In this document: piece after piece, positions 1 to 64,000 of the stretch
Layout of the letters: every line of letters begins with the position of its first letter
Numbering within the stretch: position 1 is the stretch's first letter
NCBI GenBank assembly: GCA_965649765.1
Contig: OZ287749.1
Coordinates: 62,930,001 to 62,994,000, forward strand
DNA: 64,000 nt
DNA from: Bispira polyomma
Taxonomy: Eukaryota
Reading direction: 5' to 3'
The notes under the pieces: generated by a model
What the model was told of the DNA's origin: nothing
Seen by the model: the letters and a program-made list of their open reading frames with translations, nothing else
Databases searched by the model: none
Translations under genes and position numbers: made by a program

Positions 1-194
1 TATTATCTTATGTCAGTGTCTGCACAACAGTCACAACAGCTAAATCCATAATGGGTCCTAAGAACAGTTCATAATTTGGACAGTCTAAATTTCTTGACGA
101 GGGATGAATTAAGATAAACTAAATTGAGTGTCAAAAAACTTTTATTATTGCACAGTGTGGAGACAAGGGAAATCTTTTAAAATATGCAGGTCTA

Positions 195-455
195 ACTTTT
201 TTATCAGGTTCAGCCTGGTATTGTTTTCAATATTGAAAAGGGCGTCGCCATCTGTGGAAAGGGCGCGACCATCTTAGAATTATTTTCTAAGGCCATAATG
301 GATCGGTTGATAGCAATCGACCCGTCTAAACTTAGGGGTGCCAGGTTCATGTTTGTAGGGGTGCCAAGCTGGCCTGAGTATATAGTGGCCATATCAACAT
401 TACTGTATTTCACACTGTGCGCCTTTGTATTTTTTTAAAGACAACTCTTGTTTTG
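195..455 (+). repeat. Dispersed repeat family; further copies at ~4425-4650 (+) and ~7375-7540 (-)
   Basis: Shared blocks AAACT(T/A)AGGGGTG(C/T)CA, TAGTGGCCATAT..AC...TGTATTTCACACTG.GCGCC and TTTTTTAAAGACAACTC.TGTTTTG. Confidence 0.65.
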
Positions 456-737
456 AAATTTAAATTTAATATTTCAAAGGCAACCTATGATGCTGAGATC
501 CTAAAAGGTATGGAGGGATTTTTTAACTGTGAAATATAACCGCTTTGAGGTTTAGACCCCACCCCTCCTCCCAACGTAATTAACAGTAATATAATCTCTG
601 AGATCTTCCATTGATATAATCATTTACTGTGCTTTCTAAAATATATGGATTTCTAGTTTAACAGTTTGTCCAGCTGAATTTCTTTTTCATTATTTGACAC
701 AAGAGATGATTTTATGGAATACAGAGCTCATTTTTTT

Positions 738-786
738 GGGGGGTGGGGGGTGGGGGGTGTGTGGGGGTGGGGGTGGGGGTGGGGGG
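738..786 (+). repeat. (GGGGGT)n G-rich tract with G-quadruplex potential
   Basis: Seven runs of five or more G separated by T or short TG spacers. Confidence 0.85.
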
Positions 787-3700
787 TAATATTGTAAAGT
801 GTAGCTGACGAATTCTTCTTTAAGCTTGGCCTATCAGGTATATGTTTCATACTTTTAGCAGAATCAGAACTCTTTGAGAACAGAGAACGCCCATGAAAGA
901 TATACACATCATGGAGATATTAGTTCATCTGGATATAACTAGTAAATTACCACTGTTATCTAGACTTGAAAAGTCTTTGATCTAGCCCATGGGTCTTTTC
1001 AGAACTAACTCTGGATCTTGCATATTATTTAATAGCGAATTATAGAATGTTATTTTTTATAGGAGCTCGAGTTTGCATATAATAATAATACATTATATTG
1101 TACCATGACAGAGATTTAAGTAAAACATCTAATTATTTTAATATTTTTAAAGAGCCAATTAATGAAACAAAACAAAAAAAAAAAATTTTTTTTTTAAGAT
1201 TTCAAAAGAAAGCTTTCTATTTTCAAAAAGTTTAAGAATTCAGTACTGTTACTGTAAATCGTCATAAAATAGAATGTAACAATAAAATGTTAATAAAATT
1301 TGCAAATCGTTTTAGCTATCTATATTTGTAAAACGATCAAGACTTCAATTAAATTTAATATAACCCATTTATGTTGACACCAATTAGAAGGAGAAAGAGC
1401 CAGGGGGAAAGACCACTACAAATTTAGACCTTGGGATAAATCCTGATTAGCCAGACCAAGATAGACGCGGAAATAGCTACATCCAAATAGATAACTAACT
1501 ATCCCTGTAACTACATCTAAGATTAAGTGCTGTCCAGGAACAGAACATGTTAAGATTATTGTAGCAATATCACTAAAGGAAAGGTTCTTTAAAATGTAAT
1601 GGCCTTTTTGTAAACATTTAAAAATTGAACTGATTGACAAATTGACAATTACTTCTAATTTAAACTTTAAAAAAATTAGATATCAATTAATAACGTGAAG
1701 TATAAGTTCAGGAATATAAGTGAGTAACTTAGGCTTTACTATTTAGATCTACAGATCTGTTGGACGAGATAGGGCCCTTTTATCGCTTACTTTTTACCAT
1801 CTGTTTAGATTACTCTTATTTTACTGAGATTTGTGTGTTTTAATGGTTGATAAATATAGTTTGTTTAAGAATAAGGCCACTGTAATCTTGTTGATTTCAA
1901 CAAACTAAAACTGATTATAAAAAATTCAAAGGATATTTCTGTGTCAAAAAAAAAAAAAAAAAAAATGGAAACAAGAACAGAATGTAAATTAGAACGCAAT
2001 TAAGTATTATGGTTAATTCATCTGAAATATTGAAACATAATGTTGCAGGTAATTTATAAAATAAAAGTGAATTTTTATTATTATAGTTGTGATTCAGTAT
2101 TGTTCGCCTAATTAAACTTCTGGTCAGAGTTTGCATGAACATTTTAATCAGCACCAAGAGGGATTCGAACCCTCATTGACGGAGGGGACCTGTGATTATG
2201 AAGCGAATGCCCACCGTGACTCTTACTTCAATATACAAGAACTTCCACATGTGGTCTTGATTTTAGTGGATTATGGGTTTATGTGGGTTTCTAAAGTATG
2301 GTCCCTGATCCAATTATACATACCAGAGACAAGGTTGTAATGATACAGAGCTTAGGATTAATAACTATCACGTATTTGGTAAATACCAGTTAGTCGTATG
2401 TATATACTGTAACATTAGACATTTGAGCTGGACTAAAATATCACTATGTATTATATTTTTTTTAGTGTAAAATGTAAATGAAAGTTCAAAGTTTGACTGG
2501 GAATTAACGTTCAACATTCAATCTCATTGGTTAAAGTAATTTAACATTTCTACTTGTACAATATCCTGTATACTAACTGAAAAAAGGAAAAACATTAACA
2601 CCTATCGAGTACTGGGCAAATGTAAGATGCTATAGTATTAATCAATAAAGCAGATAATGAATTAAGTACATGTAATCATATACATATGTATATATGTAGG
2701 TAAATGCTCTCTTGGATAATGATAAAAGAAATCTGTTGATTTATAGAACTAACCTCATTAGACACGTAAATAACTGGGGCGAAAGCAAAACCATTAATTA
2801 TAATACTGCAGACTTCCTATTGCCGGGCTTTCAAAAATATACGACTACCTCCAGAAGACGAACTTATTGGTGTGGTTTCCTGTCATAACTGGTTTATAAG
2901 AGGTATACAATTTTCAATGAAATTATACCTTGAAGGTCAAAGGGTCAAAGTTAAAAATCTACCTTGAAAGTCAAATGGCCAAAGTCTAATTGATATCAGA
3001 TTGTGGTGTGGTACACATTCACCCCATACCCGAATTCTCCCAGAAATGACTTCTATTTTCTGAACTGGATGTGATTTTTATGTGTTAGGTAATATGAGGT
3101 CAAATAGAAGTGAAAACTTATTGTTGTACATTCCCACGCCTCCTCTCACACCCAATTACTGAGATTAAGCTAAACAACATATTGCTATAGTCAAGGACAT
3201 GGGTCACGGTCCAGATATTTTACAGTCAATTGTATAGCTATCATAATATTTGGGTGAGGATCACAACTGACCTATAACGTACGTCAGAGAAAGGGAACAT
3301 GTATTTTATTTATTAAACTAATAATAAATATATTTTATTTTTTATGTAAGAAAATCTACGTTACACATAATTCAGCTAATCTAAAAAAAAAAAAACTAAG
3401 TCAGTGTTGTGAAAACGAATTAATACTCTGGTCTAATTGATGTAGTGAATTGAAGTGGAATTATCTGTATCTCTCAAAAATCCGCTTACGGTAATGTACA
3501 AAGAGTTTTCCTAGATTTATCAGCTGATAAAAGTGGACATTTTGTGTAAGATTAGTCTTTAATAGGGCTTAAATATTGTCGAGAACATTAAACTTTATTT
3601 CTATTTTAAGTGAGCCTATATATAAGGTAGTCATAACAGGGCATATTTCTGGTCAGGTAATATCATGTTTGCTTACCGTTTGTCCTTAATTAGAGGTATG

Positions 3701-3988
3701 CAAAGGTTGAATGAGTTTCAAATAAAAATAGACTTATTAACAAACTGTAACCTTGAACAAGGCTAGTCGCAGATAAATCTATAAGAGGAAATACTTGAGC
3801 TTTGTGAAGACATAAGTGAGTGGGATCCAGCCTTGCATGTACTAAGTGTACAGGAAAATGACATGTACAATAGAATAGATAAAAAATATCAACCAACTGA
3901 AAAACTGGATATGTCTTATACATATATTTGAGTGTTTACACATGAAGTATATTTGTAACAAGAGAAAACTACTACTGTTAATTGTATT

Positions 3989-4064
3989 CAAAGGTGAGTA
4001 AAATATGTGTGTCAAAGGTGAGTAAAATATGTGTGTCAAAGGTGAGTAAAATATGTGTGTCAAA
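3989..4064 (+). repeat. 24-bp tandem repeat x3 (CAAAGGTGAGTAAAATATGTGTGT)
   Basis: Three perfect adjacent copies; a partial copy at ~4118. Confidence 0.95.
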
Positions 4065-6124
4065 TAGAGTACCCATTTGTTTGAAATGTGTGTATTTACC
4101 AAAGTAAGTACCATGATAAGGTGAGTAAAATATAAGCTGTAAATGAGCCTAGGTTTTCCTTCAGGAGATAGGTGATGGGTGACTGGTGATCCATTGAAAA
4201 CATTGTGAATTAAGTATTTAGTTTTCATCGTACCAACTTGTCGTTCAAATAGCTAACTTAATTCCTAGTGAAAGTGTCCGCTTGCACAGCAATGACCACA
4301 TGTATTTACAACAAAATGACAAACTAAATGATTCAGTAAAGTGATAACATTTTGCAAAGCAATCTTTAAAGATTTGTGTTAAGTCAAGCAAGGGGTGGAC
4401 CTTATGTATCAAGTAGATATACGTTTTATTTATCAGGCGTAGCGTGAGATTGTTTTCATTCTGAAAAGGGTGCCACCATTTTAAACAAATATGTAAAGCC
4501 TTAATGGATTGGTTAAAAGCAATGGACCTGGCCAAACTAAGGGGTGTCATATTTATTGTTATCAGGCGCGGCCTGTCTGATTTTATACATATGTAGTGGC
4601 CATATTAACGTTAATGTATTTCACACTGAGCGCCAGTGTATTTTTGTTCCGGTTACCGTATAATATTCATCCTACTGTTCACTTATACCGACAGGTAAAA
4701 AAAAACAATCTAACCTGTTATATCTGACCTTCCGTCCCTTTACATATAAATCTTTATTGCAGTATCTGAACCTGTAGTTATAGAACCGTGTATAAATCAT
4801 TTCTCTTATGTCAACACTGTACAGGTATATGAATGAAAGAACAACCCATTCCCCCAGGTCAATTATAAATTCCGAGTAGCTTCCGACAAATAGAAATTAT
4901 CCGCTAAACTGGTTCCCGCTTTTTAGATTGAAATATGCTGTTTACACGTGAAGCAAACCTTGTCTATTATTAAAGAAGACCCAGCCACAGTTTATTTACT
5001 TTGTAAGATAAGTTTTAGTGCAAAATCACATAAAGCCATCTGTAAATAATGGTTTAAAATGTACCTGTAGGTTAGACACCTCAGGCAATATAACTAAGAG
5101 CACTGTACTTATTAACATCCCAAATGAGGCTTGAACAATTCGTTGGAACAAATATTTCATTTAAAATGTGCGGTAAAATTTAAAAAAAAACCTTAAAACA
5201 TACTGGAAATTAAAAGAAATCGAAAGTCTACGTTTTACGTCTATTGCTCAAAGTTAGAATAGTTCAAGCAGTTGACATGTAATGTTAACAATACCAAATA
5301 TGTGTTGAAAAGAGACCAGTCAAGTATTGAAAACTTGGGGTGGGAGGGACAAAACTTCTCTACCTAGCCTAGATTAGACGTGATACAGTGTTTATAGGAA
5401 TAAATGACAATCCATTTTAAATAGCAGTCACTCCGATATAGTATTACTGATAACAAAAAAAATATACTCCTCTACAGTTGTTTATTCTTCAAACTATTTT
5501 CAAATTGATTTCCTGGTTTTATGTACGTATTGTTTCCAACATGGCTTCGCTTTCCAACATTAAATCACCCCTTTATAGATTGAAAAGGGAATGCTTCCCA
5601 CTATCTTACAGTTACATGAGCTAGAGATTCTGTCTTTGATATAAGAGGGAGTTAAATATATTTTCGCCTGATCAAAAGAGTGTACGTCTTTTTCCCTAGT
5701 ATGTCAATAAATTTCAGTTAAAATTTGGCCAGTAAGCCATTTATAGACAAGCTTCCTTTCAGGGAGAAAGGACAAGTAAAAATGGGATCTTTAAGGTTTC
5801 GTGAGATCAATATTCACAAAATCTTCGCTTATGGCCAATATATATATGCAAGATATATTCAAATGATGTACAGCTTCAAATAACCCCTAGGTATCCTTTC
5901 CTGTATCAATTTCTCTTGTTTGCTAATCAATAGTCTGCTATAACAAAAACATCCTTGTAAGAAAAATAAAAGGCCTTTGTGTAAAATATATTGTTTTATT
6001 TACCAGAAGTTGTCTGATATCTTAGAAATCTTAAGAATTATATTACTATCATACAGGGTGCTTAAACACTAAACGAGGCTATGTACATATTTTTAATCTT
6101 TATTTATTTACTTTGCAACACGGC

Positions 6125-6515
6125 NNNNNNNNNNNNNNNNNNNNNNNNNNNNNNNNNNNNNNNNNNNNNNNNNNNNNNNNNNNNNNNNNNNNNNNNNNNN
6201 NNNNNNNNNNNNNNNNNNNNNNNNNNNNNNNNNNNNNNNNNNNNNNNNNNNNNNNNNNNNNNNNNNNNNNNNNNNNNNNNNNNNNNNNNNNNNNNNNNNN
6301 NNNNNNNNNNNNNNNNNNNNNNNNNNNNNNNNNNNNNNNNNNNNNNNNNNNNNNNNNNNNNNNNNNNNNNNNNNNNNNNNNNNNNNNNNNNNNNNNNNNN
6401 NNNNNNNNNNNNNNNNNNNNNNNNNNNNNNNNNNNNNNNNNNNNNNNNNNNNNNNNNNNNNNNNNNNNNNNNNNNNNNNNNNNNNNNNNNNNNNNNNNNN
6501 NNNNNNNNNNNNNNN
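6125..6515. other. Assembly gap (391 N)
   Basis: Run of N. Confidence 1.
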
Positions 6516-6774
6516 AGCCAAAAGCTAGCCTTTCCCTTACTAAAAAATAATGTCCCCCATGCAAGATATATTTTAGAATTTCTTTTCCACAAGGAAAGCT
6601 TCACACACTATCTTAGAGCTATATCTGATCTAATCTAATTAATTCCATAATGACGCCTAATCTCTGTACTAGCGGATTCTAAGGCACAACAAACAAAGCT
6701 GGTGATATCTGTCTTTCATATAAGAAGTAGTTGAATATAAGTGTACATTATGGATAGTTCTTAGGACATGTAGT

Positions 6775-6875
6775 CTCTGTGGCCCCTCTTGACTTTGGAT
6801 TAGAAAGTCTCCGGTACGATCCTCGCTGCTGGCATAGAGATTGTACCCTTTGGCAAGGCACTTTACACAAAAGTT
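6775..6875 (+). mobile_element. Old tRNA-SINE remnant (CORE-like body)
   Basis: Degenerate B box GGTACGATCC followed by TGTACCCTTTGGCAAGGCACTTTAC. Confidence 0.4.
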
Positions 6876-9800
6876 GTCTCCCTTAGGGAGCCAAGAATGA
6901 ACAATTGGTTGACAAATACAAGAACCCAGGCTGGGGTGTAAAAATATGAAAATACATGATATCTCATCATGTCATATAAAACTGTAACCCTACATTTACA
7001 TCTGAGAGCTAGGTTCACATACAGTAGAATACATGTACTCCCGTTTATTGTCCATCATTACTTTCTTATCCCCTTTGTCAAGTTGGCACTTGTTTACTTT
7101 TGTTCTACATGAATAATAATATTTATAATTGAAGTTCAGGGAGTAAAGCTTTCTCAATTAATTATCACTACACAGAGTCCGAATTTAGGATTGTTTAGTC
7201 TGGTCAATGTCCATATTATGTTACTACATTACTTTGTCCCATATCCCTTTTCTGTTTAAAATCTAAGTCTTTGCACAATATCTTCCTCAAAACAAGGATT
7301 CGGCCAAAACCACAAATCGTTAGCCAAATTTTAGAATATTGAGGGACATAAGCGGATCAGAGGTGACTGTGCACGAGAGAAGAGTTTGGTAGGGTAGGCT
7401 GATGATGCGAATTGGTGACTTTTGAGGTACGGCCTGAAGAAACTTAAACATAGAACACAGTGAGTGAATGGAGCTTGAACAAAACACGAGTTGTCTTTTA
7501 AAAAAAATGTTACTGACACCCCTTAGTTTGGACTAAATTTGTATTTTCAAGATATAAAAGATGCACCAGAGGGACCGGTGACTGGTACATCAGAGACCGG
7601 TTTCACTATGTCGATTGCTTCCAACCAATCCATGAAGGCATTACATATTTTAAACATGGCTGCGTCCTTTTCAGAATTAAATCAATTTGCCTGATAAAAA
7701 TCCCACAAATGTCAGACAATATGTCCACGAGAAAAATTGAAATATACATTTACCATTTTTAGAACTAATATGTCAGTATTAAAAAACCCAAACAGATTAT
7801 CAAAAGAGTAGTATTTTATTAATAAGAAATCTATGATTTTTTTCTCACAAAAAAAGAGAGCCTTAAAAAGGTTTGCCCTTGGCCCCGAGAAAAAACACCA
7901 AAAGAAAGAAGAAAATCACTTGGCTCCACTGACGCGAACAAGCTACCCTGTTAAATGGCCTATTTATTTGTGTTTACTTTCTTGTAGATTTCAAAAATGT
8001 TGTTTGCAAAATAAGAGTAGCAGGGGGAGGGGGTTATGAGGAGGGGGCGTCAGAGGAATTTAGTGATATTTATACACTATATATATATATCCAGTTTTTA
8101 TATAAAAAGACTTGCCTGTTTGTAAATACTGGTAGAATACACATGTATGGTACATACATACCTACACACACAAACTAAACTGGCAGTCATGTAATGTGGC
8201 AATTTTACATCAAACTGAAAAGGGGTGTGTAAATAGTTGGGGACAACATTTTAGAAATATACATTATATGTCTAATATATCTAGATGTAGATATATTATA
8301 CACATGCATATAACTTGTTATCAGGTGAAACATGTCGGGGATGTGTAAGAACCTGTATTTATGTACACAAAGAAATCAGTGTGGTAAAGACGTGTGAGAC
8401 ATAAACGTTTTGTAGGTGGGTGTAGTTTGAAATTTGTCCTATCTCATATATTATGTGTCTCTGTCTGTCTTTCTCCCACTCTATGTTTGTGTGCTTGCTG
8501 TGCACATTTTAGGTGTGGAGTATTAATTAATTTTTCGAGACAGTGGTGAGATGTAGAGTTATACATGAAACTTATATACACTATTTTCTCTCGAAATGCT
8601 GAATTGCAGATAGGAAGGTGAAGCAGTGTCAGTTGGGTTTTCTTAATTTATACATTTTTGTTTCGAGAGAATGAAAGTATATACTGAGTGAATACTGGTG
8701 CTTTGGATATAAAACATAATGATAGGTATATATAGATACAGTTGACATTTTATATGCATGTATTTTTGTGTAAATGTATAATTTGGGATATCCTGTTTAA
8801 CTGCTGATAAATAACATTGCAAGTGGGAAAAAGGAGATAAAGTATACAGTATACTTCCTTTTCAAAAGCAGTAGCTCTGTGAAATCATTTGTAGGAATTG
8901 GTAAGAGAGATATACTTGTTTATTTTGTAATATCTATCTATCTAACTATATATATATATAGTACTTCCTCTTGTACCGTCTTAATATACAAAATCCAATA
9001 CCCATGTTTTAGCTTGCAGTAAATATGTTTGTTGTAATTTTTTAATCTATTGAACAGGGGGCATTTCATCCATGGGTATTAAATTATTGACACGTTATAC
9101 TAGATTAAAAAATTGTAATCATAAGTGTTAATTTAAAAGGGAAGTTCACTGATAAGTTCACTGGAATTCAATTTCAGTATTGGCTCTTTCCAGTTGATAT
9201 ACAAGTTCCAAATTTTCACTCAGAAGTAATTTTCAATATCTAAATTTATTACCAATTTTTTTTCCCCAACTGTTTTATTACACATCTTTTATGTTATGAA
9301 CATTCTATTTTCTGAACAGATCTAATCATACGGATATTACAGGTTCTACTCCCAACTATGTTTTGGGGCAGCTGTAAAATGTACTAATTCATTTGAACAA
9401 GTTGTATTTGTCATATAACATCTGCTGAGATATGTGTTAACATCTGCCACGGTTACATAGTTATGGAGAATGACAGTTACTGGTGCTGGATGGCTGTACC
9501 TTGGGAAGTCAAGAAAAATATGTATTAGCCCATTTGGATACGAAGCAGATAAATGCACCGAGTATAAATTTGAATATGAATAATTGAAGTTATTAACATT
9601 TCTACTTCTGCAGAACATAATGCCCTCTTATAGTCCTCAAAACAGTGTTCTGTTTTTTTTGTGTGTGTGAAATAGACTAACTATAGTAACTTTCCCTTGT
9701 TGAATATGTAAATCTCCAAAAAAAGAAACAATATTTCGGTACTGTTTAATGTAAATTTCACAAAATGAAGACAATATTTGAGTACTGTTTAACACTTGGA

Positions 9801-10205
9801 TAAAGCCACCCCATCCTCTCTATGGACGTGTTGTACTTAAGTGTTATGTTGGATGAAATGACAGATGGTACAATTAAGGACACAAGAAGAGGGGCCTAGG
9901 GCCAACTGTTTTGGTTTGGTATAAATTGAAGGCTTTTGTCGTCATTGACAACCTAAAACCTGTGTAGGTCATCCTATTTACTGCCTGAGTGATACTGTAT
10001 AAGACTTTTAGCTGTAAAATGGGCACATTTTAAACACTAAATTTTCAAAAGTGTAGAATCTATCGTCAGAAATCTTTGATGCGTGAAATAAGTACAAGGA
10101 CGAAATATTTCGAGTTTATGGTATAATATGGGTTATGGGGGTTGGGGGGGGATGAGGGGCGGGAGAATTTGCTAATTTATTGATATATTGACAAGACGTG
10201 CGACT

Positions 10206-10207
<2 letters not shown>

Positions 10208-10244
<37 letters not shown>
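10208..10244. repeat. (TA)n microsatellite
   Basis: Seen directly. Confidence 0.95.
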
Positions 10245-10248
<4 letters not shown>

Positions 10249-11268
10249 ATGCTTAAGCTATAGCTCAATGTGTTATCATTTTTAGCAGGATTGATGGTAA
10301 GGTCTTCTGTGTAAAATCCCAGGAAATTAACTCATTTATCATATAAGTAATAGACTGTATTCACATGACAGGACATATATGGTATATCTATACATAAGCC
10401 ACATGTAATGGAGATAATTGGATCAGGCAAATGAATTGGGTGGTATAGTTTCTATTCATATATTGTATTTTCTTCTTTGAATGAAATCTTTTTTGGGGGT
10501 GATGGGCTTTTTATATACGAGAAGGCTATATTTGATTAATGAATGTCCATTGTCCGTGGCTTCACAGGGAGCCCAAATGGTATTATTATATAAATACATG
10601 TAAACACACACCCACCAACACACATATACACCTTTTGTGAGAGAAGAAAAAAAAAGTTAAAAAAAAAAGCCTTGGGTGTGATGTTCTACTATTTATTTTG
10701 TAAATAAGCTCTATTACATCTCTTAATATAACAGCTGTAAACTACTAGACACCCAGCAAGGTTAATAAACTAACTTTTTAACTTGTGGATTCAGATTACT
10801 AATACGTCAAATTGTCACTTAAATGTTGGTGTTATCTAAAAATACTAAACTAATACAAAGAACTGTAGAATCTTTACCTCAGAGATTTATAATTTAGAGC
10901 AGAAGCTGGCTGTGTATGTGCTGGTGTGTGTGTCACTGAGATTTTGTTTGTCTAAATATGGTCATTTCAGTATTTCAAATTGCAGACGCTGATCATAGAA
11001 AAAAAACCCCCCGTAAAGTGAGCTTTGTTGTGATCTATGTATAGCTTGTCTACCTAATATACACACAGTATAGAATCTATCAACGTCGAATTGTAGATGT
11101 GTATGCAGTATATACTACAGTATACAAACAAGGCTTTATAATACACTTGTATATATATCTCTTTGGCAGGTTTTAGATTGTGGTGACAGCTACAAGGATA
11201 CAAACTGAATGTGAACACACACACAACATACAAGAAGACACAAGTTCTATTTGTAACCGTGGATTAAA

Positions 11269-11493
11269 ATGGGAGCATGTTGTGGGAAAGGTTCCAAACC
11301 AAAGGATCCGGATAAAACGCCGTATGGGGCAATTCCAGCCGAACCACCCCCGACTATTCATGAGCCGAAGGAACGCACAAAGGCAAGGTCTTATGACGTA
11401 CCGGAAATCACCGTCGGCGAACGGACGTCGGGAGGGAAACCGGTGGAACACGAGGACAGCCGAGTGAACGAAGCGTCGCCGATTACTATACAG
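11269..11493 (+). CDS. Gene 1 coding exon 1: MGACCGKGSK... (N-myristoylation plus Cys palmitoylation-type motif; contains YDVP)
   Basis: aaaATGg start context; GC-richer coding-like sequence in an AT-rich background; candidate acceptors at 11168-69 or 11175-76 (so a 5' UTR exon lies further upstream); donor CAG|GCAAGT at 11493/11494. Confidence 0.8.
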
Positions 11494-13631
11494 GCAAGTA
11501 TTTTAATTGTCGTTAATTTACGGTATGTCAATGAGATAAAGTGACGTCTTTGCAAATCAAATGTTGGAAATATTCTGTGATTATATGGTTCTTTCAGTTG
11601 AATCAAACAAATAATCAACCTTTTACCCCATCAACAATTAAATTCTTCCAGGATCAACCATATGTTTTTGCCACGGTTTGTTTGTATGTTATTGTGCACA
11701 AATACTACTGAACTGAGTTTGATCAAATTTTGTGTAGGACTAGGCCATGTGTCGAGGAAGAACGATGAACTCATTGCATTTTGGGGCAGTGCATACCTTG
11801 TCAATGTGGTACGCAATGCCCAAACATGAAAAACAAGGTTACATCAAAACTACTTAACCGTTATCTGCCAAATTTTATTCACATTATTGTTGGACAGCAT
11901 ATTCTGATAAGTTATGCAGAGATTTTCATCAAGCTTGCTGGACATAGTTATTTCCCCGGCACAGACCCTTTCGAATTTGTACCCCATGGCAGAGTCTATA
12001 TTCAGTGTAGACTGAGTTTTCTGTCCTTCCTGATGCCTTGATTTACTGACGGTACGCACAGCGAAGGACAGAGTGGTTACTAAATTATTATGTTCTCTTC
12101 AATGGAAAATATACAGAATTTCTTCAAATAATGATATTTAATTAAGTACTTTTAGGTTAGCCATAAGTTATAATATTGTGTACGGCTATTGTAATAATCA
12201 ATATATAACCACAGACTAAATTAAAAGATTACATGTTTTTGTTATAGTTGCGGTGTCAGATTTGTTCAATTTTGCTCAGGTAACCGCTCTGTCCCTTGCC
12301 ATGTGTACCATCAGTAAAAATCAAAGCATTGTCGAGGACAGAAACTTGGTCTATATTCAGTGCTGTTGTATTTAGAATGTAACAGAAAGCTCTAAATAAG
12401 GATGCACATTGTTCAAAATTAATTAAGTACTAAAGGGCAAATAGGAAGGTACGTAGTGGCAAAAATTATGAACCTAGCTAAAAATATAATCTGCATTTTA
12501 AATATACAAATCATCGGGACAATACATTTTCAGTTGGAATTTCCCTTTGTAAAATAATTTTAAGTGAGTGCAATACTCATTTTACTGTCATCTCTTCATT
12601 CAAATTCAGTCTTGTGAAAATATTGATCATTTACTTCAGCCCAAAATTTGGTACATGTATATGATGTTGTAATGTGGGTTTTACAAGAGAGACTTAGTTC
12701 TAACAAGTAAGCATATGCATTGCATGACTGTATGAGCCTTTTAGAGAAGCTATTTGCTTCTGAAGAACCCATGATTTTATAAATCCTACTTTTCACAAAA
12801 AGAAATTGTGTCTTTGTGAGTATATTGTTACACGTATGGTGAATAACTATAATTTCTGTAATAAACACCCATGGGCTTTTCACTTTTCTGAAAGGGGATC
12901 TGGTGTTAAAGGACACCTTTATTAAGCGGTGGTGTAATATTTTGTTAAAAGGTCATTGCATAATGTTTAAAACATTTAAACTACACACAGAATGTCTGGA
13001 TGCTTAACCGTAAGCAAAAGAAATTTACATGCTCATCATCTGCATTATCTTACAATTAGCTAATACAAGTCACTCTTTAAACATTTTTAACATCCCTGGT
13101 TAAGGATAGATGTAACAATTATTATTATATTTTAGTGTATTACACCTGCTGAAATAGTGGCATTTAGTGGTCTAGATATGTCTTTAAAAGGGAGGGCGAT
13201 GTATAATTAGACAGGGGGCCTTTATACAGAAAATGAAGTTAATGATAGCTGTATGATGAACCAACTGACAGAGTGGAAAAATAGACCAATTTATGATGTG
13301 TGTCAAGTTAGTTCTTTATCTGAAATAAGGACCAGTGATAAAACTACTTCAAGCGCCACTTACTAGTTATTGAAGCAGGGAAAGTTATCTTTGACGTCAA
13401 GATCAAAACACTCCTAAGTTATCAGAAGAAGAAAAAGTCATACAAGAGTATGTGGAAAAACAGCTTTAAAGCTCGCAAATGAAAATAACATGTACCAGTA
13501 GTGGTATTCAAATACATGTACATACAACTGGTGTTGTAAATGGGATTCTTAGCCTTTCTCAGCCTCAAGTCTCAGCATAATTGAGCCTTTAATGAAGTTA
13601 CCTTAAACATTGTTTTATCTCAGTAAAACAC

Positions 13632-13888
13632 GGGGGCCGCGGTGGCCTAGTGGTTAGCAAGCATGGCGCTTCACAATCACTGGTCTCTCACCTCTGGGCG
13701 GCGTGAGTTCGAATCCCGTCGATGCCTATGTGGGAAAGGTGGTAGTTCCTTACTGTGGGCCGCTGGTTTCTCTGCAGAACCTTGACCGACTGTATGCAGT
13801 GTTTCCTCCAGCGTTTCCAACTACCCGTCCCAATATAACCTACTAAAAGGTACTAGAGTGGACGTTAAATATCCAAATTCAATTCAAA
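13632..13888 (+). mobile_element. tRNA-derived SINE, full length, 15-bp TSD
   Basis: A box TGGCCTAGTGG, B box GAGTTCGAATC, tail CAAATTCAATTCAAA; direct repeat ATCTCAGTAAAACAC at 13617-13631 and 13889-13903; two more close copies in the window. Confidence 0.92.
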
Positions 13889-13974
13889 ATCTCAGTAAAA
13901 CACATTAGAAATACCTTTAATGACCCTACCATAAACATTGTTTTATCTCAGTGAAACAAATTAGGAATACCAAG

Positions 13975-14160
13975 GTAGCCTCTGCTTCTGTGATCTTGGG
14001 TTCAAACCTCAGCCTTGGCATGTATATGGGAAAGTTGGTAGTAGACTTGCTGAAAGCCAGTAGTTTGTAGACCAGAAACCCCTGTTTTGATTATATTCAA
14101 CAGTGAACTGCCAGTAATAAGATGACACAAAACATGTTAAAAGAGATATTAAGCCTAAAC
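13975..14160 (+). mobile_element. Older diverged SINE remnant
   Basis: B-box-like GGGTTCAAACC followed by TATATGGGAAAGTTGGTAGT, resembling the body of the young SINE. Confidence 0.5.
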
Positions 14161-15429
14161 TACACTATGATCTCTCCATGTTGAGTAGACAGAGTTATCT
14201 GCCTCCAAAACAGCTGTGTGTTTTTACTGATGTTACGGCTGTTAGAAACAGAGTGGGTCCCATTAGCAAAAATTAACAAATACAATAATGATATCATATA
14301 ATGTATCATCAGTAAAATGTTAGCATCCTGCGGTGGGACAGATACTCGGTCTACTTGTTGAGGTGCAGGTCATTCTGAATTGTGATGTGTATATTATATA
14401 ATGTGGAAAACTCACTGCTTTTTTGCATTTGTGCTAGCAATTGTACTTTTGTTTGTGATTTTAAAAACCTAATATCATATGCATTGGTATTTGCATTTTA
14501 TGTGAGTGTTTGTATGTGTGTTATTGATTACTGATTATGCAGTATTAAAAATGATAAAAAAGACTGCATAGACTGATAGACATATAGAAACATTACATAA
14601 GTCTGATGGCAATCGACTTGTGACATGTGCGTAGTTGCAAAAATTGTAGCTTTTTATAGCTTCATATAGCTTTTTTCCACAACAGAACACACAGTAGAAA
14701 ATTGCAACACATACCTCCATAATCACAATGAAGTTTGAACCTTATAGTTTATTTGTGACCCTTTCTTGCATCGCAATGTGGCTTTGGGCCTAAAACTGAG
14801 AAACTTGGCATTGCTAACTAAGCAAAGATTAAATGTTATTGGGTCTGGCCTTTTTTGAGCCAAAAGAAAGACTTTAACCTTTCTGAAGATATGGCAATGT
14901 TACTACATGAGAGGGCCATTTTTGTATGCAGCACATATTACTTCTATTCGGGCAAATTGCACACAATTCAGGTTATTGGCATTTATGTACATAAGGACCT
15001 GCTAACATTTTGTTACCATTTACAAGGCAGCTTTTTAACATAACATTAAAGGGTCTGTGAGAAAGAAAACCATACATGCAACTCTGTTTATGGTGATCAA
15101 TAGGAAAAACACCTCTCATAAGGTTGTTTAAGGTTACGCTGGTTTCTATCCAGTTTGACACATTGACGTAGCTTTGATGAGCTGCTTGCTTTTAAGCACA
15201 GAATATGTATTGTAGAAGTGGAAAGGTTAGCTGAAAATTTTTTTTATATCAGTAGAACCTCCATTATCTGAACTTCTGTTCTCTGAATATTTAATCTGAT
15301 GAACACACTGTCACTCTCTCAAATTTACATTTTAATATTGTTTTATACTAAAATGCCTTTTCTGCTTTTTGACCCTTCTGTTATCACAACAAAATCATGC
15401 TCTCCCAACATGTACCTGTCTATTTTCAC

Positions 15430-16015
15430 GTTAACCATGGTGGCAAATGCCCTAGTCAGCAGTCGGCTTGATTACTTCCTCCCTTTTTAGAGGTCTGGCC
15501 ACAACTGACCTTGATGTTTACTGACATTACCCCTTTTTTATAGAAACCCTCCACTGGCTGCCTATTGAATATGGGGCAATATTCAAAACTGCTACTTTAG
15601 TCTATAAATACCTCAATTCAGGTCTCCTTGATATGGTAGTCCTTAATTGTTTCTCTATACATGTCAACGCAATACAAGGTGTACTAAGCCCGATACGGCT
15701 TTCTTAAGTGTCCCTACCTTTGTACAATCCATTTATAAGTAAAAAAGCCATATGATGCTCCTTTCAGCTGTGGAATGATCTGCCTCATGATATTCACACT
15801 GCCTCCTCACCTGTTTTAGAAAGAAGCTCAAAACCTACCTTTAAGCAAGGCTTTTCCACCTTAGGATCCTTACCATTTTCCGTGTCTATATGGTCATGAC
15901 CCCTGTACATCCAATGGCTATGTGAAGTTATGAATATGATTGTTCTGTCTCTTACACCTTAGAATCGTCTAGCATGGAGATAAGCACTATAAAAGTCAGA
16001 TTAGATATTCAGATT
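15430..16015 (+). mobile_element. Degenerate L2-type LINE 3' end
   Basis: ANALVSSRLDY, LHWLPIEY, WNDLP and FRKKLKTYL remnants. Confidence 0.75.
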
Positions 16016-16144
16016 ATACAGCTTCTACTGTACTTATATAATTAGCATATAGGATTGCACTTACCATAAACATTGTTTTATCTCGGTGAAACACATTGGA
16101 ACACAACAGTAGGCAGTAGCAAAAATAACCAGAATTCATTCTAA

Positions 16145-16491
16145 TGGCCCATTCACATTGCAACGAATCTGAATATACAGATTCGTTGGTTGGTATAAAT
16201 TAATAGGAGCTTTTGCACTGCAACTTATGAGGATAATGATCTAGAAATTTGGTAGGGATCAAAATGTGCATGAACCTTTTTTTCTAATTATTACACGAAT
16301 TGTTGAGGGAGATAAATAAATGCATGTGGAAATTAAACAACACCAACTAAATATAAGAAAAAGTGATATGTGTGTGCCAGATTTGGCCAATATTTTGGCT
16401 GTGTATGTACTGCCAGTGTATAAAATTAGTTTTTCGCAAAAATGGCCAAATTCTTTGATAAATACTGATTCGTTGCAATGTGAATGGGCTA
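16145..16491. mobile_element. MITE with ~25-bp TIR, Harbinger-like
   Basis: T(G/A)GCCCATTCACATTGCAACGAATC inverted at both ends; flanks are TAA and TTA (not an exact direct TSD). Confidence 0.75.
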
Positions 16492-18451
16492 TTAATTGAT
16501 AGTTTATATGCCAAAAAAAGCCCCCAAAGTAAGTTGAGATGCATGTATATAATATAGCATTACCAATAGGTTTCAATGAAAGAGAGAGTTGTTATGTGTA
16601 GGTGGTAGTTGTACATAAAGTAAAAACAAACAGCCATGTGGGTTGCATTTATGTTTTTTGTTTTTTTTCAAAAGTTTGGAAGCACAATATGGTATATATA
16701 GTCATGATCAGACTATGCAGTAGATCTGTTAATAATCTCAATTGACTTTTGTATTACCAGGGTACTCTATCTAATGCTTTTCATTTCCTATCAGTCAGTA
16801 ATATATACAGATCAATGTACAGACTTTTTAATGTCTGACTTCAAATAGTATCAGCCTAGTTTGCATTCTGTATCACAGACAACAAAAAAAATCTTTCCCC
16901 ATTACCACATCAGGTTTAATGGAAGCACAGTATCTCTTATTCAAAACTATAGTGGGAAGTTTCTGGATAAAAATTATTTCTAATTTTTTTTTGTTCAGGA
17001 AATAGAAATCCATCAATTTAGAAGCTGTTCAACCTAATTTTTGTTAGAAACATATATAAAAACGGATGTTTTGTCTTAATTATAACACTTTTTAGTGCTT
17101 ATTTGTGATTAACGTATATTAAATTCCAAGGCACTGACCACAATGTCACAAGTAACCTATAACTATATGTTGAAGATTACAATAAAGACATTACTGTTTG
17201 CTGAGACTTTTTTTTAGCTATTTTCGGTAATGTGTTTGATTAATGATTTTTAATTCATGGAAAATATGGTTCATTTAAAGTTCTCTTCAAAAGAAAAAAA
17301 AGATGATAGTTTTTTAAAAAGATTACAACAATGATAAGTATGGCTTGTAACAGTACTTGTGTATGTGGTTATCAGGCATATGTAATTATGTACATGTACA
17401 AAAGGGTCTTTCAATCAAATGGCTCTGATTTGAGGACTTTTTGTTGTTGCATATGATTAAAAAGCATTACCACTGATCACTTTTGGTGGTCAATGTTGAA
17501 GTCTATCCTCTATAAATTTGCATATATTAATCGATGTGTCATTCTTGAAAAACGTGACTGAAATATAAAATACATTCACACAAGTTTAGTTTATCTCGCC
17601 TAATTACAACATCATGTGGACAGCAATTAAGTGTTTGGTACTTTGCATCTTTATTGTACATCATATGTTGTGTGCACTTGGTAGTGCAAGAGTTAATTAT
17701 ATATACAGGGTTTGTCATTTAAGTGGCTCGTCCTAAATTACAAATTATAGACATACAGCAACAGTTTTTCTTTACAAGTCTTTGTTTTGCTATTAACAGG
17801 TTCTAACTTTACCCTGTAATAGTCACCCTGTCTACTTTTAATTGGGGATATGTAATATAATATTTGTTGCGAAATACATCGGCAAAGCAAAAATTTCTAC
17901 TCTTTGAGAACTTTTTCACAAAACCAAATTCATATAAAGTATCAATTTACCACAAAATGTAGTGTGTATCATAGAAATGTTGTCATAATTTGAATATACA
18001 CCAATATGTGGATTTTAAGTATAGGTTGGAGTTTGTGTTAGTGATCTCAGCCATTATTCTCAATTTTCAAAGAGTGATCAATAATGTGGACCCTAACCTA
18101 TACAGAGTAAAAATTGTAAAAGGTGTAATTTAAATGTTGTCAATTCCAAAACTATGATTAAATATACACATATGGATATACTTCTGAGACTCCTAAAAAA
18201 TTCTGAGTCAACAGATCCCAGAAAAAGTATAACTTGTGGTCTTTCATCCAATAAAGACACATATTTATACATGTATAGATATATCTTATACCCTATTCCT
18301 TTTGTGATTCTTTTTAAAAGATGCAAGTAAATATAGACTCTTTAAAAGTAGAGTACACTTTCAACATTCGGATAAAATCCCCAGGTGTAATTTAAGATGA
18401 TGTCATCATTTTTAAAAATAAGGGTGAATAAATACTTTCTAATACTTCTAG

Positions 18452-18610
18452 GTGACAGATCCCGGGGAAAGTATTGCTAACGGTCTGTCAGCCAATGAAA
18501 ACACAGAAAATGCACCTGAGAAACCTGAGAAAGCAGTGAGTTTTGGGACAAGTTCAGAGACACCCAGATTATCAGATTTTATACCCCCATATGAGGCAGA
18601 CAAGATTCAG
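18452..18610 (+). CDS. Gene 1 coding exon 2 (VTDPGESIANG...YEADKIQ), low complexity
   Basis: Acceptor tacttctAG|G; donor CAG|GTAAAT; 53 open codons, phase 0/0. Confidence 0.8.
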
Positions 18611-19349
18611 GTAAATACAATATTATATACAAGAGCATTCAGTGGGAGATTGCGAACCTCTTGGGTAGCATTAGTCTTAGCAAAATTGTTGGTGTTTAGT
18701 TTTGATTACAGCAAATTCTAAGTTGTAAATTGTACATGTATTAAATCTAATAACAATCACATTAGCATTTCGATCCGCTTTTTATACTAGATGTATTTCC
18801 AAACTATGTTTTTGTACTTCCATAAATACTGTCAGGTGATATTTACAATTAGCTTTTTTTTGTATGCTTTGTTCTATCTGTAAAACCTCAAAGTCTGTTT
18901 AAGTAATAAAGGTTCAACTTTTGTACTTTTCTCATATCTTTTTAATTGTTGGTTGGGATACCTCTATTGAGGAGAGGGCTAATCAGTAGGAATTATAGTC
19001 ATGCAGAATCATACATGAATAGAATGAACCTACTGGTATATACTACTATAAGCCTTTTCTTTTTTATGTACTTGCAAAGCATATTTTTCTGTAATTCCAC
19101 TAAATACTATACACAAAGTTTTCAGCTATATTTAGTGTTAGCATTTCCTGCATGTTTTATACACAATTAAAATTTTTCATTTTCTGAATGTACTTTTACC
19201 TCCTCAAAACGCTTAAAATCTGCAATAGGTAAAAGAGGTTAAACATTTTACTTTTCTTGATTACGATACCAAAACAAAAAAACTCTCTAAATCTGTCATA
19301 GTAATAGAGATTATAGATTTTACTTTATTATTTCTTTTAAATTAATCAG

Positions 19350-20430
19350 GATACCTCTATTGAGAAGACTAGTCATTCAGAACCCTCGTCATCCAACACA
19401 ACAGCCACTGAGGATACAGATGTGGGTCAGGTGGTACTCCACATTGATGAATCTTCCATCAAGACCCCAGACAGAGGATGCATGGGAGCAGCCAGCTCTC
19501 CTCCACCACCCCTGCCTGAAAAACATGGCGGCATAGGCAGTTCTCCATCCTTGCCAGCCAAACATGGTGGAGCTGCTCCTCCTCCGCCCCTACCAAAAAA
19601 GCATGGATATGTTACGCTTTCTTCGTCGTACAACACGGGACTGCCACCACCACTACCCGAAAAGCAGAACAAACTCTCACCTTTGTTATCACGTAAGGAG
19701 CCCATACCACCACCTGAAGAGATTCCCACTGTCTCACCTGCTGTAGCAGGGAAGAAGCAGGAGCCAGCTATTAAAGCTCCAGAAGAAGAGGCTATACCAG
19801 ATCCACATACCATTATAGAAAACGTCAGGCATAAAGCGAAAGATGGCGGATTTGCTGAGTTACAAATCTCACAAAAGAATAAGCCCGTCCCAGAGAACCC
19901 CACAAAGGTGTCCATTCAACAGAATAGGGAGGTACCTCCGCTAAAAAGTCCCATCAGTCTAACCAAGACAGATGCCAATCAGAACGATTCCATGGCCATA
20001 CTTGGCGCATTAAAAATGATCAGAAATAGCAGTAGTGGAGTTTCAGAGATTGAAGACAAAGAAGAAGTAAGGCAGACAAGTACAAAAGAAGTGACAACAT
20101 CAGTCACTGGAACAAAGCAGAAGTATGAGAAAATTGTAGAAACCAAGATCTCGCAGGAATCCGGTGAAAAAGTAACGTCAACAAAGACAACAACAGTAGA
20201 AAAAATAGTGACACAGATGAGCTCTAGTGGTGAAGGATCCAAGATACCCGTCTCACCCATCAGGAAAGAATTATCACTGAAAGAAGAATCGAGCAAGAAG
20301 TCTCCAACACTGCAAGAGGGTACAGGGGGATCATTAAAGCTGCAGACTACAGCGGTGGCTCCCCTGGTCAATGGTGGTGGTACTACAGAATCAAAGAAAG
20401 GGCAGGACAGTGACCAAAAAGTAGTAGAAG
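19350..20430 (+). CDS. Gene 1 coding exon 3: Pro-rich then Ser/Thr/Glu/Lys-rich, probably disordered linker
   Basis: Acceptor attaatcAG|G is in frame with ORF 19422..20444; donor GAAG|GTACGT (phase 1); motifs PPPPLPEKH, PSLPAKH, PPPPLPKKH, PPPLPEKQ. Confidence 0.85.
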
Positions 20431-22533
20431 GTACGTACAGGTAAAAATGCTAGCCAGGAGTTATTCCTTTTTACCATGCTTTTTTTCAATATTGATAATA
20501 TTTTAGATGCAGTAGAACCTCTATTATCTAAATATATTGGGAGAGCAATATTTTGTTCGGATACTGGATGATTCATCAACCAGAGGGACCATTTTAAATT
20601 AATGCAATAGGAAAATATAAATTCTGGCTAGTTGATTTGTGATCATATATATGTAATGGGAAATTTGGATTATTAATCTGTTTTTTTTTCATGGCACAGT
20701 GTGTTGTTAATAAAACTGTAATGAAAGCAGCTACATCTTGTACAGATTATTCTATTAACAGATGCTATTTCAACAGGTGTTAAAATACAGAGGCATCAGA
20801 TGTTGTATGTAAAGTAATTACCAGTAAAACAGTTGGACCCAGTATTCTGAAAAAAAGCTCCAAGCTCAAACTGAGATTTCAACTAAAATGAAGGTTATGT
20901 TAACAATTTCCTATACATGTAACCATTCATTGGAAGAAGACCTTTCAGTGGTAAATTTAAATATTTTACCTAACTTTACGATCGACTGAGATAGTAAAAC
21001 CTAAAAGTTGAGCTTGAGTCTGACCCTATCTAGAGAATTTTACAGAAGTATTAACTATGGCCTGTAGAAGCTGTTTTACAGTTGTGTGACCGAGGTTCTT
21101 TTTTAATGTACTATAGACTGCCTGTAATATGCCACTTATACAGTAGAATCTTTATTATGCAAACATATTGAGAGTGCAAAATTATGTCTGGATAATAGAA
21201 GGTTTATAAAATAGTTGAGATATATTTGTATAGAACTATGGGAAAACATAAATTTTTGAGTATGGAAATGAGATTATAAAATATAACATTGGGATACTAT
21301 CTTAGTGCAAGTTCAGATAATAGGAGGTTTTACTGTAAGTTTGACACGTTATGAAACACAAACTTAAAAAACCATAAAGCACAGAAATCAGGTCCTAAGT
21401 TTGGGTAAATGTGGGTTAAAATGCTGGAAAGGATGTTATTATTTGTTAAGCCATTTGATATATTGATCATTTTAATGTATGTAAGGTTTTAAGAGTGGCA
21501 AATGCTAGCTTAGTGACACAAGTGTTTCAAGCACGAGCTAAAGAGTAAAATTATTGTGTGCATGACTTGCTGCTTCATCAAAAATTTCTTTGTATGCCAA
21601 CATCTATGTAGATGTATTTTTTTGGGCTTTTATTCAACATGTGTTTCTAATCTTGATCAGATCTTTCTACTAGGACTACATCTTCTGTTTCACATAAAAG
21701 AAAGAAATCAACTTAACAGGATTCTACTTTTACTGCATAATATATTAAAATTGGTAAAATGCTACTGTGCTAAAAGTTTAGACAAAATTGTTGAAATATG
21801 TAGCTGCTAAAAAATAGCTAGCTCGATAAAATTCAAATGTGATTAAAATACAGATTATAAACAAATTTATTGTCAGACTAAGTCATTGCATCTTAAACAA
21901 ATCAACTGACACTGTGTAATTTTTTTGTTAAAAAAAAATAGCATTTGTGTCACAAGACCTTTTAAAGTAAAAAAAAGTTAAGTAAAAACAAATAATGTAA
22001 CTGGCCGATTTTTTTTTTTACTGTGTAATAAGATAATAATATAATCACATTACATTGGTAATTCTTTACATCTGACACACTTTGACAATACATGAGTCAG
22101 AAATCACAAGATGTCTTAAAAATTAAAAATTGACTGATTTTTCATACAAAATGTCTTCTTAGAAGTACATATAAATAAAATCCTTTTGGGTGAGTACTTT
22201 TGAGAGGATCGATTGTCCCATCTGTATTTTTATGAGGCTGACACATGGGTACTTGCTTTAGATTGTTGTTGCTGCTGACTACACATCTCTATAATTACAG
22301 TAGAACCTCTGATCGGAACTTTTGTTATCTGAATAATCAATAATATTATGTCATTTTCACTCTCAAAAAATTATTTTTCCTTTTATAAATTTTTATTAGA
22401 CATGTGTACTACAATATCTTTTCTATCCTCTATTATCCAACCAAATCTTGCTCTCTTTACTTGTTTGGATAAAAAAGGTTCTATTGTCACTGTAAAGTGA
22501 GGGGAAATATCTTTGGAACCCTTTGTACGCTTG

Positions 22534-23365
22534 AGCTCATTGCAGACCGAATCCGGCATGACGCAACACAGCAAAAAAAAAGAAACCTAATAAAATAACC
22601 AGCCATTGTACAGTAAAGCCGACGCGACACGGCGCAACACGACCCGTTTTTTTTTAAATAGAAATTTCTCTATTTTTTGTCATGTCGCGCCTGAGTCATT
22701 CACGGAAATGCTGAAGAAATCATTTAATCATATTTTTTTTATACTGGCTAGTCATTGCCTTATTAAAATAATTTCAATTACTGACAATTGTTACCCAACT
22801 TTTAACTCAAATTTTCACTCCTCAATTGTTAAGTTGCCATTTCTGGAGGGAGGGTTTGAATTTTTAATTCCTAATTGCATTACTTACCTAATTTTCATTA
22901 ATATGGACAGATAGTAATTAAACTTACAATTACACAATGCAAGTAATGACGCTGTAAGAGAAGGGGAGTCTTAAATAGCCAAGATTATTGGTCAATTGCA
23001 ATGTAAAAACTTCAGCAGGGATAAAAATTGTTGACACAGGCCCACACCATAAACCTAACTTTCCCAGTTGAGTGCAATCAATTGCAATTAATAATGACAT
23101 CTCTACTAACTCTGGAAATCACCTTAGTCTTAGTTTAAATATAAATTGGTATTTAAGTATGTGGTTATAAAAGCCATAACAATATTTAAACTTGATTGGA
23201 GTTTAAATAAATATTGATAGTGTTGTGTGTGTGAGTATTTCAATATTTGTTTCTAGATTATTGCTGTTTACTGTCGCTTTTGGTGTGCAAGCAAGGTATA
23301 ATTGGTGTAGTGTCTCATCGACAAGGGCCGTGTCGCGTCGCGCCAGTGTCAGTCTGCAATGGGCT
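22534..23365. mobile_element. MITE, Harbinger-like
   Basis: AGC(T/C)CATTGCAGAC TIR with subterminal GACGCGACACGGC repeats; flanks TTG and TTA. Confidence 0.65.
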
Positions 23366-23454
23366 TTACTTTTAACACTCAGTTGTGTTTGACCATTTTC
23401 TTATATTTTCTGTACACATTATACCTCTTGGCATATGTCTATTCAGACATAGGT

Positions 23455-25028
23455 TATTATTAAGCGTCCCGTAAGGGCGCTTGTTTGTATATAGGAGGTA
23501 AATTTACGCATTTTCGGTCATAAGACTTATTTGATTGGTCGAAATGTAATGACACTATATTGAAAATTTGCCCAAGGTCTACTGGATACATGTGCCAAAT
23601 TTGAAAAGAATCCATCCAGTGGTTGCTGAGTTACAGCCAATTGAAAATGCGTGACTAAAAAAATTTCCCTTGATTTGTATACAGGAGACAATTCACACGG
23701 AAGGGGCCGCCGGCTCCGCCGGCTCCCGCCTTTTCTATTGGCTATAGCTCAGCAACCACTGGGCGGATTCTCTTCAAATTTGGCACATGTATGCAGTAGC
23801 CCTGGGAAAAAATTTTGATTATAGTGTCATTACATTTCGGCCAATCAGAAGTCACATGACACAAAACACGTTTTTTAAAGGGGTGTGCTTGTCCGGATGA
23901 TAACTTAAAAAGCGCCGTACCTATTCTCACGAAATTTGACAAGTAGGTTTGATAAGTTATCCGATACAAAATAGCTGACTTATTAACGATTAATTAAACG
24001 TTACGATTTTTTGAAACAAAGAAAATAAAAAATCCTTAATATCTCGGAAACAGTGTGGCATAGAGTGATTTCGGCTGAATTTTGGGCCCACAGATTAAAA
24101 AATTCTTTTAAAAATGTTAAAATTTTGCAAAAGTTCTCAATCTCAATTTTTTTTAAATTTTGCAAAAATCTTTACTCTCAACAAAGAAAATAGAAAATCC
24201 TTAATATCTCGGAAACGGTGCAAGATAGAGCGATTTCGGCTGAATTTTGGACCCAGAGGGCATACTCAGTGTATAACATTTTTTTAAAAATGTAAAAAAT
24301 TTTTTTTTTTTGCAAAAAGTCCTCCATCTTAACACAAAATCCTTAATATCTCGGAAACGGTGAGAGATAGAGTGATTTCGGCTGGATTTTGGGCCCACAA
24401 GGTATAAATTTTTTAAAAAATGTTAAAATTTTAAAAATTTTGCAAAAGTCCTTAATCTCAACAAAGGAAATGAAAATTCCTTAATGTCTCAGAAACGGTG
24501 AGAGATAGAGTCATTTTGGCTGAATTTTGGGCCCAAAGGGTATAACATTTTTTTAAAAATGTAAAAATTTTTTTTTTTACAAAAAGTCCTCCATCTTAAC
24601 AAAAAATCCTTAATATCTCGTAAACGGTGAGAGATAGAGTGATTTCGGCTGGATTTTGGGACCACAAGGTATAAAATTTTTAAAAAATGTTAAAATTTTA
24701 AAAATTTTGCAAAAGACCTCAATCTCAACAAAGAAATGAAAAATCCTTAATATCTCAGAAACGGTGAGAAATTTTGACATTTTCAAATGTTTTTTTTTAA
24801 AAAAAAAAATGAAATTTTCAAAAAAGGGGGGGGGAATATATTTTTTTTAAATTTAAAAAAAAATCGCTCTCACCCCATTTTTGGCCGCCAACTTGAATTT
24901 CTGCGTTTATCTCAGAAACGGTGCCAGATAGAGCAATTTCGGCAGAATTTTGGGCTCGGAGGGTATATGCAGAAAATTGCTCAATGTCTTATTGGGACGC
25001 TTTGTTTTTGCAAAAACAGTTTCCTTTC
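23455..25028 (+). mobile_element. Helentron-associated non-autonomous element (HINE/DINE-1-like) with internal tandem array
   Basis: 5' subTIR AAGCGTCCC (23462) with adjacent partner GGGCGCTT; 3' subTIR GGGACGCTT (24994) followed by the palindrome TGTTTTTGCAAAAACA (25003-25018); array of ~130-165-bp units at 24030-24780. Confidence 0.75.
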
Positions 25029-25251
25029 ATTTGCAAAGCAGTACTCTAGTTAAATTATCTAAGTTTGTTGTGTATTATCTATTGAACTGTTTTAGATTCA
25101 AAAGAATCATTCAGTTTAGGGTGAGATCTTAATTGTAAACATTTTAGTCATTCACTGTATTCATTTAGTGGGGAAGCCTTTTTTTAGATCATATCTCAGA
25201 ACTTTGAATTTTAAAAAAAAGATAAATGTGTTCTAATATGCGTCTCAGTAC

Positions 25252-25314
25252 ATAACGTGATCCTATTTTGTGGTACAGAATAATAACGTGATCCTATTTT
25301 GTGGTACAGAATAA
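25252..25314 (+). repeat. 31-bp tandem duplication just upstream of the exon 4 acceptor
   Basis: ATAACGTGATCCTATTTTGTGGTACAGAATA x2. Confidence 0.9.
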
Positions 25315-25350
25315 TAAAAATTTGAATATTTCAGTTGTTTTTTTTTTCAG

Positions 25351-25406
25351 ATGTGTTAAACAAATCCAAAGAAACAAGTGCCATTACAAATGGAAGTAAA
25401 GTTGAA
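25351..25406 (+). CDS. Gene 1 coding exon 4 (56 nt; DVLNKSKETSAITNGSKVE)
   Basis: Strong poly-T cAG acceptor and GAA|GTAAGT donor; converts phase 1 to phase 0 exactly as needed to join exons 3 and 5. Not in the ORF track. Confidence 0.8.
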
Positions 25407-25822
25407 GTAAGTTTAGTGCTCTTACTTAAATATTTCTTCAATTAACATTTTGGGCCCTTTACACATAACAAACCATTATCTGTAAATCTTAGGTCATCTA
25501 TGGCAAGTGTATTCCTCACAAATATAGCAAACTTTCTAACATTTACTTGATCTTAAAGAACTTACTTGAATTAAAGAAAATGTGTAACGATTCTAGAAAT
25601 CACTGGACAGGGAGCGCCCATTTTGGCGTATGAATACATAATGCTAAACATAAAGAATAACACAAAACCCTTATACCGCTAAACCTGAAGGATAACACAA
25701 AACCCTCATACCGTGATAGTAGGAAGAAATGTGTCCTCAAAAAAACAAAATTTACAGTTACGTCTCTACTTGTGCTATAGTTTTTATAGTTTTATTAAAT
25801 GTGCTCTTTAAATGTGCTTTAG

Positions 25823-28800
25823 GATTCTGTGGAAGTAAAAGAATTGGCCAAGGAAATTAATGAAAACCATAGAGCCTCTCTGTCATCATTGTCCTCAGAT
25901 GAATCCTCAGACTTAGAAGGTGGTTATGTCTTAATGGAGAATAAAAAGACATCTGTGTTGGAATTACTTCCCGATTGTAAAGCCGCCAATGATGACATCA
26001 AGTACAAGCATAGATTCTGTCCGAACACACGGCTGAGCACCCTTAGGAACATTGAGAAATGGATGAACAGGGACGAAGAGCAGCCTCGCTGTATGGTCAT
26101 CAAGGCAGCACCGGGTATGGGAAAGACCTCACTGTTGAAGGAAGTTTGCTCCAAGTATAGCTTACAGTTACTGGCAGACCATTTCTTCTCACACTGTAGC
26201 AACAATCTGGGCCATTCTGATCTCCATCAGGTTGTACTTTCCTTGGCACATTCTTGCACAGAGAAGCTGGATAACTATGTCGGATGCTTGCCAACTCTGG
26301 AAGAAGTAAAACAGATTGTGTACTATGGGTCCACAGAACAGGTACTGGACACGTTTATTTATAGTGCTTTGTCTTCAGAAGGCCTTGGTCATGAAGAAGA
26401 CAGGAAGATGCTGATAGTGCTGGATGCCCTAGATGATTGTAGTTTCTCTGATAGGGATGCTCTTTTCAGATTTGTAAATGAGTTTACACAGAAAGCACCA
26501 AAGTGGTTGTATCTTCTGGCAAGCATTAGGGATGAAAACCAACTTACAAGTTCTCTTACTGCTGTCTCTGTCTTAGATCTATGTGATAATGCAGAAAATA
26601 TGGCGGACATGAAGAAAATGATGAAGGAATCATTAAGCCCCTTTATGGACAGAATCAGCTTGGATGGTGGTTTAACTCAATTGGCCAAAAAGTCAAAAGG
26701 ATTAGCACTGGCTGCATCTCTGTATAATAGAATGCTCAATGGAATGGATAGACAGAAAGGAATTGCACTAAGGGAGATTGATATAAAGTTTCCAACAGGA
26801 ATGAATGGAGTTTTAAGGAAAGTTATGAAAGACTTTAAGGCACTTTTAGATAGAGAAGCTGATGCAAGCTATTTCTATAATACTTTATTAGGCATGCTAT
26901 GCTTTGCGAGGGAACCAATCCCTGTTACCTTTGCAGAGGCCATTGACATCCGAAATGCAGACCAAGTCTGGAAGGCGTTAAGTGTCATAGTGGATACTCA
27001 TGGCCAGAAGGAAGACTGCAAGTCATTGTACCACAAAAGCATAGCAGAGTGGTTGCTAAATGAAAAACTGTCAGAAGAATTTCAACTAGATGGTGTGGCA
27101 GCAAGAAATGAGATTGGAAGGTTATGTATCAACTGGTTGTCACCGATGTTAGACCAGATGCCATATGAAGATACTCCTGTGTTTAGATATGCTCTGAAAA
27201 ATTCAGTGAGTCATTTGACTGACATTCCAAAGCAACAGGAAAGCATAGGAAATATACTTTGCAGTTTGAGAGCCACTCAGATGAAGCTTGAAATGAATGG
27301 GGTCAGTATTCTCCATGTAGGAAATGAATACAACCATACTCACACACGGATTGGGGATGCCAACAAAGAAATCATCCTAAAGGATTACATGAAGAAAGTT
27401 CCAAAGCTGTCTGAACAACTGCATTTATGGTATTCATTTTTGGCAGATAATCAAATTGAACTCTTCCATTCCCCAAAGAGTGTCTACCAGTTGGCAGCTA
27501 ACTATGTTCACAGACCACGGGTACAACAGAATGCAAGGGTAGAGTTAGCAAAACAGTCTTGGTTAGAAGATATATCTACTGGTCTTGTGGGTAATGTTGA
27601 TTATAAAGTACTACCAGGTGAAGCCAGGCTAGTTGATGTATCTCCTGATGGGAAGACTATGGCAGTAGTGCTAAGTAGTAGTGAAGAAAATGTACAGTTA
27701 GTCCAATACAGTACAAGTACCTTGGAAGAAACATCAAGTGTAGACATAACAGCTCTAGAAGATCGTAAAGGACTATGTTGCAAATTCTTACCTGACAATG
27801 CAAATGTATTTGTCGGATCTCTTGTGAAGTATGTAGGTAGAAAGGGCAAGATAATTCCAAGTGATCTTGATATGAAATCACTTCAGGTCAAACAGAAGTT
27901 CAGCGTTGAATGCTGTACTGTTTCAACCAAATACTTGGCTACATCTTTATCAACATTCCCTTGGGGCGGTCGTTCTGTCCATTTAGCAGTGTTTGGCTTG
28001 AAAGAAAAAAAGGCTGTAAAAACATTAGAAGTGCTTAACTTTAGGTTTGGTGGAAGTGCAAACTTTGGCATCAGATGCTGTGCGATATCTCCTGATGAAA
28101 AACAAATCATAGCCTGTGTAAAGGACAGCAACAAGAACCAATTGAAAGTGAATGTTTGGAATATTGGCAAGTGGAACATTGCGCATACTCTTGATGTTGG
28201 TGGAGAAAATATACTGAGATGTCATTTCTTTGAATCAGAAAAAATCATTGTGGATGTAAAAATGGTCGACTCTAACATTTGTAGATCATATATCTGGCCA
28301 TGTCAAAAGTCAGGTCAGCCTAGCATTGTAGGAAGGGAAAAGGCCAGTTCTGTTAGCTGTACATTTCAGTCTAAGGTGGCTGTCGTGTCCTGGGACAACA
28401 GGAACAAAGGTCAAATAAGTGTGTGGAAGAGGGGACAGGCACATGAGGACGCAAACACGTATAAGTTCAGTGGAATGCAACTCAGTGATCAAACTGTCTT
28501 CTGTCAATCGTATGCCATTTGCCTCAGCAAGGACATCATGCAAGTATTTAACATCAGTGATTCAGAAGTCATGGATAAGGCTGTGACCGAACTAGATGAT
28601 CTGGACATTGCTGATGTTACCTTTATGCCCAGGTCAGATACCAGCATTCTGTCACATGTAGCTGCAAACGATGACGAATGTATGCTTTCAATTTTCAACT
28701 GTGATAGTAAACTAGATGACATACATGTCAGGTCAACAAAGGTACCTCAGCAGACATTGATACAGAGTGAGAGTCTGGTATATTCTAATGTGTTCCAGGG

Positions 28801-29779
28801 CATCAATAAACCTGGCAAGAAATGCTACACCTCTCATGATGGAAAATACTTGATCATGTGCTATGGTAATGGGATATCCTTGTGGAATGACCAGACAGGT
28901 AAACTTGAGACCTTGCCGTTTCCTGATGATATTGACAGTGACCAGCTGATTGATATGTGTATTCCTTCAGCCAAAGAGTCTATCCTGGGGGTAGTGTATA
29001 AACAGCACAACCACAAGGTCATACTTTTTGATTTGCGAACCAAGAAAGAACTAAGGAGAGTAGGCTTGGAAGGTGATCCATTGAAAGCTGCTGTGACTGA
29101 TATGACTTTTATTCCACACAATGGTGCTTTGATATCTTATCACCGAAACATGGAGCACAAGTTAGTGGTATGGAACCAAAGTACTGGAGCAGAGCGAAGC
29201 GCCTTGTCATGCAAGATCAATTTCTGCCGAGTGTCTTCTTCCTCAGACCGGTTTGTTCTTTGCTGCAGAAAGATGGAATCTGGTCATTTACAACTACGCA
29301 ATAGTGATGCCACGTTTTCTCAGAAATTACAGACCCCGGAGACATGGTCATTTCAAAGGTTCGACTTTGATCTGGAATTTTCTCTGGACGGGACTGTTTT
29401 GGCGGGTGTTCAGAGCCAGGGTCACATGACACGAATATGGAATGCTGGGAATGGTGACATATTGAAAGATTTTACGTTGGGTTTTATTGGATCACCTTCC
29501 ATAGTGGGTATGATCACAAATACACATATGGCCATCTATGATGGAAGGATCCTGGTTATAGATATTGCCTCTGCTGAACTATTGAGTGTCACCCCCCTAC
29601 CACAGCCAGGCCATGGACGTCACTCAATTGCTCAGCTCTCGGTGTCTCCAAGGGGTAATATTATTGCTGCGCTCTACAGTGATGGTGCTATGATCATGCT
29701 GAAGTGTCACAACTTTAGCTCCGTAAGGATGACCACTACTCTGCAACGAATGAAATCATTCTCAGGGCTACACAACTAA
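25823..29779 (+). CDS. Gene 1 terminal exon: NACHT NTPase, helical/winged-helix region and WD40 beta-propeller repeats
   Basis: 1318 open codons. Pre-NACHT motif FCPNTR..L..IEKW, Walker A AAPGMGKT, Walker B MLIVLDALDDC, sensor-like LASIR, KSKGLAL, winged-helix LYHKSIAEWL, YALKN..SHL. WD40-like blades follow (VSPDGKTMAV, CAISPDEKQII...VNVWN, ISLWN, VILFDL, LVVWN, FSLDGTVLA...TRIWN, VSPRGNIIA). Acceptor gctttAG|GAT. Confidence 0.93.
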   Translation, partial: DSVEVKELAKEINENHRASLSSLSSDESSDLEGGYVLMENKKTSVLELLPDCKAANDDIKYKHRFCPNTRLSTLRNIEKWMNRDEEQPRCMVIKAAPGMGKTSLLKEVCSKYSLQLLADHFFSHCSNNLGHSDLHQVVLSLAHSCTEKLDNYVGCLPTLEEVKQIVYYGSTEQVLDTFIYSALSSEGLGHEEDRKMLIVLDALDDCSFSDRDALFRFVNEFTQKAPKWLYLLASIRDENQLTSSLTAVSVLDLCDNAENMADMKKMMKESLSPFMDRISLDGGLTQLAKKSKGLALAASLYNRMLNGMDRQKGIALREIDIKFPTGMNGVLRKVMKDFKALLDREADASYFYNTLLGMLCFAREPIPVTFAEAIDIRNADQVWKALSVIVDTHGQKEDCKSLYHKSIAEWLLNEKLSEEFQLDGVAARNEIGRLCINWLSPMLDQMPYEDTPVFRYALKNSVSHLTDIPKQQESIGNILCSLRATQMKLEMNGVSILHVGNEYNHTHTRIGDANKEIILKDYMKKVPKLSEQLHLWYSFLADNQIELFHSPKSVYQLAANYVHRPRVQQNARVELAKQSWLEDISTGLVGNVDYKVLPGEARLVDVSPDGKTMAVVLSSSEENVQLVQYSTSTLEETSSVDITALEDRKGLCCKFLPDNANVFVGSLVKYVGRKGKIIPSDLDMKSLQVKQKFSVECCTVSTKYLATSLSTFPWGGRSVHLAVFGLKEKKAVKTLEVLNFRFGGSANFGIRCCAISPDEKQIIACVKDSNKNQLKVNVWNIGKWNIAHTLDVGGENILRCHFFESEKIIVDVKMVDSNICRSYIWPCQKSGQPSIVGREKASSVSCTFQSKVAVVSWDNRNKGQISVWKRGQAHEDANTYKFSGMQLSDQTVFCQSYAICLSKDIMQVFNISDSEVMDKAVTELDDLDIADVTFMPRSDTSILSHVAANDDECMLSIFNCDSKLDDIHVRSTKVPQQTLIQSESLVYSNVFQGINKPGKKCYTSHDGKYLIMCYGNGISLWNDQTGKLETLPFPDDIDSDQLIDMCIPSAKESILGVVYKQHNHKVILFDLRTKKELRRVGLEGDPLKAAVTDMTFIPHNGALISYHRNMEHKLVVWNQSTGAERSALSCKINFCRVSSSSDRFVLCCRKMESGHLQLRNSDATFSQKLQTPETWSFQRFDFDLEFSLDGTVLAGVQSQGHMTRIWNAGNGDILKDFTLGFIGSPSIVGMITNTHMAIYDGRILVIDIASAELLSVTPLPQPGHGRHSIAQLSVSPRGNIIAALYSDGAMIMLKCHNFSSVRMTTTLQRMKSFSGLHN

Positions 29780-30417
29780 AGCACGCAGTGAATTCCAATA
29801 TTTATGTAACACAATTGATTTATTTAGTAGTTTAACAGTTTATAGTGGAACATGCAAGTTTACTGCAATTATGTACTGAGATAGCAATACACACATGTAG
29901 TTTTTACTCTAAAAAGCAATAACTTTGGCAGGACAAAGAAATATTTATAGTAGGTACTTACTTGGACATTTATCAAATTGAATTTGTTTGAGGGACAGGT
30001 ATTTTCAGGTGTCTTTACTTTTGTTTATGTAAAGTAAGCTTTTTATTATGGTGTCTTTTGATGAAAATTCTGTGTTAATATAACGTTTTCTTTGACATGA
30101 CTTGGCACAAGACTTCAGAATTGTGACTTGTATACTATTGCTTAACAAAACCTTAACTTCATGTAAGTAAGGCATATTCATACACAGGTACTTCAAACTC
30201 ATGGACCAGTCATTTCTATTTGCTCTGTGCTTTATCAGTATGTCAACATGTGAGGAAAGAAATAAATCAACTGAGGATGTATATTTTTCTTACATTCAAG
30301 ATAAAAGGAATAAACAAGTTTTCCTTAGCTTTCCCTAGATTGAGAATTAGCTGAGCTTGGAGTGTATAATATCAGTGAATTATTTACTCCAAATCCTAGA
30401 GAAATAGATACTGGTAA

Positions 30418-30724
30418 GTGTATGTACACATGTATGCGGCTTGCGAAGTGCAATTTATGGCCCCCCTCCGACGCCCCCCTCTCCCCCCACGCCGCCCCCC
30501 CTCCCCTTACTATTGAATTATCACCTTAAACAGTGCGATTTTATACTCTCATCCGATTTTATCGGTCCTGGAGCAAAAAGTTCGCATTCGGAAGCCGCAG
30601 ATCGTGCCTCGCAATTCGCAGTCTGACACATGTGAACAAATAAATAAAAAATATGAGGAGAGAAAAAATCGCAGTCGCAAATCGGATGTCTGACGTCGGG
30701 AGCCGCATACATGTGTACATACAC
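30418..30724. mobile_element. PIF/Harbinger-type MITE downstream of the gene 1 stop codon
   Basis: 24-bp perfect TIR GTGTATGTACACATGTATGCGGCT; TAA direct repeat on both flanks. Confidence 0.85.
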
Positions 30725-32849
30725 TAACTTGTGATAGCTACAGAATAATAAACAAGTAACCTGTTTTACTCACAGAAGGGAAAACATTTGATAGATTTAT
30801 ATTTTTTAATTCTGAACAAGTGGAAAAAAGATCGACATCAGGAGGAGGTTGTATGCAGTGTGCTTGACCTCGAGATCTCAGTACACATGTTACTTTTTGT
30901 AGAGTCACTTAATATATAAATGAGTGTTTGGGAAACAGACTTGAGTGCTTGTGAAAAATGTTACATTTTGTACAAATAGACAAATTTTGTTTACTTGATC
31001 TACACTTAGGCAGTAAGTTTATTTATTGTGCTTCATGAATATTAAATCTATTAACATTTTTAGCATATAAGTAAAGAATTTTTTTTTCAGATTTAAATAT
31101 GACCGACTAGAACTATTACTATCCATAGAATTACATGCAAATAAAGCAAGACTTAGAATCATGAGTTCATAATTTGAATATTTTTGATAATAGAGGTGAT
31201 GTTATTGACAATGGTGGTACTGGCTGCTTCAACAAGTTCTGTATTGTGTAGATGGCAACTGTTTTAGTAGAATGTCTATTGTCCATACATGGCCGAAGAG
31301 TGAGATTTTCTTTGGATAATACAATGTTTGTAATACTGTAAGAGATATTTTAGTATGAAACAATGACAAAATGTAAAGTTAGCATAATACAGGTTCTATT
31401 GTATTCATGAATTTATTTCCACTCTCACAAATATATATTTTGGTATGGCTTTATACTAAAAGTGTCTGTCCTATTTTATAATCCTCTATGTTACCTGATC
31501 AAAATCTTGTTATTTAGAAAGTAGAGTTCTGTGTGTATGCTCATGTCCACAAATTACTCACTGTATTACTGGTTTTGTAAAGGTTACACTTGATTTTTCC
31601 AGCATTTTCAAATAAGCTTATCAGTAAAGTAGCTCGGTTAGGAGTAGTTAGGTTTGTACATACCATTGGTGGTTAATTGTGGGTCGATATTTGTTAAAAA
31701 GATGGCTGCCAGAGAATGTTGTAATGTCTGTTCATGTAAATAAAAGTGTTGAAATGTGAAATAACACTCACTAACATCCTCTTCTAATAGCCAAATGGCT
31801 GCTAATTTAAAATTATGTCAAGATCCAGACACATACACTAAAGGTGTTAATATAGTTTTTAGGATTGTTGTTTGTTTGAAATTCAACAGGTGAATCCTAT
31901 TCTGTTGTTTTAGAAATGCTGCTTTCTCTAGTTACTATAAGTTTATACACTGATATCATATGATTACATGATTTCAGTAAAATATTAATACAACACGGAT
32001 AACTGACAGGTAGTTGAGTAAAACATTTGATTTTTAACCAATACTTTATGTTAACTAATATGGTACTTATATTTGACAGTAACATATTCAACTATTAATT
32101 TAAGTAATCTAATCCAACCCATTACATGTCATGATCTAAATTACGGCAATATTAATCCAAACGCATTGGTAAATGGCTTTAACTTTATGTAAGCCTTAAA
32201 TGATTTAAAATTTTCTAATTCTTTCACATTTATATTTCATACATGTACAATTGTACATACAACTTTTATGTACATGCAATTACTAATAGCTGGTAATCAT
32301 GCGTAAATTTACATCTAAGCATAATATAATTCTATATATAATATCCTAGAAGTAGCTTACAACTTCTTATAATTCAGCAATAACTGTACAAAATGTTAGC
32401 TCATTATTTGGTGTTTAAATCCTGCTATTAACTGAATATATTACTAATTCACTATGCACAAGACCATAATTTAATATATTTTTGTTGGTGTCAACTGAGT
32501 GCAGTAAATTCATAGTATGCATATTGAAGAGGTAAAATATGAATTGTTTTTAATTCACAGTTTTATATTTTTGTGTATCCTGTTTATAAATACTGTAGTC
32601 AAATCATGTTAATTATATATTTATAGCATAAATAATTGTTAAAGATAGGTGTGAACTTTAAGGTTATACTTTAAGCAATAAAATGTGCTTTCTAACATAT
32701 CTGCTTTTTCTTTTGCTTTATATGTATAATACTTCAATACATGGACACATATATCATTATTAACACACACAAAAGATTGTGTGACTCTTACAACATGTGA
32801 TTAGTCCATCAAACAGTGATGTCATATTCTGTTGTAGATCTTCTACACA

Positions 32850-33065
32850 ACTTATGCGTGTCGGCCATATTCGGCCAAAGAAACTTTTTTTTACCTGTGT
32901 TAAACCTACCAAGAGAGATGGATCTAGAACTTTCTCCATTGCTGCCTCTATATTATGGAATATTCTCCCTGTTGAGCTTAGATCACTTGATTAAATGAAA
33001 CACTTTCTGGTTTTAGGAAAAAGCTTAAAACCTATCTTCAAACTCGCTTACCCCTCTTAGGTACC
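32850..33065 (+). mobile_element. L2-type LINE 3' remnant
   Basis: RTFSIAASILWNILPVELRS and TTTAGGAAAAAGCTTAAAACCTATCT. Confidence 0.7.
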
Positions 33066-33149
33066 TCCCTGTACACCCCCCACATTATGGTGTCACCAGT
33101 AGAGCTGGGGACCTAGACCAACTCCTGAACCACTAGGCCATAGGAGCTT

Positions 33150-33960
33150 TATAGTGTACCCAAAAACAAGTTACCCCACAACTTTCATAGAAGTGTTCAA
33201 TATTGATTTTGGATGTTCCATCACTTTTTAAAAATTTTATACAAAATTATCCAATATTTAAATAGTGACAAAATGTGTCATTTTGTGATATATATCAATA
33301 TCTATTTGTGTACTATTGAAAACAGGACAATAATTATAGACTGCTGTTCTGTATACACAACGACCTCTACATAACCGTTTAAACTGAGTACAAGTTTGAT
33401 CTTGTACAATTTAAAACCATAACAGTGTGGTTTACAATGGTTTAATACAAAACTAAACTTTAATGAAATATTGCAAACTCAAAAAATCTTTGAGTTTAAA
33501 AGTTATACTGGAGTGTTTCGGCGTATATATCTCCTCCATCTGGTATTCAAAGTGCTCATTAACCCTATACTGACTGCAACAGTCGACTGCCTCAGTTACT
33601 GTCATTCCACTAACTGAAGAGAGAAGTTGGAGGGTGACCATTTATCAACGCCCTTAAGAATCTTTAACCTGCCACTGGGAAAAAGTTGCAGTGACAGAAG
33701 ACTGCCATTTTGATTGGTCATCGGAACCACTAAGCAAATATGTGTACACATCTTTACCAAGGATGTTATTCCACCAATGAAACCAGCGGCCGGTACTGGT
33801 AGTGGAACACAGGGCCTTCTGATCATTAGACCAACTCCCTAAGCAATAGACCACGGGGGACCATGTTCCAATCTGCTTCACATTTATGTTTAAAGTTTTG
33901 CAGAGAATTATTTTTATCTCTCCCAGTTCATAAAATCTGACAATTTCCCTAGCCAAATCG
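33150..33960 (-). mobile_element. Possible decayed Tc1-like transposon, apparently interrupted by a SINE-like remnant
   Basis: Minus-strand fragments AREIVRFYELG...CKTLNIN (HTH-like), SGRLKIL..DK and HFEY; AGTGTACCCAAAA terminus at ~33152. The other TIR was not found. Confidence 0.35.
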
Positions 33961-36044
33961 TCTAAAAATAGCTTTGATTTTTCATTTAGGTATTATATAA
34001 AATTATATCAAAGAAGAACATTTGTTTTAAAAATAAAAATAGTAATAATATGATTTTAACAGGTAAGATGCTTTTGAAATGACCCTTGATGGTTAGCCAT
34101 TTCAAAAACATCATCTAATAAAAATCATATTCCGGTGTATTAATAACGATTCCTTGTCTTGCTCTGAAGAAGTGCATGAAATATACTTAAATGCTTTGAA
34201 ATATAAATAAATTACATTGCGTTTATAGAATCAAAGTTTTAGAAAAGAATCAAAAATCTCTTAAAAAGAGACTCCATATTTGATCCTCTTTGACAACTCT
34301 AGGTTTTATTATTTTCCGATGTTGGCTTTTGTAGATAGATCAGTTGGAATGCAAGTCTATTTTTGAGAAATAATTATCAAAACAGTATAATGGATACTTT
34401 CTGTATGTTTGCTTCCCATTTACATCAGGTTTGACACGCACATTTAAGTTTATATTTTGATAGCCTTAGATATTCAACAGCAATGCATTCTTCTATAATT
34501 GATCCTACAAATCTGTAAAATAATGCATGCCATCACATAAATCAATATGCTGGTGGGTGTTCTAAAATAGATTTACCATTCAGATGTAAAGCTATTTCTG
34601 GGATTTGATGAATATAAGTCCATATTCAGCCAGTTTCATAAAAAATAGTATTACTGGTCAAGTATAGTGATACATATATTATGTTCTAACAAACCCTTGA
34701 TATTACCATAGCGGTGTCATAGTTTAAAATAAAATTTAATACTATGATCTTGTATTCTGTTATGCTTCACTTTAAGGTTGGTTTCTCACATGTGTAAATA
34801 TAGAGTTTGTTTCAAACGTCAAAGTTATTTGATAAGATCTAGCTGTCACCTCTCCACAATTGGCTCTGAATAGCTATTACATTTAATGACTGTCACATTA
34901 TCAGACAAAATATCTCTAATGTGTTTTTTTTCTGTCTACAGTATATACCTGTAAACTATTTGGCTGGTGTCTCAATATATGCTGTAAAATATGATATATT
35001 ACCCGATATTAATTTTGCCTCAGCAAACACACACATTATAGGTTCTAGCATTGCTGCAACCAACTTTTACTTTTTTAACAAGTTCAAATTGAGTTTCAAT
35101 GCAACATAAACAAACATGTTTGTACTTGCTTTAGCTAAATTTTTACTTAATAAAAAAATTTTCTATATAATGTTGATAACTTGTAACAAGGTTAAGAGCT
35201 TCTTTGATTTAAAAGTCCTATAAAATCTTCAAACAAAACGATTTTTCATTTCTTGTTGGTAATTTAATACAGCCATATACATGTATTTTTTATTTTGCTT
35301 TGTCACAAATAAATATATATCTCTTTACAACCCTGTGTATCTGTTGTCTTTAGTATATACAGAGAAAACCATATAGAGGCATTTGACTAAACTGATTCTA
35401 GTTGTAGACAGTCTAGTGTTTTGGGATAGTTAACTATAGCACAATTTGGAAATGTTTAGCAGTGTACTATATGAAGTGCCTTTCCACTTGACCTTGAAAC
35501 AACCTTTTTGTTTTGACCAATAATTCATACATTTGATACCACAGGTTTTCGTATTGTTTATATATTCCTTGTCCAACTATATTTTTTACTGCATAGCCAA
35601 TGTTACAGGTGGGAATGACTTTGATCTTGGAGTAATGACATTCCCCTACAAAACTTTTATAGTCTTTATCTACGTAATTATATGTCATAAGAAATTTATA
35701 TTTTGTTTAAATATTTATTTGTGACTATATGCAGGATCCCATTCTGATCTAATTTTAACCTTTGACCTCAGAGTTTTGACCTTGACTAGAAAAATATTTC
35801 CACACTATATCTCAAATGCTGCATATCATAGAAAGTTAATATTTGTTATAAATATTGACCAGGAGGTTAAACATGTAACATCCGGGTCTATGATGACCTA
35901 TGATGTTGCAATATAGTTAGGTAGCCAAATGCCACATTGAGGGGGTGTACCAGGCACTGACGAATATAGTTTCACACAAGATCCAAAATGGCCAGTATCT
36001 TCGTTCATTATTTGTAGTGTGGCATTTACAAGCATGCCTTTTAA

Positions 36045-36924
36045 GGCTTTAGTAACGTAAACACAAAAAAACTATCACCGCTAAACCACGTTATGTGTGC
36101 TTGAGCTTCTCAGAAACTGCACAACCTTTACTTTGTAGCCTTAAACTCGATTTATGGATAACATATTTACATTTTCATAAGTAGAAATAATAAAGAATGA
36201 AATATATTTTAATAATATACTAATTCATATATTTTATATATCATTTTAATAGGTATCTTGAGACATACAATGAATATAGCAGTGTGTAAAATTGTAACTA
36301 AAATGGGTAATATTTTCAAAGTACATGCTTCACAAACGTGACACAATTCATATAGCAAGAAGGGATCAATACTAAAGTATTGCACATGAATAGAAAAAGA
36401 AAAACATTAGCATTATTTTGAATGAATTTGTTTTTCAAAATAAGCACAAAAACGGGGATAATTTTAGAAAAACATTTAGGTTACACACTTCCAAACAGAA
36501 AGATGTTTTGTATTCTTTGTTTTTATAAAATAGGGAAACATATTGAAAAATGTAAATCACTAGAAATAATATAGATGTTTTATAAAGTTGTGTAGCATAT
36601 ATCTTGTAATGATATATGCTGGATCAATACTCGTATTATGTCACAATAGAAAGGGCTCTCTGCGAGACTTGTCTACAAATATGACGTTCTACATAGATTT
36701 TCAAATTGTGTGACGTCACAACACAAGGATTGTTATATGGGTGTTTTTATAATTTTGTAGCATATTATTAACCTTTTAAATTGTCTGGACACATAAAAAT
36801 GGTTAAAACCCTGACTAAAGTGTACTTTTAATGTCCTCATAGTTGATATACAGAGTAGGAATGGCTCTCGTAAAAATAGCATGCTTTATTTACGGCCCGT
36901 TTATGTGTTTACGTTACTAAAACC
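36045..36924. mobile_element. Non-autonomous DNA transposon with TTAA TSD (Kolobok-like termini)
   Basis: TTAA|GGCTTTAGTAACGTAAACACA ... TGTGTTTACGTTACTAAAACC|TTAA; the TIR starts GG, not the CC of piggyBac. Confidence 0.75.
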
Positions 36925-37669
36925 TTAAAATTTAGAGTTAAATATACAAAATAAATATGGCTGTCATTTATACATGTAATCATACATAATCTTCGTTCAG
37001 CTCCAATGGGACGAAAGCCTAAATTATATTTAATTAAGTAAATTGACTGATTCTCTTTTTTATTTAACTAATTCTTTGTGTTCAACATTGCAATGTATAC
37101 TATATCTTACTCATCTGTTCATCTGTGCCTTGGCCGAAAAATAGTCTGTGTCAGTAATACAAAGATGATTTAAGGACATACCGATTTTTCACACCGTTTA
37201 TATCTTGTTATCACAAAGCAATGTCATTTGCATGACGTAATTATATCATTATAAACTCATTTTAAAAAGATATAAATATTATACAATAATGATAATTCTT
37301 GCAATCAAGATCATCACATGTATAACAGGTTATCATGTTAACTATAACAAGATCGTGTTGTCGAAAGAAGATGATTAAGTTTTGAGATCGAAGTTATCTT
37401 GTTAGAACAACATTGTCTCCTTATACCAGGATTAATTTGTAAGAATCAGATGATCCTGTTGTATTTTTACAATGAAATTATCTCGTTGGAACAAAATAAG
37501 TTATGAGGTCAAGAATGAAATGATCTTGTTGTAATATTGTAATGTTATAATTTAAAAATCTCTGTGTCCTTAAAAGGGGCTCTCCACTGTTACTACTCAC
37601 TGGAGCCTAAGACCATTCACTCATTTATTGTTCGACTATTTCACCCCATGGCTCTGGCATTTTGTAGCT

Positions 37670-38075
37670 CACACACAACACCTCTGCTTCAAAAATTGCA
37701 TTCACCACCTATTGAGGTCTGTATCAAATTTAAAGTAATTGTCCTCATTTTTAAGACAGTTCATATGCAGCAGCATGTCTACTTATCACTTTTAGTTTCT
37801 AACCCCAAAAAACTGGCTGGTTCAAAATCATTTAAAGTTGTAGCACCTGCTGATTGAAATAGTCTCCATACTAGTCGTTGCAATAAGACAAGTGTGACAG
37901 GCTTCAGGAAAAAGCTTAAAACACATTTGTATCAACTTTGTTTTTTTCTGCCTTAACTCTTGCCTCCTGATCATGAACAATTTTTCCTATCAGACTATTC
38001 TTTTGCTCACTAATTTAGATAGGTGCCACAGAGAATGCCTGGCCATCGATTGCGGCACTAAGGAAGTAAAAACAT
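37670..38075 (+). mobile_element. L2-type LINE 3' remnant
   Basis: TPLLQKLHSPPIEVCIKFK and TTCAGGAAAAAGCTTAAAACACATTTG. Confidence 0.65.
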
Positions 38076-40194
38076 CAACATTAAATTGTTTACCTTATTA
38101 AAAAGGGGAAAATTATGTTTTGGTATGAACATATTATTAATCTTATATAATCTGTTAATATATAGAGCAAGCCATAATATACAGTCCAATGCTCATGATA
38201 AAAACTACAGGGAACCCATGTTTTAATTAGGGCAATAGGTAGGTTTCCAATCCCAATGACTATAAAATTTAGTATATTAAAATGTATGACAAATTTAATT
38301 GTATTGTGGTTTTTATCAAATAAAAAGTTTTTCTCTCAAGATGGCTATGGTCTGAAAAGATTTTTATGCCAGTGTCATTACTGCAATACCAATATGCTGT
38401 GAACCAGTCTGTATGAACAACAATATCTAGAAATCTATTAATGACGGTACATTTGAGGCCACAAAGACTATGTAATATATATATTAAAAAGTTAGTTAAT
38501 TGGTGACAATAAACTGCTAATATTTCATGCGATAATGGTAAGAAAATAGTTGCCGGTAAATATTTGCACATACATTGAGTTAGCAATTGATGTTTAGATT
38601 TCTACTCAGCTGCAAACAAATAGATTAGTTTTCTCTTTAATGTTAGTTACCTATACAATGCAAAATAAATTATAAAATGGCTGTTTGAAGAAAAAACAAA
38701 AACTTAAAACACTCTATCTAATTAAACCTATGAATTATATTGTAAATTTACCATTTCATCACAAAATTATTTTAAAAAAAGTGCAAGTTACTGCAAATCA
38801 ATTTCGAGGGATGTGGAGTTTTTATCTATCTGTCAGATTATTGGTTATTATGCATACTGCATGTAAGAGGCGAGTTGCATGTAAGTTGAACCTAATTCAA
38901 CTGTCTTATATACTTTAAAAACTACAACATTATTTGACACAATTATTAAAAGCAACGCAATGATATATTTCTTCAAAATATGATGAGTTTTGAAATTTTT
39001 ATGTATTGGTGCTGAAACAGCCCTCTACCAACAAATCTCTTGTGCGTACTCGTGACCTTCTAAAAGATTACAGTAAATTATAGGTTTTAGATGATACCAT
39101 TTCAGCTGGGTCGTTGTTCTTTTTCGAAGCTAGCAAAGTGAAAAAAAAAAAAATACAGCCTGAGAACAAACACCAGGCAACACTATTTGTAGCTTACAAC
39201 GATCCAACACGGGGATATTAAATGATAAAACTCCATAGAGTTGAAACGTAAGCAATTGTGTTTTTTTTTTTGGTGTGAAACGGATTCTATGAGGTATCGA
39301 AAGTGAGCGATAATGGGGGTTACCAGATATTTAGCAAATATGGAATAGTGGTGGGAGACCAGTTCACACCCGGGTAGCAATCGACGACCCACCTGAATAA
39401 ACAGTGAATATCTCTTTGTAGGAAAATTAGTTTTTAACCGTTTTTTTTTTTGATAATTTAAGCATAATATTATAATAATTGATTTTACATAATCATTGAG
39501 TGTTTTCTTCATGGTTAAAACAATATTCACTGTTTTAATTTGGGTGGCGTCGATTAGTAACCGGGCATGAACTGGTTTGCTACCACTAGCATGTATTTAC
39601 CTTTATAGTGTACTAGTGTCATTGTGTCAACATAATTATGCCACTGTTGCTTGTCTTAAAATGATGGGTAACTCTATCACAATATTTACCATACTAACAA
39701 GCTTCACAGAACTCCCTGGATATTTATGAAGGAAATTTTTTGAAGAAAGTAAGAGGACCCTAGGGGGAGATATCTCTTACTGTATCATGTCCTAGTAGGG
39801 GATGCTTTTGACAGCAAAAAGGTCATACATTATTTCATCTGCAGAAATGCTTCTTGTACATATGTACCCAGTGAGTGATGCTGAGGTTCTTCCCTAAGGT
39901 TCTTCCCTAAATATAAGTATACAGTGGGGGATGCTATCTTACTACTGTATGTCCACTGAATAACTGAGAAATTTATTTTCATGCTGTCCAAATAAAAGGG
40001 GAAATAATTTAACAGACTTCTATACAAGAGGGTGATAATGGTGGATTTACTGTGTGGGCGAATGTGTTTATGTCATGAAGGGTTGGGGTTTGATTTTAAG
40101 TTTGTAACAACAGCTCAGAAAATGTTCTTGGATGTTTTGGGTGGCCCTGAAAATAACCGATTGTGTTTTTCTGCCTCAGGCTCAGGGGAGGCTT

Positions 40195-40680
40195 CAAACA
40201 TGGTCGTTTTGCCATAGCACTGCCCCTTGTCATAAAGTAGTCCCATCAGGGTGTCTCTTTGTCCCTTTGCTACTAGGCTAGGATGTAGCTGGGTGGTGTT
40301 GATTCTCATCAGTGCATTCTGTGGAAAAAGGGGGGGAGGGTGCCTCTGCTGGGTTTGGATGCTCTCCTCCCTCGTTGATATTTGCACTTCTGGGCATATT
40401 GTGGAGGACTACACAGGCTAGGGTTAAGATGGCTACCACAAGTGGTTCCTACTGCATCGTCGAGAGTACAAGTCTAAACCACGCCACTAATGCACCAAAG
40501 GCATTCTCCACCGCCTTTATGCCCCAGGATATCCTTGTAGTTAGACATCCGTTGATTGGGGTCCAGGCATCGTCTGGAGAGGGGTTTTATATCATCCAGG
40601 TCATTAAGACAAATGCGTCATCTATAGCACCCAGGACATTTGGGACATTCCAGGTGTCTTTGTATACACTGTATACAGGG
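40195..40680 (-). pseudogene. PIF/Harbinger (HARBI1-like, DDE_Tnp_4) transposase remnant with internal deletion
   Basis: Across frameshifts the minus strand reads WNVPNVLGAID / DAFVLMTWM..KPLSRR.LD..QR..NY / VENAFGALVAWFR...STMQ*EP...LACVVLHN / QRDTL..YF...GAV.WQ, the typical motif order of Harbinger transposases. Confidence 0.8.
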
Positions 40681-40892
40681 TTGAGTAAAACCTGGATTTT
40701 GATGAGTGTTGGCCAGCATAGCGGGATAACCCGGGCTTTACTGGGCAATACATATGTGAAGATAAAAAATGTGTGTCTCAATAAACTATAAGACTTGACT
40801 GTGCATTAAGTTATTGTTGTGGTCCTTACACTGACAAATTATTGAATTTCATAGAATAAAAAACAAAACACAAAAAAAGTTTAAAGAATATA

Positions 40893-41668
40893 TTTTTGCA
40901 TGATTATGCCAATGCTTATTGACATGATCATGTTTTCCTGGAGAAAGAAGGAGATAGTGAAGACCCTTGGTGACGCATGGTTATAACGTGTCAACAGGGT
41001 AATCTCTGAATCTGCAGGGGGTTGTGCTCTTATATTTAGTATATATACACTCTTTTGTCTCTAGTTGGTCCAAAATTAATTTGGTGTGATTATGTGCGGT
41101 GTAGTAGAAGTTATTCAAGTTTTATATATTGGGAGCCTCAGATTTGATTGAAGGGTCTATTACCGCCTATTTCAAATGGTTTCAAAAGGAATATACAAAC
41201 AGTGTATGTCAAACATTAGGTGTGGGAAGATATATAACATATTTATACATACTTTGGTTGATTGGTGGTTGTGGCTGTAAGAAATATAAAATGTGCCACC
41301 ATCTTAAATTCGCCACCAAAAAAAGGTTGTGTTTTGGGTAGAATTGTGGTTAATATTTGCTTCAATTGATATTTTTATGACTAATATTTGCCTTCCTTAC
41401 CAGTTATTTTTTCCAGTTTTTATTTATTTGGCTTAAATTTTAGGGGTGGCGAATTTTAGATACAGGAGCAAATTTTAAATTCCTTACTGTATCAAGCTGA
41501 GGAAAAAAATATTGTGAACCCAATATATTGCATACAAGTTTACTGGACTATTTTAAAGGATAAAAGTTACAGAAGCTATATGTCTCACAATATGAACAAG
41601 ATAAGAGTGGTCAGTAACTTGCTTTTAGTGGCATTATCATAATATGGCCGCCAGGCCATTCTCCTCTC
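40893..41668 (+). repeat. Diverged direct duplicate of 46080-46798 plus 47705-47764
   Basis: Colinear match from TTTTTGCATGATTATGCCAATGCTTATT through ...ACAGAAGCTATATGT, resuming at AACTTGCTTT...ATATGGCCGCCAGGCCATTCTC. Confidence 0.85.
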
Positions 41669-41719
41669 CTCTTCCGACCTAACGGAATAGCAATGACCTA
41701 TCTTTATGATCGTAAGTAG

Positions 41720-42995
41720 TTGTCCCGACCTATCCTTGTCAATCGGCATAATTTATACCAATCTTGCACTGGACCGCAACAAAACAGTGGCCCTCACCCT
41801 TCTGGATCTTTCAGTAGCATTCGACACTATTGATCATGGCCTGCTCTGCGACACTCTCAAGCAGTGGTTTAGAATAAATGGCAATGTCCTTGGATAGATC
41901 AGATCCTACCTTACTCTCAGAGCACAAAGAATTAAATTAGATGATCATGTATCATCCTCCATTAACCTACCATACAGTGTACCCCAGGGATCCGTCCTTG
42001 GGCCCCTACCTTTCACCCTTTATACACATCCTCTCAGCACTGTGATCAATAATCATTATATAAAACACCACATGTATGCCGATGACACTCAAATCTATCT
42101 CTCTCTCAACCCTAAAAAGCAAATAAAGTTATTAACCTACTTGCAGAATGTCTGTCCGCTGTCCAGGCGTGGATGAACTTCTTCAAACTAAAACTAAACC
42201 CAGACAAAACAGAATTTATTCTTATTGGAAACGAGGAAAACAGTGCATTCTTGAAATCTTTGTTTCCCACATCTTTTCTAGGAGAAAACATACTACCTTC
42301 CGGAAATGCTAAAAAACTTGGTGTCACTTTGGATTCAGCTTTTTCATTTGACACTCATATTACCAGCATCTGTCGTTCCTGCTATTACCATGTATACGCG
42401 ACATCAAAAATCCGAAACTACTGTCAATAGACACTGCGGTAACTGTGCCTAATGCCCTTGTCAGCAGCCGCCTTGACTACTGCAACTCTCTTCTGTACAG
42501 AGTAAACAAGTCACAGATTAAAAAGCTCCAGTCCATTTAAAATTACCTATGCAGGGTTATTTTTCACCTTGGTGGTCATACAGACGTTACTCCTTACCTC
42601 AAAAATTTACACTGGCTGCCCATTCACTCTCGTATTTAGTTCAAAATACATGTTACCACTTTTAAGGCTGTAGTCACACAACAGCCCTCCTACCTTGCTT
42701 CCCTTCTCTCCTTCAGTAACCCTGAAAGAGGCAACAGACTCTCTGTTACTTCGGTCAGACCCATCAGGAAGACGGAATCCAGAGCGTTCTCGATTGCAGC
42801 TCCTTTGTTATGGAACAGTCTCCCAGTTGACCTCAGATCAGTTGCTACACTTAACGTCTTTAGGAAAAAGCTTAAAACCCATCTTTTTAACCTTGCCTAC
42901 CCGCCTTAGCTTCCTGTTGCACACTTCCACTTATTTCCTTACAACTTTGCTGTGCCCATGAACTTTATGATTGGATTAATGATTCTGCTGTTGCG
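41720..42995 (+). mobile_element. 5'-truncated L2/CR1-group LINE (RT and C-terminal ORF2), decayed
   Basis: LLDLSVAFDTIDH, VPQGSVLGP, HMYADDTQIY, KLKLNPDKTEF, NALVSSRLDYCNSLL, LHWLPI, FRKKLKTHLF; several stops and frameshifts. Confidence 0.92.
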
Positions 42996-43592
42996 AAATG
43001 CTTCCAATAAATAGAAAGATCTTCGGTGTAATACAACTTAATCCTATTTGTGACTTATAAAATAAAGCACAAATAAAACCCGCCCTTTCTCAAATTTATA
43101 CTGTACAGCACAGATATCAGGGACATCTACGTAGTAATATAATCGGTCAATGAATGCTTGTTGTAGTTTTTTCATTATATTTTAAATGATTCAATTGCCC
43201 AGTAATTACTAAGGTAGGCAAGTATTTAAAAAGGCCAATAGTGTCCATTTCAGTATTCTAGATATAAATTACCTAGCTACATGTATACATTTTGACATAC
43301 TTAAGTGTGGACTAACCGAGTAAATTACAAATAACATTAGTGTTACATACTATGTAGCAACTGCCAGTTTCATTTAACATTATAGAACACAATAATATAT
43401 TTGCACATGGTGTAGGTTAGAAATGGTCTTCAATAACAGATGCTGTCATTGTACGTTACATATGTATATAAATATTTTATCCAAAGCACATAACTTCTTA
43501 TTAAAAAAATACACTTCAACAGCTAAAAGTGATAGATAACTGTGTTGCTGATTTTAACCCTGTATGAAGTTTCTTTGTCAGAACAGTAATTA

Positions 43593-44185
43593 AACTGAAC
43601 TTTGCACTTCTTCTAAAGGTTAACCTTGTGTTTTTTCCAGCCAAATTCTTTTCATCCCAAATTTTGCTATCATAAATGGTAAGACCAACTCCCCAGTACT
43701 TATCATGCGGGCTAGCCTCTACAATTCTCATGTCCGAGGTATCTTTTAGAAAATTGGCCAGATCTTTGTGTTGCTGAAATTTTTCCTGAGTGGAATCTTC
43801 AGAAATTCATTGCAGACCTCACTCTAGGAGCTGTAGGTAGAGTTATTTACCTTATGTCCCAGTGATTTAGTAAACTTTGAATCTGATGTTTGTAGAATTT
43901 TTTCAGCTATCACCTTATCATTGAAGTAAACTGTCTTTTTATGCATCAAAGACTGTTCAGTAGATGAAAAGTTCTTGTCTTCAACTGTGATATCACAAGG
44001 GTAGTGATTGGATAGAGGTGACCTGGATGTGAAGAATGCAGTGATATCATTTTTAGTGATGATAGAGATGTGCGCAGGTTGAAGTTCATTAGACAGGGTT
44101 AAAATGTCATCAGTGGTGTATAGCTTGCCAATTAACTGCAGCTTGTCCATGACTAATTTTGCTTTATAGTTTCCTTTTAATCTCT
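43593..44185 (-). pseudogene. Decayed NADAR (YbiA/DUF1768-like) domain preceded by a LINE-ORF1-C-terminus-like segment
   Basis: Minus-strand translation: KAKLVMDKL..GKLYT...FFTSRSPLSNHYPC...FSSTEQ...KSLGHKV...(TAG)...[frameshift]EKFQQHKDLANFLKDT..IVEASPHDKYWGVG...GKN. These match the NADAR motifs SNF/Y, E-Q/H, GRKV, KF.Q, VEASP.D..WG.G and G.N. One stop and at least one frameshift. Confidence 0.85.
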
Positions 44186-45248
44186 TTATATATAGAAGAA
44201 CTTCAGGGAAGAACCTCAGCATCCCCCATTGTGGACATACAGTACTAAAATAGCATTCCCCACTGTATACCTATATATAGGAAAGAACTTCAGGGTAGAA
44301 CCTCAGCACCCCCCCACTGTTTGTTTGGTGTAATATAAATGTATATTGATTGTGTGTGTTCTTTGATGTAAATAAATATATATTTACCCAATTGTATGCT
44401 TATTTCTTGTAGCATCTATACAGTGGTGTTTAAATTATCAAAATCAGTTAATACAACACACAACTCTTATAGTAATTAACACAGTCAAGTAGAAGTTCAA
44501 TCAGCCAATGAATCCATACATGGAACTGCTGCAAATGGGTTCCGTGTATTTAGTAATACAGCATTTCTTATATTATCCCTACTAGGTTACGTCAGAAAAA
44601 AGCATGTTTAAGTGAGAGATAAATAAATAATTTTCTGCAAATTAGGCAATCTATCATTGTGGAGAGCACCGATAAATACTAACCAGTCTTCCATATAAGG
44701 ACATTTAACTGTTTCTGATCTTCGACTTGACAAGAACCGCCAACGATGTCTTACAGTTTATAAAATGATGAAATTTAATCAAATATCAAAAGTTTAAATT
44801 ATATATAAGAGAGTCTCCACATAAATCATCACAAGCCATAAAATACAAAACCATAATTATATAGAGGGTCTTTGGACCATATTTATATGCTACTCTGAAT
44901 TAAATTAAACGGCCTTCGAAAATGGCACTTATTCGCTTTTGGGTCAGGTTTTCTCGCCGTCTCCGCATTATCATCTTCCTTTAACACTTCTATCAATATT
45001 AAAAATATCAAAATGATTTTTGAGAGTTATCTTCTTTAGGCTTGGGAAACTTTTTCTACATGTATCAAGGTCATATGGCATATATGTTACAGGCATTAAT
45101 ATCTGAACCCCAGTCGATTTTTATATCAATCGGGCCATAAACGAGTTATTGACAAGTGTTTGATTTACCAATGCTATAAAAAAATACATGTGCATCAAAA
45201 TATCCCCTTTTGTCACATATTTTATAATGTTTTCATCTTAACTAAACT

Positions 45249-45504
45249 TTAAATTTGAATTTGGACATTTGACGTCCACTCTAGTACCTTTTAGTAGGTT
45301 ATATTGGGACGGGTAGTTGGAAACGCTGGAGGAAATACTGCATACAGTTGGTCAAGGTTCTACACTGAAACCAGCGGCCCACAGTAAGGAACTACCACCT
45401 TTCCCACATAGGCATCGACGGGATTCGAACTCATGCCACCCAGAGGTGAGAGACCAGTGATTGTGAAGCACAATGCTTTCTAACCACTAGGCCACCGCGG
45501 CCCC
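45249..45504 (-). mobile_element. tRNA-derived SINE, same family
   Basis: Reverse complement of 13632-13888; 14-bp TSD ATC(T/A)TAACTAAACT with one mismatch at 45235-45248 and 45505-45518. Confidence 0.92.
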
Positions 45505-47828
45505 ATCATAACTAAACTAAAATATCTTCTACATTTCTTCTAAATATAATGGGGGGATGCACTGATATGAAAATATGCACCTTATATTTCAGGTTTCCTT
45601 AAAGTCAATCAAAAAAATCAGTTATACTCACTGTAAGTTACATCACGTACATTGTGAAAATGACACTTTCCATTTTTAGGACTTCATTTATATTTGTTAG
45701 GATTATTTCTAGTGGTGACCTCCTTTTCAGGTGAGCTTAAATCTTTTTGTATAATTGTGCATATTTTGCATATGATGTTCTGTATTCTGTAATACATTGG
45801 CGATTTCGTTTACGTACATATTGAGCATTCTCATAAGAAACTATTGTTTCTGTTGAAAATTGGTGGTCGGCCACTGGTTATGACAAGAGTGACTCTGGTA
45901 TCTTTAACTGGTCAGCGATACTCGTATGTCTGTTAGACAATATGGAAAATTAAAAGATTACCTGCAGATATTTCAGTTGTGGTCAGGTTCATCTGTTAAC
46001 TGCAAATCCTTTTCACGATTGAAATGGTCGAAAGTCCTACCAAAGATCATCCACGAACGTTAAAATCCCTTTTCTAGACTTTTTGCATGATTATGCCAAT
46101 GCTTATTAGTATAATCTTGCTTTCCTGGAGAAAGGAAATAGTGTAAAAGCCCTTGGTTACGCATGGTTACGACGTGTCAACAGGGTAATCTCTGAATCTG
46201 TAGAGAGTTGTGCTCTTAAATTTGGTATATATACACTTTTTGGTCTCTAGTTGGTCCAAAATTAAATTGGTGTGATTATATGTAGTATAGTAGAAGTTAT
46301 TTAAGTTTTAACTATTGGGATCTTCAGATTTGATTGAAGGTTCCATTACAGCTCTTTTTAAATGGTTTCAAAAGGAATATATACTATATATGACAAACAT
46401 TAGGTTTGGGAAGATATATAACATATATATACATACTTTGGTTAATGGGTGGTTGTGACTGTAAGGAATATAAAATTTGCCACCATCTGAAATTTGCAAC
46501 CTAGAAAATGTTGTGTTTTGTGTAGAATTGTGGTAAATAGTTGCTTAAATTAATATTTTTATGAATAATTTGCCTTCCTTACCAGTTATTTTTCGCCAGT
46601 TTTTATTTATCTGGCTTAAATTTTAGTGGTGGCGAATTTTAGATATAGGAGCAAATTTTAGATTCCTTACTGTATCAAGCTGAGAAAAAATTGTATAATG
46701 AACCCAATATATTGCATACAGGTTAACTGGAACATTTTAAAGGATAAAAATTACAGAAGCTATATGTGTCACAAAAGGAATAAACCATATGGGGTCAGAA
46801 ATGGATGGTTTTTGATGGCAGGAAATATATTTTTTTTGTTTGGTAACAATTATAATTGAACTAAGTGTACCAGTGTAGTGCCAAAAAAAGTGTGTGGGGA
46901 TACAAAATATGGCCAGGGGGGGGGAGGGGGGGGGGCTTGCTAAATTTTTGTATCCCCTTGCAAAATAATGTATCCCCTGGAAACAAATAAATTTATTCTC
47001 TGACTATTTATATATGGGTATTATGTTTATAAGCTTAAAACTTACAAGCCATTTTAGCTGAGTGCTATTTTATTTACCTTTTATGACTTAGATTATTAAA
47101 GGATTCAAGTAAGTGTGACTAAAATAATTATTCTATGTACCGGTATACCTTTTGTGATTTGTAAAATGTTTGTGCATATAAACAGCGACAGTTTAGTAAA
47201 AAAAAATCTGTAATTGGATTAAACATGGGCTTTGATTAGCAAGGAATTAATTTAAGTGATAGATTTGTCTAGAGTGCTATAGTAGCTTCTGTATTGATGA
47301 CTAGTACTTTCTTTTGTCTATAGGGATAGTAACTAGTGGTTCACTATCTTCGGACTAACTTCGGACGTTTTGCAAGCTATAACAGCTAAAAATGAAAATA
47401 TTAAGATTGGAAAATAAATTATGGTTTGGTCGTTTCTAGAGCTGTCAAAAAACCCGATAATTTTGTAGGTAAACAAACCCACCTTTATGAGCTACCAAAA
47501 TATATATAAAATTGTTTTTATCAGGTTTTAAAGCAAACTTACGTGAAAAATAAATTATCAAAACAATTTTTAAGGCGATTCGGTTGTATATACATGTGTT
47601 TCAGATTTTACTTTGAATTTTGCCTTTGGTTTACCTAACTTGGTACCCACAGTAGATGGTTCTCAAAATCCATTTCGATTGACTGGTTCACTATTTCCAG
47701 ACTCGTCAGGAACTTGCTTTGTAGTGGCATTATCATGATATGGCCGCCAGGCCATTCTCTTCTTGTCTAGGACTATTAGGGATTATGTCGGACCTTAAAA
47801 CCTATCATGAGTTTTAGGTCCCAGACTA

Positions 47829-48085
47829 GGGGCCGCGGTGGCCTAGTGGTTAGCAAGCATTGCGCTTCACAGTCACTGGTCTCTCACCTCTGGGCAGCGT
47901 GAGTTCGAATCCTGTCGATGCCTATGTGGGAAAGGTGGTAGTTCCTTACTGTGGGCCGCTGGTTTCAGTGCAGAACCTTGATCAACTGTATGCAGTGTTT
48001 CCTCCTGTGTTTCCAACTACCCATCCCCATATAACCTAAACAGGTACTAGAGTAGACATTAAATATCCAAATTAAAAAAAAAAAT
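47829..48085 (+). mobile_element. tRNA-derived SINE, same family, A-rich tail
   Basis: GGGGCCGCGGTGGCCTAGTGGTTAGC...GAGTTCGAATCC...; closely matches the other two copies. Confidence 0.9.
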
Positions 48086-48283
48086 CTTTAAAAGGTGCGA
48101 CTGGCAATCTGGGGCTTCAGAAAATAAGATAATATTGTTTGTCGTGTGAAAACCTAAATATAACCTAAACAGGTACTAGAGTAGACATTAAATATCCAAA
48201 TTAAAAAAAAAATCTTTAAAAGGTGCGACTGGCAATCTGGGGCTTCAGAAAATAAGATAATATTGTTTGTCGTGTGAAAACCT
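48029..48283 (+). repeat. ~126-bp near-perfect tandem duplication spanning the SINE tail and its flank
   Basis: ATATAACCTAAACAGGTACTAGAG...GTGTGAAAACCT occurs twice, differing only in the A-run length. Confidence 0.9.
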
Positions 48284-48403
48284 TGTTGAAGCTTAGTTTG
48301 ATGTACTATTTCGTTAATACTTTATTGTTTGAAAGACAGGTATTCAGTTTTAATAAGGTTAATAAAAGTGACGTATTTTTATGTTTACAGGATATGTAAC
48401 ATC

Positions 48404-49162
48404 ATGGTTCAGTCACAAGAACAACTGAAAGTCAAGAAACTGTTGATTGAAGCCATAACCACATTATGTAAAAATGGACTTTCTTACGAGACAGAGTTTT
48501 GTATCGAGGGTTTGTTGGGCATTACATTGGACAACAAAGACATCCTTTTGGTTAACATCAAAGAAAATGTAAAGTGTGGGGACATTAAGTTTGACATTAC
48601 ACCGGATGCGTGTTCATCGCTAAACTGTGATGTTTCTAACGAGGCTGTCTGTGATGTCTTGGTCCCTGTACCTATAGGCATCATTCCAAAAAGGCGGAAA
48701 AAGAGAAAAAGCAGCTATGTCAGCAAGAGAAAGATTGAGATGGTTGAATCTCCCATTAGCGAGTACAAAGATTCTGACAGTTTTACTCAGGATCATGCAA
48801 GTGCCTTCAAATTCTCCGGTGATATCCATGGTCTTAGAACTCAGCAGCTGACAAATAACCTTGATGACATTCCACACCTTGATGATTCTGAGTATATCTC
48901 TCTAACCTACGACGAAGGGGACAAGGACCATATTAGTGATAATACATCAGCTCATTCCAGTGCACTTCCCAAAGACGACGCCTATGGCCAGGGCAGCAGT
49001 TTGCAGCAGTCCCCCCGCATCAGTCTCGGAGGTGATGAAATCCCACTAGATCTGGGGTTACATGCAGACTTGCAAGGGAGCTTAAGTGCAGTGTGGGATG
49101 AACCGAACATGGATATGCCAGTGAATCTGTCGGAAAATCAGAATAAACAGGAGAATTTTCAG
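48404..49162 (+). CDS. Gene 2 coding exon 1: compact N-terminal domain (EQLKVKKLLIEAITTLCKNGL...IEGLLGITLD...LLVNIKE), NLS PKRRKKRK, PLDLG and PVNLS motifs
   Basis: Acceptor atgtttacAG at 48389-90; atcATGg at 48404; donor CAG|GTAGGA at 49162/63 (phase 0); lies within ORF 48329..49174. Confidence 0.85.
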
Positions 49163-49239
49163 GTAGGAATTTAGGTCAAATAAAGCCAGATGTACATTTT
49201 GTATTATGTTCATGCAATAATCATTTCTAGAAATACACT

Positions 49240-49427
49240 ACAGTAGACCCGCTATTACCCGAACATGTTGGAAGAGCTAGATTTTGTTTGGATAATAGAA
49301 GGTTTATAAAATAAGAGGGGCATTTTAGTAGAAAACAATAGGAAAACCTAAATTTGAGAGAGTGAAATTGGCATAGTAAAATTCAACATTTGGATAATAG
49401 AAGGTTGGATAATTGAGGTTCTACTGT
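49240..49427. mobile_element. Pogo/Tigger-like MITE family (CAGTAGAACCTC...GAGGTTCTACTG); other full or partial copies near 15250, 20510, 21141-21335, 22298-22490, 58855-58890, 59490-59671 and 60205-61050
   Basis: Recurrent TA-CAGTAGAACCTCTATTATC termini and GGATAATAGAAGG internal motifs. Confidence 0.75.
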
Positions 49428-50032
49428 TGCAATAAATTCACAAACAATTTACCGAATCTCACTCATCTTTAGTATCTTCAGTTACTGTACTTAAAAGAAT
49501 ATTTGTTGTGTCAGAAAAATGTCATAGACAGATTGCCATTTTTGGACTGTTGCAGAGGACATATGACATATCTATGACGGGTACATGCATTAGTGGGTAA
49601 ATCTTTTGGGTTGGTGGAGATTGATAGCGAACATAAAATTACTTTGAACAATATTTGGCGATATTCGGAAAGAAACTGGGACGTACCTGCAAAACGAAAA
49701 ACCTGCTGGAATGAAACTGGAAGTGAGAACCACTAGATATGTTTACAAGTAAAAATGGACTTAAAATGGTCTTCATTCATTTTTAAAAGGTACTAACCAT
49801 AAAATATCATCATATTAAAATTGTTGTATAAATGTTGTCCCAAGGTGTAATATGTGTTTATTATGATGTTGATGTGTTTGTATTACACATCAATATAGTC
49901 ATGCAAAAAGCCCAAACAATAAATATCGGCGATGTCGATAAGCAATTTACCCACTAACAGGCATATTAGGGAAGTCGTGAACATCTGGCTAATCACCTGC
50001 GATAGGAATCTTGACAACTACCGGCCCCAAAT

Positions 50033-51160
50033 TAATTATGTCCACCCCAGTGGGGGGTGGACATATTATTTTTGCTTTTTCCGGTGTCCGCCGTCCACTG
50101 TCCGTCACGTTTGGTTTCCGGTCATTTCAAGGAAAGGTATTTATCCTATGTTTACCAAATTTGGTATGGGTGTTTATTGGGTTAATAGCTTGCATGGGAT
50201 TGCTTTTGGTGAAGATAGCTCCATAGCTAACTGAGTAATAGCTACTTACTTACTTTTATGTACTTCTTTTGTTTCTGGGCATTTTAAGGAAAAATATTTG
50301 ACATATCTTTACCAAATTTGGTATGACCAATAGTTAGGTCAATAGCTTGCTTGGGATTGCTTTTAATGATAATAGCTATATAACTGACTCAGCAATAGCT
50401 ACTTAGCTACTTTTAGTAGTAATAGCTACATAGCAAAAAATATAAATATGTCTATCTCCTAAACCGTGCGAGATAGAGTGATTTCATCGAAATTTTCGAC
50501 CCTCAGGGTATCTAAGCAATGTACCCTTGGCGAATTTGAAAAAAGTTTTCCTCTCCCCAAAAATGGCGGCCATTTTGATTTTTCGAATTTTTGCCAAAAA
50601 TGGAAAAACACAAATTTGCTTCTATCTCCTTAACCGTGCCAGATAGAGCGATTTCGTCGAGATTTTTGACCCACAAAGTATCTAAAAAATGTACTATAGG
50701 CAATTTTCAAAAAAATTTTGTCTCCCCAAAAATGGCGTCCATTTTGAATTTTCGAATTTTTGCCAAAACTGGAAAAACACAAATTTGCTTCTATCTCCTT
50801 AACCGTGCGAGATGAGCGATTTCGTTGAAATTTTAGACCCACAGGGTATCCAATCAATGTGCTCTTGGCAATTTTCAAAAATTTTTCCTCTCCCCAAAAA
50901 TGGCGGCCATTTTGATTTTTCGAATTTTTGCCAAAAATGGAAAAACACAAATTTGCTTCTATCTCCTTAACCGTGCGAGATAGAGTGATTTCGTCGAAAT
51001 TTACGACCCACAGGGTATCTAAAAAATGTACTATAGGCAATTTTCAAAAAATTTTCCTCTCCCCAAAAATGGCGACCATTTTGAATTTTCGAATTTTTGC
51101 CAAAACTGGAAAAACACAAATTTGCTTCTATCTCCTTAACCGTGCGAGATAGAGCAATTT
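50033..51160 (+). mobile_element. Second HINE-like element, 3'-truncated, with ~169-bp tandem array
   Basis: TATGTCCACCCC-agtgg-GGGGTGGACATA inverted pair, GTCC-rich tract, ACCAAATTTGGT motifs; units start near 50452, 50621, 50790, 50958 and 51127. Confidence 0.7.
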
Positions 51161-52486
51161 GTTATTACTCTCACACACTGCCCATCAATTGATTTCTTCT
51201 GAGCTTTCAAAGAATTCACGCATAGATTATACAATGAACAATAGCTTTTTCTTGATCTCGCCTGAGTAGACACACCACATACACCCTTCCTTTAGTGTAA
51301 ATAAAATATTAGAAAACTTGTGCACCCTTCTTTTGATACAAATAAAATAACATGAAATTTATGCACTATTCCTTTAATTTAAATAAATAAACTTATGAAA
51401 CTTATACATAAACCTGAAAAAAAAATAGACCGTAATCAATTGTAAATGTAGTTTATCATTACCTTACATCAGATTTTTATAAATAATAGTTAAATTATCT
51501 GTTGTGAAGAAATTTTGCAAAATTGATGGCCAGTTTTTCCACCCATCACTTTAGCTGATGGCCAATTTTCCTGATGGGATTTTTAGCTGATGGGATTCAC
51601 TTGATGGACAGTTTTCCTGATGGGCTTTTTTCAGGAATCTGTTACATGGTGTACACTACTAGGCAGTACTTGTGTAAATGTGTTATGTACCATTTAGTTA
51701 GACAGCATTTTGTCCCCCTTGCAATTTTGACTGCCGTTTTGTCCCCTCGGTATTTTGTCCGACGACATTTGGTCATGCAGTTGAAATAATTTACATGTAT
51801 ACTAATAAATTTTGGAGCATCGTTGATATATTTTACAAACAAAATATTCCTGTAAGACTACTGTGCAATTGTTCCAAAAGGTTCATGGGGTGGACATTGC
51901 ACATGCTAATGTGTGTTCTTCTATGCTATCCTGTTTCTTTTCATATGTTGCAGCTACTCTTAACAGAGCGTCCTATTTCTGGTTTAATTGAATAATCGCT
52001 CAATATATTGAAAGAATAAAACATATTATACTATTACATTATTTCTCTTAAGATCACTTGTTCATTCATAAAATATAAACTGAACAGAAAACAAATGAAA
52101 ATTCAGCCATTATTTGCTTTGTTTACACCCCAGCGGAAAACAGGAAATGAAAAATTTAACTAAACTGGGGGACTTTCTGTTTGTCACATGTATTAGAAAC
52201 AGTTCAAAAATGAAAATTTGTAACAACTAACAGAATGTATTTATTTGACTCTTATTTTACTTATTTCAATATATACCATCTTTTCATTGGGTAATATAAT
52301 ATGATAATATGTAGGATAAACTACATTTTAAAAGAATCAATATATCTTTAAAACTGATTTAAAACAAAATAATTATTGGCGACTATATGACTTGACATTT
52401 TTGCAGCCGTGACGTGCCTAAGGCATTCACACATGTACATAAAAAAACTGGATGATTGACGCAAGTGGTGGTCCTCTTCTATAGAA

Positions 52487-52655
52487 TCCTGGTCTCTGTG
52501 ACAGACTTAATATCTTTAAAACTTTTTTGGATCCTAGTTTCTGTGACAAAATCAATATCTTTAAAACTTTTTTGGGTCCTAGCCTCTGTGACAAACTTAA
52601 TATCTTTAAAACTTTTTTTGGTCCTAGTCTCTGTGACAAACTTAATATCTTTAAA
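52487..52655 (+). repeat. ~45-bp minisatellite, about 4 units
   Basis: TCCT(A/G)G.CTCTGTGACA.ACTTAATATCTTTAAAACTTTTTTGG repeated. Confidence 0.9.
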
Positions 52656-52831
52656 ATGTTTTTGAACATTAGTAAAGGTTTGTTGTTGTTGAACAGCTGA
52701 TGCTGCAATGATTGAAAATTTCCATAGAAGTACACATTTTTAAGTGCAGGGAACTTTTGTGAATTTATGTTGTTTGTGTCTCAGGGGTGACATGATTACG
52801 TATTGCATTTTGCATTTATGTTGTTTTGTAG

Positions 52832-52928
52832 AAAAAATACAGTTGCAAAGACTGTGGTAAGAATTACAAGACTGAGCAGAGTCTGAAAAAACACAGATGC
52901 AAGTCAGGCCTAAACAGTATTACCACAG
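52832..52928 (+). CDS. Gene 2 coding exon 2: single C2HC-type zinc finger (KKYSCKDCGKNYKTEQSLKKHRC)
   Basis: Acceptor ttgttttgtAG; donor CAG|GTAAGT; 97 nt, phase 0 to phase 1, which reconciles exon 1 (phase 0) with exon 3 (phase 1). Not in the ORF track. Confidence 0.85.
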
Positions 52929-53007
52929 GTAAGTAAGTTAATGGTAATAAAAGTGAAGCCGGTTGCAACCTCTTCCCATGGCACAGGGTGTCTGAAAATT
53001 AATTCAA

Positions 53008-53750
53008 TTATTATTATTATTATTATAGATTTTTAACGCGCTTTATTGATGCTAGGCATCTTCTAAAGCGCAACAGCAGAATCATTAGTCCAATCATTAA
53101 GTCCATGGAAATTGCAGAGTCGTAAGGAAGGAAGTGGGAGCGTGCACGAGGAAAGCTAAGGTGGGTAGGCAAGATTAAAAAGATAGGTTTTAAGCTTTTT
53201 CCTAAAACCGATAAGTGTGTCAACTGATCTGAGGTCAACTGGGAGACTGTTCCATAACCGTGGGGCTGCGGTGGAGAACGCTCTGAAACCCGCCTTTCTG
53301 ATTGGTCTGACCGAAGTGACAGAGAGTCTGTTGCCTCTCTTGCGGTTACTAAAGGAAAGAAGGGAGGCAAGGTAGGGTGGCTGTTGAGTGATTACAGCCT
53401 TAAAATTGGTAACGTGAATTTTAAACAAAATTCGAGATTTAATGGGCAACCAGTGTAATTTTTTGAGGTAAGGAGTAACGTCTGTGCGACAACCCAGGCG
53501 AAAAATGACCCTACATAGGTAGTTTTGGATGGACTGGAGCTTTTTAATGTTTGACTTATTTGCTTCGTACAAGAGAGAATTGCAGTAGTCGAGGCGGCTA
53601 CTTACAAGGGCATTTGCCACAATTATCGCTGTTGTCCATGGACAAGTGGTTTCTGATTCTTTTGATGTCGCGTATGTGGTAATAGCAGGAGCGACAGATG
53701 TTGGCAACATGAGTATCGAACGAAAAAGCTGAATCAAAAGTGACACCCAG
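53008..53750 (-). mobile_element. 3' fragment of the same L2-type LINE with (TAA)n tail, in intron 2 of gene 2
   Basis: ORF 53156..53746: ANALVSSRLDYCNSLL...LHWLPIKSRILFK...APRLWNSLP...FRKKLKTYLF; (ATT)n at 53008-53025 is the minus-strand tail. Confidence 0.92.
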
Positions 53751-54422
53751 GTGGCCAGGACCTAGCCATTGTCCACGGGAGCCGTGCTCCCCAAACATTT
53801 TTAATTTAGTATATTGGCTCACATTCATATTTATTATAGGTAAACATGTTGCCATATGAATAAGACTGAAAACTGAATGATAAGTGTTAAAGCTGCGGCG
53901 ATCAGTTGAGAGATCGATGCATTAGTCGACTGACAAATACAGTGATGATTAGTTAAGAGATCAATGCATCAGTCGACTATGACAAATACAGTGATGATTA
54001 GTTGAGAGATAAGTAAAATTTTGATGCTAGACATGGGAATAAATTGAATATAAATATGGGGGAGTGAAATTGAGTTCGTAAAATTGAGTGATAGTTTGAT
54101 AATAGAAGTTAGGATACTAGAGGTTTAGAAATTAAGTTAGTAACAGTGTAATCCAGTTAAACTAACCATTAGGCATGGCAGTTTTCATCAGTACGTGTTA
54201 CTCTCTATACTAATAGATGTGAGCAAAATATATGGATAATAAGAGTTCCAGATAACGGAGGTTTCTGGGCTTATATTCACAAAGATTCTTTGTCTTAAAT
54301 TGTTTGTCTCAACCAATATGATTGGCTTTGAGAATTTGATTGGCTGAGACTAAGAAAATTCTTAAAAAATGGTATTCTGAATTTCTGTTTCTGTTGGTTA
54401 ATTGTGGCCTCAGTATAAAGTG

Positions 54423-54603
54423 CAGTGGAACCCTGTTGACATGTTAAATTGAATCTAAAGGGACCATAAAATTGTTTCTACTTAACAGGAATTCTACTTA
54501 ACAGGGTGAATTTTAATTATAAATAGAGCAATGGGACCTTAAACTAACTTCTTTTTAACAAGTAATGCCACTTATCAGAGTTCTACTTAAAGGGGTTTGA
54601 CTG
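54423..54603. mobile_element. CAGT-terminus MITE; second copy at 58043-58215
   Basis: CAGTGGAACCCTGTT...GGGACCATAAAA...TTCTACTTAACAGGGTG...GGGGTTTGACTG|TA is shared by both copies. Confidence 0.75.
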
Positions 54604-54670
54604 TAATAGCATTGTACTATCCACATAGCGGTAACCATCATTCTGTGTTAATCTCTTTATACTACTATAG

Positions 54671-55233
54671 ATGTGACTGGCTGCGAGAGCACACAACCAC
54701 TTGACTTGACTGTAGGCCGTCCAGAGGAGGGAGAATTTGACGACAGCTTCGACTCCAACTTGCTGTGCATTGACCAAGATCACGATACAGAGCTGATCCT
54801 GGACGACAGCTTGGGGTCCCTGGAGCAGTACACGTGTATCTGTAGTCGGGCGTTCTCCGACTACTCCGTCTACACCGATCATGTGGCCAACTGCCACAAG
54901 GCCCGCCTCACCCCGTACAAGGCGTGCGAGATCTGCGGCAAGTACTTCTTCTCCAACTCTGGCTACGTGAAGCACAAACGCCTCCACCTGGGTGCCTACA
55001 AGTTCCACTGTGATATCTGCCATAAGGGGTTCTTTGACCGCACCCACATGCGGGCCCACATGGACAGCAGCCACTCCAAGGTGCGCCGCTACGAGTGCAA
55101 GCACTGCAGCAAGAGTTTCTTCTGGAAACACCACCTGAAGCGCCACCTAGGCACCTGCGACCAGGCCCGCAGGCACTCCTCCTCAATGGTGGTGGAGGAG
55201 TCTGGTGCCCAACTTGATAGCTTACAAAGCTAG
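54671..55233 (+). CDS. Gene 2 terminal coding exon: PLDLT motif plus four zinc fingers (atypical CxC..HC, two C2H2, terminal C2HC)
   Basis: Acceptor actactatAG|AT (phase 1); CEICGKYF...HKRLH, CDICHKGF...HMDSSH, CKHCSKSF...HLGTC; stop TAG at 55231-33. Confidence 0.92.
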
Positions 55234-56599
55234 GTTGGGTACCCACAGTGTCTGCTGGAATCTAGGGGTGATATATAATTGTTTTGTTTTATGTTAGCTG
55301 ACAAAGTCACTTTAAAAATGTATTCGAATGGATTAACCCTAACCCTAAAATAAAGAGGGGACGTCAATTCGGATCTGACATTTAATTATTTCATTGTCCA
55401 TTTGCCCGGGTGTCAATTACGGTAAAATATGGTATTTTGATATTCCCTTTCAGCTTTAATGAGATCATTGGTGTTTTGGCACATAGCTAGCCTTGGCTAT
55501 GCGTGTGATAAAGAAGGTATTAATAAATGTAACAGTTTCAATAGGCTGTGTGGGTGTGGTAAAAGGAGTAATCTCCAATAGACCATGTCATATTATAGGA
55601 CAATTAATTAAATTCCGCAGTCCGCAATTAAAAGCAGTACATGTGTCTTGATTGAAGGTCAAACTTTGGTCATAAAGGACAGTTTGTTATCTTTGTGGGA
55701 TGTTTCAAATTGTTTTGAGTTTAAGAAAACTTGGTAGAATTTCACTATATAGGGCCTAGAAAAGTTACTAAAAAGGTTTGTACTTGGCAGCCGCCTATTC
55801 TATTCAAATAGATTGTATGTATCATTTTTTTTCACACATTGGGAGGCTGACAGTGTGCCCATTCAGGAACTCCGTTCTTGTTGATGAAAATTGTGATTCA
55901 GTTTAGGAATAATTTTGCACTACTCTTTTTGCCTTCGCTATTTCTGACAACCATTTTGTATGAGCTTTTGTCAGCCTTTTGTAATTATCTAATAGTTAAT
56001 ATGATATGGTACGCCAGTTCAACTGTCATTTTTATGTAAATTTCTAATGTTATTCTGTACAACAGCACAAAAGTCTTCGGATTGCAGTTTTTCCTTTAAT
56101 CATGCTGTAACATTTTCAGGAGAAACAAATGATGAATCAACAAATCTTCTAAAATATAATTTTTGAAGTTACATATGTATATGTTAGTTTAATTTGAACA
56201 TGGTTCAAATGAAAAAGGATGGCAAATGTGCAGCTTTTTTTTTGTACGTGGTTTTTACACGCATACAAATAAAATAGTTCACTTCTTAATTGCTAAACTA
56301 TGTCTTTCATGTCCATTGGTTTTTTTTCTTCTGATTTTCTTGTGTTTAGTGATGCTTTTCTTAACATTTATAAATCACTGTAAATCTTCCATTCTTTAAC
56401 TGGCTGAAAACCAAAATTGCTGGGTTGGGTCTTTTCTTACCACCCTATTACATTTGCCCTATTGATATTAGAAGTTTTTTTACTTCTCATTATAAAAATG
56501 TAGTTTAATACATAATCCTTACAAAAATATGTAATAATTTGATTGATTTATGTCCATAAAATATGGTTGTGTTGTAAAGTCTACTCTGAGTAGATTCTA

Positions 56600-56823
56600 G
56601 AGTGAGGAATCTATAATTGGCCACTGTATCTGAAATCCGCCACCCGAAAAATGTTGTGTTTTTGGTAGAATTGTGGGTAATATTTGCTGAAATCGAGATT
56701 TTTCTGTCTATTTTGCCATAGTTACCCAAATTCCAGTTATATTTCGCCAGTTTTTATTTATTTAGCCTAAATTTTAGGGGTGGCGAATTTCAGATACGGT
56801 GGCGAATTTTAGATTTCTTACTC
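56600..56823. mobile_element. Tc1/mariner-pogo-type MITE (TA TSD, ~46-bp TIR); older copies at ~41275-41490 and ~46458-46673
   Basis: TA|GAGTGAGGAATCTATAATTGGCCACTGTATCTGAAATCCGCCACCC ... GGGTGGCGAATTTCAGATACGGTGGCGAATTTTAGATTTCTTACTC|TA. Confidence 0.8.
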
Positions 56824-59800
56824 TATCCTCTTGTGTTTTTTGTGTTTTTTGCATTAAAATGTATTGGTCTTGTGTCTTCTACAAGATATTGCTACTGCTC
56901 CTGCTTTTTGTACATGCCTTGTGCTTATATTTTGGGGGGTGTGTGTTATGGCATATAAATATGTATATATAAATACCAATTATAAAATTTTCACATGGTT
57001 TGTCTCAAGAGTCGGAATAATTTTGACTGACTCCCACATTTTAAAAATGTGGATATTTGGTATATATAATATATATCTATATATAGAATTGTGCGTTTGA
57101 GAAATTATACAATAACAAAGCTTGGCTTACTCTTTTACATTGGTTATATTATTTTTTATTTTTGTTTGATTTTTCTTAGGCTTTAAAATGCTGTGTTTGT
57201 TAACGGATTCTCCTTTCTATATATAAACCTTGAACAATGCGTGTGTAGTGCTATATATAGCCTAATTCAGTGGAAAAATTCACACTTTAAATTGATTTGA
57301 TCTAATTTTCACTCAACTCGGTCAAAAGAATATAATATTGGTAACATAGACGTTTCTTGTAATATTTTTTTGTTTTTTTTTTTGTTCAGAAAATGTGTTA
57401 GCAGAGAATATATTGATTTGATTGGTGTATTTATTGTCAATTTAGTGTGAGACAACAGGATTTTCTTTTTATCCGCAATATAGTGTATGATTCATATTTT
57501 AAACATGGCCATGGTGGTCTAAAAGGATCATAAAATTTCAATAAATTAAGGACGTGAAACTGTATTAAATAAAGCAGCTTAGGCAACTAAAATAACTGGT
57601 AATTAGCTATCGTACCAAATGGATATTTTTCTTATCAATATCCCTATATATTTTTCCGCAGTTGGATTGATCGATATTGAAATATCAGAATTTGGTTTGC
57701 TTCAAACGTTTAAACATTTAGTATGTAACGATAACCTACATACCACTTCCTGTAAACATGGCGGTAAACGAACTATAATAACAAGTATTACAAGAAACGT
57801 CTCTGTTACCTATATTATATTCTTTTTAATTGAATCGAGTATTACATTTTTAACATTGACTATTTATGGCTGTAAATATAAACAAAGTAGAACAAATTGC
57901 TTTATTTAGCAATTAAACTACATAAAATGACATAAAAATGTCAAAATATTTTATTATTTATAGTTAGGAAAGGCATTTTTTCGATATTTTTGTATCATCC
58001 AACAGTTTTGATATCGGCTCTTTGGTCAAAGTTTAACAAATACAGTGGAACCCTGTTAAGTCAAATCTGAAGGGACCATAAAAACTTGTTCTTCTTAACA
58101 GAACTTCTACTTAACAGGGTGAAATTGAATTAGTAATATAGAAATGAGACCTCAAAAAAACTCGCAATTAACAGGTAATTCACTTACCAGAGTTCTACTT
58201 GAAGGGGTTTGACTGTATTACGATCTTGATGTACAAAACCATACCTGCTGGTAATATTTCCCCTAGTTTACTGAAATGGTGGTGTATCATGTATGTAGAG
58301 GGAATCATTTGTGTTTTACGTCAAGTTAATGACCATAGCCTATGGTATCACACATATGCACAAATATTAGGTATCATTTGATAATGTGCTTTGTTCTTTA
58401 GTTCCGACTGTCATTTTGATACGTAAGTGTTATTGTGATTTTTTTTTCTTTTCTGTAAAATGAACCGGTGAATTTTTAATGTTATCTTGTCATATATAGA
58501 TGTATTTCTTTTGTGGTTAAATATGTTCTTTTTAAAATGAAAAAAAAAATGTGTTTATGTACAGATAGATATAATATATATATTTACTACATAGTGAGGG
58601 AAAAATACTGTGATATGTTACAAGTCAGAATATGTATATTATATATATATATGCATGTCTAGATGTGTAGGTTAAATATGATATGCACTTCAAGTGACCA
58701 AACTGATTTGTAAATGACGGAATGTTCATATAACAATTCTCTATATTTTTCTATACGCATGTGTACAACACACAAAAAATACAATACACTTGCTGTCAAG
58801 TCCCGGCCTCTTAAGGTTTGCAGAGTAAAAATGTGCTCATAAAAGGCAATATTCGGATAATGGAAGGTTGGATAATGGAGGTTCTACTGTATTAGTCTAT
58901 ATCAGTAGAATTGTATCAGCGGAATTTGGGTCCTGTCAGTGGTCATCTAAAGAATCATAAGGAAAGCCAACCTGAGTTTTGGCAAGCCAATTAAAAGTTG
59001 GGTTCAGTTATGGAGCTGTAGTTCTAGTTAATTAGGCAGTATATTCTATGTAAGGAAAGTTTAAACAAACATAACAAATTTTAACTATAAAACATACACA
59101 TTTTCGAGTCCCTGAATCGTTAGTTTTACTTGGGTTTCCTAACAATTTGTGCCTGTTATCGTGTAACCAAGAGCCCTGTCACATCCTAAGAGTACAATTC
59201 TGCTCTCTCTTAAGCTTTAAATGCAAACTAAAAACCCATTTTTTTTAACCAAGCCTACCCTACATAGTATTTTCTCCTGTATGCCACCTCCCTTGACAAT
59301 GACCTGGTTATCCAGTAGGAATCGGTGTATTATCACCTCACTGTTGATGATGTTGTACTTTACAAGATGCCTGGCATCGATTGGCTATGTTAAAAAAAAA
59401 CACAATATTACTATTTAGACTTGTGTTGACACATGTCTTTATTTTTAAAATCCAAGTTTAGAATAGGCTAATTAAAGGAAAATAAAATTACAGTAGAACC
59501 TCTATTTGAAGAGCAAGATTTTGCTTATGGGTTAAAAGAAGGTTGAACGAGAAGCGAAATTTCAGTATAAAACAATAAGGAAAATGTAAAATTAAAAGAG
59601 TGAAGGTTTTTATATAATTGAATATTTAGATAACAAAAGTAGGGATAGTCATAATAGTAGAAGTTCTACTGTGTTAGGGATTTGACAGTATGGTTGCGAA
59701 AGCATGTTTTAGGATGGGGTCAGTTAATATACAGAATCTATTTGGTGTAAGCTGTTACATAGTGCTAGTAGGTTTTTTTTTTTTTCTAGTTTTCGTTTGT

Positions 59801-60378
59801 TTCTATAGAAATGTGGAATTTGTACGGATCTCACACATTTTACAGTTGTTCTGCAAATTTAATTTTTCAGATAAAGTACTTTTATTTATATGACAGACTA
59901 GTACTGAGAGTCTCTTTGTTACCTCTTATATGTTTCTTTATTATCGATTGAACAATTTAGTGCGTAGACATTTATTTGAAATCAGCAGGTTGACAAAGTG
60001 ACGTAAGTTTGAACAGTGTTTTCTCTTTTTTTGGAAATAACTTGTATTGTTTCTGCTGCAAAATACGGATTACTGAAACAATTGAAGTCTAGGAAATAGT
60101 AGTAAAATACTGGGCAACATGTTTTTTTTATGCAGGTTTGCAAAATCTTTTTTATATTTTTTTTAGCACACGTATTCTGCAGTCCTATTCGAAATATTCA
60201 AAATACAGTGGAACCTCTATTATTCAAACACCTTGGGAGAATGAGATTTTGCTCCGATAATAAAATAAGTTCATAATAATAGAATAGTCATTTCAATATA
60301 AAAGCCAATTAAGCCATAGGAAAAATGTATGTTTCATTGAGCGAAATCATGTCCCTAAAAATTAATAATCGGATATAA

Positions 60379-61021
60379 AGGTCAAGACACACACAGCCGA
60401 ATCCGGATGCGGATCCGGATCGCTGATCCAGTTGTACATCATGGACACTGTAGGGGGACACACTGAGCCGAATCCGGATGCGGATCTATAGATCCCACCC
60501 AAATTTTTTTTACACAGATTTTTTTTCTAAATCCACCACGGATATATTCAGCGGATTTCCAAAGACATGTATATTTTTGGAGAAATTGTTGGGGCCTGCC
60601 GAAATTTACTGTTTTGACAGTCAGTTAAATAAATACATATAGTCAGTGAAAAAAAAGTAGTGACAGTTGTTTAACATATTTTTTTCTGGCAGTGTAATGT
60701 ATCCTCAATGTCTATGTTTACACACAGTATGCAAGTTTAAGTGTGTTTATATATCAGTTCTATGTTTTAACATAAACAACAAATGCACATACCTTGAAAG
60801 ATGTAAATAAGAAGAAAATAGTAAATCTACTGACAGACTATCGTTGATGATATATATATTTTCATCATTTTTGTAGTAAATTTACACAAAAAAACATCTT
60901 CATTACACATGATCCGGCTGAATTATTCGTCTTGGTATGGCTACAAAAAAGATAAATCCCATATGGGATTTCAATCCCATTCCGAAATAAAATCCGGATA
61001 CGGCCGTGTGTGTTTAGACCT
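60379..61021. mobile_element. PIF/Harbinger-type MITE nested in a CAGT-type MITE
   Basis: TIR AGGTCAAGACACACACAGCCGAATCCGGAT versus AGGTCTAAACACACACGGCCGTATCCGGAT; TAA TSD at 60376-78 and 61022-24. Confidence 0.8.
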
Positions 61022-63074
61022 TAAGAAGTTTGGATAATAGAGGTTCTGCTCTGATTAGAATATCCTCCTTTGTCCATAATCATAATTATGTTACACTCTT
61101 AAAAACAATTATTTTTTATTGTTCAGAAAATGTAAGTGCTTTCAACTGCTAGAACTAGCATTTAATGCTTGTTTAACAAGTCTTTTTTTAGTAAGGACTT
61201 AATTTTGTAAAAAATAATGGGTTTCTCTCTTTAGTTGACACAATACTTTGTGCATTTAACAAAAACATCTCAAAAACATGCCAAACCAAGACTATGGTTG
61301 AAACCCTTTAAGTGGGAACATCTAGGAAACAAGAAATACCTGTACTTTAGTAGGATTTCTACTTAGTTGGATGGATGTGAAAGCAAAGTGCCTTTGTGGA
61401 ACTATAAGTTTTCTCCATATGACAGGGTTCTAGTTAAAATGGATTGGACTGTATTGAAATCAAATGGGATGTAGTTCATTGAAGCCGTATTAGATATGGG
61501 CTTATTTTTTTTATGGTTAAACAAATTTTGAGAATTTTTGAAATTCTTAAAATTATAAAAAAAAAGATATTTGACACATTTAACTAATTTTTATCTAGTA
61601 TGTTGACATAGTAATGGCTTGGGTTTGACCTAATAAAATAATAGCCATTTATTTGATAAAAATAAAATACACCCAGTGTACTAAAGTGTATGTTTCAAGT
61701 TATACTTGCCTGGTCAAAGAAACCGATCTATTATTGATATTCTAAACAGTTAAAAACTTTCAAATAAAAAATTACATGGTAATTATTTTGATGTTTATTT
61801 TGATGTACAAATTTATTTGTGGTTGATTGTTTCAGAATAATTATAAATACATAATAGTCCAAAGTAGGAGAGATGGTTGATGAAGTTGTGTACAGCAAGG
61901 TTATTTTTGAGGGTGATAGCAGCACCAGAGATCCGACTGTGTACGATGGAGACCCTGAGTCCTTGGTAACAGGCTTTAAAAAAAGTTCAAAAATGTTATC
62001 AAGACTATTTAAAAAACTCCTGACACTTGGTTTACATTAAAATGATTCCCCAACTTTGTTAATCTTCTATTATCCAAACAATTTGTAGCATTCAAAAAAC
62101 ATGTTCAGATAATAGAAATTCTTGTGTCATTAAAGTCATTCGTAAAAATACCAGCCAAAATTGGCACATAGTCAGTAGTGATATATGGTTACTGTAAGTT
62201 TCTTTGACAATGAAAATCGTGTTTCTTGAATTGTGCTTTTTTTTCATTTTTTATTTAATTTTGGTTTTGCAATCAATAAGTTGGTTATTTTGTTGTTTGA
62301 CAGCATGTTGGATCAATACGGACTGTGTTTTGTACAGTTTTGTGTTTGTAATTTAATAAAATATTATATATTTGAATAAATCATCATTGTTTACAAGTGT
62401 ACATGGAAAGTAAGGTACCGAGATAGACAAAGTCTATGTATTTGTAAACTCAATTAAATTAAATGCTATGAAATAGCAGGTTGTAATCAAATTATAAAAA
62501 AGTAGTTAATGAATACATTCAGGCTATTATAAACAAGTTAGCGAATGATCAACACAGATGAGCAATTTTTATCCTATCATTGTAAACATGATTGCCTATT
62601 TCATTAACTGTATTGGAGAAAGTTTGTATTACTTTTTAATCGCCACATAGGTTTATAAATGATGCAATTTCTGACCCAAATGAAGAATAAAAATTAACAT
62701 TAGATTGAAAACATAAAAAAATGTGTCATAAGGCAACTCTACAGTATTTGCAGTTCCAAGAAAATGTTTCTTTTTGGGAGCTTATTAATTAGTTTATAGT
62801 ATGACTGTTTTAATGTGTATTTTATACCATTTTATTTATTAATGTTAAAAGTAATTTCAGACTGCATATATGTATGTGGCACTTAATAATTGTTGATACT
62901 GTACAATAAACAAAAATTGATAAAATTTGTAGAAATGTAAATGTTATTAAGTTTTAAAACAGTTTATGATTGCTCAATTCATCTTGGCATTGTCAAGTAC
63001 TGTTTGTTCGTCAAATTGTCTGTAATGTGTGCTTTTGTTCATCGTCTTTTACAACAGAAATGTTGTTCACAGAG

Positions 63075-63106
<32 letters not shown>

Positions 63107-64000
63107 GGTATATTGATGGTATTTGACAAACGTAAAATTTGAAGGTTATTATAAAAGTTTCCACTTTACATCCTTTATCGATTTTGTTGGTTTGATGATG
63201 AGAAAGGTCATTTATACTAAGTATGTGTATATATTAAAGTATAATCTAAAAACTGGCTTCAGAACAGTCATTGGGTGTGCAGATAAAGATTTTGAGAACC
63301 ATCACACTAGAATGCATTTAATATTTGAGGGTTTGTTTTAAGACGACTTAAATGCTACGATAGCAGTAAAAAACTCGATGTAACGGAATAGTAACCAATA
63401 TTTTGATATTATTTCTAAATAAACTTGTAGAACATCTTAGATTAATTTTCCGCCTTGCATGTAAGTATGTGTTTTTCTCTATGTCTGTAAAATAGATGCA
63501 ACTATTTAAAAGAGATACACTTTAAATGTCAAATCTATCAAAGACCTTTTTAAAGTTATTGGTAATTTATCTCGCAACACTTTAAATTTTCTAAGAAATA
63601 GAAGGTAACTCTATTAGACTATGTGTGTACATTGGAATCTCTAGTGCTATTCATTTTATCTTGACAGTTCTGAATCTTGGAAATAATAGAACCATAACTA
63701 ATGATCCCTAGTCTGAAGAGACTCTGCAGTGTAAAACTATTACAAGGCAGGATGGATCAATAAAATGAAAAAAAAGGTGTAGTTCTATAAAGTAATTAGG
63801 TCTAAACAAAATAGATGCCTTTTCATGGTTTGTGTCATGTGTCTAGATTAAAAATGTGTCTCCTTCTGACAACTACGGTAATACAAAGTGTGATATATTG
63901 CTTGTGATAGTCTAATTCTAATTACCTTGTCTTTGTAAATACTATTATTCATTTTGTACTACTTTTAAACAGCATTTGTAAGTTTTGTTTTTCTTGAGGA

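Follow-up and report, generated by a model that had tools for sequence, protein, structure and literature searches.

Can an animal receptor built on a NACHT NTPase dispense with a folded effector, and if so, what carries its output? In the animal NACHT-WD40 proteins so far described, a folded effector adjoins the NTPase. A locus in Bispira polyomma (contig OZ287749.1, positions 62,930,001 to 62,994,000; this stretch of 64,000 nucleotides is referred to here as the window) appears to depart from that plan, since its product would join a candidate lipid anchor and a long disordered tail to an Apaf-1-like core. We consider here whether the exons form one gene, how widely the architecture recurs, and which mode of signaling fits it best.

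Results

Gene model and conservation of the five exons

A sequence-only reading of the locus had proposed that five exons splice in frame into a protein of about 1825 aa. The proposal held: scripted translation of the window across the five exons gave 1825 aa, in frame and with 0 internal stops, and the splice sites and phases are kept in a relative (L003/L006) that is 82% identical in exon 5. All exons lie on the plus strand. Exon 1 (11269..11493) encodes 75 aa and ends at a GC donor in phase 0; exon 2 (18452..18610; 53 aa) and exon 3 (19350..20430; 360 aa, rich in Pro, Ser, Thr, Glu, and Lys, with no Pfam domain) encode disordered tail; exon 4 (25351..25406) is 56 nt long and passes from phase 1 to phase 0; and exon 5 (25823..29779) encodes 1318 aa plus the stop, comprising the entire STAND core and the propellers. 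The relative has five exons in the same order, with 8 of 8 splice sites and their phases kept; its exon 2 is 54% identical with shared splice sites, its exon 3 is 61% identical, and its exon 4 is equal in length and phases. Comparison of the two genes gave dN/dS values of 0.17, 0.19, and 0.11 for exons 1 to 3 and 0.067 for exon 5. Synonymous sites were close to saturation, and exon 4 was too short for a verdict. By these values (0.11 to 0.19), tail exons 1 to 3 are under purifying selection.

Intron 1 of the window requires a GC donor (CAG/gcaagt) in a strong context. The relative has a GT donor at this position, in identical phase, and an alternative in-frame route through the window gene uses GT-AG splice sites throughout. 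Intron 3 contains a tandem repeat, a run of N lies at about 6126-6516 of the window, and COX1 of the host follows the invertebrate mitochondrial code. The gene is single copy in its genome. Searches and folds were done exon by exon, the joined 1825-aa model serving for the frame check only.

Recurrence of the joined architecture in annelids

When 1.8 billion representatives were searched with a profile, about 15 full-length members came out, scoring 860 to 1990 bits, followed by a steep fall. In three proteins, each independent of the window model, a Gly2/Cys start is joined through a disordered tail to the same NACHT-propeller core: ELU08536.1 from Capitella teleta (1667 aa, starting MGGACSK), CAD5125826.1 from Dimorphilus gyrociliatus (1367 aa, starting MGSCLSK), and an uninterrupted 1996-codon ORF on a 6.5-kb mRNA-like contig (starting MGATCAK). 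Upstream acyl exons were found at four loci besides the window, and at three distant genomic loci (L004, L012, and L014) the matching ATG exon lies 4.6 to 8.3 kb 5' of the NACHT exon. At L010, L011, and L015 to L017 the 10 kb upstream showed no acyl exon, which may lie farther off.

These joined proteins bear on the alternative that exons 1 to 4 belong to one gene and exon 5 to another, or that the model joins them by chance. Introns are evenly covered in the three sequencing runs that contain the gene, which marks the runs as DNA, and none gives an RNA junction read; exon 5 by itself encodes a complete core, and the annotated Paralvinella model is without an acyl start. Against a false join stand the conservation of exon order, of splice sites, and of their phases, the three proteins joined elsewhere, and the fact that a separate start exon was not seen for exon 5; we regard this alternative as very improbable. 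We conclude from the comparison with the relative and from the independently joined proteins that exons 1 to 5 are one gene. The joined architecture is old within annelids.

Members with a species name number three, from Capitella, Dimorphilus, and Paralvinella. Because all of them are annelids, and named matches from molluscs or other groups are lacking, we infer that the family is restricted to annelids. Its members are labeled in databases as hypothetical or NPHP3_N-domain proteins. The N-terminal 60 aa of the Capitella protein, used as a query, matched only itself (a short query and a weak search). In a FastTree tree of 30 sequences, fragments of <400 aa having been excluded, the family stood apart from the outgroups with modest support (0.82), its inner branches unresolved. 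The nearest outgroup consists of invertebrate HEPN-NACHT-WD40 proteins, about 22% identical over part of the core, which suggests that a folded effector may have been lost or replaced in the annelid family.

A predicted dual-acylation signal at the N terminus

The window protein begins with a predicted signal for myristoylation of Gly2 and S-acylation of Cys4/Cys5, followed by Lys (11269..11289, plus strand), and this start is shared by eight members. All 8 known N termini read MG-x(1,2)-C, with Cys at position 4, 5, or both and Lys at 6 or 7. Because an in-frame stop lies 5 codons 5' of the window ATG, Gly2 follows the true start Met, and a Cys falls within residues 3 to 5; in-frame stops lie upstream of the start Met at six loci. 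Given that these N termini fit the consensus for myristoylation plus palmitoylation, an MGxC-type start (PMC13043302), we infer that Gly2 is myristoylated and Cys4/Cys5 S-acylated in the window protein. The initial proposal had been an MGxCC start, to be sought in orthologues as the dual-acyl signature; the exact pattern is not what the family keeps, but Gly2 with a nearby Cys is conserved in the eight members. Just downstream, aa 13-20 (11305..11328, plus strand) form the motif D.D[KNR].PYG, which occurs in 7 of 8 N termini, at z of 3 to 10 over shuffles, and is missing from that of Dimorphilus.

An Apaf-1-like core with two propellers

Exon 5 had been read as a complete NACHT plus WD40 module. 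Pfam placed an NPHP3_N-type NACHT there (PF24883, above the cut-off, E of 1e-12) and the predicted structure has two propellers, but WD40 matches in the sequence were weak. The proposed AlphaFold check, run by parts rather than on 1825 aa, likewise returned an Apaf-1-like STAND core with WD40-type propellers. The NBD-HD1-WHD-HD2 module (25922..27556, bounds approximate, plus strand) was modeled by AF2 at a pLDDT of 90, and two divergent beta-propellers of about 14 to 15 blades by strand count (27560..29713, plus strand) were modeled at a pLDDT of 85. Apaf-1 was the best structural match of both models, with E values of 6e-10 for the NBD module and 2e-27 for the propellers (full-length Apaf-1). 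In these models the NBD module folds as in Apaf-1, with a helical domain and a winged helix following the NBD, and there are two propellers. The sole match in a PDB sequence search, a weak one to DXR, is unrelated and was taken as chance.

The Walker A motif (26105-26131) reads AxPGxGKT, the Walker B motif (26411-26440) is of the NACHT type, hhhhDALD, and the WHD carries a His motif (27023-27043), all on the plus strand. Across the family, Walker A GK[TS] is present in 23 of 23 members, the first Walker B Asp in 22 of 23, and the winged-helix His in 21 of 23, and the HD1 Gly is conserved; the sensor-1 Arg is found in 13 of 23 only, and in the window protein Ala replaces the first Gly of Walker A. 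With the Walker A Lys, the acids of Walker B, and both the HD1 Gly and the winged-helix His conserved, the nucleotide switch looks functional. With GK[TS], hhhhD[AG]xD, a helical domain, and a winged helix, the protein has the marks of a NACHT-type STAND NTPase.

At E of 10 the propellers gave no self-match and hence no sign of similar internal repeats; their dN/dS is 0.07-0.09. They carry conserved patches at 27782-27823 and 28028-28069 (plus strand). The lack of internal repeat similarity, together with the strong conservation of these patches, points to a fixed ligand rather than to reshuffling of the HET-E kind. The protein ends in a conserved basic helix, TTLQRMKSF (29735..29764, plus strand), also helical in the AF2 model. 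Within its TLQRxKS core, T, L, and Q are kept in 21 of 21 members, R in 17 of 21, and S in 19 of 21; the helix fits a putative hydrophobic-x-R-x-x-S kinase site, which is of the CaMKII/PKD type.

The likeness to Apaf-1/Dark extends from domain order (NBD-HD1-WHD-HD2, then tandem propellers) to the single-copy, conserved nature of the sensor, and the Dimorphilus member has an APAF1_C match. Unlike Apaf-1/Dark, the window protein has neither a CARD nor an NB-ARC match (PF00931), carries the predicted acylated, disordered tail, and is 14-15% identical. We conclude that it is not an Apaf-1 orthologue, because it is NACHT-type rather than NB-ARC and has no CARD.

The disordered tail and its short motifs

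N-terminal to the NTPase lies low-complexity sequence of about 540 aa (about 530 aa had been proposed), in which about 20% of residues are hydrophobic, the core having 37%. The accompanying claim that no folded effector is recognizable was also upheld: neither the tail exons nor the full-length tails gave a Pfam match. Low-complexity sequence immediately precedes the NTPase in every member; tail lengths run from about 150 to >800 aa, and beyond the N-terminal motifs the tails do not align. One island, MA[IL][FLS]xA[LM][KR]x[ILV] (19989..20021, plus strand), is amphipathic and a candidate partner-binding helix. In a leave-one-out scan five lineages, the window, P0015, L010, L014, and L011, each beat all 500 shuffles, L011 being recovered unseeded since it was not used in defining the motif, and the island was absent in Capitella, Dimorphilus, L004, and L012. 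Another tail island was set aside as weak: outside the close pair, DP..II..V[RK] gave p values no better than 0.02-0.04.

The sequence-only reading had further suggested that oligomerization could cluster SH2/SH3 docking sites and couple the receptor to tyrosine-kinase signaling. In exon 3 the tail does contain four class II SH3-ligand-like PxLPxK motifs (19506..19664, plus strand) where 0.03 were expected; the close relative also has four, 3 of them in exon 3, and it conserves the YxxP of exon 1, while the Tyr of PYG is widely conserved. In all distant tails, however, PxLPxK is absent and PxxPx[KR] occurs at chance level, YDVP and YVLM are not conserved beyond one close relative, and tail length varies. 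The 540-aa tail has only about 7 Tyr, YVLM falls where the first predicted core helix begins, and no PTB or PH domain of the FRS2/Dok adaptor type was matched. To our knowledge, no common class of SH2 ligand matches the surroundings of the conserved PYG. By its distribution, the PxLPxK array is a local addition in this lineage, and with pTyr and SH3 motifs not conserved across orthologues, the kinase-coupling claim was not supported; we give it little credence.

Comparison with known STAND proteins

TEP1, NWD1, NWD2, NPHP3, and TTC41 form the TeTIR-NACHT family, in which a TeTIR of 200-350 aa stands directly before the NACHT (10.64898/2026.09.21.753143). The annelid proteins resemble this family in being animal NACHT proteins with C-terminal WD40 (NWD1/2, TEP1) and in the N-myristoylation of NPHP3, but low-complexity sequence sits where the TeTIR would be in every member; a TeTIR was not recognized in >20 members, judged indirectly by pre-NACHT composition and sequence. 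The resemblance to NPHP3 raises the possibility of a ciliary or otherwise compartment-targeted protein whose acyl end is a trafficking signal and whose role is structural or developmental, not immune. The NACHT is assigned to the NPHP3_N Pfam family, NPHP3 is reported to be myristoylated and cilium-targeted, and the window gene is a conserved single copy. Yet NPHP3_N is broad and includes fungal NACHTs, and the TeTIR, coiled coil, and TPR are absent in the window protein. Such trafficking of myristoylated NPHP3 uses UNC119/ARL3. Added S-acylation usually favors stable membrane binding over carrier release, which also counts against this reading; we consider it distinctly unlikely.

Closer to the tail are TANC1/2, scaffolds that are STAND proteins with a disordered, motif-bearing N terminus (SH3 motifs included) and no folded effector (PMC5533708). 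TANC1/2 and Rolling pebbles share this arrangement with the annelid family but own ANK and TPR repeats and a C-terminal PDZ ligand rather than propellers, and are not known to have an acyl anchor; neither Pfam nor the predicted structure gave ANK or TPR repeats after the NTPase of the window protein. The plant CNLs SUMM2 and RPS5 have an MGxC-type myristoyl plus palmitoyl anchor and signal by clustering at the membrane (PMC13043302). They share with the annelid family a dual acyl anchor of this type (predicted in the latter) on a STAND receptor, but keep a folded CC, NB-ARC, and LRR and belong to an unrelated lineage, so the likeness is convergent; a C-terminal LRR, as in NLRs proper, was absent from the window protein by Pfam and predicted structure.

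Invertebrate HEPN_DZIP3-NACHT-WD40 proteins differ in having a folded HEPN effector, canonical WD40 repeats, and many clusters, and an acyl tail was not seen in them. Fungal HNWD proteins (HET-E, NWD2) also combine NACHT with WD40 and are the nearest feature-space clusters to the window protein, but their HET, HeLo, or amyloid effector was not recognized here, and the near-identical, diversifying WD repeats that reshuffle in HNWD/HET-E have no counterpart in these propellers of low dN/dS.

We also weighed an immune sensor without an effector of its own, anchored at the membrane, that either detects damage or stands guard over a host protein, and that passes its signal to a separate helper NLR or death-domain adaptor, with the tail mainly as a spacer. 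NAIPs hand their signal to a separate helper in this way. The HEPN-NACHT-WD40 identity of the nearest outgroup, the signaling of myristoylated SUMM2 via helpers, and the freedom of the tail to vary in sequence and length all fit such a sensor. A single copy under strong purifying selection, with propellers that do not shuffle repeats, is nevertheless unlike the pathogen-tracking NLR and HNWD families, and no helper gene was seen adjoining the window gene; we think this reading unlikely.

Discussion

The reading we favor, at a probability of about 0.5, is that of a membrane-tethered STAND switch and scaffold, with a predicted acyl anchor, a core that a ligand would open, and motifs that would cluster on flexible tethers. 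Dual acylation would anchor the protein, whether at the plasma membrane or at an endomembrane. By analogy with Apaf-1, the core would rest closed and ADP-bound until nucleotide exchange and oligomerization were triggered by a ligand, invariant and probably endogenous, bound to the propellers at their conserved patches. The oligomer would then cluster the DPDKxPYG motif, the amphipathic tail island, and the phosphorylatable C-terminal helix on long flexible tethers. With no death, TIR, or HEPN domain to signal through, its output would be this clustering of motifs, as has been proposed for TANC scaffolds. Several observations run counter to this mechanism: the tail island is missing in four lineages and the PYG motif in Dimorphilus, the sensor-1 Arg is kept in little more than half of the members, and the first Walker A Gly is replaced in the window protein. 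A bolder version, which we offer only tentatively, is an animal apoptosome-like sensor whose entire output is the lipid-anchored disordered tail: a ligand bound by the conserved twin propellers would assemble a membrane ring that clusters short linear motifs, with neither a helper NLR nor a death, TIR, HEPN, or enzyme domain.

The literature searched contains no description of this annelid family, nor was the union of an acyl anchor, an effector-free tail, and Apaf-1-like twin propellers found there. That much of the novelty first claimed for the architecture remains; a categorical claim does not, given the precedents of NPHP3, SUMM2, RPS5, and TANC1/2.

Sensing at a membrane, with output through short peptide motifs, is the probable function of the protein. 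On this evidence a conserved, Apaf-1-shaped sensor can apparently lose its folded effector and gain a lipid anchor, in convergence with the myristoylated receptors of plants. The family is single copy and is annotated in Capitella, an annelid kept in the laboratory, which offers a clean test of motif-only STAND signaling. If the membrane-ring reading is true, Apaf-1-shaped receptors would have a distinct mode of output, one maintained across the annelids.

Repeats, possible exon relics and other genes

Just upstream of exon 2 lies a degenerate copy of the start of that exon (window 18211-18261), and just upstream of exon 3 a degenerate copy of the intron 2/exon 3 junction (18882-18975); at 72 to 76% identity to the originals, the two copies are possible remnants of a tandem exon duplication. 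The introns also hold a repeat of very high copy number, built of long inverted arms and tandem units of 129 nt (23460-25055), two elements with terminal inverted repeats (22534-23365 and 16142-16494), and a tRNA-like SINE recognised by eye (13630-13880). Elsewhere in the window are an ORF on the minus strand with a NADAR domain (43824-44222; Pfam, E 1.5e-8, barely above the cut-off) and, on the plus strand, a C2H2 zinc-finger exon of the neighbouring gene (54673-55233). At least eight further NACHT loci of the NPHP3_N type were found on contigs C1, C3, C5, C6, C8, and C10 of genome G000, four of them in open frames of 1100 to 1300 aa.

Related loci

The proteins P0033 (loci L015/L016), P0027, and P0035 form a rapidly evolving sister group of the family, which retains the family HD1 and FRFGGSA motifs and has its propeller part divided among later exons. 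A search of 10 kb upstream of L015/L016 did not find the start exon of this group. At locus L005 the frame is broken within Walker A (2480-2510); contig coverage is 2.6x, and the break is most likely a sequencing error.

Tail and terminal motifs

Exon 3 opens with 40 aa (window 19350-19469) that are more than 90% identical to those of the close relative, far exceeding the remaining tail, and no counterpart was found in distant family members. The short tail of the Dimorphilus protein P0159 contains two amphipathic helices (aa about 50-70 and 120-138), which resemble AKAP-type PKA-binding helices; a Pfam search gave no such match.

Human NPHP3 has a myristoylated Gly followed, at about residue 20, by Tyr-Gly-Ala, comparable to the motif at window 11305-11331; the two may share a trafficking signal. 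The C-terminal TLQRxKS helix (29735-29761), immediately preceded by a basic KRxT in most members, is one of the family's best-conserved segments. Its sequence fits a hydrophobic-x-R-x-x-S kinase site, and the helix may act as a phospho-switch, or contact the membrane or calmodulin.

Follow-up and report, generated by a model that had tools for sequence, protein, structure and literature searches.

Background

All NADAR proteins tested so far are reported to hydrolyse G-ADPr, and some of them C-ADPr, on both DNA and RNA (PMC12945103; PMC11125620). Phage NADARs counter DarTG1 (PMC11825919), the NADAR linked to DarT1 has Asp at the position of E125 (PMC11543638; residues here and below in the numbering mapped on 8BAU), and according to PMC11125620 it is unknown what NADARs do in animals. 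The fusion of a NADAR domain to a retrotransposon ORF1 is itself not new: PMC12477816 records NADAR in the ORF1 of several Crassostrea gigas Tx1 families held in Repbase, and in the Pol of Ectocarpus Gypsy elements. Our literature search found this as the sole paper joining NADAR domain, LINE and ORF1 (and found none joining DUF1768 and ORF1); the portion of its text at hand names Tx1 and Gypsy carriers only, with no analysis of domain order, selection, active site or ORF1 swapping.

Among LINEs of the CR1/L2 lineages, Type II ORF1s and transfers of whole ORF1s are known (PMC4120745), a 2A-like motif has been reported in mollusc CR1s (PMC3708506), and Zenon elements are described as having no ORF1 (PMC13343379, PMC10294476) and a poly(A) tail called unique to Zenon among CR1-group elements (PMC13343379).

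The locus described here lies in a 64,000-nucleotide stretch of Bispira polyomma DNA (contig OZ287749.1, positions 62,930,001 to 62,994,000), referred to as the window. We read it as a dead piece of a LINE of the CR1 group. The L1-type ORF1-NADAR of that LINE likely came from an L1/Tx1 element, and in intact copies we predict its NADAR domain to work as an N-glycosidase on base-linked ADP-ribose; this reading as a whole has, in our estimate, a probability of about one half. What may be new is an ORF1-NADAR carried with a CR1-group ORF2, its ORF1 nested among those of Tx1 elements (unless Repbase, which lay outside the search, already lists a CR1 carrier).

A decayed ORF1-NADAR fragment in the window

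The fragment (Table 1) is 897 bp long, with one stop and two frameshifts, in a window whose GC content is mostly 0.30-0.41. BLASTN against the intact element L021 gives 749 identical positions out of 926 (81%). A preliminary description of this DNA had proposed a NADAR domain with a stop at a likely Trp codon and frameshifts, all of which is borne out by alignment to intact relatives; the Pfam NADAR model matches in two pieces, at 35.0 bits (cut-off 35.1) and 48.2 bits. The natural ORF1 stop lies at 43590-43592. The window NADAR retains the site equivalents E43 (43956-43958), K50, K75, E125 (43717-43719), D130 and W133, while R79 is changed to His and W89 to TAG.

The extent proposed earlier, 43593 to 44185, needs revision at both ends. 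Homology to the element continues some 310 bp past the stop into the inter-ORF spacer before giving way to unrelated DNA, and ends upstream at 44174. In six-frame translation an open frame at 44270-43827 (-) joins the upstream peptide (from 44165) in frame to the N-terminal half of NADAR. This frame runs on into an 86-bp satellite starting upstream of 44174; because the satellite is unrelated, codons 44175-44270 do not belong to ORF1.

Table 1. Features of the fragment, its flanks and a related intact element (positions are those of the window unless a locus is named)
Feature	Positions	Strand	Basis or remark
Decayed internal LINE fragment (3' part of ORF1 and start of inter-ORF spacer)	43278..44174	-	BLASTN against L021
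End of L1-type ORF1 C-terminal domain (CTD) and linker	44049..44174	-	aligns to residues ~243-283 of intact ORF1 P0003
NADAR domain including natural stop	43590..44048	-	Pfam PF08719, alignment to 8BAU
Premature TAG at conserved Trp codon	43824..43826	-	TGG (Trp358) in intact copies
1-bp deletion (frameshift)	43788..43789	-	alignment to intact relative
2-bp deletion (frameshift) near C-terminus	43627..43628	-	alignment to intact relative
First ~310 bp of ~930-bp AT-rich ORF1-ORF2 spacer	43278..43589	-	alignment to intact relative
~86-bp tandem satellite; flank, not element; abuts 5' break of fragment	44176..44335	.	388 matches among 40 candidates scored
3' part of unrelated LINE, presumably L2-type; flank, opposite strand	41630..42995	+	RT branch 1.06 from CR clade; label rests on motifs
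2A-like motif	L021:5686-5706	-	just before APE domain; element also has ORF1

Element ends and ORF2 are absent from the fragment, and the 6.5-kb element matches the window at this place only; the rest of it was not found elsewhere in the 64 kb. The genome likewise yields no closer or intact twin: the best long matches reach 81%, and 16 of 43 genome matches span at least 824 of the 897 bases at 80-81% identity. Compared with L021 the window copy has dN/dS 0.33 (dS 0.37, dN 0.12). Taken together, this ratio and the lack of any match above 81% mark the window copy, as judged from sequence, as a member of an older sister subfamily of the L021 family that later decayed and was cut at both ends.

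The parent family and its copies in the genome

The genome (1.04 Gb in 75 contigs, 14 of them large) was searched with a 120-aa query, giving 1227 first-look candidates, of which 150 were scored, all at E<=3e-17, too many and too strong for a chance resemblance. Many of these matches sit in open frames of 430-450 aa, so the intact relatives foreseen in the preliminary description do exist. A NADAR profile gave about 2147 first-look candidate sites (150 scored). Sixty loci of 10 kb were fetched, picked by hand, and thus non-randomly, from the best profile hits; a LINE ORF2 lies downstream of ORF1-NADAR on the same strand in 57 of them. By ORF2 class, 43 of these picked loci are L1/Tx1, the arrangement of the C. 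gigas Tx1 families, 14 are of another class (CR-class), to which the window family belongs, and three have none or an unrelated one. Given some 2147 candidate sites and this proportion of LINEs in the sample, transposon cargo may account for many of the NADARs annotated in invertebrates.

The family closest to the fragment, L021-L028, is a 6.4-kb element with copies 96.7-98.9% identical, common 5' and 3' ends and an A-rich or poly(A) 3' tail. Four of the eight copies are 5'-truncated; L022 is flanked by a 14-bp target-site duplication (TSD), and those of L023 and L028 were read by eye. The element comprises a 5' UTR of ~620 bp, a 436-aa ORF1 (P0003) inside the TSD-bounded unit, the spacer, and an ORF2 frame of 1151 codons that encodes APE and RT (in L021, Exo_endo_phos 29 bits, RVT_1 121.9 bits) with a 2A-like motif. 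No third gene was seen in the L021 spacer, at a threshold of 200 aa or longer. The locus is almost certainly a dead fragment of the sister of this young, recently spread APE-type LINE. Within the family, dN/dS is near 1 (7 pairs; 0.5-3.8 in NADAR), the value to expect from changes that follow insertion; it was set aside.

Architecture of the ORF1 protein

The intact ORF1 of L021 scores 148.4 bits with Pfam PF08719 (cut-off 35.1); PF02994 gives no direct Pfam match, and a profile search retrieves human L1 ORF1p at E=2.3e-14. An AlphaFold model built from a 51-row alignment (pLDDT 89.6) places a helix at 50-131, an RRM at 135-217 and a CTD at 221-277, followed by a complete NADAR fold (residues ~284-436 of P0003) with pLDDT >94. 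In Foldseek the model matches the Phytophthora NADAR 8BAU (TM 0.76), YbiA 2B3W (0.75) and human L1 ORF1p 2YKP (0.70), and these are the only kinds of match at E<=0.001. On sequence and model, then, ORF1 is an L1-type (Type II) protein, with a predicted coiled coil, single RRM and CTD, and a C-terminal NADAR domain. It shares the basic N-terminus, coiled coil, RRM and CTD of human L1 ORF1p (2YKO/2YKP, Type II, Transposase_22), to which it is ~20% identical, and differs from it in the added NADAR. The profile and Foldseek matches uphold the earlier suggestion that the segment upstream of NADAR resembles the C-terminal domain of a LINE ORF1, and the dispersed copies with APE and RT in the downstream ORF2 place the fusion, as had been supposed, on a mobile element.

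Probable exchange of ORF1 between LINE superfamilies

The ORF2 of the window family scores 68 bits against human L1 ORF2 and 70 bits against R2, compared with 308 bits against L1 for the Tx-class L040. Set against Tx1, its RT falls with this genome's L2-type RTs at 100/100, the CR1- and L2-type labels being ones that we take from motifs and from same-genome sequences rather than named references. In the RT tree the CR rows are split from 19 Tx rows at 100/100 (L050, L057 and L071, which have no usable RT, were left out). An L1/Tx1 placement was rejected on these grounds, the L1 score being no better than that of R2. A 2A-like (StopGo) motif just before the APE domain, of the kind reported for mollusc CR1s, is present at 12 of the 14 CR-class loci and at no Tx-class locus. 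By inference, with the class set by same-genome RTs, the window family is CR1-group and Zenon-like: it shares with CR1-Zenon a poly(A) tail, an RT of apparent CR1-group type and a sister lineage that has 5' tandem repeats and no ORF1. The placement is by description, the tree holding no Zenon sequence, and the family is not filed as Zenon because it has a 436-aa ORF1 where Zenon has none.

The ORF1 trees tell a different history. They keep 25 of the 60 loci (left out were ORF1s shorter than 365 aa, and any copy with a representative at >=85% identity) and, like the RT trees, use LG+G4 with no mixture. The three CR-linked families form one clade (bootstrap 92-97), which joins the Tx-linked L051, L058, L066 and L067 at 100/100 (100/99 with outgroups), inside the Tx diversity. 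Rooting with free NADARs plus foreign ORF1-NADARs, or with IMPACT-type ORF1s, gives the same nesting. Monophyly of the Tx-linked ORF1s (the 22 non-CR rows together) is rejected by the AU test with p-AU 0.029, for a grouping chosen once the first tree had been seen. Between the CR-linked and the four Tx families, ORF1 distances are 0.97-1.04 and RT distances 4.3-4.6 substitutions per site; within classes, ORF1 usually outpaces RT in divergence (median ratio 1.25). A tree of NADAR alone unites the same seven rows at 88/88 with the CR families not forming one clade, so that there may have been one transfer or two.

Very probably, then, these comparisons reflect the swap of a whole ORF1 from an L1/Tx1 LINE onto a CR1-group LINE. 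It would differ from the transfers known within CR1/L2 in that the donor is identifiable and comes from another superfamily, L1/Tx1, and would make a clean inter-superfamily LINE exchange. The graft may have followed the route proposed in PMC4120745, in which an ORF2-only element inserts into the spacer of another LINE. Within the Tx1 class, the ORF1 and RT trees also disagree on L041 relative to L054/L060 and L038/L065, suggesting further ORF1 swaps.

Sister lineages were seen among twenty further ORF2 relatives, whose RT tree carries a long-branch-join warning; its row for L086, which came from an L2-type element inserted there, was disregarded. L088-L090 form a CR1-group lineage with tandem repeats upstream of ORF2 (periods of 46-172 bp in L088) and no ORF1 detected there. 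L092:2271-3572 (+) encodes an L1-type ORF1 that ends in UPF0029 (IMPACT/YigZ; 49.3 bits) in NADAR's position, and the same UPF0029-ended ORF1 occurs in the CR1-group LINEs L093, L095, L096, L097, L098 and L100. The L092 family is young (99% identical, 6.65 kb). Genome-wide, PF01205 has 427 first-look candidates, of which 150 were scored; our literature search found no publication joining UPF0029 and a retrotransposon. The sister CR1-group lineages thus lack ORF1-NADAR, having either no ORF1 or one ending in IMPACT/UPF0029.

Predicted activity of the NADAR domain

Site residues were mapped on the 8BAU alignment, with residue roles taken from PMC11543638. Among 57 aligned genome copies, E43, K50 and K75 are present in all 57, D130 and W89 in 55 and E125 in 53; choosing loci among the top profile hits biases these figures toward intact sites. 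Of the 150 top database representatives, 132 combine RRM-CTD with NADAR; E125 is kept in all 132, E43 in 131, and E43, K50 and E125 together in 123. Two residues that contact ADP-ribose in 8BAU, D86 and R93, lack conservation in genome and database copies and R79 is variable, which suggests that the substrate may differ. Across 25 family representatives conservation is highest in NADAR (46%; other parts 37%, for the RRM-CTD, and 24%), and pN<pS in 300 of 300 family pairs, at saturated synonymous sites, a mark of selection. We therefore predict, with good though not full confidence, that NADAR is catalytic in intact copies.

The LINE domain has the fold of NADAR/YbiA (8BAU, 2B3W) together with E43, K50, K75, W89, E125, D130 and W133. 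It departs from 8BAU, YbiA and DarT1-linked NADAR in being fused to a retroelement RNA-binding protein, in the absence of the D86 and R93 equivalents, and in having no linked toxin. Unlike in the DarT1-NADAR toxin-antitoxin systems, its neighbour is ORF2, not DarT1, and the E125 position holds Glu, not Asp.

Where taxa are recorded, the look-alike clusters of the Atlas are eukaryotic, annelids being commonest among few records; a metagenome scan gave 2 weak loci and a viral scan no match. The database protein P0052, an LTR-type protease/RT polyprotein, begins with a partial NADAR, an arrangement like that reported for the Ectocarpus Gypsy elements. P0137, P0141, P0163 and P0178 are large, with 4-7 matched stretches that are best in the NADAR part, and are possibly tandem NADAR arrays.

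What NADAR may do for the element

In L1, ORF1p covers its own RNA and moves together with it. If ORF1p of this family does the same, it would bring many NADAR copies to the RNA and the insertion site, every particle being loaded with them. ADP-ribose linked to bases would stop the RNA from being translated or reverse-transcribed; by taking it off guanine (N2) or cytidine in the RNA or cDNA of its own element, NADAR would increase transposition. By analogy with known NADARs we propose, at slightly less than even odds, that cleaning element RNA and cDNA of base-linked ADP-ribose is what the domain is for. The writer would be a host enzyme of CARP-1/pierisin type rather than a PARP. CARP-1 homologues (guanine ARTs) are reported mainly in bivalves (PMC12945103), and a genome profile search for an ARTC-type writer with PF22596 and PF01375, run with no positive control, gave 0 matches. 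The L092 family spreads in the same genome without NADAR.

The same null search sits as well with an account that we consider unlikely, in which NADAR is catalytic but does housekeeping, clearing small ADP-ribose derivatives or damaged nucleotides, or processing RNA ends of transposition intermediates, a role suggested in PMC12477816. YbiA cleaves riboflavin intermediates and the targets of non-DarT NADARs are stated to be unknown (PMC11543638), a link of NADAR to RNA repair has been drawn (PMC9503650), and the lack of conservation at D86 and R93 is in keeping with this account. Covalent fusion to an RNA-coating protein, however, would point to a nucleic-acid substrate, and a domain spread over two LINE superfamilies yet dispensable in sister lineages sits better with a role in conflict than with a core step.

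The lost ligand contacts and variable R79 would also suit a non-catalytic module for binding ADP-ribose or RNA, or for setting the spacing of ORF1p trimers. Near-universal E125 and E43 in the database representatives, and a complete, confidently modelled fold close to 8BAU, make this quite improbable.

Finally, the marks that NADAR erases might be PARP-made: ADP-ribose on proteins, on RNA bases or on the ends of DNA, either where the element inserts or inside antiviral granules. The genome is rich in PARP domains (44 matches), and RNA viruses carry NADAR or Macro in a mutually exclusive manner (PMC9503650). Against this, NADAR as tested leaves PARP15-made guanine-N1-ADPr and 5'-phosphate ADPr (bioRxiv 10.64898/2026.03.31.715305) and thymidine-ADPr (PMC11125620) in place; the many host PARPs are therefore poor writer candidates, and the idea seems rather improbable. 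A processed pseudogene, the alternative named in the preliminary description, or a host NADAR gene captured by chance among transposon debris would be in keeping with a copy that has neither element ends nor its own ORF2, but is ruled out for practical purposes by continuous alignment through CTD, NADAR and spacer with full-length copies of a TSD-flanked LINE family, and by the same-strand ORF2 at nearly all fetched loci.

If the proposed cleaning role holds and NADAR is active on the retrotransposon particle, it would be a sign that hosts defend themselves, in a way not yet described, by ADP-ribosylating nucleic acids, and would give a function for shellfish CARP-1-type enzymes; the young intact copies offer a ready protein for assay. 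A bolder extension, which we regard as speculative and unlikely to hold in full, is that the C-terminus of ORF1p is a swappable counter-defence slot. Invertebrate hosts would restrict retrotransposons through CARP-1-like ADP-ribosylation of guanine or cytidine in RNA or cDNA, the Tx1 ORF1-NADAR would have been selected on a Zenon-like CR1 element while its sisters carry IMPACT or nothing, and the whole would be a eukaryotic counterpart of DarT1 versus phage NADAR.

Other features of the window and genome

The ~86-bp satellite beside the fragment recurs at window positions 39861-39956 and is dispersed in the genome, with long arrays elsewhere. The group of the flanking, presumably L2-type LINE has further fragments in the window at 53069-53921 (-) and, more weakly, at 15428, 32872 and 37609. 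An uninterrupted frame of 1318 codons at 25823-29779 (+) encodes an NPHP3_N/NACHT-like NTPase with WD40 repeats (STAND-type protein). A C2H2 zinc-finger exon at 54652-55233 (+) and a 290-codon frame without Pfam match at 48302-49174 (+) are possibly exons of one host gene. Elsewhere in the genome, G000:C1:70791640-70862889 holds three tandem open frames of 1640-2326 codons, each with two PARP-domain matches.
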